Assembly: GCA_977017575.1 (NCBI GenBank)
Contig: CDRNVI010000188.1
Span: forward strand, 1-64,000
Reading direction: 5' to 3'
DNA: 64,000 bases
Source: Paramoeba atlantica
Lineage: Eukaryota; Protista; Discosea
Position 1 is the first letter of the stretch, and every line of letters begins with the position of its first letter. A program made the position numbers and the translations under genes. Shown here one piece after another: positions 1 through 64,000 of the stretch. The notes beneath the pieces are model-generated. The model ran no database searches. It worked only from the letters and a program-made list of their open reading frames with translations, and was not told the DNA's origin.

Positions 1-69
1 GTTTTGACAATCTTTTTGTTTTCTCGTCCTTCCTTTTTTTTCCTTCCTTATTTTTTGGGGAAATTTCAG

Positions 70-3000
70 GAACCGAACGATTCACATTCATCTCGAAAGT
101 TATTCGACCACCGCAATCCAAATTCTTTTGCTCTATATGTACACATCAACAAAACCATTTTCATCTTGCCTTCATTCTTGTCTTGCTTTGATCCAAGAGG
201 TTCAGATTTCTTTTTTTCAATCCCCACAAAAAAAAAGAAGAATTTTTCATGAATTGGTTTTTTAAAACCCTCAAAACATTCTTGATATCACAAATGGTTT
301 TCATGGTGTAGTGGTTAACATACGAGGTTTTGATTCTCGTGCCCCGAGTTCGATTCTCGGTGAGACCTAATTTTTTTGAATTAATTTTTTTTTTTTTTTG
401 TTTTCTTGCAGATGGGAGTGGTGGAAGAACCATGTGGCAATCACTCTCTTTTATGGCAACATTGGACTTCCCTTTGCACTAGTATTCAAAATGAAGCTAT
501 TGAATTAGCTTCTTTTTTGGGTCTTGAGTGTTCTCTTCCTGTGATGGACTTCCCGGAAGGAAAGACGGAATTGGATCTGTTCCCGACGTCGAAGTTGAAG
601 TCGTCGTGCTCCACTCCTTTTATCCACGAATCTTCCTCAGTTCCTTCCTTCGCACCTTCATTTCCTTCAACTCCACAACAATCTCTCTTTTCTATTCCAG
701 AACCTTCCTTTGCATTTCTCACCACCTCCACCATCTTTTTCAACTTCTTCATCAACAACTCTCTGTGGAGGAGAAAAACCCAAAAGCTGAAAGTTGTCAT
801 CACTCTTTATTGTTTTTTGGACCTTGAAGTCAAAGTTCCCAAAAAAACAAGAGTTCTAGAAGAGGTAAGAAATTAAAAAAGAGGAAGTTGGCACAAGCAA
901 TCAACTAAAACAAGGTTCAAAAAAATAGGATAATGGGAGAGAAATGTTTTCGTTTTTGAAAGAAAAACTTTTTTGCGACATTTTCTCGAAATTGTTGATT
1001 CTGGTTCCATTTTTCAAATCGCATTCAATTTCTTTTCTTAATCGGACTGAAACTCACTCCAATTCATTTCTTTTAGAAAGTGATTCTTCGACCTTGATTC
1101 CATGCCACAAACTTCTCCTTACCTCTCGCTCAGAGTATTTTTCAAGTTTCTCTTTTTTCTCTCATTCTCTTTCATTCCCTCTTTTTTTCTTATTTTTTTC
1201 AGCAATGCTGCTAAGTGGAATGCGAGAGTCTGGGACAGGGACAGTTCGTCTTCAAGCTTCTTTTTTTATAGCGATGGGATTATTAGAGTTCTCTTTTTCA
1301 TTTATAGTTTCTTTCTTCGAACCCTCTTTCCTCTCTTTTTTTTAATTGGAGTTTTTCTTTAGGTATATTTATACTGGGAATATGAACTTTAATGATCTTC
1401 TTCCATGTCTTGAAGCTCTGATCACCGCTGAATCTCTTCTACTACCTCATTTACAAGTCCTCTCTTGTCTTCTTCTTATTCTCCTGTCTTCTTTTTGACT
1501 CACTCTCCCCCCCTTTGCAGGAAAAGTGTGAGAAAAAATTGCTGACTCTGTTGAGGAGTGATAATGTCACTTCTGTATTAGAAGTTACCCAACAAATCAA
1601 TGCTCCGGTAAATCAAGTTTTTTTGATTTGACCTTTTTTTTGTCTCCTTTAACAGATTTATTTTGTTTCTGTCTCTCTTCTCTATTTTAGCTTCTAAAAA
1701 GTGGGTGTCTTAAATTTATTCTTCTGAATTTTGATGTTTTGCTGGCATCTGATCAAATTTTTGAGCTGGATGGTGAAGTTCTCTCTGATTTAGAAGAGAA
1801 AGCTCAATCTTTCATTTGTCCTCTTGTAACAAGATTTCTTTCTTTTCTTTCTGTGTTTCCCCAAAATTGAATCTTTTTTTTTCAGGCTGCATCCACTGTT
1901 TATTTTTCGAAATTGAGGAATTTTTTAAGAGAACCTGAACCATCCGCTTCTTTAATTACTGAATCTTTTGTTTCTTCTTGTTTGACTCCTTCTTCCTTAA
2001 GAAGAAAAGTACCACAGTTATACCCTACTTCTTCTGCTCCTTCAGTTCTTCCTTCTCCCGCTCTCTCTGGGACTGAATATGAAGAAGTGAAGGGATTGGT
2101 CGAAAAACAATTGAGAGCACTTCGAAAGAAAGAGAGAGAAATTGAAAAATTGAGAGAGTTGAAGAGGGATTTGACTTCAGAAGAAGAAATTAAACTCCTT
2201 TCACAGGTTTGAACTTTTTATTTTTCCTTCCAAAATTTTCTTCTTTCTGATTTGTGTCTTGTTTTTGATAGCATCTGGTTGAGAGAAAAATCGAAGAGCT
2301 CAGTTCTGTTCTTGAACAACTCATTAGCACAAGAGAAGAAGAGAAAGGAGTGAGAGAACCAAAAGGGGGGAGGAGAAGAAAAAGGAGAGGGAGAGGAGAG
2401 GCCAAAGATAGTGAAACAAAAGAATCAGGAAAAGAAGAAGAAAAAGAAGAAGAAAAAGAAGAAAAAGAAGGAAAAGAAGGAAAAGAAGAAAAAGAAGGAA
2501 AAGAAGTAAAAGAAGAAAATGAACTAATTGGGGGAAAAGACGAAAAAGAGGAGGAAGAGAGTGAAGGAAAGAGGGTTTGGGGAACTGAGACACCAAAAAA
2601 ATTAAGTTTTCAAGAAATTGAACAAGAACAGCAAAAACAGGTCATTTTCTCAGAGAGTTTTTCATCTTTTCTTTTGTTTCTTTCTTCTTTTTCAATTCTT
2701 CTTTTCTCTTCTTTTTTTTCTCATTTTTTTTTCTCCCTCCACAGTTAAAAATTCAAAAGAAAAGAACTCAACCCTCCAAAAAGAGCACAAAAAAACCATC
2801 TTCTCCTCTTACTCATCCTCCTCCTTCTTCTATTTCTCTCTCTGCTTATGCATCTGCTCCTTCTCCCCCTCTCTTTTCTCCTTCTTCTGATCGAAGCGCA
2901 CCTTGGGGAACTCCACCAAAATCTTCTCTTTCCTATTTCTCTTCCTCTCCCTCTCTCTCTCACGATTCTCCCTCTTTTTCGCCAATGAGCATTTTGGAAA

Positions 3001-3791
3001 TAGAGAAGGAGGAGAGAGGAAGAAAGGAGAGAGAAGAAGGGAGTTCTCAAAATGCGCACAAGTTTGAGAGTCTTTTCTTTTCTTTTTTTCTTCTTCTTTC
3101 TTTTCTCAACCCTTCACTTTCACAGAAAATCAAAACCAAAGAGTATTTTGGAAATCGAAAGAGAAGAAAAGTCGTTTCTTGAACAACAGCAAAGTCAAAA
3201 GAAAGCAAAGTTACTTTTCTTTTCTGTTTCAACCAAATATTTCTCTTCCTCTTCCCCCCTCTCTTGCTTTCTCATTTTTTTCTTTTTTGCAGAATTCTTG
3301 ATATTATGTCAGAGGAATTGGCACGAGCGCTTCAAGAAGAAGAAAACCAAATTGCTCGTCAAATTGAAGAAGAAGAGAGAAGAGAAGAGGAAGAGAGGCA
3401 GAGAGGGAGAGGCAGAGGGAGAGGGAGAGGGAGAAGAGGGGGAGAGAGAAGAGGAGGAGGGAGAGGGGGAGAGGGTAGAGGAAATAAGAGAGGGAGAGGT
3501 GGGAGAGGTGGGGGAGGTGGGGGAGGAGAGAGAGGAGGGAGAGGAGAGAGAGGAGAGAGAGGAGAGAAAGGAGAGAGAGGAGAGAGAGGAGAGAGAGGAG
3601 AGAGGAGAGAGAGAGGAGAGAGAGGAGAGAGAGAAGAGAGAAATGGGTCTGAGAGAAATGGGAGCGAGAATGAGAGGAGAGAAATGAGAGGTGGGGGAAG
3701 AGGGAGAAGTCAAAGAGGAAGGAGAGGAGAGAGAAGAGGAGAAGGGAGAGGAGGGGAGAGACAGCAACGTGAGGGGGAGAAACCGGGATAA
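70..3791 (+). CDS. Multi-BTB/POZ (BTB-BACK) protein, IBTK-like C-terminus; multi-exon, begins upstream of the window
   Basis: Exon 70-199 reads TIHIHLESYSTTAIQILLLYMYTS (BTB core). Exons ~1077-1145, 1203-1288 and 1363 onward join in phase to give IPCHKLLLTSRSEYFSTMLLSGMRES...LLEYIYTG (BTB signature). BACK-like CEKKLL...CLKFILLNFD follows, then a coiled coil, three SIL[ED]I-x-x-EE motifs and an RG/RGE-rich tail ending at TAA 3791. The exon chain between 412 and 1077 is unresolved. Confidence 0.75.
296..368 (+). tRNA. tRNA-Gln(UUG), intronic
   Basis: D arm GTGT/ACAT, anticodon arm CGAGG-TTTTGAT-TCTCG, T arm CCGAG-TTCGATT-CTCGG, 3' acceptor TGAGACC, followed by a T-run terminator. The 5' acceptor strand GGTTTTCA has one extra T (bulge or homopolymer error). 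Confidence 0.9.
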
Positions 3792-4160
3792 GAAATTCAT
3801 TCTTGAAAGAAGGAAACTCTTCCTGAAAAACTTCTTCTTTTTTTCCAAAAAATTCTCTTTGAAGGATTACAAGTTCAAAGAAGAGAAGAATTATGATGAG
3901 ACTTGAAAAACAAACTTTGATTTTAGGAGTCAAAAACATAATTTTGTGAAAAAATTTTGATGGTTTTTATTTTTGTCGTTTCTCTTCTGAGTGAGGCTTA
4001 CACACTTCCTCTTTCAATATCCCCCTTCTTCAACTGAAGGAAAATAATTGTAAAAAATGAAATGGTTCAAAAAATGAAAAACGAGTTTTTGGAGGTGCGA
4101 TTTTTTCTTTCTTGGTTTTCCGTTTCGTTGTTTTGTGCTCTCTCAGCTCCATGTCTGGTC

Positions 4161-5123
4161 ATGTCTTTTCTCTTGGCTCTTTCTTTTCTTTCTCTTCTCT
4201 TTTCATTCTCTCTTTCTCAATTGGTCTCAAATAAAACCCATGATGGCTACACTTGGGTGATTCCGCCAGAAAATAAGAATGTTCGCCGACCCCCTTTCCC
4301 AAACACTCCAACCATCCTTCTCTCGACCTACCCAAATTCTGGAAACACTTTTATTTTGAAAGTAATTCACTTTTTCTTGAAACCCTTTCTCTTTCCCTCT
4401 CTTTCTCTTTCTCTCTTTTCTCTCTCTCTCTCTCCCTTTTTCTCTTTCTCCTCTTTCTTCTTTTTGATTCTTTTTGTTGTTGGGAAGGTTTGGGAATTGG
4501 CAAGAGGGATTGGAGCTCAAGCTGTTTTTAAAGAGAAGGGAACACCAACTTCTGATTCCTTTGCCTTTGAGGGTTCAGTACATGGAGGGAAAATTGACAG
4601 ATTCTTCGACTCTCGAATTCTCAAAGATCGTACAACTAATCTAACGAGAAAAGAAATCCAAGATCGAATTCGGAAAGCAACGTTTCAAGAACCAGTCATT
4701 TTAAAGAATCATTTTCCAATTCTCCCGATGAAGATAGAGAATCTTTTTCAAGTTCGTTCTGTTCTTGGTGTTATTTCGACTCTTCGAGATGATGTCCAGG
4801 TAAATTGTGAAAAGATTTACCAAGGGAGACATTATTGCGATATGGAGAATGAGGAATTTCACACTTTTTGGTTCAATTTTTCTGTGGAGCATAAGATTCC
4901 TTTTGTTATTTATCCTTATGAGGATCTGATCTCTTCTCCTCTTGTTGTGTTTCGAGATATGTTTAAGAAATTTGTTCCTTTTGAGAAAATAAGAGATGAA
5001 AATATTACATGGGCGATTCACCATTCTCTACCACCAACAAAACAATCAAGACCAAAATCGAGTAAATTCCTCGAATGGAAAGAAAACAAACAACAGGAAG
5101 AGAGGAAAAAAATGAAAACCTGA
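4161..5123 (+). CDS. Secreted or membrane-anchored P-loop sulfotransferase (WSCD-like), copy 1
   Basis: Hydrophobic N-terminus, 5'-PSB-like LLSTYPNSGNT, then PVILKNH and YPYEDL. One in-frame 126-nt intron at 4362-4487 (gtaatt...gaag). Paralogous to the four genes at 35828-40767. Confidence 0.75.
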   Translation: MSFLLALSFLSLLFSFSLSQLVSNKTHDGYTWVIPPENKNVRRPPFPNTPTILLSTYPNSGNTFILKVIHFFLKPFLFPSLSLSLFSLSLSPFFSFSSFFFLILFVVGKVWELARGIGAQAVFKEKGTPTSDSFAFEGSVHGGKIDRFFDSRILKDRTTNLTRKEIQDRIRKATFQEPVILKNHFPILPMKIENLFQVRSVLGVISTLRDDVQVNCEKIYQGRHYCDMENEEFHTFWFNFSVEHKIPFVIYPYEDLISSPLVVFRDMFKKFVPFEKIRDENITWAIHHSLPPTKQSRPKSSKFLEWKENKQQEERKKMKT

Positions 5124-5263
5124 AAAAAAAAAACAAAGAAAATTTTAGAACTCTAAAATTTAGCGTCCACCTTTTTGTTGTTTTTTCCGTTGATCCTCTG
5201 TGATTCCTCTTATCCTCTTGTTTCTTCCTTTTCCTTGATTCCAAAAGATCCGATAGACCAGCG

Positions 5264-6714
5264 ATGGGTGTTGATGAAAAATGGAAAGGGTTTCAAGACC
5301 TTTCTGACCAACTGGAAAAACAACCAACATTCCCTTTCTGTGAAGCGACTTTTTTTTTCTTGGCTTTTCTTTGTTTGTTGCATGCAACACGACACAACTT
5401 GCGTCATGTTGTGGTGTTGGCCGGAGCTTTGATTGGAGGGACTGCCAATGATCTCTTTTTTATGACCTTACCCTTTGTTGATAACTTTTGGCATGCGCAA
5501 GGAACTGTGATGATCACTCCTCGTCTTCCTTTGTATATTCCTTGTGTTTATATTTGTTTTATGTATATTCCGATTGTTTCTTCTTGGCGTTCTCCTCCTC
5601 AACTTCCTCGTTTGGCACGGTTTTGTCTCGCAGGACTCTCTGGCGCTCTCTTTTATTGTATCTTTGATATTACTGGAGCCAAATTTTTATGGTGGACTTG
5701 GCATGATACAGATGCTGGTGTTTTTCATCGGTGGTTAGGAGTTCCTGTTGGAAGTACTCTCTGGACGATTATTCACATCTTTTGTATTTGTTTGATTCTT
5801 TCTTGGTCTGGAATTTGGTTAGATTCGAGTCAAAAGGGAGATAAAAAACCATTGTCGATTCAGAAAGCGATCTTTAGTGTTCTTATGATTGGAATCTTTA
5901 GCACCCCTTTAATGATGCTCACAATGATCCCCTTCCAACTCCACCAAATTCGTTTTGAATTGGAACCATCGTTTCATATTACCCAATTACCTGGAAAGCC
6001 AGATTATATTTCTCTTTGGTTAGCCATCGCTCTCTTCTCTCTGATTGTAATGATGGGGATGATAAACAAGAAACCGAATCCTCGTGAGATTCTCTTTCAT
6101 CCAGGGAGATGGTTAGATGGGATCTTGTTTTTTGGGGTTGTGATCTATTGCGCTGTCATGGCTGGAGTTATGATTTATGGCGATCCTTCAATTGTTGTTG
6201 CTGAGGTGAGAAATTTTAATCTGATCAGTCTCTCTTTTGCTTTTTTTCCTCTTTCTTTTGAATTTTTTTTTCAGCCTTTTATTTTTTTTGGTTCTGATCA
6301 ATTATTTTTATTTCAAAAACGACACCAGGGAGTCCATCAAGAATATGGTGATTGTCGAATTGTTGATTATGATCTGTCAAACTATGCCCGTTTTAAATAT
6401 CTTTGTGCTCAAGACTACAATGAAGACTTTGTTTTTAATTGTGTGGAACAGGTAATTTGATTTTTTTTTCATTTATTTTTCTTTGAAATACCAAAAAAAA
6501 AAATAGATTTTTTTTTAATTAAAATTGTAACTCTCTCTCTCTCTTCTTTCTCCATCAGATTCTCCCACCACACGATCCAGCCTGGTACACTCTTTGCGGA
6601 AAGGCACATACAAACTATCTTCTTTATGCTTGGGTTGTTGCTTCGTTTGCTCTGTGTTGTGTGGGGCTCTATGCACAATTACTTTTCAACCACCCAAAAG
6701 TAAAATCTTCTTGA
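5264..6714 (+). CDS. Uncharacterised multi-pass membrane protein with a WWTWHDTD...GVP motif (DUF7802-like from recollection)
   Basis: Long ORF with many hydrophobic helices and FDITGAKFLWWTWHDTD...WLGVP. Introns at ~6206-6344 and 6452-6558. The last exon reads WYTLCG and ends at TGA 6714. Confidence 0.7.
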
Positions 6715-6745
6715 AAAAGAGAGAGAGTCTCTTCTTTTTCTATTT

Positions 6746-7911
6746 TCACCACGAAAAACTCTCCTCTGTATATTTTTTCTTCCTGAGATAGAAAGTATTT
6801 CCTAAACGATCCCAGATTGTAAGAGTTTGCCCATAATTCACATGGAAGTAATTGTGGTGGTCATCATGGTAGAGACTGCTTGGTTGCCAGGGGAACCAAC
6901 TCTCAAAATATACTCCGGAATGGTCAACGACATTGTGGAAATGGACATACAATAGGTTTACGATGAGGGAAGAAATGTGGGTTGGGATAAAAAATAAACC
7001 TTTCAAGAAAAAGAATGAGGGGAGGGGAAAGGGAAAGAGATCAAAAAGAGGGAAAATGAGAGAGAGAAAAGTTAAAAAAAGAATGGAGAGATAAAAAAAA
7101 AGAAGAAGAAAAAGAGAGATGCATACCAAGAAAAACTCCTCCTTGAACAAATATCATATCAACAGGATGGAGACCTAAACCAGAAAACGCAGTTGGTTGG
7201 CGATAAGCGTGATGAACTTTATGGCACCAAAGATAAAGAAAAGGGATATGAAGAATGCGATGTGAAAAGTATGCCCAAAGATCAATCCAGAGGAACAAAG
7301 AGATTGTTGAAGTGATAACAAAGGGGATAGAAGAAGGGAAATTAAAATCTGTGTAAATTAAGACAACGCCTGGGTGTGTGAAGTAAAGGATTGTGATCAG
7401 AGATGTGAGCACAGCAGCGAGACAGAGATTGCCCACTGCCAAATACACCTTTTTTTTCGAGAAAGATTTTTAAAATATTGTTGAACAAAAATATAAACAA
7501 AAGAGAAAGAAAAAACAAAAAGAAGAAAACCTCAGATCGAGCAAGCGTTTCAACATTATGAGTTTTTTCACCTTGACACCGAAGTTGAGGATGCGCTTGA
7601 TAAAACCGATCAAACCAACGAGCAAAGGGGACAAAAGTGAGAATAGAAAGAACAGCAGTACAAACAGTGCCATAAAGAAAAGTTGCCATTGGATTTGTTT
7701 GTATTTCTTCCGCTGTTGTAATTTGCAAACCACAACAAAGAGAAAGACAAAAAACCGAAGAGGATATCCCAGCCGGCGTACAGAAAAAGGAGACAGCTGC
7801 GAAGATCCCAAAAACGTGGAGCGAACTTTGAAGCGGGTTGGAAAGTTTCAGAACATTATTGTATCCTGCTCTTCTCGCCTTTTCGATTGTTCCAGAAGGG
7901 AGAGAGGGCAT
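6746..7911 (-). CDS. Sterol desaturase / fatty acid hydroxylase superfamily oxidase (ERG3/SC5D-like)
   Basis: Three histidine boxes (HRILH, HKVHH, HDDHH) and NYGQTLTIWDRLGNT, spread over several exons. The start at 7911 is tentative. Confidence 0.85.
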
Positions 7912-8128
7912 CTTCTCTCGGCAAGAACACATTCCAAAACAAAAACTTCGCGAAAACAAAGAGCGAAAACAAAAAGAAAATTTAGCCAATCCTCACTTTT
8001 TTTAGCGCCCTTTCGAAAAATGAAAGAAAATTTCCATTTTCCCAGAGCATCATTTGTTTCGATTTTATCTTTCAGTTGAACACTCAGTGAGTCACTTCTT
8101 CTCTAACTTGAAAGAGATCATTTTATTG

Positions 8129-11100
8129 TCAAGGATTTATCTTTTTTCTTTGATAGAATAAAATATATGCATCTCTTGACACAATCCTCGATTCTTCACA
8201 AGGTGAAACACGAGAATCATCAAAATTGTACCATTTTCCATCAATTGAGGATTTTGCAGAAACTCTAAAATGCCCAGTTTGATGCTTCCCGAGGTGAGTC
8301 ACAACAGCATAGAGATCATACAAAAGTTTTTGTCCTGAAGGATTTCTTATTGTATGATTCGACATATCGAGCTCGTGGATTGGGAATGTGACGAAACTGT
8401 CATTCTTGTCGTACCTGGGAATCAAAGAGTAGGTTTGAGAGGAGTGGGGTTGCCAAAAGAAAAATCCGTTTTAAAGAGATGGATGAAAAATTGACCTTGA
8501 TTTTGTTGGCATTCGATCAAAATGAAAGATGAGCAATTCTGGGCAATGATAGAACTCAACAACCTTTGCTCCTGACACTTTTTGATTGCAGTGGCAGCAA
8601 AAAAATTCACAATCTTTCTCTTGAGTTGCTAACATTGACAAACAGGATTCCAAATCTGAAGTTGGTCGTTGAGAATAGAAACTTGAATCACGATAATCTC
8701 TGGGGTCATCAGTAGATAAATCATAAACAGATCTCAGAACTTGTGGCTTCCATTCTAAAATCAGACAAATGTTCTTTCCCTCTTTGGAATGGGAGAGAAG
8801 AACCGGGTAATCGTCTCCAAGATCGTATAAAGTTTCCCGTTTTTGAGAAATTTGGGGGTTCGTCAGTATCATCTTGAAGAGTGGAGAAGAATAATCTATC
8901 GTGTCTTCTTTTCCCTAGCGAAAGGAAATATTTTTATCATTCAAGGGAAAAAGAAAAACCAAAAAATGTTCAACAAGATACCTCAGTGAAATAAGGAATA
9001 AGTTTTTGAGTTTGTAGAAAGAGTCGTCTTTGAATTGCATGGACCATCTAACCCAAAGAAATGAGATAAAAGGTGGTGAATTCAAAAAAATGAAATCAAG
9101 AACAATTACCTTTTTCTCCAATTGTTTGTAATTGACAGATTTTGAAATGGAACAAATTGTTGGAACCGAAAATAATTGGTTCTGGTCAGTTCTCCATTGG
9201 AAAACACGAATATGCAAGAGATCATCCTCTGGTTCGAAATCTTCTTCTTTCATTTCTTCTTCCTCTTCTGGAATTAAAAAAAAGTCTTTAAATTCGGTCT
9301 TTGTTTTGAAAAAAATCATAACAGAAACCTTCTTTTTTCTTGTTCTTGTTTTGACTTGTCCTTCCTTCAAGCTCAAACACAAAGATATCATCGTCGTTTG
9401 AAATCTCAGTCAAACTCTCTTCCTCAGAAAATTCGTATGTGAATCGGTTTTCCTCAACTTTGGCAACAAACATCGGGTCTTTTGGTATTCCAATTAACTA
9501 AAAAAAATAAGATGAACATTCTTTAAAAAGGAAAAGAAACAAAAGAAACAAAAGAAACAAAAGAAACAAAAGATACATTACTCACAATTTCCTTTAAATC
9601 ACAAATCTTTCCTCCAATTGGGACATCTGCAGAAATTGTAAGCGGAATAAAAGAAGGATCTTTCCAGACAAGAACAAGTCTGATGAGTCTCGTTTTTGAA
9701 ATTGGGATTGGGAGAGAAAGAGATGGTGTTGCGTCGAAGGATGTTGTTGTGAGTTTGCACTTTGAACACTTCCAAGTCGACTTTAATTGGCCCTAGATTG
9801 AATACAATTTTAAAATTTTGAGCAAAGATGATGAGTTATTTTGGAAAGTAAATAAAAAGAGAAAGGAAGCAAACATGAAAAAGGTCAACAATAACTGAGT
9901 CATTGTTCATTAAGTGCTTTTGCCAAGCTTCCTTGGCGAGAATCTGAATTAAAATTCAATTCATCAATCACATAATAAATCATAATAATAAATATAACAA
10001 TAAATAAAATAAAATAAAAATTACTTCTTCAGGAGGTTCATCATTCTTCATAAACGCCTTTTCAGAAACAAATGGCGCCACTCTCGCCTTAACACGATTT
10101 AAATCTTCATGCATTTCATTTAATAAATACAATAAAAATTCATAACAATCATGAAATTGAAAACCACAATATCGTGGCGCAAATTTTGAGAGGAAGTGTT
10201 TGAATTCTCGAGGAGCGAAAGCAGAATATTGTTCTCCCCATAAAAGTTCGAAAAGTTGTGAAATTTGGATTGGTAAAGTTCCGTTCGTTCCGAGTGGATT
10301 TGTGGGATTGATCTCTTGTCTTGGGGAAAAATGAATCAGTTTTTGAAAAACAAAGGACAAAAAAGAGAAAATAAAAAGAAAGAGAAAGGGAGAAAGAATT
10401 TAAAAAAAAAAGAAAAGAAAAAAAGAAAAGAAAAAAACAAACTCAAAAGTTTTGGACAAGATATAATCTCTCAGGGGAGTTGTTTGACTGAGAGATTGGA
10501 TTGCACTATTTAAAAAACAAGTATTTCCCATATTTCTTAAACCACACAATCCTGGAGGAGTTGGTTCTTTTCCACCCCCCCTATTTTTAAAGGAAAAAGA
10601 AAGAGATTTAGAGAAGAATTTCTCTTGTGTTTGAGAGAAAAGAGAGAGAGAGGGAGAGATGAAAAGAAAAGAAAAAGAACCACGGAGAGTATCCATATTC
10701 GTTCGTCTCTTCCCTAAACAATAAAAACATTTAATAAATCTCTTTTTTTCTTCCAAAAAATAAAAGAGAAAAGAAAGAAAAGAAAAAGAGAAAGGAAAAA
10801 GAGAAAAGAGAAGAGAAAAGAAAAGAAAGAATGAAAAGAAAGAAAAAACCTTCTGAAAGTGAAATTTCCTTCAAAATTTCTTTCTTCAATCATGATCTTT
10901 TGTCGATCGACCAGTCCAGATTGGGAGATCTCTCTTTCCATTTGGGTCAATAATTTTCTGCTGTTGAGAGAACGAGAAAAGAAATGCAAGAGAGAAAAGA
11001 GATGAGAAGGGAGAGAAGGGAGAAAGAGAGAGAAAGGAGAGAGAGAGAGGAAAAAGAAAGAAGAAAGAAAGAAGAAAGAAAGAAAGAAAGAAATAATTAA

Positions 11101-14100
11101 ATAAATAAATAAATAAAAAGCAAACCAAACATCTCCAAAATAGTTCCAAAGTCGAAAATCATTTTCCTTTATCCCAAAAACTTGAACAACTTTATTTCTT
11201 ATATCAATAATTCTATCTTTTTTTGAAAGAGTTTGAAATGAGGGTTTCTAAAAGGCAGGAATCAACGCGATTTTTTTTTTTTTTGCAAAACTCTGGGCCC
11301 AGAATTTTTGCTGAGGGTGAAAACCCAGAGTTTTTTTATTTTAAAAAAAAATTCAAATAATTTCAAAAAAAATAAATTTTTTATTTTGACTAAAAAAACA
11401 AAAATAAAGATGAAGAGAATTCAAAATTTTGAATTGATGAATGTCACTTGAGAGATCTTCATAACCATCATTTTCTTCTGCAGAACAAATGGGAAAAGGT
11501 GATAGAATCTTGTTTCGAAGAGGACAAAGAGGAGAAAGTTGGATTCTATGGTTCATCAGAGAATAAACAATTAACAGAACAATAGTTTGCATCCGCACTT
11601 GAAGAAAAAGAGACAGTGGTTGCCTGAAAAGTGTGCACCAACCCCAAAAACATCTCAATCAATCCTCAAATTCACTGTCTGGCGATCATCCTTTCAAACA
11701 CAAAGCAAAAAACAAAAAACAAAACAAAAAATAAAACAAAAAAACACAAAAGCAAACACACACAAACAAAAGAAAAACACACAAACAAAAACAAAACAAA
11801 AGAGAAAGCAAAAAAAACAATTAAACAAAAGAACAAACAAACAAAAGCAAACACACAAACAAAAGCAAACACACAAACAAAAACAAAACAAAAGAGAAAC
11901 CAAAAAAAAAACAATCAAACAAAAGAACAAACAAACAAAAACAAAACAAAAACCGAAAGAACGAACCGAACAGAAAAAACGAAAAAGAACGCGCTCCTCA
12001 CCAAAGTAAGGTACCAAGTCTTTTCATTTTTTTCTTTTGAAAGAAAGACAGCAAGAAAAAAATCATAATATTTTTATGTGACAGAGCCTCGTTTTTTTTT
12101 GCTTTTTCTGTTCACGTTCCCCTTCTTGGTTTTCTTCTTTTTTTTTTCCTGGTTGGTTTGTTTTTTTTTGTTTTTAGTTGAATGAATTGTTATTTTATGA
12201 CTCTCTTGGGGGTTGTGAAGTTTCTGCTTTTGAGGTTTCTTTTTTTTCAATTTCTCCCCTCTCTCTCCCTTTCTCTCTTTTCCTTTCTTTTCAAACTGAA
12301 ACACCTTTTTAGAAAATCAAAAAGATGTCCTCAAAATGGAAGAAACTGGAGAAGGCAACCTGTGTTGAGGTAATATGTCCCAGCCAAGAGGTAATATGTC
12401 CAATCAAGAGGTAATATGTCCCAGCCAAGAGGTTTTTACATTTCTTTGAATGTTTTCTTTCCATCTTATGAATGAGCAGCAAAATGCAACTGAGTGTGGA
12501 ATTTTTTTATTAGCTTTTTGCTATTGTTTGCCTTTGAGATTCCACTCAAAAGTTTTTGTTTAAAACATGCACCATTCTTAGAAGGAAGATATTTGTGGAG
12601 TTGATAACACAAAAGATTATTCCACCATAAACCTCCCTCCGATTCAATTTCAGCAACCTCTTCATTTCCATTTTTCTCTTTTTTTTGTTTGAAATAAACT
12701 TTCAATTTTCCATTTCAATCTCATTTTCAAAATTTTGAATTTTTTTTTCAAAACGAAAAAACTCTGGGTTTTCACCCTCAGCAAAAATTCTGGGCCCAGA
12801 GTTTTGTGAAAAAAAAACATCAAACAAAAAAACTAGTTTTTTCGGGAGTTTTAGAAACCCTCAATGCCTTATTTTTTGGAAAAAAAGAAAAATTAGACAA
12901 TAATCTCTCTGAATTCTTTCTCTCTTTCTCTCTTTCTTTCTCTCTTTCTTTCTCTCTTTCTCTCTTTCTTTTCTCTCATTTTTCTCTCCTCGCCCCCTTT
13001 CTTCTCTTTCTCCCTCTCTCTCTCCAAAAAAGAAATACAAACTTCAGAAAAATCAGAAGATCGAACCAAACAAAATTTCAAAGGTCGAACTTCAACTTCC
13101 AATAAACCAGGACCATCTTGAATCACTTTTCGAGAGATTTCAGGCCCTCCTCCATACCTAAAATCATCTTTGTTTTGAGAAAAGAAAGAGAGGGAAGAGA
13201 GAGGGAATTGTGTATCTTTTCTCTTGTAAATGTAAGAAGAAGAAGAGATCTTTTTCTCTTCTCTTTTTCTTTTCTCTTTCTTGAAAAGAAAATGAAAACC
13301 ATAAGTGAAGGAGTTTCCATTGTTTTTCATGGAGTAAATGTCGATCACGTACATACCTTTTAAGGGAGAAAGAATGAGAGGAAAGGAGACAGGAAAAGAG
13401 AGAGAAGAAAGAAGAAAAGAAGAAAGAGGGGGAGAAAGAGAATACGGAGAACAAAAAAGAGAGAGAAGAGAGAGAGAAGAAAGAGAGAGAAAGGAACTCT
13501 GAAACATCTCCTTGTAAAGTGAGAAAAGAAGAGTTATCAATTTGTTTTGGAGGAGTGTTCAAATTATGATAATGATAAAAATCCAATCGATTTCTTGGTT
13601 CTTTGTACTTTGAATTGATATTATAGACATGAAAGGGGAGAGAGAGAGAGGGATAGGGGAGAGAGAGAAAAGGAAAGATTGTGAGGGAAAGAGAGAGAGT
13701 TAGAGAGGAAGGAAAGAAAAGATAGAAAGAAGAGAAAGGAGAGAAAAGAGAAAGAGAAAAAGAGAAAAACTCCAGTAAATTGCTTCCAGTGTTTCCACCA
13801 AAGAGAAGAAATCAAATACCAATCGTCTCCTTCTCTCTTCTCACTTTGGGAATGGAGATAAAAGAAAGCTTTTCTTTGTTCTTCTTTTGATGGCAATTCC
13901 TGTCAGAAAGAAGAAGAAGGAAAATTTTAGAAAAGAGAGGATAGAGAGAGAGAGGGAAAGGAGAAAAAGGGAGAGAACTGTTAAAATCCGGTTGTGGCAC
14001 TTCCCTATTTGTCCAATGATGATCCACTCATTTCCGCATCTTTCCCACGTCATCCTTTTGCCCTCATTTCGGTCTCTTCCTTATCCTCCTGGTCCCTTCC

Positions 14101-17100
14101 ATTGTTTTCCGTGTTCCTCAATTCGGTCCATTTCTCCACGGGTTATTATTTCCCCATGCGGGTTCACAATCTCATCTTTGGCACTATTTGCTGACGTGCC
14201 TGTGACTCCCTTGTGTGACTCCGATGACGTATTGTTGTGTGACACCCGTGACTATTGTTTTGTAAATAAATCACAATTTAATTTCCATACACAATTTGTG
14301 TTTATCAGATTAAGAGTCCTATATACTCTACCGATTTATTTTTGTGCTGCTACTATGTCTTCCCTGAAGCTTAAAGAGAAACAACACCTCTCCTCCAACA
14401 ACTATGACGAATGGTGTGTTGCGATGCTTGTCCTGTTTGACACCATCAATGGAAGAAAGTATGTTACTTCCCTCCATGAGGATCTCACTCCTGAGCAACG
14501 GATTGTTTCTGCCCAGGTCGCTGCTGCCATCTACTGCAATGTGGATGCCGAAAACAAGAAAGTTCTTGCGCCCTCCATTGCCTCTCAGGAAGCTTGCAAC
14601 CCCCACATTCTCTGGGACTTATTGCAGAAGAAGCACAACCCCCCAACCACTTCTAACCGCCACAACTTGAAGGCCGGCTTCTACTCCACCCAGCTTGATG
14701 ACACGGAGTCGACCGACCAATTTCTCACCCGTCTCAAGGCATCTGCTGATAAAGCTAATGCCATCACTGAGAAGCATCTTCGCCAGATGCGTGAAGCACA
14801 GGCTCAAGAACTGCGGTTTGCTTTTCCTCCTCCCTCATCGTCGTCAAAATCCTCCTCATCCTCTGGTCTTGGTTCCACTACTGGAAGTGACTTTACTCTT
14901 CACTCTTCCCTGGGCTCAACCGCCTTCAAGTCGAAGAAGAAGATTACTCAAGAAGACATCAAGGAGATACTGATTGACATTCTGGTCAATCATCTGGATC
15001 TTGCGAAGCCGATTTTGGAGACGTTTGGATTTGTTGGCGCTGGTTTGATCGTGGAAGATGACATGTTGTCGGTCCTCCTCACTTCCATTCACCACCGCTA
15101 TGAAGCTGTATACAATTATCTGGTTGGACAAAGTCATTTGACTTTCCCTGAAGCTCAGAACCATGTTATGGAGCATGCTTCCGATACATTTGAGTCGAAC
15201 GATCAACTCTTTGCGAATCGATCCTCACACGGAAAAAGAAGAAAAAGACAAAAAGGCGGTTCCAAATTAGGAAATTCCACCTTAACACCAACGCGTCAAC
15301 ACTTTTTCAAATTCGCGAAATGGCCATTTCAAAAGCAAAAAAATTAAAAAATAGGGACCATTTAAAAATTTCAAAGGCCGAAAATAAAAATTCGGACCCC
15401 CGAAAAAGAGATTTCGGAACCGCTTTTTTTGCTTTTTTTCTGTTTTCGTGAAATTTTTTTCCCCAATTTTCTGAAATTTTTCTGGAGGTGATGGGCCAAA
15501 AGAAGTGGGCTCATCGGGTTGTGAAACACCGGGAAGGATCAAAGATCGGTCGGATTGAGTCCTGGTTGGTACAAAATCGACAAATGGGAGGACCAACAGC
15601 ATTGTCGATCTGCCTCTCTGCTGTGTTTGGTGAGCCTGTCTCAAAGCAAGAAGTTTGGTGTGCACTGACGAACCTTCGATGGACCAAAAAACTAAAATCA
15701 CCTGTTGTTGGGTTTTCAATATTAAGTGAGCGACAGATCTATCTCCGTGTCCTGAAATCTTTGTGGTGTTGTGATGGGGCAATTGTTTTTGTGGATGAAA
15801 AAAAATTTAAAAAAAAAGAGATCGAGTCAATGCTGAATTATGGTTATGGACCTGTCAATGAGCGTCTTCCAACTCAGTTAAGGATATTTTTTTTTCTTGT
15901 GGTTGTATATTCTGAAATCTCCTCATCAGAGGGGGAATCCAGCATCATTTCTTGTTTTCCTGACATTTGGAAATTAATTTGTGACACCAAAGACAATCCA
16001 AACTTGAGGGGCAACACGTATTGCCATTTTGCCAAAATGAAATGTTTTCAATCGAATTGAATTTTTTTGAAATTGAAATTTTTCAATTGCCAGAAAAAGC
16101 AAAATTGAATTTTTTGAGATTGGATTTGAAATCAGGTTTCAAGGGTTCCGAAAAGTTGTTTTCAAAATTTCAGAGCTCTTTGAAAATTGAAAAAGTGTTG
16201 ACGCGTTGACGTTCTTTTTCACGTTCTCCTTCTGGTTCTTCTGGCTCCTCTGGCTTTGGCTCTGGCTCTGGTTCCGGTTCTGGCCCGAGTACTGGTCCTG
16301 GTCGTTTCGATTCAGGCCGTCCCAACCAACAACAATGCACCAATGGTCAGCGCAGATCTAACCAATCTCGCTCTCGCAATCCCTCCTCCTCTGGTTCCTC
16401 CAATCACCTGGGTTCTCAATCCCATTGTTTCCTTTTCTCTGGTGAGTCCCCCACATCAAATGAGTTGAACTTTATTGTTGATAGCGGATGCACAAGACAT
16501 ATTGTTGGTGCGAATCTATTACATGCTGTACATGATGAACATTCTGTTCGTCCCCGAACGATCTGTCTGCTTGACAACAAAAGATACACCTCTACACGTG
16601 CTGCAAAGATTACTTTTACCTCCACCGGTACTAAACATCAAGTAACACTGTTGGATGTAACAATTATCCCCAAGGTGTCCGAGTCGTTCATTTCTGTGAG
16701 CCAGCTGGCCCAGAAAGATGTATCCACATGTTTTATGAAGACTGGATGTCAACTGTATTACAATGATGAGTTGATAGCAATTGGTACGAAAGTTCAAAAC
16801 CTCTACCGCATCAATATCAGTTTTCCGGATGGTCGGCTCCTTGCGGATCAGTCCCCTGCTCTTTCTTCTTCTTCTTCTTCCTCTTCATCATCTTCTTCCT
16901 CTTGGCTTTCCACCTCTTACTCTCGCCCTCGCTCTTCTCGATTTTCTTCAATCATGGATCTGCATCGTTCCTTGGGTCATGCTAACCCTCGTCAACTGAT
17001 ATATGCCATGGAGAGTGATTCTATCCAGGGAGTTTCCCTAAATGATATTGAACGGGTGATCGAAAAATGTGATGCTTGTGCCCAGGCGAAAATGAAAACT

Positions 17101-20100
17101 CTCAAGAAGAATGGATCAAAACCCTCATCTGCTACTTACCCAATGGAATCACTTCAAACTGATTATGCTGGTCCTTTTTCTCCTACTCTTGCTGGTCACA
17201 GAGGTTTCCAAGCCACAATTGATGTCTGCTCTCGACGTGTTTTCTCTGACTTGTCCAAGACTCGAACTGAGAATTCTGACAATCTTGCTGATCTTGTGGT
17301 TGCTGGTGAGAATTTCACCGGAAATTCTGTGAGAACGATCCGTACTGATGGTGCTCGTGAGTACACCCACACCTTCAAGAAGTTTGCTGTGAAGAAAGGT
17401 ATCCAACTCCAACACTCCTCCCCTCACTGTCAATCCCAAAATGGTCTTGCGGAGCGAGCAATCGGAAAAATCTTGGATTCTTCTACTGCTATGTTGATTG
17501 AGTCGGGTCTTGCGCGTGGTTACTGGGGTTTTGCTGTAAAATACAGTACATTGATTTTGAACTGTACACCAACTGCTGCTCTTAATGGACGCACCCCACA
17601 TGAACAATGGTACGGTTGCCCTCCCAATGTTGATGTTCATCACCCATTTGGTTGTTTGGCTTATCGAAAGGTTCCAAAGAAGCAACACAAGAAGTTCCAA
17701 CCCAAAGGTGAGCGTTGTATTTTTCTTGGTATCCCTGATGGATATGCTGGCTATCTTATTCTCCGTCTCCGTGATAATAGACTCCTGGTCTCTCGAGATG
17801 TTCAGTTTAATGACAAAGTCTTCCCCAAACAGCATGACAAAACCCTTGAGCTTGATGGTGATGATGAAGGATATGATGCTTCTTTCCTTACGAGTGGTCA
17901 CAACAAGACACCTGCTGCCTTGGACGCTGTTGATTCCGATGAGAGTTCTGATGAAGACAATGAAAACCCATTCATTCCTCCTATGCCTGCCCCTAATCCT
18001 GTTGTGCAACCCAGTCCTCCTCCTGCTTTGAGGAATCCCTTTATGAATCCAAGCCCTCACTTGTCTCCTGATTCTTTGATGCCACTCACTCCCCACACAC
18101 CGATCTCAACCCCACCTGGTTTTCCTATTGGCCCAGCGTTAAATCAACCTAATGTTGCCCCTTCTCCTCATGTGTCTGCACCTCCTGGCCACACCCCAAG
18201 ATTGAGTGCCTTTGATCGATCTGTTCAAGAGTTGAAAGAGAATCCAAGGAGAAGAAGAGCTTTTGAAGCTAGTGGAAAAGCAAACCTAATTGTGGATGCC
18301 ACTGAGTCTGAAGATGTGGATTATCTTTATGTTCAACAAGTCTTGGATGACGCCCCAACTTCTTTTCGAGCTGCTGTGTCTGGTCCCAATGCTGAGAAGT
18401 GGATGGAAGCAATACAAAAAGAATTTGACGCCCTCACAAAGAATGGAACCTGGACGCTTGTCCCAATCCAAAGTCTACCTGCTGGTACCAAAGTACACCA
18501 ACCAATTTGGAGGTTTAGAAAGAAGCTTGATGGTCGATTTAAAGCACGGCTCTGTTTTGATGGTCGCCGCCAAATCCCTGGTATTGATGTGTTTGAAAGT
18601 TCCTCTCAAGTTCCCTCTCTCGAATCGGTTCGAGCGGTTATTACTGCCATGATACAACATGCTTCTCGTGTCGTACAACTTGATGTTTTAAATGCTTTTC
18701 TACACTCCACTGTGGATGTTGATATTTACATGAGACAACCTGCTGGTTTCTGCACCAATCCCAACCTTGTATGTAAATTGAACAAAGCGTTGTATGGTCT
18801 TGTGCAGTCCCCTCTTCTGTGGCAACAAGAGATCCATAGTACCCTAACAATTATGGATTTTCTGCAATCAGCATATTCAAACTGCATCTACTTCTACCGC
18901 TCTGGGGATACCTGGTGCTTGCTCATTGTCTATGTGGACGACATTTTGGTCGCTTCGAATAACACTTCATTTATTGACTCAGTTATTGGTTTTTTAAACA
19001 AGAGATACGGTGTTCGAGTAATTGAAGGAATCGATTTATACCTTGGAATCAAATGTGCATTTGATTCTGGTGCCAAGACAGTCCGCATGACCCAACCACA
19101 TGTTATTGAGAAACTTATTGAGCTCCTACAAACCCAATCCTTGAAGCCTGTGCCAACTCCTGCAAATCCAAATCACATTTTGGCCCGTGAAGGAGGCGAT
19201 CGTGTTGATATTACCAACTACCGCTCTGCAATTGGTACTTTGTTGTGGCTTGCACGCTGTACTCGCCCCGACATCCTGTTTCAAGTAATCCTCTTGTCCC
19301 AATTTCAAAAAGATCCTCGCATTGAGCACTGGGGAGCCATCAAGCATCTGGTTCGATATTTGATGGGCACTCTCAACCTTGGTATCACAGTTAATCGAGA
19401 TAATGACTCCTCCTTTACCATGATGACGGACTCAAGTTTCGGTGATATCCAATTGGATCGCAAGTCTGCTTCTGGCTGTGTTGTTTTCTTGAGTGGAACT
19501 CCGGTGGTTTTCTCCTCCAACAAACAGAAGTGCACTGCAACAAGCTCTGCAGAGGCTGAATATATTGCGTTGAGTGATGGAATGAAAAAGCTGATGTGGA
19601 TTATCAATCTTGTGAATGAGTTGAATACCCTTGGTTTTAACTATCCTCCTGTTCCCACTGTTTTCACTGACTCACAACCTGTGATTGCCTTGGTCAAGAA
19701 GAATGATCCTGAGAACTCTCGTCTACGCCACATTGATATTCACTGCCATTGGATTCTGGAATTTTTCCACTCTGGTCGCACTCACATTGATTACATCAAA
19801 ACGGACTACAACATTGCGGATATTCTGACCAAATCGTTCAAGTCAAGTGGGAGGTTTAAATGGCTAAGAAGTTTTATTGCTGATTGAGTTAATTTTTTTT
19901 CTGCTGATGATTCGTGGTGATCAGTCATTGCGGGGGTGTGTTAAAATCCGGTTGTGGCACTTCCCTATTTGTCCAATGATGATCCACTCATTTCCGCATC
20001 TTTCCCACGTCATCCTTTTGCCCTCATTTCGGTCTCTCCCTTATCCTCCTGGTCCCTTCCATTGTTTTCCGTGTTCCTCAATTCGGTCCATTTCTCCGCG

Positions 20101-20362
20101 GGTTATTATTTCCCCATGCGGGTTCACAATCTCATCTTTGGCACTATTTGCTGACGTGCCTGTGACTCCCTTGTGTGACTCCGATGACGTATTGTTGTGT
20201 GACACCCGTGACTATTGTTTTGTAAATAAATCACAATTTAATTTCCATACACAATTTGTGTTTATCAAGAACGTCAATGAGAGAAGAATCTTCACTCCCG
20301 CTCTCTCTCTCTTCTCCACTTTCGTTCTCTTCTTCTTCTTCTTTCTCAGGTCCAGAAAACAT
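8129..20362 (-). CDS. Ubiquitin-specific protease, USP4/11/15 type (DUSP-UBL-catalytic), carrying three transposon insertions
   Basis: DUSP ([35 protein letters not shown]), UBL ([30 protein letters not shown]), Cys box [18 protein letters not shown] and His box LYAVVTHLG...GHF...WYNFDDSRV. Exon 20362-20273 joins 13899 in phase 0 across the Copia element. Confidence 0.92.
11240..12862. mobile_element. Non-autonomous TIR DNA transposon (1623 bp) with 14-bp TIRs, 51-bp subterminal inverted repeats and a 3-bp AAT TSD
   Basis: GAGGGTTTCTAAAA (11240-11253) and TTTTAGAAACCCTC (12849-12862) are perfect inverted repeats. Subterminal IRs lie at 11286-11336 and 12756-12806. AAT occurs at 11237-11239 and 12863-12865. 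Removing the element restores the USP exon AFQTLSKKD. No transposase was recognised. Confidence 0.9.
12367..12428 (+). repeat. Three tandem 20-21-bp repeats (GAGGTAATATGTCCCAGCCAA) inside the TIR element
   Basis: Units at 12367-12387, 12388-12407 (variant) and 12408-12428, followed by a partial GAGGT. Confidence 0.9.
13979..14307 (+). repeat. 5' LTR
   Basis: TGTTAAAATCC...TTTATCA. Differs from the 3' LTR at 2 of 329 positions (14078 vs 20038, 14138 vs 20098). Confidence 0.97.
14308..14319 (+). promoter_or_regulatory. Primer-binding site complementary to the tRNA-Lys(CUU) anticodon stem-loop
   Basis: GATTAAGAGTCC lies directly after the LTR. Its reverse complement GGA-CT-CTT-AA-TC corresponds to tRNA-Lys(CUU) positions 29-40. 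Confidence 0.75.
14355..15347 (+). CDS. gag: Copia gag, interrupted at 15289 by a nested DNA transposon and reading into it to TAA
   Basis: NYDEWCVAM and LWDLLQKKH (Copia gag motifs). The frame rejoins pol at 16210 when the insert and one AC copy are removed. Confidence 0.85.
   Translation: MSSLKLKEKQHLSSNNYDEWCVAMLVLFDTINGRKYVTSLHEDLTPEQRIVSAQVAAAIYCNVDAENKKVLAPSIASQEACNPHILWDLLQKKHNPPTTSNRHNLKAGFYSTQLDDTESTDQFLTRLKASADKANAITEKHLRQMREAQAQELRFAFPPPSSSSKSSSSSGLGSTTGSDFTLHSSLGSTAFKSKKKITQEDIKEILIDILVNHLDLAKPILETFGFVGAGLIVEDDMLSVLLTSIHHRYEAVYNYLVGQSHLTFPEAQNHVMEHASDTFESNDQLFANRSSHGKRRKRQKGGSKLGNSTLTPTRQHFFKFAKWPFQKQKN
15289..16208 (+). mobile_element. Defective IS630/Tc1-mariner-like DNA transposon (920 bp) nested in Copia gag
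   Basis: Perfect 22-bp TIRs, CAACGCGTCAACACTTTTTCAA (15289-15310) and its reverse complement (16187-16208), flanked by AC at 15287-15288 and 16209-16210. Confidence 0.9.
15491..16060 (+). pseudogene. Truncated IS630/Tc1-like transposase
   Basis: HTH-like [26 protein letters not shown], then R-x-x-Y...IVFVDE (first catalytic Asp) and YGYG. No second Asp (DN-x-x-x-H) or catalytic Glu is visible. Confidence 0.65.
16210..19887 (+). CDS. pol: Copia pol region: end of gag, protease, integrase, reverse transcriptase, RNase H
   Basis: Open frame from 16210. Contains [10 protein letters not shown] (PR), HRSLGH...CDAC plus TDYAG/TDGAREY/NGLAER (IN), YVDD (RT) and TDSSF/EAEY/ADILTK (RNase H). Confidence 0.97.
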   Translation, partial: RSFSRSPSGSSGSSGFGSGSGSGSGPSTGPGRFDSGRPNQQQCTNGQRRSNQSRSRNPSSSGSSNHLGSQSHCFLFSGESPTSNELNFIVDSGCTRHIVGANLLHAVHDEHSVRPRTICLLDNKRYTSTRAAKITFTSTGTKHQVTLLDVTIIPKVSESFISVSQLAQKDVSTCFMKTGCQLYYNDELIAIGTKVQNLYRINISFPDGRLLADQSPALSSSSSSSSSSSSSWLSTSYSRPRSSRFSSIMDLHRSLGHANPRQLIYAMESDSIQGVSLNDIERVIEKCDACAQAKMKTLKKNGSKPSSATYPMESLQTDYAGPFSPTLAGHRGFQATIDVCSRRVFSDLSKTRTENSDNLADLVVAGENFTGNSVRTIRTDGAREYTHTFKKFAVKKGIQLQHSSPHCQSQNGLAERAIGKILDSSTAMLIESGLARGYWGFAVKYSTLILNCTPTAALNGRTPHEQWYGCPPNVDVHHPFGCLAYRKVPKKQHKKFQPKGERCIFLGIPDGYAGYLILRLRDNRLLVSRDVQFNDKVFPKQHDKTLELDGDDEGYDASFLTSGHNKTPAALDAVDSDESSDEDNENPFIPPMPAPNPVVQPSPPPALRNPFMNPSPHLSPDSLMPLTPHTPISTPPGFPIGPALNQPNVAPSPHVSAPPGHTPRLSAFDRSVQELKENPRRRRAFEASGKANLIVDATESEDVDYLYVQQVLDDAPTSFRAAVSGPNAEKWMEAIQKEFDALTKNGTWTLVPIQSLPAGTKVHQPIWRFRKKLDGRFKARLCFDGRRQIPGIDVFESSSQVPSLESVRAVITAMIQHASRVVQLDVLNAFLHSTVDVDIYMRQPAGFCTNPNLVCKLNKALYGLVQSPLLWQQEIHSTLTIMDFLQSAYSNCIYFYRSGDTWCLLIVYVDDILVASNNTSFIDSVIGFLNKRYGVRVIEGIDLYLGIKCAFDSGAKTVRMTQPHVIEKLIELLQTQSLKPVPTPANPNHILAREGGDRVDITNYRSAIGTLLWLARCTRPDILFQVILLSQFQKDPRIEHWGAIKHLVRYLMGTLNLGITVNRDNDSSFTMMTDSSFGDIQLDRKSASGCVVFLSGTPVVFSSNKQKCTATSSAEAEYIALSDGMKKLMWIINLVNELNTLGFNYPPVPTVFTDSQPVIALVKKNDPENSRLRHIDIHCHWILEFFHSGRTHIDYIKTDYNIADILTKSFKSSGRFKWLRSFIAD
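19928..19938 (+). promoter_or_regulatory. Polypurine tract
   Basis: TTGCGGGGGTG immediately before the 3' LTR, the typical Copia PPT position. Confidence 0.75.
19939..20267 (+). repeat. 3' LTR
   Basis: Direct repeat of 13979-14307. Confidence 0.97.
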
Positions 20363-20659
20363 CACTTTCAAACCAACGAGGAAAAATTAAAAAGAGAAAA
20401 GGAGACTCAGGGTCCCCTTTTTCGAAATGTTGGGTCTCTTTTTTTGGGGAGCGAAGATTCTCCCAAATGATGTTCTCTCCCTCTTTTCCTCATTTTGATG
20501 TTCTCTTCTTTTCCTCTCTCCTTTTTTGAAAAATTGGCTTCATGAAACGGAATAGATAGAGTTCTTTTGTGTTCCAAAAATTAAATGTTTTTTCTTTTTA
20601 TTTTACAAAAATAAGTTTAACTTGGTTTCCAAAAGGAAATTTGAGAGTAAATCAAAATC

Positions 20660-23600
20660 TCATTTCGGAGCTGAGGAGCTTGGCGTTGGGGAGAACTGGG
20701 CAAGTCGAGGAGAAAGAAGAGCAGAAAGCAAAGAAGCAGGAGAAGTTGGTCTGAGTGAAGAAGATGATGTGGGATTGGGGGAGGTGGAAGATGGAGATAA
20801 AAATGAGATTGGTGAGGTTGCTAAGAGAGAGGAAGAAGGAGAGGGGAGTGGAGAATAAATTTCAGTGTCAGAAGGAGAAGAAGAAGGAGAAATGAATAAT
20901 TTTGGGGATGATGACGGAGAAGAGCGGAGTGAAGAAGATGAAGAAGAAGACGAAGAAGAAGAGAGAGACGAGAGACGAGAAGAAATTGAAGATTCTCTCC
21001 TTAATAAAGTTGAAGTTGTTCGATCCAATTCATATTTTGCAAACCCATTTTCTTTCATTCTCGCCCCTTTCTCTCTCGCCTCTCTTTTCGCTTTTTCAAT
21101 GACTCTCTCTGCCCCCTCTCCTCCTCTCAAAAGATCTAGTGCTTCGCATATTAAACTTATTATTTCTTCATCATCCAAAAGAACCTGCAAAAACAACCCA
21201 TTAAAAATGAAAAAGAAAAGAGAGAAAGAGAAAGAAAAGAAAACCTCCAGATCAATCACTTCCATCTCCATCAATTCAACTCCCAAAACATGATTTTGTG
21301 CAAAAATTTGACCAAATTCATCTCCAACAAGAAAAGAAATCCAAACACCAACTTCTGTAACGGACCATTTCGTCACGTCGGATGACAAATTTTTGATAAT
21401 TTTTCTGTTGCGTTCTTTCTTGTTTTCTCGTTTTCTCTTTTCCTCTTCTTCTCTTTGTTCCTCTTCATTTTTTGTTTTTTCTTTATGCTCCACTTCTCGG
21501 AAGGGTTCTTCTTTTCCTTTTTCTTCTTCAACATTTTGAATCTGCTCTCCTTCCTCTTTTCTGTCTGGCGTTTCTTTCTTTTCCAGTTTTGAGTTCAAGA
21601 ACTGAAGTTGCCTTTCCATTGAGGCCATTCTTCCTTCGAATTGTTTCGCCAGAACACGGAATTTTTGTTCGTTTAGAAGCAATTCTTCAATCACCTGAAA
21701 ATAAGTAAATAATTAAATAAACTTCTAGAAAAGAGTTTCCTCTCTTGTTCACCAAGAGAAATGTTAAATAAAAAATTTCAAAAATAAAACAAACTAATTC
21801 TGAATCTTTTGGATCAACCCTTCGTGACCAAAGATGAAGATCTTTCTCGTTCATTACAGGACGAGAGAAAAGCCACCCCAAAAATTCGGGAGCAACATCT
21901 AATTCTGGATATTCTCCAATTTGACAAAAAGATAAATCGAAAATCACCTTTTGGAAAAATGTGTGAGAAAAGAAAGAAGAGAAAGAGAGGAGGGAGAAAG
22001 AGAAAAACCTCAGAGAGGCGAAATCGTTTGGCAAAATTCGTTAAATTGGTACCAATCTTGTCTGGGTTTCCATCATTTAAAAATAACAAATCTTTTTGAT
22101 AGAGACCAAGATATGGAATACATGGTGGGGAAATACCATCCATAATCTAGAAAAGAGCAAAAGTTAAAAATCGAAAATAATAGAACACAGAAAACAAAGG
22201 GAAAAAAATAAAATGAAAAAGATGATTCGTGGGATTGAAACATGTGACATCACGATGTCAAACTGGTCAACCCCAAGATTCAAAATGATTGGGTCAAAAA
22301 AATGGCAAACCTTACGATACGCTTTGAAATTCTTGTCCAAAGAAAAAATCTTTTTCAACTCATTAAACTTCATCATACTTGCGGCAGAAACTTCTTTCAA
22401 AGTTCGAGTCATTCTCCCAATACATGAAGAATTCAGGGCTGTGGTCACCGCCCAGAGACATTGAAAATTTTTTCTTGCTAACAAACATCCCGCCAACTGA
22501 AGAAAGAAGAGAGAGGAAAAAGGATTTGTTAAGACATAAAAGAGAAGAAAAAAAAAAAGAAAACCTCAATCAATCTCTCTAAAATTACAACTCGTTCATT
22601 CAATCTTGCTTTGGTTACCAATTCGCTACAAACCCAACTTGATACTCGATTAAACAAATCAACCAACTAATTGAAAAGAAATGAAGAGAAATTAAGAGAG
22701 GTAAATGAAAAGAGAGGAGAGAAAGAGAAATAAAGAGTTTGAAATTTCAAATGAAAACAAACCTTTACAATATTTCCATACTCTCCCACAGCCCTCTTTC
22801 CTTTCAACCAAGCAAAATGTTCTCTTTCCTCAACTTTCTTGAAAATCGAAAATGCATAAGAAGTCAAAGTGTCAGCTATGACAGACACCTCAAATGTCGA
22901 AAAACTCACAAAATTTTCCGACATTGGAAACGGTTTTTGGGTCCATTTGTCAAAATCGTCAATAACCTTTTTCTCCCTCTTTTTCGTTTGTTTCAATTTT
23001 AACCCAAAAAAATCATTTGAGAGTTGATGGAAGTGCGACCCACTCTCAGGATGATGGCGGCTCTCCGCCAAAGAAGAGAGAAAATTAGAGAATTTTGTCT
23101 GAAGAGGAATATTTGACACCCAATCGAGGTGAAAATATTGCAAAAGCCACGCTGAAAGAAATTCGACCACAATTGGACCTATCAGTTCGTCGCAGTTGTT
23201 TTCATACATTTGGCACATTCCGGTCAGGAGTTCGTCAGAAGTCATAAATGTTGGGTAGGTTAAGAGAAAGGAGTCACGGAATTTGTTTGTTTGTTGAGGA
23301 GGGTTACCTATGAATTAATAATTAATGAATTTCATTTGATAAAATAGAGAATAAACATAAACAATAAATAATAATGGATGAAAAGAAAAGAGAAGAAAAA
23401 TGTGATACATAATATTTCCAACAAACGAGGAACAGAAGCAGCTTTCAATTCAGGAACACCATATTTCCTCAACTGATCCTCTGATAAATTAAAATTCGTT
23501 CGTAAATCAAAAATTGTGGGCGGATTTTGTGGTTTTAATGTCGAACAATGAAGAGAAGAGGATGGGGGGAGATAAGAGTAGATGATTTCTTTCGGGTGTT

Positions 23601-24187
23601 GGAGGAAACCGATTCCGGAATCTGGGTGGAAGTCTCCTGAAAGGAGAGAAGAGAAAGAAAGGAAAGGAAAGGTTAATGAAAAGAGAGAATTTCAAAAATG
23701 AAAGAGAGAAGGAAAAGAGAGAGGGATTCCAGAGAGATAAAAAAAAAGACAAACTCTGATTATCAGGAGAATCAAGCATCAAATCATCTTGGGGGATTGG
23801 TTTCGCTTCCCCTTCTCTCTTTTCTTCTCTCCTCTCTTCTCTCTTTTCTCCTTCTTCTTCAAAATCCATTTTTCTCATTTTTCGATGAGATTTTTGTCTC
23901 GGTGGTGATGGCCTTCTTATTTTGCGTAAAGGAGAAGAAGAAGAGGAAGAAGAGGAAGAGGAAGAGGAAGAGGAGGAAGAGGAGGAAGAGGAGGAAGAGG
24001 AGGGAGAGGGAGATTTTTTGACGTTTCGAGGAGAGGGGGAAGAGGAAGAGAAAGAAGAAGAGAAAGCAGAGAATTTTATGGAATAAGATTTTCTGATTTG
24101 TGGTGAAGAGCCTGAAGTTGAGAAAGAAACTTTTTCTGGTTGAGAGAAAGAAAGAGAAGAGAGAGAAGAAGAGAAAGGAGAAGAGAG

Positions 24188-24221
<34 letters not shown>

Positions 24222-26599
24222 TGATTGGGAAAAGTGACTTGCTTTTCGGAAGTGAGAAGAGGGAGAGAGGTAGAGAGAGGAGGAGGAGAGTCAAAATGAT
24301 ATCCTTTTTCTTTATTTTCTTCTTCTTGTTTCTGTGAACAATGAAATGAGTTTGCATTTAAAGGACAAAAAGAAGGAAAAGATAAGAAAAGAAAAAGAAA
24401 AAGGAAAGAAAATGAAAAAAGAAGAACAAAAAATTTTGAAAAGTTTTAAAAACGCAAACCATATTTCCAAGACTCCTTTTCAATTTCTTCTTCTCCAACA
24501 AAACAACAGTCACTCGATCTTCCATATGATGAGAACAAACTTCTGATGAAGAAGAAAGAGAAGAAAGAGAAGAAGAAGAAGAGAAATCCGAAATTGCAAT
24601 TTTGAGATCTTTTAATATGAGATCACAAATTTGTATCCCGCTCTGAGGAGAAAATATTTAGAAAAAGAAAAGTTGGTTCACAAGTTGGAATTGATTGGGA
24701 GAAGAGAGAGAGAGAAGAGAGAAAGAAAGAGAAAGAACTCTTTTTCCTTTTCCTCTTCTCTTTTCTCAAAAGATGAGAAAAAAGACCTCAATTTCAACAG
24801 AATTTCTCTTTTCCATTTCTTTCAAAAAATCGATATTTTGATCAATTATTGAAATTCGAACATTTAATGGTTCTTCTGAAGATGCAATTTTATACTAAAA
24901 AAGAAAATATTAATTTTTAATTTTCTAAGTCTTTTTTTCTATGTCTCCTGTCGAAATTTTTCAGTTTTCTTTTCTCCTTTCTCTCATATTCTCCTCTCTT
25001 TTCCCTTCCTTCAATAAGGAAAATTGAGCGACAAAAAAAAGAACCTCTGGATTTTTTCGATAGAGTTGCGCCTCTCCTTCTAGCCGTCCTTCTCTTTCTT
25101 TCAAAACAGAAAGACTAAATTGGACAAAAGAAGTTTCTTTCATTTTCTCCATTTCTCCAAAATATTTCTGTAAAAATGAAGAAGAGAAAAAGGGAGGAGG
25201 AGGAGGAGGAGAGGAAAGAGAAGAAGAGAAAATTGGAGGACATTTCTTCTTTTCCAAGAGATTAATGAAGAGATAAACAAAATTGGATGTGTTTAGGAGA
25301 TCAGATAAATTCTCTTGTGAACCAAGAGCTGGGAAGAAAGAAAGAAGAGAGAGAAAAGAGAAGAAAAAAAGAAATTTTCAGTAAAACAAAACAAAAAGAA
25401 AGAGTAAAAAAACAAAAACAAAAAACAAACTCTCTCTTTTGTTCTCCCAAAATTCTGTGACCAAACAATTTTCAAAATCATAAAATCGAATATGTCCCAT
25501 TACCAACCCTTCAACAAAATTGTCTTTCTCCTTTTCTTCTTCTCTCTCTTTCTCTCCTCTCTTTTCTCCGCTCATCTCTTTTAACATCTTTAAATCTCTC
25601 TCATTTTTCTCTCCTTCTGTCTCTTTTCTTTTGAGAATATATTCCAATTCAACAATAAATTGATTGATCAACTTGGTTATCTCGTCACGGAGCGTCACAA
25701 TAAAATTGTTGAGTGACTCGCTTTCCTTCAAATCGTGTAAGATCTGAAATATTGAAATAAGAAATAAAAAAGAAAGAGAAAAATGGAAAGGAAAGACCAA
25801 AGAAAAAAGAAAGAAAGAAAAAACACTCAATTAAAAAGAAAAAAAAAACCTTTTGATTTTTGACAACAATCTCAAGATCAGGTTTCTCGACCAAATAATT
25901 CAAATCCAATATCCTAAAATCAACCCCAATTTGACTCAAAAATGCAATTGTTCGCTCTTCAATTTGAGACACAATCAAATGAAAAACTTCTTCTCTTCTT
26001 TTCCCAGTGACGAGAGATCGAGCCACTTTCGTATATTGTTTGATGCGAGCTTGGATATGTTTTTGATAATTTGAGATTTCTCTTTTCATTGAAGAAGGAA
26101 CTTTTTCCAAATAAGACGTCACCTTTTTCGATGAAACAAAGATCAAAAAACTATGAAAAAAAAAGAAAAAGATAAAAGAAACAATACCTCTTCTAAAGCA
26201 AAACCCAACTTCGGGGGCAAAAAAAATCCACAAGGCACACAACCAATCCATTCCAAACTCACTTGACAAAGAGATTGAATCACTTTTTGACAAAAAAGAG
26301 TAAACATTGGAGAACAATCTCGCACTACCATTTCTAGAAACTCTGATATTTCGAGAAGAGAATCAAGATCTCGAATATCTCCAAATTCCATCAAATCTGT
26401 GCATGATATTGTTGTTGTTGATGGCAGATTTAATTTTGAATCTGATTTTGAGACTTCAACGATGTGAGTAAAGACAAAATGGGCGATTTCTTCTTTGATA
26501 TGTTGAATGAAGGGGTCAAGTACAACAAAAGTCGGATTCACAAAATACATCACATTTCTCGTATTCGATTCAGTACACAAAGGAAGAGCAGAAGCATCA
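20660..26599 (-). CDS. RasGEF (REM + CDC25) with a C-terminal SAM domain; large multi-exon gene
   Basis: REM ELKAASVPRLLEIL...FRDSFLLTYPTF; CDC25 NFQCLWAVTTALNSSCIGRM and PPCIPYLGLYQKDLLFLNDGNPD...NFAKR; SAM WSVTEVGVWI...FAQNHVLGVEL. Upstream exons were phase-checked by hand to about 26200. Confidence 0.8.
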
Positions 26600-26815
26600 C
26601 TGACAAAGAACAAGTCCAAAAGAGAGCCAAACAAAAGAAAAAGAGAATTAATATTTTGTTTTTCTTGAAAGAAAAAGAAACGAAAATGAGGAAAGAGAGC
26701 GAAAAGAGAAAAAAGAAAAAAGAGCGAAAAGAGAGCGAAAAGAGAGGGAAGAAAGAGAAAAGAGAAAAAAAGAGCGAAAAAAGAGAGAAAAGAGAAAAGA
26801 CAGAGAGAAAGAGTA

Positions 26816-27875
26816 CCAATCGAAGTAGTAAACAGCTTCACAAGGAACCTCAAAAAAAATTCTCTCCCAAGGATCCAACGAAAGCTGAAAATAAAAAAAA
26901 AATTCAATTAAAAAAAAAAACGGTTTTAAATTGGGCGAAACCGGGAATCGAACCCGGGCCTCTCGCACCCGAAGCAAGAATTTTACCACTTAACTATTTC
27001 GCCAAATTACGAAATATTCGGTAAAAATAGCCCATTCAAAAAGTCGGGTGGGGTGGGGAAAGTCATTGTTGAGAGGAAGAGGAGAAGAGGAGAAGAGGAG
27101 AGAACCTGTAATCTCTTTTGTCCCAAGTTTACGAAAGGGGTGGCCAATCGACAAAATACAAAAGGAGAAAGGGATCTTTTTTCCCATTGCTCGTTTGTAA
27201 ACCACTCACTGTTGAGAAAAAGGATTGGAAAAAAGAAAAAGAAAGTATTTTCAGTGAAAGGGGAAACAAGAATACCGATAAGGGGGAGGAAGGGCTCCAA
27301 TCTCCACTGCAACCAAGGTAATATTTTGTCCAAACTCCGTATGAAGATCTTCTACAACTCGAGCAATTTCTTCTTGTATTTTCTCGCTTGAATATTTGAG
27401 TAAATTCCAACGAACAATCTTCTTTTGGAGAGTCGAACACAACAAAACCCCATTTTCGCTTTCAGCTTCCTTTTCTCTCTTTTTTGAAAATGAAACTAAA
27501 GATTTTTTCAAAAAATCAGAAGGAGATGTCCCAACAAAAAGATTACAAGGATCAATTTGATGTGTCCCCAAATATTCAAGAAAATCGCATGACATTCCCT
27601 CTAGAAGTTCTTTTCCACGAAAAGTTTTTGTTTCGAGAATTTCGAGATAATTTTCAACCAATTTCTGTTTCATTGCTTTAATTTCAAAAGAGAGAAAAAA
27701 AAATTAGAAATTGTTTTCGTTTCTAAAAACCTGAAGATTTGTGGTGTGTAAAGGAGAGAATGTCGCGGATCGAAATTGTCCAATTTTATTGAGAATTTCT
27801 GCACAATATCTACTTGCCCATTCTCTTTTCCCTAATTTAAAGAAGAAATTAAAATTAATTGAAAAAAAAACAAAG

Positions 27876-27916
<41 letters not shown>

Positions 27917-29471
27917 AGAAACCGTCCATTGCCAAAACATCAGAAAGAGAATTTGAGACATTTTCATTTTCAAGATCAAGTTTCCATTGTTGAGTTTCAG
28001 GACAACCAACACCAAGTACATAGCAACGAATTTCAACAAGAAAGATTGTCATATTGCAAAAGAGAACTTTTTTCTTTTCAAAAAAATAAATTCAGAAAGA
28101 GAGGAGAGAAAAAAAGGAAAGAGACTGAAAAAGAACCTTTGGAGTTTCGATATTAAAGAGAGGCCAAATTGTTGTCCCAAACAAGATACCAATTTCCTAT
28201 TTTATCAATGAATAAAGATTAATTAAAAAGAAAGTTAAACAATTTTTAAAATCAATTTCTCTTTTCAAAAAAGGAAATCTTTAAATTATGAAAATAAATA
28301 AAAATAAAAATAAAGATAAAAATTACTTGAGAATAGCGAGAAAATTTTGGGAAATTTTCTGAAAGATATTGAAGAATTCTTTGATGAAAGGGAGTTTGAA
28401 TTTCTCCTTTTAAAAGAGAGAAAATGGAACTGGTGTTTCGAGAGTGGAAAAAAAAAAATCAATTTTTTGAGTCAAAAAGAAAAGGAAAAGAAAAAGAAAG
28501 AAAGCGAAAAGAGGAAAGAGAGAAAAGAGAGAATGAAATGAAAGAGAAAAGAAAAACCCTCTATTATCAGATGGATAAGAATATAAACTTTCATCGGTTT
28601 GTCTCTTTTCGTCTCTCTCTTCTTTCTCTTCTTTCTCTTCTCTCTCTATTCCTCTCTCTTCTTTTTTCAATCTCATTAAAGTAGCAGGTTTGAATGAAAA
28701 TGAAGCTTCTCTCTTTTCTCCTCTCTTTTCTTCTCTCTTTTCTTCTCTCTCTTTCCCCCTTTCTTCTCTCTCTTTCTCTTTCTCTTTCTCTTTCTCTTTC
28801 TCCTCTCCAACATTTCTGTTTTGTTTTGGAGAGAAAAATTTTAATTGTGAAGAAAAAGACAAATTTTCTCCTTCATCTTTCTCTTTCTCTTTCTCTTTCT
28901 CTTTCTCTTTCTCCTTTCCCTTTTCTTTCGTTAAAGAAATAGAAGGAAGAAAATGAGAGAAGGATTGAGAAGTAAGAAAGGAACGAGAGAACGATTCTCT
29001 CAAATTTTCTTTATCTCTCTCTTTCTCTTTCTCTCTCTCTTGCTCGAAACTTGGTCTCTCTGTTCGTCTCTCTCTTTCTCTTTCTATTTCACTCTTTCTA
29101 CTTTCTCTCTCTCCCATTTCTCCCAAATTGACAGATCTTGGTCGAGTTTTTTCTCTCTGTTCTTTTTCTCTCTTTTCTTTTTTACTCTCTCTTTCCACTC
29201 TCAAAACAGAACCTCCTCTCTCTCTCTCTTTTTCGCTTGTTCTTTTTCTGATAAAAGGGATCATTGTTTCTTCTTTTTCTTTGTCAAGAACCTCTTTTCT
29301 TCTTCTCTCTTCTCTTCTTTTTTTAACTTCCCTTCTTCTCTCCTCCTGATTCCTTTCTTCTCTCTGCTTCTCTTCCTCTTCTCTTTCTTCTTCTTCTTCC
29401 CCTTCTTTCACATATTCTTCCACAATGAGAATATCATCAACTCCTCCCTCATCTTCAAAACAATCACTCAT
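26816..29471 (-). CDS. Exons of a hypothetical protein with a KE-rich N-terminus, probably the 5' part of the RasGEF gene
   Basis: Same strand, GT-AG-bounded non-repetitive exons and no clear intervening stop/start. The phase across 26816-26600 and 28550-28410 was not resolved. Confidence 0.45.
26933..27003 (-). tRNA. tRNA-Pro(CGG), intronic
   Basis: GGCGAAA...CTTGC-TTCGGGT-GCGAG...CCGGG-TTCGATT-CCCGG-TTTCGCC-C, followed by a T-run. Confidence 0.93.
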
Positions 29472-29708
29472 TATTCCTCTGAGAAAGAGAAAGAGAGAAA
29501 GAGAGAAAGAGAGAAAAGAGAAAAGAGAAAAGAAAGGGCCACTCCGCAAAAAGGAAGAACTGTTTCAGGTAAAGCTAAATCTAGATCTCTTTTTATCGGG
29601 CTAAATTTGGAGACCCAAATCAAATTGTGCTGGAAAGGGAATAAATTGCTCGAGGAGAGGTTCAACTTGATTCCCAATGCTTTTTTCTCTTTTTAATTTA
29701 TTGTTGTT

Positions 29709-32700
29709 TTATTGTGTTAGTTTCCGGGGGAACAAGAGTTTGTTTTGCTTGTACACAAGCTGCCAATTCCAAAATGAACTCTCGAAGTACAACTACGACC
29801 TATTGTTTCAAAAGAAAAAACATCAGAAGAGTTTCACAAAGAAAAAGAGGGGAAAAAAGGTGATCACCTTTATCCAAGAATGTTCAACTTTGAGTTCAGA
29901 GGGTTCAGATTCATCTCGGTCCATATCCAACCTGCAATTGGATTCAGAAAAGAAATTGATTCAAAGAAAGAGAAAGAGTCTGACAGACAAAAACCTTGCA
30001 AGTTCATACAAAGTCGAAAAATCTTGAGTTTCTTTTGCTCTTTGTTCGACTTGTTTAATTAATTTCCATAAAATGTGATTTAAAGAGGGAAGAGAAGAAG
30101 AGGGCGAAGAGGAAGAAGAGGAAGAGGAAGAGGGTGAAGAAGAAGAAGGAAGAAGAAGACAATGTAAAAGAGGGATTGGAGTATGTGTCAGTATCGAAAG
30201 AATAGAAGTCAACATTAATGCCTCTTCAAGATGAAGCTCTAAAAAAGAAAAGGAATTCAGAGATAATTCAAAACTAATTCAATAAAAAGAAAGAGAAAAA
30301 ATTCCAACCTAAAAGTTTCTCGATTTTTTGAAATATCGTCACCAAAAAAGGACCAATTTCTCTTTCCATCTCTGTTTCTGAGTCAACTTTCTCATCTTCC
30401 GTCTTTCCCTCTGTTTTTTTTATTGAATCATCAGACTCTCGAAAGTAGAAAAACACCACAGTCTCATAACACAAAAAAGAGCAAAAAAAAAAACACAACA
30501 ACAAGAAACACAAACAATTCTTCAGCATTTTTTTTGCGACAAAAGGAAGAATGATCACCAACTAACCACACATACAACTAACAAACACAAACCACTCACC
30601 ACGATATACCAACAATCTGAACTAATTCACAAACAACCACAAAAAACAATTACTGAACAACAACAAACAAACAAATCCCCCCAAATTAACCAAAACAAAA
30701 CAAACAAAAAAAGAAATACCAATGGTGAGTGTTTCAGGTTTATATTGCCAGTTGTATGCTGGGGAAACTTCACCGAGAAGAGAGAAAGAATCTTCAAGAT
30801 AATCATCAAAAGCATTTGCTGTGAAGAAAAGAAAAAGAGAGGGAAAAAAGGGAGGAACCAAAGGAGAAAAAGAGGGGGGAAAGGGGAGGGAAAAGACTGT
30901 CAATAACAAGAGAAAAGAAAAGAAAAAAGTAATAAGAGAAAGTGAGACAATCTAACCTTCTTCACTCATATCACATTGTTGAGGATTACATATACTTGAA
31001 AGTGACCGATACATCTAATGAGAAACATAAATTGAAAAAATGAAAAATTGATATTTTCAACAGAGAAAAATAACAAAGAGAAAGAATTGTTAAATAAAAA
31101 AAATTCGAAACAAATTTTGTGGAAAAAAGAAAAAAAAAATACTTCGATCAATTCTTCTGTTGTTTTTCGATAAGAATCGCCCGTAGGGAGGGGACTGAGA
31201 GGGGAAAAAAAATGGTCAAGATTGGAAAAAAGGACAGACAGACAAGAAAAAAGAAAAAAACTTACAATGAATGAACTGAAGAAGAAGAGGAAGAGATATA
31301 TTTCCAGATTAAGACATGAAAGACGTGTTGATTATGGAGAAGAAGTAACGAGAGCCATAATTTTAATGTGCAGGTCGCAAGTGAAAAAGATGGATCTATA
31401 TAAAATTTGATCAATTCAAGAAAAAAAACATCAATAAAATCCAACAATCAAAAAGCATAACAACAACAACCCCAAATAAAAACATCAAAAACAACAACTA
31501 ACAATCAAACAACAACAAAAAACAATCAAACAACAATCACACAAAAATAAACAACAAATAACAAAATAACAAAATAACCATTTATTCTTTGAAGTAAAGT
31601 TCGCATTAATAATTCTTGAACCTAACGAACAATCAAATCAATAAACCAACGAAAAAGAAAGAAAGAAAGAAAAGAAAGAAAGGGAAGAAAGAGAAGCAAG
31701 AAGACCAAACTTGAGAATAACTTGGTAATTCAAGACCAGAAAGAAGAAAGGGAGAAGGTCCAAGTAATAATGCAAGCAATGTATCTGACAACCTTCGAAT
31801 TCGAACCTAAATTGACACACCATTTAGTAAAAAGAAGAGAAAAGAAGGAAAAAAGAAAAGAAAAGAAAAGAAAGGTAAAAAAGAAAGAAAAAGAGAAGAG
31901 AGAACCAACAAATAAAAAGAAAAAAAGAAAAAATAAACCTTCTCAAGATCAGGACTCCCATTTTCAACAACTTGAAGTTCACGAATCATATCTCGTAAAG
32001 AGACAGTGGCGACATGAATAGGAACAGTATTTGGGCTATGAATAAAAAATCGAAAATAAAGTTAAATTTTGAAAAAGGAAGAGTTGTGTTGGGTATGGAC
32101 TTTTCGGTTCAATAATTGGGTCAAGGAATGGGTTAGGGTCAGGTTTTAAAATTGTGAGAAAGAGATGAACCTCAGCAAAGAAGAAATAAACACAGAGTTC
32201 AAAAAAGTGTGAGAGAGCTCGTGAAGAAAATTTTGCAAAATCGAAAGGCCACTATTCAAAAAAAATTCAGAAAAATAGAAAAGAGTGCTGAACAAATAAA
32301 AAATACAACGCAACAACCAACAAGAACAAAAAAAACAATCCAAAATAGGAGAAGAACAACAGGAACCAACACAACAATACAACAAAAATAAAAACAAATA
32401 CCATTCAACAAAAAAAAGAGAAGTAAAATAAAAAAATGATTTAAAACCTGACAGAAGAAAGAGCCACTAAAAATCGAAATCGATTGAAAAAATTTTCATA
32501 TTCTGACAACCCTTGAACATTATCTATCTCACTATTTGGAGAATTCAAGACTCTTTTGAAAGATAAGGTGAGCAAATTAAAGAAATAAAGAGTAGAAAAG
32601 AAAAATCAAAACTGGTTCGCAGAAGAAAGGAGATCTTTAAAATCACAAGCCATCCCTTCCGCAACTAAATTGAAAAAATAATCGATCAGACCACTCACAA

Positions 32701-33956
32701 AACAGAAACAACACATCATTTTCAATCAACAAACACATTCAAACTCATCAAATAAAAAAGAAAAACCATCATTTCCAAAACCAGATGAAGTAATACTTTG
32801 ATTCAACCTTGGATCATGAGTCGAAGCGGTTGTAATTGCACTTAACACTTGAACCATCCCTCGTCTATTTGTTATTATTGTTAAATTATTATATTCCTCC
32901 AATTTAATAAATTTCTTAAATGATAAAAGCACGAAAAATAATTGTTTTCATTTCAAAAAAAAAAAAGCATAAAAAAGACCTGCTATTATCTTCTGCCATC
33001 TTTGTGTACTTTAATCTCCTTCTTAACCCTTGAAAGAGAGCAAACTCTAGAGTATCAGAGACCAAAAAAGACACTAATACAGGCTAAAAAAAAAGAAGGG
33101 GTGAGAGTTTTCTTAAGTGAAATCACTCATTTGACGATTTGGTGTATTTTGTTAAAAGAGAAATGGAAAAAAGAGAAGGAGAAAATACCTCTCGACTTAA
33201 TTTTCCACAAATTGCTCCAAGAATTGCCCAAAACTCGAATGACTACAACAAAAATCTTTCAATAATCTTCAAAGAGAAGATTTTTCTTTTTTTAAAAAAA
33301 AAAAAAAGAACAGACCTGGACATCTTCTGGTGAATTAACTGAAGAAATCAATCGATTAATTGCGTTGTGCATGGTAACATGAGGAAGCAATGGTCGTGAG
33401 ATTCCTTTTAAAAGAGTTGCAATTGCCAAAACAACCACTCTTCGAATCCCTTTTGGTCGATCTTCAACACCAAGTCGACAGAGAGTTTCCAAGATTTGTT
33501 CTCTTAAAACATATTCGAGACAATCTATTCAAAAAAAAATTCAGAAAAATGATCAAAGAATTGACAAAGAAAAGAGAAGAAATCATTGAACCAGTTGTGG
33601 TACTGTCTCCTGATGCCATTTGCTCCCCTGCTACGATCCCGTCTTCTTCTTCGAGTAACACCTGAAATTGCATTTTTGGGTTGAGCAAAAACAAAAACAA
33701 ATGAAAAAGAAAAAAATGAAATGGACCTTCATAATTGTATGGACATGTGTTTCCATCTATTTATCCCAAAATATTAAAAAACAAAATAACAAAATAACAA
33801 AAGAGAACAAAAAAAAACCTCCCCATCTTCCACATCAATCGCACCATCAATCACAAATCTCCGAATCGATTGCCACCTTTGTCGAACAGTTTCTTGTGGC
33901 GATCTGACTGAAGGGGCAACCCACTCCCCAATCCCATTCATCAACCCCCCCCACAT
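29709..33956 (-). CDS. FHF complex Hook-interacting protein, FHIP2/FAM160B-like
   Basis: CLEYV...LETLCRLGVEDRPKGIRRVV...LLPHVTMH (RAI16-like N-domain). C-domain IGPFLVTIFQKIEKLL...PIPLLHCLLL and terminal VVVLREFILELAA, stop TAA 29711-29709. Confidence 0.85.
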
Positions 33957-34309
33957 GGCGGTTGGTTGGATGATCGAAACAAAAAAAAAAGAAAAGAAAA
34001 GAAAAAAGACGAACGAACTCGAACAAACTTGAAAGAAAAAGAAAAAGAAAAAGAAACGCAAAAAAAAAAAAAGAACACGTCACCACCATTTCTTTATTTA
34101 GATAAAACATGTGAAATAATTCACTTTATTTGGTATAATTAGGTTTGTTTGTTTTTTGTTGGGGAATCCTCTCTGTGAGATGGAGAAAAGAAAATGGATG
34201 AGGAAAGAGGGTTTAACGAAAGGAAAAGGAAAAGAAAAAGAACCAAATGAAAAGTTGACAAGATAGTTTCAGAAGAAATGGAAATACAGTCAAACATGAC
34301 CATTCTCTC

Positions 34310-35721
34310 TCAACTGACCTCCAAGCGAGGCTTTTTGTTGGTATTCTCGTTCTGAAAAGAACCAGTTCGAAAGTTCTTTCTTTTTTTGGTTCCTTCTTCT
34401 TCCTCTCCCCCTCGTTTTGCAGGTTTAATTGAACCATCAATGAGAACAAATTCCTTTTTTTTTGTGAATGAAAAGTTTGGACATGAACGATAATAATTTT
34501 TTTTGAACAGAAAAACAACCTCGAGAAACTTCTTCAGTGGTTCAGAGGATGCTAAATCAACCGGGGTCTTTCCCTAATTCTTTTTCTGAGAAATTTTACC
34601 ACAGAATTTACCAACTAAAAGAACCCATACACACAACCTTTGAATCTTTTGCTTGAGTGTCAGCACCATATTCACATAAGAGCTTCACAAGAGCAAAATC
34701 CCCTCTGAAAGCTGCAAGATGAAGACAGGTTTTACCATCCTGGAGAAAAAGATGTCAAAAATAGAAATAAAATTATAAAATTTGAAGAGAAAATGAAACC
34801 AGATCTGTATGAGTGATATTAGCACCTCTCTTCAATAAAAATTCAGCAACATCTACCCTCTGCCATGAAGAGCGACTCAGAGCGATCAAAGGTGAAATAC
34901 CATTACAGATTAGATTGACATCCACTCCAGATTCAACAAGAGTTTGGACCACAGGTAAAGAGAGTTTGGTAGACTCACAAAGGTCATGGAGAACACTTTG
35001 ATTCTGAACAAAAAACGTGAATCCTTATGTCATGTTCAACAAAATGAGATTGACTGCTGCTGCTGGAAGGACAACAAAAAACCTCAAAAGTGTTTTCCGC
35101 TCCATTTTCCAAAAGCAATTCAATCATCTCAATCTTTTTAGATTGACAAGCAACAAAAAGAGGTGTCCGAGGTTGATAGTAATAGGAATAATTGGGGGAG
35201 GTCCCATTAATTGGGCAATTCTTCGATATCAAGAACCTTGCAAACTGAAGGTTTCGGTTTTCACAGGCACAACAAAGAGGGGCAACTGTTATTTCCTACT
35301 CATATTTTAGTCTTTAATTTTTTTAGATTCAAAAAAAGAAAAAAATGAAAAACAAACAAACCCCTTCCAATTTTTCAATCATGTAAGAGAGAATTTGTGG
35401 GTCATACTCCGAACAACCAACAATCGCCCCATCTTTTGTTCCACGTTGATTGTAACTTGAGATTCTCTTAATATCTGCGCCATTTTTGATTAAAATTTCG
35501 ACCATTTCAACATCACCTCTTTGACAAGCAAGTTTCAACGCACAAACTCTCTGAAAAGAAAGATTCAACAATTGGGAGTGAGAAGAGAAGATAAAAAAAA
35601 AAAGAAAACAAAAAAAGACCTGTCCTCGAGGAGTGTCATTGAGACCGTACTTAGTTTGAAGGAGAACTTGGCGAGCTTTCTCACAATCCCCTCTTCCAAC
35701 AGCTTCAAACAACTCTCGCAT
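34310..35721 (-). CDS. Ankyrin-repeat protein with an IKPAKR-containing basic tail
   Basis: ALKLACQRGDVEMVEILIKNGA, TPLFVACQSKKIEMIELLLENGA, TCLHLAAFRGDFALVKLLCEYGA and GKTPVDLA. Last exon EFVLIDGSIKPAKRGG...KKPRLEVS*. Confidence 0.88.
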
Positions 35722-35827
35722 GAAATTTTTGAGGGTCAACTGGACCCAAAACCAACAAAAAAAAACAAAACAGAAAGGAAAAGAACAGAGTTTTTCCAAA
35801 AAAAGGTTAAAAAAAAACAACAGATCC

Positions 35828-36869
35828 TTATTTGGTGATATGATGCTGTGTTTGGTTTTTTGTCATTTGTTTCTTCCCTTTTCTTCCTCTTCCTCTTCTT
35901 GGTCTTGGCGGTTTTGGTGGTTTGGGGAAGAAAGGAACTGGGTTTTTCCCTGCATGGTCGATTGCCCAAGTGACATTTCGATCGAGGATATTTTCAAAAG
36001 GAACAAATTTGTTAAACATGTCCCGAAATACCAGAAAAGAAGACCCCACAAGATCAGAATAAGGGTAAATGACCAACGGAACTCCGTGTTGTTGGCAAAT
36101 ATCAACCCAAGTTTTGTGAAATTCTTCATTCGTGATCTTACAATAACGAGGAAATCGATTGGAGCAGCTTTTCAACACATCTTCTCGATGGATTGAGATT
36201 ACCCCAAGAACAGAACGAATCTGAAAAAAGTCCTCAATCGTGGCTGGAATGATTGGGTGATGGTTTTTGACAATGACTGGGTCTTGCGGTAATGCTAAGC
36301 GAACAAGTTCTTGGAGTTCCTTTCTTGTCATATCTTTCACTCGATTGATCTGGGAAAGTGTCTGGAAATTGGTAAAGAATATGTCCAATTTTCCACCACG
36401 AGGGGGACCAGAATAAGTGAGATTATCAGGAGTTAAAAATCCAAATTCTTGAAAGACAGCTTCAGCTCCAATTCCCCGTGCTAACTCCCAAACCTTCAAA
36501 AACAAAAAAAAAAGAAAGGTTAATTCAATAAAGATAGATTAGTCTGCTGATATTTGAGTCTGGATGAGTTTTTTTTCTCTCTCTTTTTGTGTGTTTGTGG
36601 TGGAACTTCATTTTTTTTTGAAAAAAAACGATGATTGATACCTTCCAGACAAAAGTGCTGCCAGACGAGGGATAAGTAGAGAGAAGGATTGTTGGAGTCT
36701 TTGGGTATGGTGGTTGTGGAACTCCCTCCGATTGAGGTTGAACCACCCATTGATACGTCCCACCGGTTTTGTTCGAGATGAACTGTTGTGAGAAGCTGTT
36801 GCGAAAGAAGAGAAAAAAGAAAAGAGGAACAAGAAGAGAACAACACAAGTCCCTCTTCCTCCCAGACAT
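35828..36869 (-). CDS. Sulfotransferase (WSCD-like), copy 2
   Basis: TPTILLSTYPSSGST, intron, then VWELARGIGAEAVFQE...PVIVKNHHP...YPYSDL. Confidence 0.75.
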
Positions 36870-37039
36870 CAAGAAAAACAGTTCAACCGAAACACGTCAG
36901 CTGGTGGGATGTCCCCCCTTTTTTCGGTGTCCCCTCCACCGTTTTTCTCTTTCTTTTTTTGAGAGCGAACGTGTTGTGTTTTGTTGTTTTCTGTTGTTTG
37001 TTCTCCTCTCCTCTCTCTCCACGTTTCAACAACTACGAA

Positions 37040-38037
37040 ATGTGGAGAGTTGCTCTTCTTCCTTCTCTCTTCCTTTTCTCGATTTTTTTTTGTTGTGTTC
37101 ATCAACAAACCCTCATGTCCAACTACACTGTCGATGAGGGTTACAGCTGGGTGGTTCCCCCTCCATCTGGTGTTGTTGCACGACCACCATACAGGAAAAC
37201 TCCAACAATCCTTCTCTCTACTTATCCGTCTTCTGGAAATACTTTGATCTGGAAGGTTCTCTCCTCTTTTTTTTTTTGAAAAAGTATTTGGAAAAAGAAA
37301 AAGAAAAGTGGATTCTCCACCAAAAGAAATTCTCATTCGTGTTTTAGATGTGGGAGTTAGCAAGGGGAATTGGAGCTCAAGCTGTTTTCAAAGAGTTAGG
37401 TTTTTTGACTCGAGACGGTCTTGCATTTGGAGGTCGACCTCATGGTGGAAAATTGGATCTCTTATTTGATTCAAAAAAACCAGTTGATGTGGGGAATCGA
37501 GTGAGAAATATGACAAGAGAGGAACTCCAAAAATGGGTTCGTTCAGCGTCACCTCAAGAACCAGTCATTGTAAAGAACCACCATCCAATCATCATAGCAC
37601 GAATACCAGAATTTTTTCAACGTCGGTCAATTCTTGGAGTAATTTCTACGTTTCGAGCTGATGTTATCGAAAGTTGTTCTCAACGTTTCATTCAATATTG
37701 TAAAATCACAAATCATGAATTTCACAAAACCTGGCATGATATTTGTAGGAAACACAAAATTCCTTTGGTTATTTATCCTTATTCTGATATGATGAAGAAT
37801 CCCTTTGTGGTATTTCGAGACATGTTCGACAAATTTGTTCCTTTTGAAAATGTTTCTGATAGTAACATTGATTTTGCCATTCAACATGTAGCAACTGACC
37901 ACAAGAGTTCTTCGCAACAACAACGCCAGGCCCCTCTTCCACCAACAAACCATGCTCATCCCAAAACAGCAACATCACCAACAAAAGGTTCCCACAGGAT
38001 TGCCCCAGAAATGCTTTTTGGGAGAAAGAAACATTAG
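37040..38037 (+). CDS. Sulfotransferase (WSCD-like), copy 3
   Basis: Exon 1 37040-37255 (signal peptide, STYPSSGNT), phase-0 intron, exon 2 37348-38037. Confidence 0.78.
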
Positions 38038-38354
38038 AAGTCTCAAACAAATGTTCGAAAAGAACAAACAACAAAATAATTTCAAAGAACAAAAACAAAA
38101 AACATAATCCTCACTTCAACTGGAATGAATTTAATTAATGATTTCATTGGACCAGAACACAAGCCAAATCAAAGAGAGAAATCAAAAAGTGGGTTGTCCC
38201 TCACGCTTTTCGGTGTCCCCTCCACCGTTTTCTCTTTCTTTTTTCAGGGCAAACTGTCTTCGCCTCTCTTTCCTTGGGTGTTGTTTTGTGTTTTGTGTTT
38301 TGTGTTTTGTTTTTGTTTGTTCTCCTCTCCTCTCTCCACATTTCCAACGAGACA

Positions 38355-39416
38355 ATGTGGAGAGTCGCTCTTCTTCCTTCTCTCTTCCTTTTCTCGATTT
38401 TTTTTTGTTGTGTTCATCAACAAACCCTCATATCCAACTACACTGTCGATGAGGGTTACAGCTGGGTGGTTCCCCCTCCATCTGGTGTTGTTGCACGACC
38501 ACCATACATGAAGACTCCAACAATCCTTCTCTCTACTTATCCGTCTTCTGGAAATACTTTGATCTGGAAGGTTCTCTCTTTTTTTTTTTTGAAAAAGTAT
38601 TTGAAAAAGTATTTGGAAAAAAAAAAAGAAAAGTGGATTCTCCACCAAAAGAAATTCTCATTCGTGTTTTAGATGTGGGAATTAGCAAGGGGAATTGGAG
38701 CTCAAGCTGTTTTCAAAGAGTTAGGTTTTTTGACTCGAGATGGTCTTGCATTTGGAGGTCGACCTCATGGTGGAAAATTGGATCTCTTATTTGATTCAAA
38801 AAAACCAGTTGATGTGGGGAATCGAGTGAGAAATATGACAAGAGAGGAACTCCAAAAATGGGTTCGTTCAGCATCACCCCAAGAACCAGTCATTGTAAAG
38901 AACCACCATCCAATCATCATAGCACGAATACCAGAATTTTTTCAACGTCGGTCAATTCTTGGAGTGATTTCTACGTTTCGAGCTGATGTTATCGAAAGTT
39001 GTTCTCAACGTTTCATTCAATATTGTAAAATCACAAATCATGAATTTCACAAAACCTGGCATGATATTTGTAGGAAACACAAAATTCCTTTGGTTATTTA
39101 TCCTTATTCTGATATGATGAAGAATCCCTTTGTGGTATTTCGAGACATGTTCGACAAATTTGTTCCTTTTGAAAATGTTTCTGATAGTAACATCGATTTT
39201 GCTATTCAACATGTAGTAACTGACCACAAGAGTTCTTCGCAACAACAACGCCAGGCCCCTCTTCCACCAACAAACCATGCTCATCCCAAAACAGCAACAT
39301 CACCAACAAAAAAAGGTTCCCACGGGCTTGACCTCGAATTACTTGGGAGAATTGGTGTTTCTGTGAAACAGCATAAATCCCAAACAAATGTTCGAAAAGA
39401 ACAAAAAACAAAATAA
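38355..39416 (+). CDS. Sulfotransferase (WSCD-like), copy 4
   Basis: Exon 1 38355-38570 and exon 2 38673-39416; near-identical to copy 3. Confidence 0.78.
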
Positions 39417-39702
39417 CTTTAAAAAGAACAAAAACAAAAAACATAATCCTCACTAAAAACTGGAATTTAAATTGTACAATTAAAAACGATTTCATTGGAC
39501 CACACAACATCCCAAATCAAAGAGAGAAATCAAAAAGTGGGTTGTCCCTCACGCTTTTCGGTGTCCCCTCCACCGTTTTCTCTTTCTTTTTTCAGGGCAA
39601 ACTGTCTTCGCCTCTCTTTCCTTGGGTGTTGTTTTGTGTTTTGTGTTTTGTGTTTTGTTTTTGTTTGTTCTCCTCTCCTCTCTCCACATTTCCAACGAGA
39701 CA

Positions 39703-40767
39703 ATGTGGAGAGTCGCTCTTCTTCCTTCTCTCTTCCTTTTCTCGATTTTTTTTTGTTGTGTTCATCAACAAACCCTCATATCCAACTACACTGTCGATAA
39801 GGGTTACAGCTGGGTGGTTCCCCCTCCATCTGGTGTTGTTGCACGACCACCATACAGGAAAACTCCAACAATCCTTCTCTCTACTTACCCATCTTCTGGA
39901 AATACTTTGACCTGGAAGGTTCTCTCCTCTTTTTTTTTTTTGAAAAAGTATTTGGAAAAGTATTTGGAAAAAAAAAAAGAAAAGTGGATTCTCCACCAAA
40001 AGAAAATCTCATTCGTGTTTTAGATGTGGGAGTTAGCAAGGGGAATTGGAGCTCAAGCTGTTTTCGAAGAGTTAGGTTTTTTGACTCGAGATGGTCTTGC
40101 ATTTGGAGGTCGACCTCATGGTGGAAAATTGGATCTCTTATTTGATTCAAAAAAACCAGTTGATGTGGGGAATCGAGTGAGAAATATGACAAGAGAGGAA
40201 CTCCAAAAATGGGTTCGTTCAGCATCACCCCAAGAACCAGTCATTGTAAAGAACCACCATCCAATTCTCAAAGCACGAATACCAGAATTTTTTCAACGTC
40301 GGTCAATTCTTGGAGTGATTTCTACGTTTCGAGCTGATGTTATCGAAAGTTGTTCTCAACGTTTCATTCAACATTGTAAAATCACAAATTATGATTTTCA
40401 CAAAACCTGGTATGATATTTGCAAGAACCACGAAATTCCTTTGGTTATTTATCCTTATTCTGATATGATGAAGAATCCCTTTGTGGTATTTCGAGACATG
40501 TTCGACAAATTTGTTCCTTTTGAAAATGTTTCTGATAGTAACATCGATTTTGCTATTCAACATGTAGTAACTGACCACAAGAGTTCTTCGCAACAACTAC
40601 TCGATTCCCATCTTCCACCACCAAATAATCTTCATCTCAAAGCAGCAACATCACCAACAAAAAAAAGTTCCCACGGGCTTGACCGAGGATTACTTGGAAG
40701 AATTGGTGTTTCTGTGAAACGGTGGTTGTCTCAAACAAATGTTCGAAAAGAACAAAAAACAAAATAA
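39703..40767 (+). CDS. Sulfotransferase (WSCD-like), copy 5
   Basis: Exon 1 39703-39918 and exon 2 40024-40767; third ~1.35-kb tandem unit. Confidence 0.78.
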
Positions 40768-40959
40768 CTTTAAAAAAGAACAAAAACAAAAAACATAATC
40801 CTCACTAAAAACTGGAATTTAAATTAAACAATTAAAAACGATTTCATTGGACCACACAACATCCCAAATCAAAGAAATCAATTTGAAAGGAGCAACTTTG
40901 TTCGTCGATAAATCGAACAATGATTTAAAAAATCGACTATTCGATATTCTTCATCAAAT

Positions 40960-41032
40960 AGTCCAATAGCTCAGTCGGAAGAGTGCCTGCTTAACACGCA
41001 GGAGGTACCCGGATCGAAACCGGGTTGGACTA
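40960..41032 (+). tRNA. tRNA-Val(AAC), copy 1
   Basis: AGTCCAA/TTGGACT acceptor stem, CCTGC-TTAACAC-GCAGG anticodon arm, CCCGG-ATCGAAA-CCGGG T arm, A73, followed by a T-run. Confidence 0.93.
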
Positions 41033-41170
41033 ATTTTTTCCTTTTTTTTCTCCCTCCCTTTTGGTTTGTCATTTTTGAGCTGGGAAAAGAATTGTTGAAT
41101 TTTCTGTCAAAGATTTTCCATTTTGAGTTTTATTTTCTATTTTTTTTTCGTTCTTTGAGCTCATTTCTGA

Positions 41171-41496
41171 AACTTTGTGAACGAAAGAATTCTTTTTCTG
41201 TCCAACTGAAGGTCACCCAAAACTCAGCATTGTTATTTCGGAAAAGTCCAATAGCTCAGTCGGAAGAGTGCCTGCTTAACACGCAGGAGGTACCCGGATC
41301 GAAACCGGGTTGGACTATTTTTTTTCTCCTTCCCTTTGTGGTGGGAAAAGAATTATTGTTGGATTTTCTGTCAAAGATTTTCCATTTTTTTTGAGTTTTA
41401 TTTTTCTTTTTTTTCTTTGAGCTCATTTCTTGAACTTTGTGAACAAAAAATTCTTTTTCTGTCCAACTGAAGGTCACCCAAAACTCAGCATTATCA
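41171..41496 (-). pseudogene. Two internally deleted duplicates of the DOT1 last exon (41171-41231 and 41429-41496) between the tRNA-Val genes
   Basis: AACTTTGTG...TCTGTCCAACTGAA...AAACTCAGCATT matches 41707-41822. The second remnant reads FSWTEKEFFVHKVQ versus FSWTDKELNFYVHKVQ in the intact exon. Confidence 0.75.
41245..41317 (+). tRNA. tRNA-Val(AAC), copy 2
   Basis: Identical 73 nt to copy 1. Confidence 0.93.
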
Positions 41497-41505
41497 TTTC
41501 GTAAA

Positions 41506-41578
41506 AGTCCAATAGCTCAGTCGGAAGAGTGCCTGCTTAACACGCAGGAGGTACCCGGATCGAAACCGGGTTGGACTA
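41506..41578 (+). tRNA. tRNA-Val(AAC), copy 3
   Basis: Identical 73 nt to copy 1. Confidence 0.93.
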
Positions 41579-41701
41579 TTTTTTTTTGTTTGACTCGGTT
41601 GATCTTTTTTTCCTTTGTCCCAAACAAAGATCATACAGTCTTTTTTTGAAGGTTTATTTTCTCTCTTTTTTTCTTTCACTGAGCTCAAAAACCATCACTC
41701 T

Positions 41702-44700
41702 TCAAACTTGAACTTTGTGGACATAAAAATTCAATTCTTTATCTGTCCAACTGAATGAATCAGACTCTGCTTTGAGTTTCCAACAGGGCATATTGGTTGT
41801 CAGTCGAAACTCAGCATTATCACAATCTGCTGCCCTAAAAAAGAAAAGTTGAATTCAAAAACAAGGAAAAAAAAATGATTCAAAAAAAAATTAAACAAGT
41901 TGAAAAAACAATAAAAAAAAAACAAAAAAAAAAACAAACCTAATCATCCTGACTTTTCCGGAATGAAAATCAATCTCACAACTACTCTTCTTCTTGCTCA
42001 TACGTTCAGCACTTTGCCAATAAGGTAATTCAACAAGAGTAATTACATCTGCTCCAATTGGTAAAGTAACCTTCAAAAATCTCGAGAGATTAAAATTCAC
42101 TTCTTCTTGAAATTTCAAATTATTAATAAAAACTTTGGTGACTTCTTTCCATCGAATTGGAGAGTCTGAATCTTCTGCTCTTCCACAAATTAAATCATAA
42201 CTAAAATCAGATCCACAAGAATGTAAAGGTTCTTCAACTCTCCCCGTTCTCTCATAAGAAGGGATTGTAAATGTTCCTCGCAAAAAATATGGGTCCATTT
42301 GCTCTTCTCCTTTTCCCTCTCCTTTTCCTCTCTCTCCTCCTCCTCCACCCTTTTCTTCATCTCTTTCCTTCTCTTCTTCTTTCTTCTCATTTTCACTCTC
42401 ACTCTCTTTTTCTTTCTTTTCCTCTTTTTCAATACATGGAGGAGGAAGACCAGAACCCTTTGGACCAAAAGCATAGTATGAATTAGAAGGAGAATAATGC
42501 AATTTCGAAACCCAATTTTTCATAAAATCTTCAAAATAATTTCTAGAAAAGAGAGAAAGAATGAAAAGGAGAAAGAATGAAAAGGAGATAAGAGAAAGAG
42601 AAAGAAAATACCGATAATAACAAGCCAAATTATGCATATTATTTCGAATTTCTAAACCGTAAATCTTTCGACAATTCGCTAAAAGTCTCAATTGAAAACA
42701 AACTCCACCTTATTTAAATGAAAATATTTTAATTTTTGTTTCTTTCTTTCAATTTTCTTTGTTCTTTCTCTTCTTTCTCTTTTTTCTTTCTCCTTTTTTT
42801 ACTCTAAGAAAAAAACAAGAAAGAAAGTAAACCAATTCCAGAACCAATATCAACAAAAACATCATTTTTGCCAATATTAAAAAAATCAACGATCGATCTG
42901 ACAAACTTTGGGAGAGCTTCTCCATATGCCAACCCAACATGACTTGTGTGAAAGGAAAAAATAATTATTTTATTCAAATTGAAAATCAAAACTGAAAAAA
43001 AGACAAGAAAAAAAACTAAACAAAAACAAAACAAAAACAAAACCAAAAAGAAAATCAAAAAAGAAAATCAGATGTCAAAAATGTCTTATGGAAAAATGGT
43101 GCTTTTTTGTAGAGGATTTTTCCACAGCAAAAAAATACCATTTTCCACAATTCAGCAATGAAAATAAACACTCAAGTGGTGTCTCTCCCCAATTTTGAAT
43201 ACTTTCCTTGCACATAATAAACAAAAAAGAAACACAAAAAAAGAAAAAAAACAAACCATGGATAGTCTTTTATAATCTTGAAATCATTTCGGCAAACGTG
43301 AACAAGAGACACGCTCTCCAGTAAAGAATCAAGAGCATCAGCTGTTTCGAAAAGAGAAGAGATTAATAAAAGGAAAAGAGAGAACAAGAAGAAGGAGAAA
43401 AATTCAAAAGGAAAAAAGAGAAAGAGAAAGAAAAAAGAGATAAAGAAAGAAAGAAAAAGAAAAAAAAGAGAAGAACATTCGATAAATGGACGACAAGGAG
43501 AGAGTTTCTCTCTTAAAGAAGATTTTCGTAAACGAATTGGAGTTGTATTGACATCTAATTCAATACTTTTTTCAATTTGGATATCTTCTTTGAAATCTGT
43601 AAAGAAGACGAGAAGAGAGAAGGAGAAAGGATGTTAGAGAAGTTGTCTTCCTTTTTCTGGTATTCTTTTTCTGTTTTCTTTTCTTTTTCTTTTTTTAACC
43701 TGAAAAAACTTGAGATTTGGGAGGAGATCTCTCTGATGTAATCACATTGTACAAAACGCCTATTTTAAACCCCAAAAAATTAAGTTTAAAAATACAAATC
43801 ATATAAATAAGCATGTTTAAATCCAATAAAATCAAATCTAAAAAAATTCAAAAATTCTACTTCATTTTAATATCTCCAAAAATTAAAAAAAAAAACAAAT
43901 TCAAAAAAACCTGTTTCCTCCAAAAAAGAATCCAACAACAAATCATCAGATCCTCCAAAAAATTCAGAAAATTGTCTTGTTTTCAATGAAACAAATTCGA
44001 TAAAATTTTGTCCATAATTTTGAATTGTTTGACGCGCAATTCCTTTCATCCAAATGACAAATGTCCCATCTGTGTGGGTGTGTATCCTAAAAAAGAGAAG
44101 AGCGAAGAAAAGAGAGGGGAGGGGAGTGAGAAAAAGAGAAGGGGAAAGAGGGAAAAAGAGAGACGAAATTTCAAAAAAAAAAAATAACAGAGAGAAATGA
44201 AAGAAAGAGAAAAGAAAAAAAACGAAGAGAAAAGAAAGAAAGAAAGAGAAAAGAAAGAAAGAAAGAGAAAAGAAAAGAAACTTTTTCGCCCCATCAATAG
44301 AAGAAAGAAAGGGAGTTCGACTACAACTGGTACCATTTGCTCCCCAAGTTGTATGTAAAACACGTATATCTTGAGAGACCATTTCTGATACTTTTGCTTC
44401 TAAAAGAGAGAGAAGAGAGAGAGGGTCTTCCCAGCAACGGCAAGAGACAACAGTTTCTGGGAAAGTTAAGATTAAAATGGGAATAGAGAGAGAGAGAGAA
44501 GAGAAGAGAAGAGAGAAGAGAAAGAAGAGAGAAAAGAGAAAGAGAAACAAAAACCATTTTCTGCTTCCCAAAGAGATCGATGTCTCAAAGCAGAAATAAT
44601 CCATTCTTTTCCTCTCACTTTTTTCTTTCCATTAAATTCGTATCGAAAAAATTTACATTTTCCAATCGCTTTTGAAGCAATTGTTTCCTGTTAGAGAAGA

Positions 44701-47700
44701 GACAAAGAGAAGAAGAGGAGAGAAAGAGAAAGAAGAGAAAGGGAGATAAGAGAAAAAGAGAAGAAGGAAAGACAAAGAAGAGAAAAAGAGAAGAGAGAGA
44801 AGAGAGATCATTTTCCGCCTCTTTTTGAAAAAAGAAGAAAAAACAAAAAGAAGAGAGAAAAAAAATGATAAAACAAAACTGCTGTCGATTTGTCAACGGT
44901 TTGATCTAAATGGATATAAAACTTTGCATTTGGCCATCTAACAGAGAGAAAAGAGAATTGTAAGAGAAGAGAAGAGAGAGAAGGAAAGAAAAGAAGAAAA
45001 GAGAGGAAAGAAGAAAGGAAAGAAAAGAAAGAAAAGACAAAAAAGGAAAGAAAGAAAGAATAGACAAAAAAGGAAAGAAAAGAAAGAAAAGGAAAGAAAG
45101 AAAAGAAAAAGAAAAGAAAAGAAAAAAGAAAAAAAAGACAAACACATCAGCAATTGTTTGAACAAAGACTTTCGCAGACTCAACTTCGTAGGTGTAAATT
45201 TCTTCTCCTCCCCAACGAAATAAACTGAATGAGAAAATTGTATCTTCTTTCTAGAGAGAGAAGAGAGAGAAGAGAGAGAAGAGAGAGAAGAGAGAGAAGA
45301 GAGAGAAGAGAGAGAAGAGAGAAGAGAGAAGAGAGAAAAGGGAGGAAAGAGAGAAACAAAAAGAGTCAGAAACAAAAATGAAAATAAAAAAAATAAAAAA
45401 AATAAAAATAAATAAAAAAAATAAAAGTAAATAAAAAACCTCAAGAGAAAGAGGAGGTTCCATTGGAGGAAGAGAAGAAGGAGAAGAAAGACCCTCACTC
45501 TCACAACCAATATCAAAACAATCACTTGAAGAAGAAAAGAGAGAAGAAGAAGAAGAAGAAGAAGAAGAAGGAGAAGGAGATCCCTCTCTTCTTTTCTCTT
45601 TTCCTCTCTCTCTTCCCTTCTCTTTTCCCTTCTCTCTCTCCCTCTCTCCCCCCTTCTCTCTTCTCCGCTTTTCAAGCTCATTTTTCGCACTCTTTTGAAC
45701 TCTCGTTTTCTTTCTTTGATTTGTCGAACCATTTGAACTCTTTTGTTTCTTCAAAGAAGAAGAAGAAGAAGTTTTTTGATTTTCTTCTTCTTTTGAAATT
45801 TGTTCTTTTTGTTGTTTTAAAGATGCTCTGCGACTTTGGATTCGATCTGAGTAATTGTGGCGGCGATTTGTTGAATTGGTTCTCTTTTCTGTTTTAACAA
45901 AGACAATTAAAGAAGAGAATAAAAAAGGGAAGAAAAGAAAGAAGAGAAAGGAGAGAAGAAAAGGGAAAAAAGAAAAGAGAGTTCAAAAACAAAATGAGAG
46001 TAAAAGAAAAAGAAAAAAAGAAGAACCAAAATAGCAAGAATTAAAAAGAAATAAAATAAAAAAAATAAATAAAAACCTATCGAAGAAGAAATTGATTGCT
46101 GTTGTTGTCCTTGGTGATATTGCTGTTGTACTTGATGTTGTAGTTGATGGAGTTGTAGTTGTAGTTGTTGTTCTTGTTGTTGTCCCTGTTGTTGTTCTTG
46201 TTGCTGCTGCTGCTGTTGTTGTTGAAAATGATTGAGTTGTTGTTGTTGTTGTTGTTGAAATTGGAATATATTATAAACAACCTTACTTTCCCCTTTCCTT
46301 TCTAGATTTTCTCTTTCCCTTTTCTCTTGCAAGAGGATTCTTTTCAGAAGAGATCGTCGAGAGATCATCTCAATTGGAATCGAGTATCTTGGATACACAA
46401 CAGGAGAAACAGAAGAAAAAGAAGGAGAAGAAGGAGAAGAAGAGAGAGAGAGAGAAGAAGAAGAAGAAGAAGACTCCGAACTTTTCGCTCTCTTTAACGC
46501 AGGAGACATTCTCCCCTCATCTTCTCCCCACCCCACCCCCTTTCTTGAATCCTCTCCCCTCCTCCTCTTCTTCTCTCCTCTCCTCTCCTCTCCTCTCTTC
46601 CCCTCCCCCCCTCTCCTCCTCCCCCCTCTCTTTCCCCCCTTTCCTTTCTCTCCCTCCTCTCTCTTCTCCATCGCACCAGAAACAATTCTCAAAGCAATTT
46701 TTGCATCCTCATATTCAATCAAACGAACATAATGTCTTTGGAACCATCCTTCTCCTTCTTTTTTTAAGTGATTTACTCTCTTGTTTTCTGGGTTGGGTTG
46801 TTGTTTTGTCCAGAGTTCCCCTAACCTGTGGTAAAAAAGAGAGGAAAAAAGAAAAGAAAAGAAAAGAGAAGAGAGAGAGAGTTAAATTTCAGAGAGAATA
46901 AAAACAAATGAAATAAACAAACAAGAAAAGAGAGAGAGAGAAAGAAAGAAAAAAGAGAAAGACCAAAAATCAGGGTGATCTCCAGAGAGTTTCTTAATTG
47001 CAAGAAAATCATGTTTTCGAAAAGAGAGCTCGTCTTGATATTCTGCTTTAAAATCCCATAACCCAATCGCAAAACATAAATAATCTTCTTTGACAGGAAA
47101 TGATGGGGGAGAGAGAGGAGAAGAGAGAGGAGTAGAGAGAGGGGTTGAGAGAGGAGTTGAGAGAGGGGTTGAGAGGGGAGTAGAGAGAGGAGTAGAGAGA
47201 GGGGAAGAGAGGAGAGGTGAGGGAAGAGAAGGATTTGATGGAGAGGGGATTGGAAAAGGAGAATGGGAGAGAGGGGAAGAGGAAGAAAGAGAGTGAGTGG
47301 ATTGTGAAAGAGATCGAGATTCGAGAGAAGGAGAAAGCGGGAGAGAAGAAGGAGAGGGAGAAAGAGAGCGTGGGTCATCGAAAGAACTTGATTCTGAGAA
47401 ATATTTTAATCGAGAAGAAAAAAATTGAGAAAGAAAAAGAAAGAAAAAAACAAACTTGGAAAAGAAGAAGAAGAAGAAGAAGACTTGATGGTGTTGGGTT
47501 GAATTTCTTTCTCTTCTTTCTCTTTCTCTTTCTCTCCTTCTTTCTCTCCCTCTTTCTCGGTTTCGCGAAGGTCCATTTCCCGTTTTCCCGCCTCTCCCTC
47601 TCTCCCTCTTTCTTGTTGTTCAACCTCTTCCTCCATTACTAAATCTTCTTCATTCTCTTTTTCTTTTTCAATTCCCATCTCTTGTTCTTCTTCTTTCAAT

Positions 47701-47810
47701 TCTTCCATCTCTTCATCTTCTCCCTTTTTTGTTTCTTCTTTTTCTTCTCCATCTCGATTCTCTTCCTCGCTTCTTGAATCATTGAACTTTTCTCTCTCTC
47801 CACTTTCCAT
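41702..47810 (-). CDS. DOT1: DOT1-like histone H3K79 methyltransferase with a long low-complexity (KE, Ser, polyQ) N-terminus
   Basis: YGEALP...IGKNDVFVDIGSGIG, IYGLEIR, KVFINNLKF and terminal SFSWTDKELNFYVHK (compare DOT1L SVSWT...YYLH). Exons were joined in phase to at least ~44080; the 5' end at 47810 is tentative. Confidence 0.72.
45253..45337. repeat. GA-rich microsatellite (AGAGAGAAG units), intronic
   Basis: Directly visible tandem array. Confidence 0.85.
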
Positions 47811-48020
47811 GATTGAGCCTCCTTTCTTTCTTCCCCTCAATGAAGGAGACTCGATAAGAAAGAAAGAAGGGACCTTGAGAATTAAAGAGAAAGAGAAGGG
47901 AAAGTTTGTTGAAACGAAAGAGAAAGAGAAAGAAAAGAACAAACTTTTTGGATTTTGACTTCAAGAATTTTAGAGTGCTATTTTTTTCTGTTTTTTTCTC
48001 TCTTTTGGTTTTGGGGAAGA

Positions 48021-48485
48021 ATGAGTGGCGAAGAAGAATGGAAAGCAAGAATTTTAGTGAATGAGAATTGGACTTCCCTTGCGAAGGGGTTAAATGGATG
48101 TACTTCGAAAGTGGCCTTCTTAATTCAACAAAAACTTTCTGAAGAAGAACTTGCTCTCCCTTTTGATGGAGCTCTTTATTTCCCTCCAGATGATCTTCGT
48201 TTTTTTCCAACAAAGAGACTTGATGAAGAAGTGGAAAAGTTTGAGAAATTAGTTTCTTTTGTTGGTGGAATTGAAGGAAAATGTTTGGCAATTTGGGCTG
48301 ATAAGAATGATCGGGATATGAAAGATACAATGGTAGAGAAACTTCATTTGAAAGAAAGAAGTTGTGAATGGTATTGGGATTATTTTCGTGATGATGAGAG
48401 GGTTGACGATTTCTACCTTCGAATCGGTAAATTTTTTGAAGAGAATACTCAACAACAATATCAGATTAAACCAGCAAAGAGGTGA
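48021..48485 (+). CDS. Tandem family copy 1: intronless ~155-aa alpha/beta protein ending IKPAKR (putative Ras-fold pseudo-GTPase)
   Basis: Intact ATG-TGA frame; one of seven paralogues spaced ~700 bp apart. Confidence 0.8.
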   Translation: MSGEEEWKARILVNENWTSLAKGLNGCTSKVAFLIQQKLSEEELALPFDGALYFPPDDLRFFPTKRLDEEVEKFEKLVSFVGGIEGKCLAIWADKNDRDMKDTMVEKLHLKERSCEWYWDYFRDDERVDDFYLRIGKFFEENTQQQYQIKPAKR

Positions 48486-48601
48486 ATTTTTCTTTCGGAT
48501 TGATCATTGACTTTGAACTGATTCACCATTTTGAATGTCTTTTCTCTTTGTTGTTTTTGTGTTGAGAAAAAGTTTTGCAAATCATTTTCAAACTTTTTGT
48601 T

Positions 48602-48688
48602 GAAAGAGAAAGAGAAAGAGAAAGAGAAAGAGAAAGAGAAAGAGAAAGAGAAAGAGAAAGAGAAAGAGAAAGAGAAAGAGAAAGAGAA
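48602..48688. repeat. (GAAAGA)n microsatellite expansion in the array spacer
   Basis: About 14 units here versus 2-4 in the other spacers. Confidence 0.9.
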
Positions 48689-48782
48689 GAACAAACTTTT
48701 TAAATTTTGACTTCAAGAATTTTAGAGTGCTATTTTTTTTCTGTTTTTGTTTTCGTTTTCTCTCTTTTGGTTTTGGGGAAGG

Positions 48783-49250
48783 ATGAGCGATGGTGGTGAA
48801 GAGGAATGGAAGGCAAGAATTCTCGTGAACAAGAATTGGACTTCCCTTGTGAAGAGGTTAAATGAAATTACATCGAAAGTGATCTTCTTCACCCAAGAAA
48901 AACTTTCTGAAGAGCTTGTTCTCCCTTTTGATGGAGCTCTTTATTTCCCTCCAGAGGATCTTAGTACTTTTTCAACAGAGCAACTCAATGAAGAAGTGGA
49001 AACATTTGAGAAATTTGTTTGTTTGGTTGGTGGAATTGAAGGAAAGTGTTTGGTAATTGGGGTTGCAGTGGGTGATCGGGATATGAAAGATACAATCGGA
49101 AAGAAACTTCTTTTGAAAGAAAGAAATTGTGAGTGGTTTTGGGATTATATCGATGATGGTGAGAGGATCGAGGTTGCCTACCTTCGAGTCTGTAAATTTT
49201 TTGAAGAGAATACTCAACAACAATGTCAATTCAAACCAGCAAAAAGGTGA
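48783..49250 (+). CDS. Tandem family copy 2 (ends FKPAKR)
   Basis: Intact frame. Confidence 0.8.
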   Translation: MSDGGEEEWKARILVNKNWTSLVKRLNEITSKVIFFTQEKLSEELVLPFDGALYFPPEDLSTFSTEQLNEEVETFEKFVCLVGGIEGKCLVIGVAVGDRDMKDTIGKKLLLKERNCEWFWDYIDDGERIEVAYLRVCKFFEENTQQQCQFKPAKR

Positions 49251-49477
49251 TTTTTATTGATCATCATTTTGAATGAGATTGATTTTGAACTGATTCACCA
49301 TTTTGAATGTCTTTTCTCTTCTTTGTTTTGTGTTGAGGAAAAGTTTTGAAATTTTTTGTTGAAACGAAAGAAAGAGAAAGAAAAGAACAAACTTTTTGGA
49401 TTTTGACTTCAAGATTTTAGAGTGCTATTTTTTTCTGTTTTTTGTTTTCGTTTTCTCTCTTTTGGTTTTGGGAAAGG

Positions 49478-49950
49478 ATGAGTGATGGTGGTGAAGAGGA
49501 ATGGAAAGCAAGAATTCTCGTGAACAAGAATTGGAGTTACCTTTTGTGAGGAGGTTAAATGATCGTACATTGAAAGTGATCTTCTTCAACCAAGAAAAAC
49601 TTTCTGAAGAAGAACTTGTTCTCCCTTTTGATGGAGCTCTTTATTTCCCTCCGGATGATCTTCGTAATCTTTCAACAGAATAACTCAATGAAAAAGTGGA
49701 AAGATTTGAGAAATTTGTTTCTTTTGTTGGTGGACTTGAAGGAAAATGTTTGGCAATTTGGGCTGATAAGAATGATCGGGATATGAAAGATACAATGGTA
49801 GAGAAACTTCGTTTGAAAGAAAGAAATTGTGAATGGTTTTGGGATTATATTGCTGATGACGAGAGGATTGAGGAGGTCTACCTTCGAATCTGTAAATTTT
49901 TTGAAGAGAACACTCATCAACAATGTCAAATCAAACCAGCAAAAAGGTGA
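49478..49950 (+). pseudogene. Tandem family copy 3, disrupted
   Basis: +2 T insertion near 49542 (CCTTTTGTG versus CCTTGTG) and TAA at 49681-49683 where paralogues have a Glu or Gln codon. Confidence 0.75.
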
Positions 49951-50157
49951 TTTTTGTTGATCATCATTTTGAATGAGATTGATTTTGAACTGATTCACCA
50001 TTTTGAATGTCTCTTCTCTTCGTTGTTTTGTGTTGAGAAAAAGTTTTGCAAATCATTTTCAAACGAGAAAGAAAAGAACAAACTTTTTTTATTTTGACTT
50101 CAAGAATTTTAGAGTGCTATTTTTTTCTGTTTTTGTCTCTTTTGGTTTTGGGGAAGA

Positions 50158-50628
50158 ATGGGTGATGGTGGTGAAAAATAATGGAAGGCAAGAATTTTAG
50201 TTAACAAGAATTGGAGTTCCCTTGTGAGGGGGTTAAATGATTGTACATCGAAAGTGATCTTCTTAATCCAAGAAAAACTCTCTGAAGAAGAACTTGCTCT
50301 CCCTTTTGATGGAGCTCTTTATTTCCCTCGAACTGGTATTCGTACTTTTTCAACAGAGCAACTCGATGAAGAAGTGGAAAGATTTGAGAAATTTGTTCGT
50401 TTTGTTGGTGGAATTGAAGGAAAGTGTTTGGGGATTTGGGTTGATAAGAATGATCAGGGTATGAAAGATACAATGTTTGAGAAACTTCGTTTGAAAGAAA
50501 GAGGTTGTGAGTGGTGTTGGGGTTATATCAGTGATGGTGAGACGATCAAGGATGTCTACTATCAAATCTGTAAATTTTTTGAAGAGAATATTCACCAACA
50601 ATGTCAAATCAAACCAGCAAAAAGATGA
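50158..50628 (+). pseudogene. Tandem family copy 4, premature stop at codon 8
   Basis: ATG GGT GAT GGT GGT GAA AAA TAA TGG AAG GCA; paralogues have GAA at the TAA position. Confidence 0.75.
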
Positions 50629-50863
50629 TTTGGATTGATCATCATTTTGAATGAGCTTGATTTTGAACTGATTCACCACCTTGAATGCCTCTTCTCTTGT
50701 TGTTTTTTTTTAAGAAACATTTTGAAATTTTTTGGGTGAAACGAAAGAGAAAGAGAAAGAAAAGAACAATTTTTTGTTTCAATTTTCTTTTTTCCTTTTC
50801 TTTTTCAAGTTATGTGTTTCGTTGAAATGTTGTTGTTCAAAGTTTTTATTTTTGTTTTGGCAG

Positions 50864-50902
50864 AAGAGAGCCAAAAATATCAAACCAGCCAAAAGATCCT
50901 AG
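50864..50902 (+). pseudogene. Orphan terminal exon KRAKNIKPAKRS* with its own acceptor
   Basis: TTTTGGCAG|AAGAGAGCCAAAAATATCAAACCAGCCAAAAGATCCTAG resembles the last intron end and exon of the ankyrin gene at 56097-56150. Confidence 0.6.
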
Positions 50903-51202
50903 AAAGAGAATAAAACAAAAGAATATCTCTCTCTGAAGAATCATCATTTTGCATGAGCTTGATTTTGAAAACCAATGAATCATTTCGAAGTGTTGAGAAA
51001 AGTTTTCAATTTCTTTTCTTTTTTGTTTGAAAGAAAGAAAGAGAAGAAGGAAAGAGAAGAAGAACAACAGACCTTTTCAACGGAAAGTTTGTTGAAAGAG
51101 AAAGAAAGAACAAACTTTTTAGATTTTAATTCTTTAAATTTTAGAGTGCTATTTTTTCTGTTTTTGTTTTCGTTTTCTCTTCTCTTTTAATTTTGGGGAA
51201 GG

Positions 51203-51670
51203 ATGAATGATGGTGGTGAAGAGGAATGGAAGGCAAGAATTTTAGTGGACGAGAATCTGGATTACCTTGTGAAGAGGTTAAATGAAACTACACCGAAAGT
51301 GATCTTCTTAATCCAAGAAAACCTTTCTGAAGAAGAACTTGTTCTCCCTTTTGATGGAGCTCTTTATTTGCCAAAGGATCTTCGTTTTTTTTCAACAAAG
51401 ATACTTGATGAAGAAGTGGAATCATTTGAGAAATTTGTTTCTTTTGTTGATGGACTTGAAGGAAAGTGTTTGGCAATTTGGGCTGATCAGAGTGATCGGG
51501 CAATGGAAGATACAATGGTAGAGAAACTTCGTTTGAAAGAAAGAAATTGTGAGTGGTGTTGGGATTATCTTCATTTTAACGAGAGGAATGATGCTGTCTA
51601 CCTTCGAATCTGTAAATTTTTTGAAGAGAACACTCAACAACAATGTCAAATCAAACCAGCAAAAAGGTGA
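51203..51670 (+). CDS. Tandem family copy 5
   Basis: Intact frame ending QIKPAKR*. Confidence 0.8.
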   Translation: MNDGGEEEWKARILVDENLDYLVKRLNETTPKVIFLIQENLSEEELVLPFDGALYLPKDLRFFSTKILDEEVESFEKFVSFVDGLEGKCLAIWADQSDRAMEDTMVEKLRLKERNCEWCWDYLHFNERNDAVYLRICKFFEENTQQQCQIKPAKR

Positions 51671-51905
51671 TTTTTGTTGATCCTCATTTTGAATGAGATT
51701 CACCATTTTGAATATCTTTTTTCTTTGTTGTTTTGTGTTGAGAAAAAGTTTTGCAATTCATTTTGAAACTTTTTGTTGAAACGAAAGAGAAAGAGAAAGA
51801 GAAAGAAAAGAACAAACTTTTTGGATTTTGACTTCAAGATTTTTAGAGTGCTATTTTTTTCTGTTTTTTGTTTTCGTTTTCTCTCTCTTTTGGTTTTGGG
51901 AAAGG

Positions 51906-52403
51906 ATGAGTGATGGTGGTGAAGAGGAATGGAAGGCAAGAATTTTAGTGAACCTCAATTTGAGTTACCTTGTGAAGAAGTTAAATGGAAGTACATCGAA
52001 AGTGGCTTTCTTCATCCAACAAAAACTCTCTGAAGAAGAACTTGTTTTCCCTTTTGATGGAGCTCTTTATTTCCCTGCAGATGATCTTCGTGCTTTTTCA
52101 ACAGAGGAACTCAATGAAGAAGTGGAAAGATTTGAGAAATTTGTTCGTTTTGTTGATGGAATTGAAGGAAAATGTTTGGGAATTTGGGTTGAGGTGGATG
52201 ATCAGGGTATGAAAGATACAATGGTAGAGAAACTTCGTTTGAAAGAAAGAAATTGTGAGTGGTTTTGGGATTATATTGATGATGGTGAGAGGGTCGAGGA
52301 TCTCTACCTTCGAGTCGGTAAATTTTTTGAAGAGAATACTCACCAACAATGTCAAATTAAACCAGCAAAAAAGGTGATTTTTATTGATCATCATTTTGAA
52401 TGA
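51906..52403 (+). CDS. Tandem family copy 6 (extended tail IKPAKKVIFIDHHFE)
   Basis: One extra A in the run 52367-52372 shifts the stop; this may be a homopolymer error. Confidence 0.75.
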   Translation: MSDGGEEEWKARILVNLNLSYLVKKLNGSTSKVAFFIQQKLSEEELVFPFDGALYFPADDLRAFSTEELNEEVERFEKFVRFVDGIEGKCLGIWVEVDDQGMKDTMVEKLRLKERNCEWFWDYIDDGERVEDLYLRVGKFFEENTHQQCQIKPAKKVIFIDHHFE

Positions 52404-52635
52404 GATTGATTTTGAACTGATTCACCATTTTGAATGTCTTTTCTCTTCATTGTTTTGTGTTGAGAAAAAGTTTTGCATTTCATTTTCAAATTTTTTGTTG
52501 AAACGAAAGAGAAAGAGAAAGGGGAAGAGAAAGAAAAGAAAACAAACTTTTTGGATTTTGACTTCAAGATTTTTAGAGTGCTATTTTTTTCTGTTTTTTG
52601 TTTTCGTTTTCTCTCTCTTTTGGTTTTGGGAAAGG

Positions 52636-53106
52636 ATGAGTGATGGTGGTGAAGAGGAATGGAAGGCAAGAATTCTTGTGAACAAGAATTGGAGTTACCT
52701 TGTGAGGAGGTTAAATGATCGTACATTGAAAGTGATCTTCTTCAACCAAGAAAAACTTTCTGAAGAAGAACTTGTTCTCCCTTTTGATGGAGCTCTTTAT
52801 TTACCTCCGGATGATCTTAGTAATCTTTCAACAGAAGAACTCGATGAAGAAGTGGAAAGATTTGAGAAATTTGTTTCTTTTGTTGGTGGAATTGAAGGAA
52901 AGTGTTTGGCACTTTGGGTTGAGGTGGATAGTCAGGACATGAAAGATACAATGGTAGAGAAACTTCGTTTGAAAGAAAGAAATTGTGAGTGGTTTTGGGA
53001 TTATGTCGATGAGAGCGATAGGGATGGGGATATCTACCTTCGAATCTGTAAATTTTTTGAAGAGAACGCTCATCAAAGTCAGATTAAACCAGCGAAGAGG
53101 ATGTAA
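52636..53106 (+). CDS. Tandem family copy 7 (ends IKPAKRM)
   Basis: Intact frame. Confidence 0.8.
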   Translation: MSDGGEEEWKARILVNKNWSYLVRRLNDRTLKVIFFNQEKLSEEELVLPFDGALYLPPDDLSNLSTEELDEEVERFEKFVSFVGGIEGKCLALWVEVDSQDMKDTMVEKLRLKERNCEWFWDYVDESDRDGDIYLRICKFFEENAHQSQIKPAKRM

Positions 53107-53491
53107 TCGAAAATACTTGGGTCTTTTCCTTCAGTGTTGGTTTGCAAAAATCTCTCTTGAAAGATTTGAATCTCCTTTTTTTTTTCTGCTTTTCTTTTCA
53201 AACAACAAAAAGACAAAAAAATCAAGAATATTCGAAAAAAATTGGTTGATTGAATAATTTGTCTTCAAAATTCAATGAAAACTTCAGAAGAGGAAATCAA
53301 ACCTCTTTTATCTAAATAAGAATCAAAAAAGTTTTTCTCTTTTTGTGCCAATTTTCTTGTCTCTTTTTCTCTTTCTCCTCTTTCTCTCTTTTTCTGATCT
53401 CAGAAATCAAGAACTTATTTTCTTCAAAAGATCAAATCTCAACACCTCTCCTCTATCTCTCACCTTCCCCGCACAAAATCAACAAAAGAAG

Positions 53492-56150
53492 ATGGCAGAA
53501 GAAGAAGAAAAGAGCTCAGAAAACGAGATTCTTTTTGATGCTGTTGAGAAAGGAGATAAAGAACTTGTCAAACTTCTTCTTCAAAACAAGACTCAAAAAT
53601 TGAATATCAACTTCAAAAACAAGGTTTTCAAAAACAATTGCTTTTTCTGATCTGAGGGAGAGAGAGAGAGAGAGATGGTTGTTGTGTTGATGATTTGTTC
53701 TTTTTTTTGTAAAAACTTTTTTTGGAAAAACTTTTTTTGTTTTCAGTTTGGAAAGACCGCTCTTCGCATCGCTGCTTCTGAAGGTTTTGAAGAGATTGTG
53801 AAAATTCTGATTGAACATGGATCCAATGTTGATCTTCAAGATCGAGTTTTGTTTTTCTTTTTTGATTTGTTTTTTGATTTGTTTTTTTTTTCAATTCTTC
53901 TTTTTTGTTCAGCGTGGTGACACTCTTCTTCACTCTGCTGCTTCCTGTGGGTATGAAGAAATTGTAAAAATTCTTGTTGAACATGGATCTAACATTGATA
54001 TTCAATCCATGGTTTTGATTTTCTTTTTTCTTTTATTTTTTGTTTTCTCACTTTTGTTTGTTGCGATGGAGATGGTTGTGATGATGATATGTTTTTTGAT
54101 CTTTTTTTAAAAACTTCTTCTCTGTTTAGTCTGGGGAAACTGCTCTTCACAAAGCTGCTCACAAAAATGCTCACGAAAAAGTTGTGAAATTTCTTGTTGA
54201 ACATGGGTCCAATGTGAATCTTCAAACCAATGTTTTGAATTTTCTTTTTTTTCTTTGTTGTTGTTTAGAATCTTTTGGCTTGTTTCTGATGTGATCGGGG
54301 AGGGAGAGATGGTTGTGTGAGTGATTTTTTTTTAACTTCTTTTTTGTTCAGCCTGGATGGACCGCTCTTCACAAAGCTGCTGGCATAGGTTCTGAAGAAG
54401 TTGTGAGAATTTTGATTGAACATGGATCCAATGTGAATCTTCAAACCAAAGTTTTGTTTTTGTTTTGCTTTATTCTTTCTTCTTTTATTTTATTTGGCTG
54501 ATGGGAAGATTGTGTGATTTGAGTGAGGATTGGAGTGAGTGGAGTTTTGTACTTTGATTTTTAACTCTCTTTTGTGAAGGATGGAGCAACTGCTCTTCAC
54601 AAAGCTGCTGAACGTGGTTTTGAAGAAATTGCAAAAATACTTGTTGAACATGGGTCCAACATTCATCTTCAAGATCGAGTTTTGATTTTCTTTTTCTTTT
54701 GATTTGTTGTGATGATGATATGATCTGTATTTTGAAGATCAGTTTTATTTGGCTGATGGAAGATTGTGTAATTTGTGGGAGGGTCGTAGTGGGTGGAGTT
54801 TTGTATTTTTTTTTTAATTTCTTTTTTAAGATTGGACGAACTGCTCTTCACAAAGCTGCTTCCAATGGTTTTCAAGAAATTGTGAAGATTCTTGTTGAAG
54901 AAGGATCCAACATTGATCTTCAAATCATAGTTTTGATTTTCTTCTTTGATTTTTTGTGGTGTTGGAGGGTGAGAGAAGGTTGTGTATGGTTTGTTTTTGT
55001 TTCTTATTTTAAGCTTCTTTTTTGAGGATGGAAATACCGCTCTTCACTATGCTGCTTCGAAAGGCTTTGAAGAAATTGTGAAGATTCTTATTGAACACGG
55101 AGCCACCCTTGATCTTTCAAATCAAGTTTTGATTTTTCTTTTTCTTTGTTTTCACATTTTTTTTCTTGTTTTTGATTATTGGTCATTTATTTTGGTGTGA
55201 TGGAGAGGGTGATGGTTGGTGCAATGATTTGTTTTTGGTTGTTCTTTTTTGTTAAAACTTCTTTTGTTAAGAGTGGAGAGACCGCTCTTCATTGGGCTAC
55301 TTCGGAGGGGAATAAAGAAATTGTGAAACTTCTCGTTGAACATGGAGCCAATGTTAATCTTCAAGATGCCGTTTTTATTTTCTTTGTCTCATTTTTATTT
55401 GGTTGTTGATGTGGTGGGAGGATAAAAGAGACGAAGAGAGAGTGAGAGAGAGTGAGAAGGTTGTGTGATGATTTGTTTTGTTCTTTTTTAAACTTCTTTT
55501 TGTTCAGGGTGGAGGGACTGCTCTTCACACAGCTGCTGATGATGGTTCGAAAGAAATTGTGAAACTTCTTGTTGAACATGGATCTAACATTGATATTCAA
55601 TCCATGGTTTTGATTTTCTTTTTCTTTTTTGATTTGTTTCTCTCATTTTGATTTGTTGTTTTTTGGTTGTGTGATGATTTGTTTTTGTTTTCCTTTTTAA
55701 CCTTCTTTTTTATTTAGCTTGGGTGGACTGCTCTTCACCTATCTGCTGAGGGTGGTTATGAAGAAATTGTGGTCATTCTTATGGAACATGGAGCCCAGAT
55801 TCATCTTCAAACCAAAGTTTTGATTTTCTTTTTTGATTTTTTTTTTACTGTGTCATTGTTATTTTGTTATTTTTGTTATTTTATGGGGAGGGGGTATTGG
55901 CATGATTCTTTCTTTTTTGAACTTTCTTTTTTTTTGTTAGGGGGGTAAAACAGCGCTTGATGTTGCAAAAGATCAGAGTATTATTGAATTGATCACCCAA
56001 TTGAAAGTTTGCTCTTTGTTTATCTCTCTTTTTCTTTTCAATTTTAATTTGAATGTGTTTCTCATTTTTTTAATTTTTCTCTTTTTGGTTTTGCAGAGCA
56101 AAAATATCAAACCAGCTCGAAAAAAAAGAAAACTAAACTCTGAGAGTTAA
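53492..56150 (+). CDS. Ankyrin-repeat protein, one repeat per exon, 13 exons
   Basis: Exons at 53492-53623, 53747-53845, 53913-54011, 54130-54231, 54352-54450, 54580-54678, 54831-54929, 55027-55125, 55272-55370, 55508-55606, 55718-55816, 55941-56006 and 56097-56150. All introns are phase 0. Consensus xGxTALHxAAxxGxEEIVKILVEHGSNVxLQxx. Confidence 0.93.
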
Positions 56151-56410
56151 GAGAGAACTTTCAAAACAAAGAAACACAATCATTCCGGAAAATCATTCCT
56201 TGAAGGAGAAAATTTCGATGTAAAAAAATCTCCTCAATAAAATCAGAATCTCGTCGATGATTCTTTTTTTGGTTCTGTCATCCTTTCTTTTCCTCTTTCA
56301 CCTTCCTTTTTCTCAAAATGGATTTTCAATTGCCCAAAAAAAAAACATAGACGAAAGAATCCATCTTTCAATTTCATTTCTTTTTCATTTTTTTTTTCAA
56401 ATATCTTATT

Positions 56411-59400
56411 TTACTTTGATGGTGCTGACAATATTAAAGTTTGAGAATGGTCAATCAAATGTCGAATACAATTAGTACATTTTTGAGAATCTTGAATTGC
56501 ACTCAACGGATCTCCTCCAGGTGAACGCAGCAAATTTGGAGCAAAAACAATGGCAACATTTGGAGAATCCATTTTGTTTTCTTGTGAATTTTGAATTATT
56601 TTAATGAGAAGGAGAGAGAGGAAGTGGAATGCCATTTGGTTTTGTTCTGGGAGAGATAATAAGAGAAGTGTTTTCATTTTGGAGTGCCAGAGTTGGTAGT
56701 TTTCCTTGTAGAGTGCTGTCAAGCGGAAAATAGGAAAGAGAGAAATGAAAAGAAAAAAAGAATTAGAAGAATTATTCAAAATCCTTTCCTTCAACAAGAC
56801 CAAGAACACAATAATAAAAAAATGAAGAACAAAACAAACCATCAACTTGAAGAAACTTTGGATACAATTCATACGTCAAAAGAGGTTCAGGGAGTTCACG
56901 AAGATATAATTTCAAACAACTCGCCAATGTGAATGAATCATATTGACTTAAATCAATACATTTATCTCCTGAAAATAAGAAAGAATAAATTTAATTTCAT
57001 TTCTTTTTCTTTAATTATGAATCAAATTAACCACAAGATAAAATCAACAAAGAAACAAAAAAAAAACCATCATCAAATCGATTTTTAAGTTCTTGGACAT
57101 GTTGAGCAGAACCATTGACTCGGAAGATCCCTTCTAGTGTTGGTGCTATTGAGAGAAAAAAAAAAATTAACAAATAGAAGAGAGAAAAAATAGAAGAGGG
57201 GCGAGAAAAAGATAAAAATTGACTCCTTTTGAACGAAGACATAAAAGAAAGAAACAAGAGAACAAATAAAGAGAACAACAAAAAAGAGAGAAAGAAAACC
57301 TTCTGAACATAGCAAAGTAACAATAATAGATTCAAGAACAACAGGAAGATGAATATTATCGCCACTTCCCATCATGTCTTCGAGCATTGATCCAAATACT
57401 TTTGGTTTTGGAGCTTTGTAATTCCGAACTCGATCTTTTTTGGGGAGAGAGAAGAAGAAGAGAGAAAGAGAGGAGAGAGGGGAGATTTAAGAAACAAAAA
57501 GAGGAGTGAGGGAAGGGAAAGAGAATTAGAAAAGAAAAAGAAAGTGAAAAAGAAAAAAAATGGAAAAAAAAATACCTGGAAGATAAAATCTGGAGTTTTT
57601 AAAAGTCAAAGAATTCAAAATTTCAGAATAATTTTGAACATAAAAGAGTTTTTTCCAAAATTTTCTTTTGATAAAAGGCTGTTTTTTTATGAATTTTTAA
57701 AAATGAAAGAAAAAAAAGAGAGGAGGAAAAGAAAAGAGGAAAAAGAAGAAAGAAAAGAGAGGAAAACCCGAAAAGCGCGAAAGAGTATTTTCGTACTTGT
57801 TGTTGGATGTAAAATGTACAATTCTTGAATATTTTTCTTATATCTATAAAAAGAGAATGTTAAAAATAGAGGTTTTAAAAAGAAGAAAGAGAAGAAAGAA
57901 AAACAAACTTTCGACTAAAAAGACGATACATTGTTTTTAACGCAGAAAAATTTGGTCGATTATCTGAAGAAACTTCAGAATTACAAACAACAAATACAAA
58001 CGGACCATTTACTAAAGGATCTTGAATTGAAAAAAAGTGAATAAAGTGAGAGAAAGGAAATGAGAGAAAAGAGAGAAAAGAAATGAGAAAAATGAGAGAA
58101 AAGAAAAAGAAAAATTCTTAAAAAGAAAAAAAAACCCAATTTATAAACAAAATAAAGAATCAACTTCGCCATATCAATTCGATCTGCAGGAACCAAACTA
58201 GAGTTCTAAATTTAGCGCCGATTTCTTATTTTGCTCAAAACAGAGATGGAGAGAGAAAAAGAGAGGAGAAAAGAGAGAAGAGAGAGAGAGAGAAAGAGAG
58301 AGAAGAGAGAGAGAGAAAGAAAGAGAGAGAAATAAACCATCCAACAAGAACAATAATTTGTCTCCCTTTTGTATCCCTTCCTAAGAAGAAGAAAAAGAGA
58401 AATGAGAAGATTGGATTCAATTTTGAATTAAAATAAAAGCGGTTTTTTTTAAGACATAAAATTTTATGGTTTTATTTTTATTTTCATATTCCTTTTATTT
58501 TTTTATTATTTTTCTTTTTTTCTTTTTATTCTTTTATTCTTAAATTAATAATCAAAATCCCATAAAAAATAAAAAGAAAGAAAAAAAAACCACAAGAATA
58601 AAGAAAATGTAATTGTTCCAAATCATCAAAATTTTCTTCTTTGGCCAACTGAACCAATTCAGCATAACTTCCTCTATAAATAAATGATTTTCTTTTCAGA
58701 AAAAGAAGAAAAGAAGAGAGAAAAGAGAAAAGAGAGAAAAGAGGGAGAGAAAGGAGAGAGAAAGAGAGAGGAGAGAGAGAAGAGAAACCCGTCTCGAACA
58801 GCAGCAGAAGAACGATCTGAAATAGGAGAAGAAAAAGAAGAAATAGAAGAAGAAGAAGAAGGAGAGAGAGAAGAAGAAGAAGAAGGTAAAGAATTTCTCT
58901 TTACTAAATTTCCTATTTTTGTGATTCTCTTTCTCTTCTTTCTTTCTTCCAAATTTAACATCCCTCTTCCCTCTTCTTTCTCTCTCTCTCCTTCTTCTCT
59001 TTCTCTTCTCTCTTCATCATCATCTTCTTCTTCTTCTTTTTCTTCTTGAGAAGAGAGAACAACAGATGGAGGAGAAGAGAGAAAGAGAAGATGTTTTTCG
59101 AGAGCTCGATCAAATTCTCTTGATTTGACTATTATTGAACAAAAATATAAATAGAAGGAAAGAGAGAGAAGAGAGAAAGGAAAAGGAGAAAGAGAAAGAG
59201 ATAGAATCAAAAGGAAAGAGAAAAAGGAAAGAGAAAAAGGAAAGAGAAAAAGGAAAGAGAAAAGAAAGAGAAAAGAAAGAAAGAAAATTACCTGTTGGAA
59301 GATGAGGAGTTGGAGGAGGCGGTTCTTGGCAGGAAGAAGAAGAAGACGATGAAGAAGAAGGAAGAGAAGAAGGAAGAGAAGGAAGAGAAGAAGGAAGAGA

Positions 59401-60087
59401 AGAAGGAAGAGAAGAAGGAGGAGAAGCAGGAGAGGAAGAGGAAGGAAGAGGAGGAGGAAGAGGAAGAGGAAGAGGAAGAGGAAGAGGAAGAGGGGGAGAA
59501 GAAAGAGGAGGAGGGAGTTGAGAAGAGAGAGGAGAAAGAGAGGAAGAAAGTGAGGAAGAAGAGGAAGAAGAAAGAGAAGAAGAAGAAAGAGAAGAAGAAG
59601 AAAGAGAAGAAAAAGAAAGAGAAGAAAAAACAAGAGCAGGAGACTCAACAGAGAGAGGAGCAGGAGAGAAAGGAGAGGGAGAAGAGAAAGGAGAAGGTGG
59701 GGGTGCAATACAATATGGAGAAGAGAGAGAAGAGGAAGAGAGAGAAGAAGAAGAAGAGAGAGAAGAAGGGAAAGGAGAAGAGAGAGAAGAAGAGAGAGAA
59801 GAAGGGAAAGAAGAAGAGTGAGAAGAAGAGAAAGAAGAAGAGTGAGAAGAAGACGATGAGGATGAATGAGACGAAGAAGAAAGAGTAGAAGAGGAGGGAG
59901 AAGAGAAAGGGAGAGAAGAAGGTCGTTCAGAAAGAAGAAGAACAGAAGAAGAAGAAAGAGAAGAAGAAGAGAGAGAAGAAGAAGAGAGAGGAAGAGAATG
60001 AGGTCTCTCAGAGAGAAGAAGAAGATCTTCTTCCTCTTTTGCGGTCAACTGTGGGGCGGAGTGAAGAGGTTCTGATTCCTGTTCCAT
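56411..60087 (-). CDS. Sec14/BCH-domain RhoGAP (ARHGAP1/p50RhoGAP-like) with a Ser/Pro-rich N-terminus
   Basis: GRDTKGRQIIV, YKKNIQELYILHPT, KVFGSMLE, EGIFRVNGS (arginine finger), LKLYLRELPEPLLT and NKMDSPNVAIVFAPNLL. Confidence 0.9.
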
Positions 60088-60317
60088 TTTTTGGGGAGAG
60101 AAAAGAAGAGAAAGAGAACAGAAAGAGAAAGAGAAAGAGAAGAGAAGAGAGAAAGAGAACAGAAAAGAAAGAGAACAGAAGAGAAAGAAAGAGAACAGAA
60201 CAGAAAGAAAAAAAGCGAAAGCTCAGGATATTTCAAGGGTGAAATTGGACTGGAAACGATTTTTAAATACTCCAAAAATTTCTCGTTTTTTTGTTGGAAA
60301 ATGTTTTGGGAAAGAGG

Positions 60318-63145
60318 ATGTTGAAAGATTCTTTCTTTGATCAAAAAGAAAAGAGAGAGAAGAAGAAGAGAGAAGAAGAAGAGAAAGAAAAAGAACAAAA
60401 CAACAACCCGCAAAAAATCCTCTCTCTCTTTTCTCTGGTGATCTTCCTCCTTTCTCTTTCTATTCTCATTTTCGTTTGTTGGTTTGAATTTCGAAAAGAG
60501 AGAAAGGAAAGAGAGAGAGAGTTCTTTCTTGTGAGTGATTTTCATTTTGATCCTTTGGCAAATCCTCAATTGTTTAATTCTTCTTCTTCTTGTCGAAATG
60601 AATCCATGGTTTTTTCTGATTATTCTTTTCTTCTCTTCTTTTCTTTCTTCTTCATTTCTTTCTTCTCTTCTTTTTCTTTTTTCTTTTTTCTTTTTTCTCT
60701 TTTTTCATACACCAAAAACAAATCCAAATTTACTTAAAACTATTTCTTTCACATCCAGTTTCAACTCAAACTAAAAGACATGACAAAAGAAGAAGTTGAA
60801 AGTCAAAAAAGAGGCGCAGAGATACAAACTTCTCTTCTCAGACGTCGGGAAATACAACAAGATTCTGGTTATTTTTTGTTGTCTGAATAGAAGAGAAAAG
60901 AAAAGAATTATCATTCAATAAAGAATATTAGAAAGAGAGAAGAAGAAGAAAAAAGAAAAAGAAGTTAAACATTCTTTTTAATTCTTGACATCAAAAAGGG
61001 ATGTATGGTCGTTTTGGTTGCGATTCGCCACTCAGTCTTATTAATGCAACTTTACAGGTTTTAATTGAAAAGAGAAAGAGAACAAGAAAGAAAAAAAGAA
61101 TTGACTAAAGACCACAACTAAAATTTAACACAATCAAATAAAGAATGAAAGAAATGATAAAGAAAGAAAGAAATAAATCAAGAAATAAACCAAGAAATAA
61201 ATAAAAAGAAATAAATAAAAAGAAATAAATAAAAGAAATAAATAAAAGAAAATAGGAAATGAAAAGAGTTTGTTCCACTCCAGATTGGATTTTTATTACT
61301 GGTGATTTAGCTGCTCATGGTCTCCCAGATCGTGCTCCTGCTCTACAAGTTTTTCTTTTCTTCTTTCCTCTCTCTCTTCTCTTCTTTCTTTCTCTCTTTC
61401 TTGAAGTTCGATTTTATTTAAAAAAAATAAATAGACAACAACAAAGATGATGAAAGAAACATTTCCTGATGTTCCTCTTTATTTTTGTTTTGGGAATAAT
61501 GATGTTGCTGTCACCAATTCTCATATGGATTGTTCTTCTGAGTGGATTGAGTTTGCTTATGGTCTTTGGGAAGAGTTTTTCTTTTTCTTCTTTTTCTTCT
61601 TTTTCTTCCTTTTTCTTTTTTTCCTCTCTTCTTTTCTAATTCCCTTTTCTTCTTTTTTTCCAAAAGATATATTCCAAAGGACCAAAAAAAAACCTTTCTA
61701 CAAATGGGGGCTTATCGAGTCAATATGTCTCATTCTTCTTCTTCTTCTTCTGAAACAAGAAATCCATTTCTTCGTCTCTTAGTTTTAAATACCATGTTTT
61801 ATTCTGTCGTTTCAAATCATCATGATGGTTTTTTTTCTTTTTCTCTTCTCGTTCTCTTCCTCTCTTCCTCTCTTCCTCTCTTTCTCACTTTTTCCTCTCT
61901 TGTTTCTCACTGAACTGAAAATAGAAGAGGATCCATGTGGTCAATTTGAATGGATGGTAAATGAATTACAAGAAGCTCGAGCCGTTTCAGCCAAAATTTA
62001 TTTAATGTCTCATCTTATGCCTGGTCTTGGGATTTCTTTTCTTTTCTCTTTTCTCTTCTCTTTTAAAAAGATCTTTCTTTTTACTCCTTCTAAAAATCAA
62101 AAAAGGAATGGATTCAAAGAGATTTATTCCTTATTGGAATCTTCAACATAACAACCGCTATTTTGGTTCTCTTTCACTCCTTCTTTCTTCTTTTCATTTT
62201 TCAAACAAAAGATTAATCTCAGTTTCCAAGATATCATTGAAGAGTATTCAGATGTGATTATTGGGCAATTATATGGTCATGCCCACAACGACGAATTCCG
62301 TGTGTATGGAGAATCAGTTCCTGGTGAAGAACTGATCCGACAACAAAAACAACAACAGCAACGGCAACGACAACGGGGACGACAACAACAGCAGAAAGAA
62401 GAACAAGAAAGAGTGAAAAGAAGCGAAAAAGAGGAGATTATGCAAGGATTAGTGAACCCTGCAATCTCTCCAATTTATGGAAATAATCCTGCATTTCGTC
62501 TTACATATTATAATCCAGAAACATTCGCTATTTCAGGTCTCTACTTTTTCAAGTTTTCTTTTTTTAATTCTTTTTTTCTTTCTTTTTCATTTCCCTTTCT
62601 CTTTCCTTTCTCTTTCTCTTCACAAAAGGATCCTCCTTACTGAATTTACTCATTCAGATTATCGAATTCACTACATGGATCTCCTCGCATCCAATGAGCA
62701 AGAAACACCAATTTGGAATTTCCTTTACTCTTTTAATAGTTATCATGTCGGGGAACCAGATAAAGAGGGATTGTCTCTTTTGTACAAGAAGTTGTTTGAA
62801 AGTGAAAAAGATTTTGATACCTGGTATTCCTATCGGTACTCATTTTTCAATTTTTTTGTTTGATTTTAGATTTTCTCTTTCTCTTTTCTCAATCTTCTCT
62901 TTTTTCTTTTTAGAGGAGCTTTAGGAAATGTTGAGAATGGAATCCCAGAACCAGGTTCTCCTGGTTGGGCGTGTCTTCTTTGTGCTCTCTCTGCCAAAGA
63001 TGAAGATTCATTTGAGAGTTGTATTGATGAAGAAGGAGTCACGACGGTCGAATGTTCTGAGGTGGCTCAGGAGATTAGAGAGAAAATGAGTTTGTTCCAC
63101 TCCACATCGAAAATCAACCATTCAAAATTGGATTTTGAATTTTGA
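60318..63145 (+). CDS. Acid sphingomyelinase-like phosphodiesterase (SMPDL3/ASM metallophosphoesterase) with an N-terminal membrane anchor
   Basis: Metal motifs SDFHFD, TGDLAAH, FGNND, SHLMPG and YGHAH. Also YGRFGCDSP and PAISPIYGNNPAFR. Stop TGA 63143-63145. Confidence 0.9.
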
Positions 63146-63481
63146 TCCTGACATTGGGAGGGAGGGAATTGCAACGGCGATTCATAATTGAAAGAAATGG
63201 AGTTTTTTTGGTTTCATGGAAACAGACGAAGTTTTGTTGAGAAAGCCCCAAAAGAACCAACTCGGCTCACGCTCACAATTATTAATTTAAACTTTTGAAC
63301 CAAAAATAAATGATTTTTTTCATTCCAAAAAAAGAAAAACTCAAACTCGAAAAAATTCGGGCGTTTTTGCACGTCACTCAATTCTTTTTTTGTGGCATTG
63401 ATTTTCTTTTTTTCAATATTTTTTACGGTTGAAAAAATATCACCGGTTTTTGTTTTTGTTTTTTGTTGGAAGAGAGAGAGC

Positions 63482-64000
63482 ATGGAGGGAGAAAAGAAAG
63501 AAAAGAAAGAGAGAAAGAAAAGAAACATGTCCAAAGTGGACATTGTTTTAGAAAAACCAGAGAAGAAGAAAGATAGAAGAAAGAGTCATCGGGTTACAAA
63601 GGATGAAGTGGCGGATTATGAGGCTGGTCTTAAGGAGGAGGGGAAGAAAGAGAGGAGAGGAGGGTCGAAGAGAGAGGAGAAAGAGGAGAAGAAGAAGGGA
63701 GAGAAGAAGGTTGAAGAAAAGAAGGGAGAGGGGAAGAGAGAGAAGGAGGAGAAGAAAGAAAAGAGGGAAGAAAAGAGAGAAGAAAAGAAAGAGAAAGACG
63801 ACGAAAAGAAGGGGGACAAGAAGGAGGACAAGAAGGAAGGGAAGAAGGGAGTGAAGAAAGAAGAGAAGAAAGACGAAAAGAAGGAAGGGAAGAAGGAAGA
63901 AAAGAAAGAAGAAAAGAAAGAAAAAGAAGAAAACGAAAAGAAAGAAAAGAAAGAAGAAAAGAAAGAAGAAAAGAAAGAAGAAAAGAAGGAAGCAAAGAAG
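63482..64000 (+). CDS. 5' part of a K/E-rich hypothetical protein (runs off the window)
   Basis: The ATG 63482 frame reads MEGEKKEKK...MSKVDIVLEKPEKK...DEVADYEAGLKEE and appears to stay open to the window edge. Confidence 0.5.
   Translation, partial: MEGEKKEKKERKKRNMSKVDIVLEKPEKKKDRRKSHRVTKDEVADYEAGLKEEGKKERRGGSKREEKEEKKKGEKKVEEKKGEGKREKEEKKEKREEKREEKKEKDDEKKGDKKEDKKEGKKGVKKEEKKDEKKEGKKEEKKEEKKEKEENEKKEKKEEKKEEKKEEKKEAKK

Follow-up and report, generated by a model that had tools for sequence, protein, structure and literature searches.

A young non-autonomous transposon with splice-site-like ends in the UBL exon of a DUSP-UBL-USP gene

Among the closest described systems are the dSpm and Ds elements of maize, in which element-terminal splice sites, or a donor of the gene paired with an acceptor in the terminal inverted repeat (TIR), excise most of the element from the transcript and leave few nucleotides behind. 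The maize dSpm and Ds exon insertions that are spliced out in this way reportedly include the alleles bz-m13, wx-m9 and adh1-Fm335; a review of such insertions is that of Purugganan and Wessler (1992, Genetica 86:295). In Caenorhabditis elegans, the Tc1 transposon is reported to be removed from mutant pre-mRNAs by cryptic splicing (Rushforth and Anderson, 1996). Introners are found in Micromonas, Aureococcus, Polarella, Symbiodinium and others, and recruit their splice sites in diverse ways, from the element, from the duplication or from the exon (Gozashti et al., 2022, PMC9860276; Roy et al., preprint 10.1101/2020.10.14.339549). Splice sites that are borne by transposons permit “safe integration”, and further related cases are provided by the MITE-derived non-canonical introns of Fritillaria borealis and the non-conventional introns of euglenids (review PMC11282704).

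The element under study is located in a 64-kb window, the whole stretch of DNA that was analyzed, where it spans positions 11240-12862 (1623 bp) within a coding exon of a DUSP-UBL-USP gene that is read from the minus strand. The ends of the element form a TIR pair that is identical at 14 of 14 positions (11240-11253 and 12849-12862), and the two copies of an ATT target-site duplication are located at 12863-12865 and 11237-11239 on the minus strand. On this strand the sequence across the insertion reads aataag/GCATT/GAGGGTTTCTAAAA...TTTTAGAAACCCTC/ATT/TCAAAC, and the exon continues after the 3′ duplication as ATT/TCAAACTC. On the host strand, the 5′ TIR (GAGGGTTTCTAAAA, 12849-12862) includes a candidate donor GT at 12858-12857. 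The 3′ TIR (TTTTAGAAACCCTC, 11240-11253) includes a candidate acceptor AG at 11249-11248 that is preceded by TTGATTCCTGCCTTTTAG. A preliminary description of this DNA had proposed, for either strand, a GT at positions 5-6 of the TIR and an AG located 8 nt before the end, and the sites indeed are present; their two-strand symmetry follows from the TIR being an inverted repeat. Further inward are two subterminal inverted-repeat arms of 94 nt each, one at 12724-12817 that contains the palindrome TCTGGGCCCAGA and a TIR-like GAGGGT motif, and its partner at 11275-11368 with which it is predicted to pair in the pre-mRNA. The two arms share an identical core of ~60 nt that includes the palindrome and the GAGGGT motif, and a 40-nt piece of the core matches both exactly. 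The interior comprises an (ACAA)n-type microsatellite plus a 94-bp tandem repeat (11696-11952) and a 21-bp tandem repeat with 3.2 copies (12367-12433), and no credible open reading frame was found within the 1623 bp. The element is a non-autonomous class II cut-and-paste transposon, with the TIR and a fixed 3-bp duplication observed at five loci. The recurrence of the same ends in four further copies elsewhere shows that it is a genuine mobile element, as opposed to a fortuitous repeat. The perfect 14-bp TIR, the ATT duplication and these additional copies bear out the earlier proposal that the interval 11237-12867 represents a transposon in a coding exon.

The additional copies were found by way of a spurious 101-amino acid internal reading frame of the element that identified three “proteins” in the ENA assembly ERZ24900291, and of a cluster member that identified a fourth. 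The copies occupy L003 3747-5352 and L004 2888-4505, each with the target duplication AAT, L005 3903-5436 with AAT/ATT, and L007 4854-6452 with ATT. In a multiple alignment, L003-L005 are 92-94% identical to the window copy, and L007 is ~90% identical to it by BLAST, for a range of 89-94% overall. The family is represented by five full-length, near-identical copies, a feature that it shares with introners, and internal blocks such as window 12512-12478 are identical in four copies. A 41-amino acid spurious reading frame of the subterminal repeat retrieved no candidates when used as a probe for copies, and neither the subterminal motif nor a block conserved in four copies was matched in metagenome, genome or viral contig collections. 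The family probably is PIF/Harbinger-like. The 3-bp duplication, the short G-rich TIR with GTTT and the lack of a transposase resemble those of non-autonomous PIF/Harbinger elements, whereas the duplication is A[A/T]T here and usually TWA there. No autonomous partner with this TIR was found, no DDE_Tnp_4 transposase was linked to the family TIRs, and no copy contained a reading frame with family matches. A DDE_Tnp_4 (Harbinger-type) reading frame is located at L007 3182-3613, ~1.2 kb from the L007 copy and outside its TIRs, with no second flanking TIR; it may be part of another element or a candidate relative of the autonomous partner.

The conservation of the termini bears on a reading in which the GT and AG of the TIR evolved for the splicing of exonic insertions, as in an introner family that operates in two orientations with a 15-nt in-frame scar, such that the USP gene harbors a newborn intron. 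This reading is improbable. It draws on the occurrence of GT and AG in the TIR on both strands with a footprint of 4+8+3 nt, on T-rich tracts before the AG in both orientations, and on the either-orientation introners documented in Aureococcus and Polarella. Furthermore, the GT at TIR positions 5-6 is kept at 10 of the 10 termini, the CT that forms the opposite-strand AG at nine of the 10, and the pyrimidine tract ATTCCTNCCTTTTAG before the AG in all five copies. Binding of the transposase would in any case be expected to keep the TIR conserved. Against the reading, none of the four other copies resides in recognizable coding sequence: no coding-like frame spans the reconstructed empty sites of the L003, L004, L005 and L007 copies, the gene calls that flank them yielded no Pfam matches, and reverse-transcriptase, integrase and gag fragments nearby mark the surroundings as transposon-rich non-coding DNA. 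The sampled copies thus are not introns in many unrelated genes; a single one among five, the window copy, is genic. One of the outcomes that the preliminary description had named as speaking against its proposal was that the other copies all be intergenic and lack the dinucleotides; half of this was observed, as the copies are non-genic but the dinucleotides are retained. Within the 64-kb window, no other copy was detected by the TIR, the subterminal motif or a relaxed TIR, and no splice scar of the family was found. In addition, a duplication that ends in T would produce TGA in the scar in one-third of the reading phases. The broader corollary, that donor and acceptor sites within the palindromic 14-bp TIR would let any exonic insertion be spliced on either strand, with a constant footprint of 12 nt in addition to the 3-bp duplication, and that the USP intron has been caught at birth in an intron-rich protist, likewise is assigned little probability. 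An exonic excess in the window genome may still exist, as the sample consists of five copies of which four derive from ERZ24900291, an assembly of uncertain relation to that genome.

The host gene (8132-20362, minus strand) was assembled from reading frames and GT-AG pairs, and comprises 15 exons and 827 codons with a GNTCF Cys box and a GHF His box. Exon-wise Pfam searches returned DUSP (E=0.012) and Ubiquitin_3 in both the interrupted exon (E=0.079) and the next exon (E=4e-4), matches that the shortness of the exon pieces keeps below the Pfam cut-off, as well as UCH matches with E=4e-10 and 4e-20. The combination of DUSP, a Ubiquitin_3 UBL and UCH with Cys and His boxes is that of USP4/11/15-type genes. 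The exon for the end of DUSP and the initial strand of the UBL can be aligned to the structures 4MEM and 4MEL of USP11 DUSP-UBL; the gene model places it at 13157-13043 on the minus strand, which corrects the 13170-13043 given initially. It is followed on the same strand by a natural intron of 175 nt (12868-13042, GTTTGT...AATAAG) and then by the interrupted UBL exon with the Pfam Ubiquitin_3 match, the first 5 nt of which are at 12867-12863 and the remainder at 11126-11236. A homologue in ERZ24900291, L001, is collinear with the window USP over residues 31-823 and possesses an intron at the position identical to that of the natural intron. The exon that follows in L001 (TVHLFSKRD...) shows a gap-free alignment with the pre-insertion sequence (AFQTLSKKD..., with the junction SE/AFQTLSKKD) and is devoid of the extra residues. 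The intron position and the gap-free exon establish that the element is in coding sequence, 5 nt past a conserved 3′ splice site, which upholds the initial placement of the insertion 5 nt inside the USP UBL exon with the acceptor at 12867. The junction of an element-free allele would read ...TCTGAAGCATTTCAAAC..., and the alignment with USP11 suggests that the insertion point falls in the turn that connects strands one and two of the UBL.

ERZ24900291 contains two or more additional genes of the DUSP-UBL-USP type (L001 6452-11025 and L002 925-1284), which are 44-48% identical to the window gene. The L002 sequence ends before the UBL exon. Assignment of L001 as the orthologue was rejected, as its flanking genes are not shared with the window; it is termed a homologue here and may be a paralogue of the window USP gene. 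L001 and L002 suggest a small paralogous family that could buffer the loss of one copy. The window gene contains 14 predicted cis-introns with donors mostly of the GTTT type. Such a number disagrees with a kinetoplastid origin, as the kinetoplastids described to date possess no more than three genes with introns (PMC11613528), and the host is treated here as a marine, intron-rich protist that was sequenced in MMETSP. A tandem GTTTCTTTT repeat that begins at an exon end (9540-9576, minus strand) offers successive in-frame donor candidates that are equivalent to one another (VSF VSF VSF). A Copia-type LTR retrotransposon (13979-20267, 6.3 kb) is located 5 nt inside intron 1 of the gene; its 329-bp LTRs are identical at 327 positions, it includes a 1140-amino acid pol reading frame, and its duplication AGAAC (13974-13978 and 20268-20272) is a repeat of the donor GTTCT. 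The USP gene accordingly contains two young transposon insertions, each no more than 5 nt from a splice junction.

Retention of the element in the mRNA would introduce a stop at codon 183, 16 codons into the element and before the catalytic domain. By contrast, two routes of removal that had been put forward in the preliminary description, the joining of the TIR GT (12858) to the TIR AG (11248) and the joining of the natural donor at 13042 straight to the TIR AG, each gave an open frame when computed. The former would generate a coding sequence of 2496 nt (...SEALRKPSFQ...) with the predicted 4+8+3 = 15 extra nt compared to the original, and the latter a coding sequence of 2487 nt (...SEKPSFQ...) with 6 extra nt. 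The 827-codon frame otherwise is open, which agrees with the earlier statement that the rest of the gene looks intact. A third in-frame donor is present at 12825. Of the acceptors within the element, that of the TIR alone keeps the frame open downstream, since the TAG to which it belongs is followed by no further in-frame stop. Skipping of the exon was rejected as a means of rescue, as loss of the 116-nt exon results in a frameshift. TIR-to-TIR splicing would need either a 9-nt micro-exon or sequential splicing, and the intron that is removed would be 1611 nt in length versus 61-269 nt for the 13 modeled introns of the USP gene, from which intron 1 with its Copia insertion was excluded. If spliced, removal of the element would be imprecise in the manner of dSpm and not clean.

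The strength of the candidate sites was assessed with a small weight matrix, and natural donors were scored by leave-one-out. The donors of the 13 modeled introns consist mostly of GTTT and then T-rich sequence. The TIR donor scored 7.1 bits compared to -0.4 to 9.5 bits (median 6.5) for natural donors, at the 93rd percentile among all GTs in the window, and the host-strand TIR acceptor scored 1.7 bits compared to a natural median of ~2, at the 87.5th percentile. Thus, the GT and AG of the TIR are plausible but not distinctive and resemble average host splice sites. These values also weigh against an origin of the TIR sites in selection for splicing in two orientations: the opposite-strand acceptor attained just -2.8 bits, and dozens of GT and AG sites within the T-rich element equal or surpass the TIR sites, with ~28 GTs and ~15 AGs that scored above them in a first-pass scoring. 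In the predicted minimum-free-energy fold of the pre-mRNA, a long helix of 127 pairs forms between the two end regions. The helix is predicted to bring the GT and AG adjacent to each other, as splicing in either orientation might exploit, yet both sites would be buried in the TIR stem.

The MMETSP transcript Ga0186503_104530 (JGI 3300017035) corresponds to the neighboring DUF7802 gene (window 5199-6946, L006), with which it aligns in three blocks, two that are 100% identical and a third that matches at 389/391 positions. Two introns are removed from this transcript, 6207-6326 with the donor GTGAGA and 6452-6555 with the donor GTAATT; as these verified donors differ from each other and from GTTT, the host consensus is loose. 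The window also includes five tRNA genes, at 40960-41578, 26933-27003 and 297-368, three of which form a regularly spaced array with identical scores. The match to the DUF7802 gene indicates that the transcriptome of this strain is public. A search with a 131-amino acid exon query found no same-strain USP peptide among representatives of ~15 billion proteins, in which the best relatives were 44-48% identical, even though the transcript of the neighboring gene is represented there at 100% identity. The last 31 nt of the upstream USP exon had no match in metagenome contigs, a collection that perhaps does not include the transcriptome of the strain. The missing transcript points weakly to a low abundance of USP mRNA, and may reflect only low expression or incomplete assembly.

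The age of the insertion was gauged from private substitutions in the 1464 columns that are aligned over four copies, of which the window copy has 13, L004 16, L005 33 and L003 56. C>T or G>A changes account for 49 of the 56 private substitutions in L003 and 23 of the 33 in L005, a bias that suggests deamination-type or RIP-like decay of repeats in that organism. The window copy is young, with <1% private changes, as is apparent from these few substitutions, the perfect TIRs and duplication, and the ~60-nt core that is identical in both arms. A neutral coding sequence of 2481 nt at a divergence of ≤0.9% would be free of stops with a computed probability of 0.3-0.75. The intact coding sequence was therefore rejected as a sign of selection after insertion, and the intact gene provides no evidence of rescue since the copy is too young and a stop-free frame is expected often under neutrality. 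Equally, the USP gene could be recently dead.

The youth of the copy thus accommodates a second alternative, namely that the insertion is a plain null allele that kills this gene copy, with a truncated or degraded transcript, and persists because it is recent, heterozygous or covered by a paralogue. This outcome is rather unlikely overall, although clearly less so than an introner family that evolved for splicing. It is in keeping with the stop 16 codons into the retained element, with the young Copia insertion in the same gene, with the two or more additional DUSP-UBL-USP genes in the related assembly, with the failure to find the USP peptide from the transcriptome of the strain, and with the demands of the TIR-to-TIR splice in terms of a micro-exon and an unusually long intron. 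It is countered by the cryptic splicing of exon-inserted transposons that is said to be common in other organisms, such as for Ds/dSpm in maize and Tc1 in C. elegans, by the reasonable acceptor that coincides exactly with the last in-frame stop, and by the open remainder of the coding sequence, albeit that this is a low-power test.

We favor the interpretation that this is a young non-autonomous TIR copy in a USP exon, and that the splice-like layout probably is a by-product and not an adaptation of the family. The transposon entered the UBL exon at an ATT that is located 5 nt past a 3′ splice site, and brought with it a GT and AG that form part of its conserved terminal sequence and that resemble the loose, T-rich splice sites of the host. 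At this position two in-frame removal routes exist on paper, from either the TIR GT or the natural donor to the TIR AG, and the layout then would derive from the TIR sequence together with the landing place. Leaky in-frame splicing of some USP transcripts is plausible, with the chances for and against about evenly balanced, and would place the locus beside the exon insertions of dSpm/Ds in maize and Tc1 in C. elegans as a natural parallel. A by-product origin has to contend with the observation that one motif, GTTTCT, gives both a donor-like GT and, on the opposite strand, an AG behind a pyrimidine tract; a TIR of random sequence would be somewhat unlikely to combine this double role with the kept tract and a footprint divisible by three. 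Nevertheless, the proposal in the preliminary description that the family hides from selection by splicing in either orientation is unsupported, as the four other copies are non-coding, the TIR sites are ordinary and the window copy is too young.

Compared to described systems, the locus resembles the dSpm and Ds insertions of maize, which also involve a non-autonomous TIR element in a coding exon near an intron and a product that sometimes is in frame. Those cases are backed by transcript and phenotype evidence, whereas the present one is known from sequence alone, in another host and another transposon family. As with Tc1 in C. elegans, imprecise splicing at or near the transposon ends could restore partial gene function, but Tc1 belongs to a different superfamily with a TA duplication and its removal has been demonstrated experimentally. 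Introners likewise include DNA-transposon types with a TIR and target-site duplication in which the element may carry splice sites, and some of their families act in either orientation. Unlike the family described here, they occur in many nearly identical copies, which themselves are spliced as introns of unrelated genes and normally leave the coding sequence unchanged; in this family one of five copies is genic, splicing is a prediction, and 6 or 15 extra nt would be left. The introns of Fritillaria and euglenids also are bounded by TIRs and target-site duplications with ends joined by base-pairing, as predicted here, but are characterized by non-canonical junctions and large numbers, in contrast to the GT-AG sites of a single candidate. 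As the evidence stands, the insertion is an ordinary young one that probably is damaging and has splice-site-like ends, and it adds nothing on intron origin beyond the maize, nematode and introner studies. Should transcripts demonstrate that the element is removed in frame, the locus would constitute a fresh natural example of the conversion of an exonic transposon to a tolerated intron-like sequence, undescribed in this protist lineage. Terminal-site splicing of exon-inserted transposons and introners that function in two orientations already are known, and the USP insertion is a candidate for a further case.

What the first reader, a model, noticed from the sequence alone, without database searches (positions are those of the whole stretch)
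48021..53106. Seven-copy array of intronless proteins resembling Ras/Rab GTPases stripped of all G-motifs
Seen: ~155-aa paralogues with no introns in an intron-dense neighbourhood. By-eye alignment follows small-GTPase order. WKARILV-NKNWTSLVKRL corresponds to beta1 and helix 1 (GKTSLxxR) with the P-loop collapsed. KVIFFNQEKL corresponds to beta3/switch II (WDTAGQE). FDGALY corresponds to beta4 (ADGAILVY). KCLVIGV corresponds to beta5 without NKxD. CEWFWDY corresponds to beta6 without SAK. IEEVYLRICKFFEE corresponds to helix 5, followed by a basic tail without CAAX. Inference: a compact pseudo-GTPase family, possibly decoys or scaffolds for GTPase-targeting factors, undergoing rapid expansion. 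I do not recognise it as a named family.
Basis: inference. Interest (0 to 1): 0.75.

Follow-up and report, generated by a model that had tools for sequence, protein, structure and literature searches.

The report
Expanded dead-GTPase-like protein family, amoeba
A marine amoeba carries dozens of tandem, intron-free genes for a small unnamed protein that folds like an Arf-type GTPase but has lost every nucleotide-binding motif. The loops where the nucleotide would sit vary fast, so it is probably a diversified binding module and not a switch.

Summary
Window 48021-53106 carries seven tandem units of about 700 bp. Five have intact ORFs of 154-165 aa, two are pseudogenes, and a relic of an eighth 3' end sits in one spacer. 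The genome has at least 60 matches in several arrays. Only 30 cluster representatives exist among 1.84 billion public proteins, none named, and there is no Pfam hit.

So "class-i pseudoGTPase-like, probably Arf-derived" is the best reading, at about 55%. It is not proven.

New points: an invariant C-terminal KPAK[RK] tail; a conserved face at the strand starts; and fast-varying loops at the strand ends (omega about 2.4, against 0.6 elsewhere). Open frames are kept far more often than neutral decay allows, and a related species transcribes the gene.

This same stretch was noted earlier in the scan, in an overlapping window.

The parts
48021..48485 (+). Copy 1, intact ORF, 154 aa, ends KPAKR + stop
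48783..49250 (+). Copy 2, intact ORF, 155 aa
49478..49950 (+). Copy 3, pseudogene: first ~22 codons in another frame (frameshift near 49545) and in-frame TAA at 49681-49683
50158..50628 (+). Copy 4, pseudogene or very recently inactivated: single TAA at 50179-50181 (codon 8), otherwise full length
50879..50902 (+). Relic of the 3' end of an eighth unit (codes ..IKPAKRS + stop), followed by the usual 3' flank, inside the 1042-bp spacing between copies 4 and 5
51203..51670 (+). Copy 5, intact ORF, 155 aa; the protein modelled (model 1)
51906..52403 (+). Copy 6, intact ORF, 165 aa; the usual stop after KPAK[RK] is missing, so 10 residues follow KPAKK
52636..53106 (+). Copy 7, intact ORF, 156 aa (ends KPAKRM)
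48486..48782 (+). Example of the ~230-300-bp spacer that is duplicated with each unit (T-rich stretch before ATG, conserved 3' flank; here with a perfect (GAAAGA)14.5 run at 48602-48688)
   Evidence: repeat families D3, D6

Best explanation
The array encodes members of a lineage-restricted, unnamed family of stand-alone proteins of about 150 aa, with no signal peptide (read by eye). Each is a single three-layer alpha/beta domain that most resembles an Arf/G-alpha-type G domain. It has lost the P-loop, the switch I/beta2 segment and the DxxG, NKxD and SAK motifs. That makes it a class-i pseudoGTPase-like module that should neither bind nor hydrolyse GTP.

Shown: the genes are real and under selection. 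The family grows and shrinks by tandem duplication and pseudogenisation. Amino-acid change is concentrated in the loops at the C-terminal ends of strands 1, 3, 4 and 5; three of these correspond to the G1, G4 and G5 positions. The loops at the N-terminal ends of the strands and a disordered C-terminal tail ending in KPAK[RK] are nearly invariant.

Inferred mechanism: the invariant face plus the tail docks on one common partner or compartment. The fast-varying former nucleotide pocket recognises many different targets. The family would then act as a set of diversified adaptors or recognition modules, possibly in conflict with microbes, viruses or the endosymbiont, and not as enzymes or switches.
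For: Real and selected genes:
- 20 of 28 close-subfamily copies in the genome are full length and stop-free.
- Simulation: 45 random substitutions, the mean distance from the consensus, leave about 9% of ORFs open.
- The KPAK codons vary synonymously and the stop context differs between subfamilies, so the constraint is on the protein.
- A relative (P0009) sits on two contigs of JGI sample 3300017035, which I take from memory to be a culture transcriptome, from a related species with ~80% nucleotide identity.

Fold:
- Model 1: pLDDT 88.8, pTM 0.84. Model 2: pLDDT 85.4, pTM 0.81. Both have five strands and five helices.
- Foldseek on model 2: the top 50 are almost all Arf/Arl/G-alpha, with TM up to 0.65.

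Sequence:
- hhalign of the family profile against an Arf profile is collinear over 127 columns, P 0.011, and P 0.0039 with a 95-sequence Arf profile.
- 0 of 60 column shuffles and 0 of 60 block shuffles reach the native score.
- The alignment puts a 4-residue gap in the P-loop and deletes switch I/beta2 and the DVGGQ segment. It pairs the near-invariant Asp98 with the NKxD Asp, and the LRLKER..W block with Arf's LGL...R.W.

Polarity of variation:
- 255 nonsynonymous against 25 synonymous changes in the 45 loop sites at the strand ends (omega ~2.4).
- 167 against 64 in the other 110 sites (omega ~0.6). Fisher P 4e-8.
- Invariant blocks lie at 42-46, 49-52, 84-90, 108-113, 117-122, 139-141 and 151-154.

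Rarity: 30 representatives in 1.84 billion proteins, none named.
Against: - For window copy 5 the non-redundant structure search does not separate G domains from other flavodoxin-like folds: TIR 9.6, Arf6 9.1, receiver and SDR about 8. Foldseek lists flavodoxins next to Arf.
- The models have five parallel strands. Without the antiparallel beta2 the topology is generic, and I could not read strand order from coordinates.
- The HH probability is only 2-9%. The first comparison against a mixed GTPase profile was out of register.
- The loop regions for the omega contrast were drawn after seeing the site counts. Gene conversion among tandem copies distorts parsimony counts.
- Overall pairwise dN/dS is 0.85, which taken alone would also fit relaxed constraint.
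- No partner, localisation or expression data exist for this genome itself. The function of the KPAK tail is a guess.
Confidence: 0.5

Rival explanations
1. The domain is a flavodoxin-like alpha/beta module with no GTPase ancestry: TIR-like, receiver-like or a new superfamily. The Arf resemblance is then only the shared 2-1-3-4-5 parallel sheet. The expansion and the variable loops would still make it a binding or signalling module, for instance a TIR-like immune adaptor.
Against: No member hits any TIR, receiver or flavodoxin Pfam model, even at E 10. The genome gives no TIR_2 match. The receiver acidic pocket and Lys, the flavodoxin FMN loop and the TIR box motifs are not among the conserved columns. 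In model 2, G domains fill ranks 1-14 and lead the best non-GTPase by 1.7 Z. The only collinear profile signal found is to Arf. TIR and receiver profiles could not be compared the same way.
Confidence: 0.3
2. The units are alternative exons of one larger gene, perhaps the ankyrin-repeat gene just downstream, and not separate genes. The T-rich tract before each ATG would be a 3' splice site and the AG|GTGA at the stop a 5' splice site.
For: Each ATG is preceded by a pyrimidine-rich tract ending in AG. Many copies end in ..AAAAG GTGA... An array of single-repeat ankyrin exons follows on the same strand from about 53.5 kb.
Against: Met1 is invariant in all 54 aligned members, and a stop follows KPAK within 0-10 codons in every subfamily. 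The nucleotide contexts differ (AGG TGA; AGA GAA AAA TAG; CGT TAA), and the KPAK codons vary synonymously. The related-species transcript runs unspliced through both putative sites. The ankyrin gene has its own Met start near 53.49 kb. Other arrays and single environmental copies have the same stand-alone size.
Confidence: 0.04
3. The array is a decaying repeat with chance or relic open frames and has no present function.
For: Pairwise dN/dS is near 1 (median 0.85; parsimony omega 1.1). Two of the seven window copies and 8 of 28 close genomic copies are broken.
Against: The intact fraction (71%) is far above the ~9% expected from stop codons alone under neutral change. Variation is strongly site-heterogeneous, with long invariant blocks. 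Subfamilies at 25-40% identity keep length, fold and the KPAK tail. A relative is transcribed.
Confidence: 0.05

Closest known systems
Class-i pseudoGTPases: CENP-M, p190RhoGAP pG1/pG2, AAGAB psGD, the Fbx4 substrate-binding domain (PMC4080450, PMC5593906, PMC12490416)
   Same: G-domain-like fold without the G motifs, presumed unable to bind nucleotide, used for protein-protein binding. CENP-M, p190RhoGAP pG1 and Fbx4 appear among the structure hits. In AAGAB the beta6-alpha5 loop binds the substrate (PMC12490416); the equivalent loop here (residues 123-132) is the most variable.
   Different: The known examples are single-copy, conserved across eukaryotes and mostly parts of larger proteins or fixed complexes. 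This family is stand-alone and lacks the beta2 strand. It has an invariant KPAK[RK] tail, at least 60 tandem-array copies in one genome with fast-varying loops, and almost no relatives elsewhere. No sequence homology to any of the known examples was seen.
Arf/Arl small GTPases (Pfam PF00025) and the Ras-like domain of G-alpha
   Same: Best structural matches. The only collinear profile match. A shared pattern around helix 4 and the next strand (LxL...R.W) and a long last helix.
   Different: No P-loop, switch I/beta2, DxGGQ, NKxD or SAK. No N-terminal amphipathic helix or myristoylation Gly2. About 30 residues shorter. Pfam Arf and Ras models do not match at E 10.
TIR domains (for example the plant RPS4/RRS1 TIR, PDB 4c6t)
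   Different: No TIR Pfam hit in any member. No conserved TIR box motifs or catalytic Glu context among the conserved columns. Outranked by many G domains in model 2.

Membership tests
Ras-superfamily small GTPase (Arf/Ras/Rab) | G1 P-loop GxxxxGK[ST] between beta1 and helix 1 | tested here: not met
   No such motif in 54 aligned members. The beta1-helix1 link is only 3-4 residues in both models. hhalign places a 4-residue gap there. One distant member (P0046) has GEGLGGFS, which lacks the Lys.
Ras-superfamily small GTPase (Arf/Ras/Rab) | G3 DxxG, G4 [NT]KxD and G5 SA[KL] motifs | tested here: not met
   None is conserved. The G4 position reads W-[AV]-[DE]-x-x-D, with only the Asp kept. The G5 position reads W-D-Y or F-G-A-G.
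Ras-superfamily small GTPase (Arf/Ras/Rab) | Six-stranded mixed sheet with antiparallel beta2 and switch I | tested here: not met
   Both models have five strands. About 17 residues corresponding to switch I/beta2 are absent.
Ras-superfamily small GTPase (Arf/Ras/Rab) | Match to the Pfam Ras/Arf models or to a GTPase profile | tested here: inconclusive
   No Pfam match at E 10 for any of 46 members. Weak collinear hhalign match to Arf (P 0.004-0.03). Rab/Rho aligns out of register.
Class-i pseudoGTPase | G-domain fold | tested here: inconclusive
Class-i pseudoGTPase | No nucleotide binding and no hydrolysis | not testable with these tools
   Predicted from the absence of G1-G5. Needs a MANT-nucleotide or thermal-shift assay.
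TIR domain | Match to the TIR/TIR_2 profiles and conserved box motifs with the catalytic Glu | tested here: not met
CheY-like receiver / flavodoxin | Acidic pocket, phospho-acceptor Asp after beta3 and Lys after beta5 (receiver); FMN-binding loop after beta1 (flavodoxin) | tested here: not met
   The positions after beta1, beta3 and beta5 are variable, or read Pro or Trp-Asp-Tyr. No Pfam hit.

The most novel reading that the evidence does not exclude
Paramoeba-type amoebae have built a germline-encoded intracellular recognition repertoire on a dead Arf-like G-domain scaffold. It consists of dozens of tandem genes. The former nucleotide pocket is under diversifying selection and binds varied targets from microbes, viruses or the kinetoplastid endosymbiont. 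An invariant face plus the KPAK[RK] tail couples every member to one common effector or compartment. This would be a new kind of innate-immunity-like or symbiont-control system, and a use of pseudoGTPases that I did not find described.
Probability: 0.2. Interest if true: 0.8.

Novelty: new variant of a known kind. Interest (0 to 1): 0.55.

Why it matters
The pseudoGTPases I compared against (CENP-M, p190RhoGAP pG1/pG2, AAGAB, Fbx4) are conserved proteins or domains with fixed partners; that they are few and single-copy is my own knowledge. A stand-alone, heavily duplicated pseudoGTPase-like family with a fast-varying ex-nucleotide pocket would show that a dead enzyme scaffold can be reused as a variable binding surface, as ankyrin or LRR scaffolds are. 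The family is almost confined to one amoeba lineage: it has 30 sequence clusters among 1.84 billion public proteins. Members of that genus infect farmed fish and sea urchins and carry a eukaryotic endosymbiont (PMC5601477). The family is therefore a candidate for host-microbe or host-symbiont interplay. The invariant C-terminal KPAK[RK] motif is a clear handle for finding the common partner.

Tried and rejected
- Pfam scans of three copies, and then of all 46 aligned members, at E 10 gave only scattered chance hits.
- A profile search of PDB sequences gave nothing below E 0.39.
- The ESM Atlas look-alike search gave no hit above 0.84 and no shared family.
- The protein comparison failed on the two alignments. 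hhalign with -glob, or with the untrimmed GTPase alignment, gave artefactual scores from gappy C-terminal columns. I discarded those runs.
- IMG/VR scans with P0039 and with the family alignment found no viral relatives. The broader alignment was too divergent to make patterns.
- No TIR_2 match exists in this genome, so a same-genome TIR control profile could not be built.
- The word search with the Arf alignment returned almost only Arf1 orthologues, so it added little diversity to the Arf profile.
- The idea that KPAKR + TGA is a conserved splice donor was rejected on codon evidence.
- A literature search for the KPAKR motif found nothing relevant.
Full report
**1. What is in the sequence**

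The region 48.0-53.1 kb holds seven direct repeat units with start-to-start spacings of 765, 700, 678, 1042, 706 and 730 bp. Each carries a paralogous + strand ORF. Copies 1, 2, 5, 6 and 7 are intact, at 154-165 aa. Copy 3 begins at ATG 49478, shifts frame near 49545 and has an in-frame TAA at 49681. Copy 4 is full length except for a TAA at 50179, in codon 8. The extra 340 bp between copies 4 and 5 contain the last codons (..IKPAKRS, stop) and 3' flank of an eighth, otherwise deleted unit at 50879-50902. The spacers are duplicated together with the ORFs (families D3 and D6).

**2. Separate single-exon genes**

All 54 aligned members start with Met. All stop 0-10 codons after an invariant K-P-A-(K). 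The KPAK codons vary synonymously (CCA/CCT/CCC, GCA/GCG, AAA/AAG), and the stop context differs between subfamilies. The conservation is therefore on the protein and not on a splice donor.

A relative, P0009, lies on two contigs of JGI sample 3300017035, which I take from memory to be a culture transcriptome. The source is a related species; the ORF region is about 80% identical in nucleotides to this genome. Those contigs run unspliced through the T-rich stretch before the ATG and through the stop. The ankyrin gene downstream has its own start.

**3. Size and spread of the family**

A six-frame search of the window's own 45.7-Mb assembly gives 60 matches. There are two larger arrays on contig C148, at 45-54 kb and 112-124 kb. 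Copy 5 is 92% identical to one of those copies, so C148 is either a segmental duplicate or another haplotype. Diverged subfamilies at 30-39% identity sit in arrays on C140, C190, C139 and C178/C207. Of 28 close-subfamily copies, 20 are full length and open, and 8 are broken or truncated.

Outside this genome the family is very rare. The word search found 21 proteins. A full HMMER profile scan of 1.84 billion representatives found 30, all of them 47-243 aa, unnamed, and from ENA or JGI metagenome or transcriptome assemblies. The 11 whose sequences I read are single-domain (one is a truncated fragment), and the 9 complete at the C-terminus all keep the KPAK tail. No relatives were found in IMG/VR.

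Earlier notes of this scan call the organism a marine amoeba with a kinetoplastid partner. In support, an intron-free Arf on contig C44 is 100% identical to a protein from the MMETSP0151_2 transcriptome and 88% identical to Arf1 of Perkinsela sp.. A Paramoeba-type host is therefore likely (PMC5601477), but I did not verify the species.

**4. Are the genes under selection?**

Median pairwise dN/dS among 20 close copies is 0.85. A parsimony count on a tree gives 427 nonsynonymous and 92 synonymous changes, omega about 1.1. This average hides strong contrasts between sites. Positions 42-46, 49-52, 84-90, 108-113, 117-122, 139-141 and 151-154 never or almost never change. Positions 17, 20, 21, 25, 29, 58-62, 67, 95-97 and 123-132 each take 8-11 amino-acid changes with few or no synonymous ones.

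Grouping the loops that follow strands 1, 3, 4 and 5, with the first helix turns, gives 255 N against 25 S (omega about 2.4). The rest gives 167 N against 64 S (omega about 0.6; Fisher P 4e-8). There are two caveats: I drew the regions after seeing the counts, and gene conversion disturbs such counts.

Independently of this, random substitution at the observed distance from the consensus (mean 45 nt) leaves only about 9% of ORFs free of stops, while 71% are open. The family is maintained by selection, with birth and death of copies.

**5. Fold**

Model 1 is copy 5 with a 46-sequence alignment: pLDDT 88.8, pTM 0.84. Model 2 is a C190-type member, 39% identical, with a 54-sequence alignment: pLDDT 85.4, pTM 0.81. 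Both show strand-helix alternation with five strands and five helices, and disordered ends.

Structure searches gave the following:

| Search | Result |
|---|---|
| Model 1, Foldseek PDB | Arf1 and Arl2 first (TM 0.54-0.56), then flavodoxins and CENP-M, all near E 1e-4 |
| Model 2, non-redundant VIA search | Ranks 1-14 all GTPases (Arf6 11.5 at rmsd 2.8 over 126 residues; Arl13B 11.2; G-alpha-i 10.6; HflX 10.6; MglA 10.5). First non-GTPase is a receiver at 9.8. TIR 9.5, p190RhoGAP pG1 9.4, Fbx4 9.6 |
| Model 2, Foldseek PDB | Top 50 nearly all Arf/Arl/G-alpha, TM up to 0.65 |

G domains are the best match overall, but by a modest margin. Once the antiparallel beta2 is gone, a G domain should have the same strand order as flavodoxin-like folds. 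I infer that order; I could not read it from coordinates.

**6. Sequence link to GTPases**

No Pfam model matches, and no PDB sequence matches. I built profiles from intron-free GTPases of the same genome. Against a Rab/Ran/Rho profile, hhalign finds only out-of-register matches (P 0.2-0.3). Against an Arf/Arl/Sar profile it finds one collinear alignment over 127 columns, P 0.011, improving to P 0.0039 with a 95-sequence Arf profile. The control comparison of Arf against Rab/Rho gives 99.7% probability. None of 60 column shuffles (mean 11.8, sd 2.0) or 60 block shuffles (mean 14.2, sd 2.7) reaches the native score of 23.0.

The alignment has these features:
- It shortens the P-loop by four residues.
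- It removes switch I/beta2 and the DVGGQ segment.
- It pairs the DGxLF strand with Arf's DGVIFVVD.
- It pairs the near-invariant Asp98 with the Asp of NKxD.
- It pairs the LRLKER..W block with Arf's LGL...R.W.

This agrees with the structural ranking in pointing to Arf and not to Ras/Rab. HH probabilities of 2-9% are far from proof.

**7. Reading**

Shown by these results:
- a real, selected, rapidly turning-over gene family;
- no G motifs;
- a confident alpha/beta model with G domains as the best match;
- strong polarity between a variable face and a conserved face;
- an invariant C-terminal KPAK[RK] tail.

Inferred from the topology of parallel alpha/beta folds: the variable loops lie on the side where GTPases hold the nucleotide, at the G1, G4 and G5 positions plus the loop after strand 3. 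The invariant loops, the acidic N-terminus and the basic tail all emerge on the opposite side.

Best mechanism (about 50%): a nucleotide-free, pseudoGTPase-like adaptor. Its conserved face and tail dock on a common partner, and its variable pocket recognises diverse targets. In the class-i pseudoGTPase AAGAB, the loop equivalent to the most variable one here binds the substrate (PMC12490416).

The tail resembles a short basic nuclear-import or membrane-binding motif. That comparison is from memory only and was not tested. The 'decoy for GTPase-targeting factors' idea is untested.

**8. Rivals**

- A flavodoxin-like module with no GTPase ancestry, TIR-like or new (about 30%).
- Alternative exons of a larger gene (about 4%; the evidence against it is in section 2).
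- Functionless decaying repeats (about 5%; the evidence against it is in section 4).

**9. Novelty**

I found no description of this family: there are no names in any source, and the motif search of the literature was empty. It is best filed as a new variant of a known kind, the pseudoGTPase. It is unusual in being stand-alone, lacking beta2, carrying a fixed tail motif and being massively and recently duplicated with diversifying loops. No follow-up of it was available to me.

**10. Limits**

- There are no coordinates for the models and no full HHpred libraries.
- There are no expression data for this genome.
- The selection analysis is crude.

Noticed in passing
G000 contig C188 71771-73399, beyond the window end (L059:7771-8361:- and L059:8803-9399:-); also L058:1507-2094:+ and L058:2349-2939:+ on C148: Pairs of intron-free Rac/Rho-type GTPases with an intact P-loop, a TKxD-type G4 motif and CAAX lie about 19 kb downstream of the array, and about 9 kb downstream of the matching C148 array. 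In each pair one copy has a degenerate switch II (WDTACPAV or WDTPCPAY in place of WDTAGQE), so it may be GTPase-deficient. Four more Rac-like genes stand in tandem on C164 (L060).
   Followed up: partly
window 53490-56150, + strand: An ankyrin-repeat gene with its own Met start and about ten near-identical exons of one repeat each (repeat families D4 and D5) directly follows the array. The distant relative P0039 also has an ankyrin gene as its upstream neighbour (L046:5117-5782). Whether ankyrin genes recur next to other arrays could not be checked.
   Followed up: partly
L046 (ENA ERZ26869290 ctg311739), 1-9276: The most distant relative with context (P0039, 23% identity, ends CKPAKI) sits on a 10.6-kb contig of densely packed, apparently intron-free ORFs. 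They include an mRNA cap N7-methyltransferase, a thioredoxin and an ankyrin protein, and most are orphans. The contig looks like a giant virus or a very compact eukaryote. No IMG/VR relative was found.
   Followed up: partly
G000 contig C44 296447-296959 (L047:1486-2031:+): An intron-free Arf1 gene is 100% identical to a protein of the MMETSP0151_2 transcriptome and 88% identical to Arf1 of Perkinsela sp. CCAP 1560/4. The assembly therefore seems to include contigs of a kinetoplastid endosymbiont beside the amoeba nucleus.
   Followed up: no
window 48602-48688: A perfect (GAAAGA) microsatellite of 14.5 copies sits in the spacer between copies 1 and 2. Shorter versions of it occur in the other spacers (for example 51783-51811).
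   Followed up: no
window 51906-52403 (copy 6): The usual stop after KPAK[RK] is missing in copy 6, which adds ten residues after KPAKK. So the tail is not always the exact C-terminus in an otherwise intact copy.
   Followed up: yes
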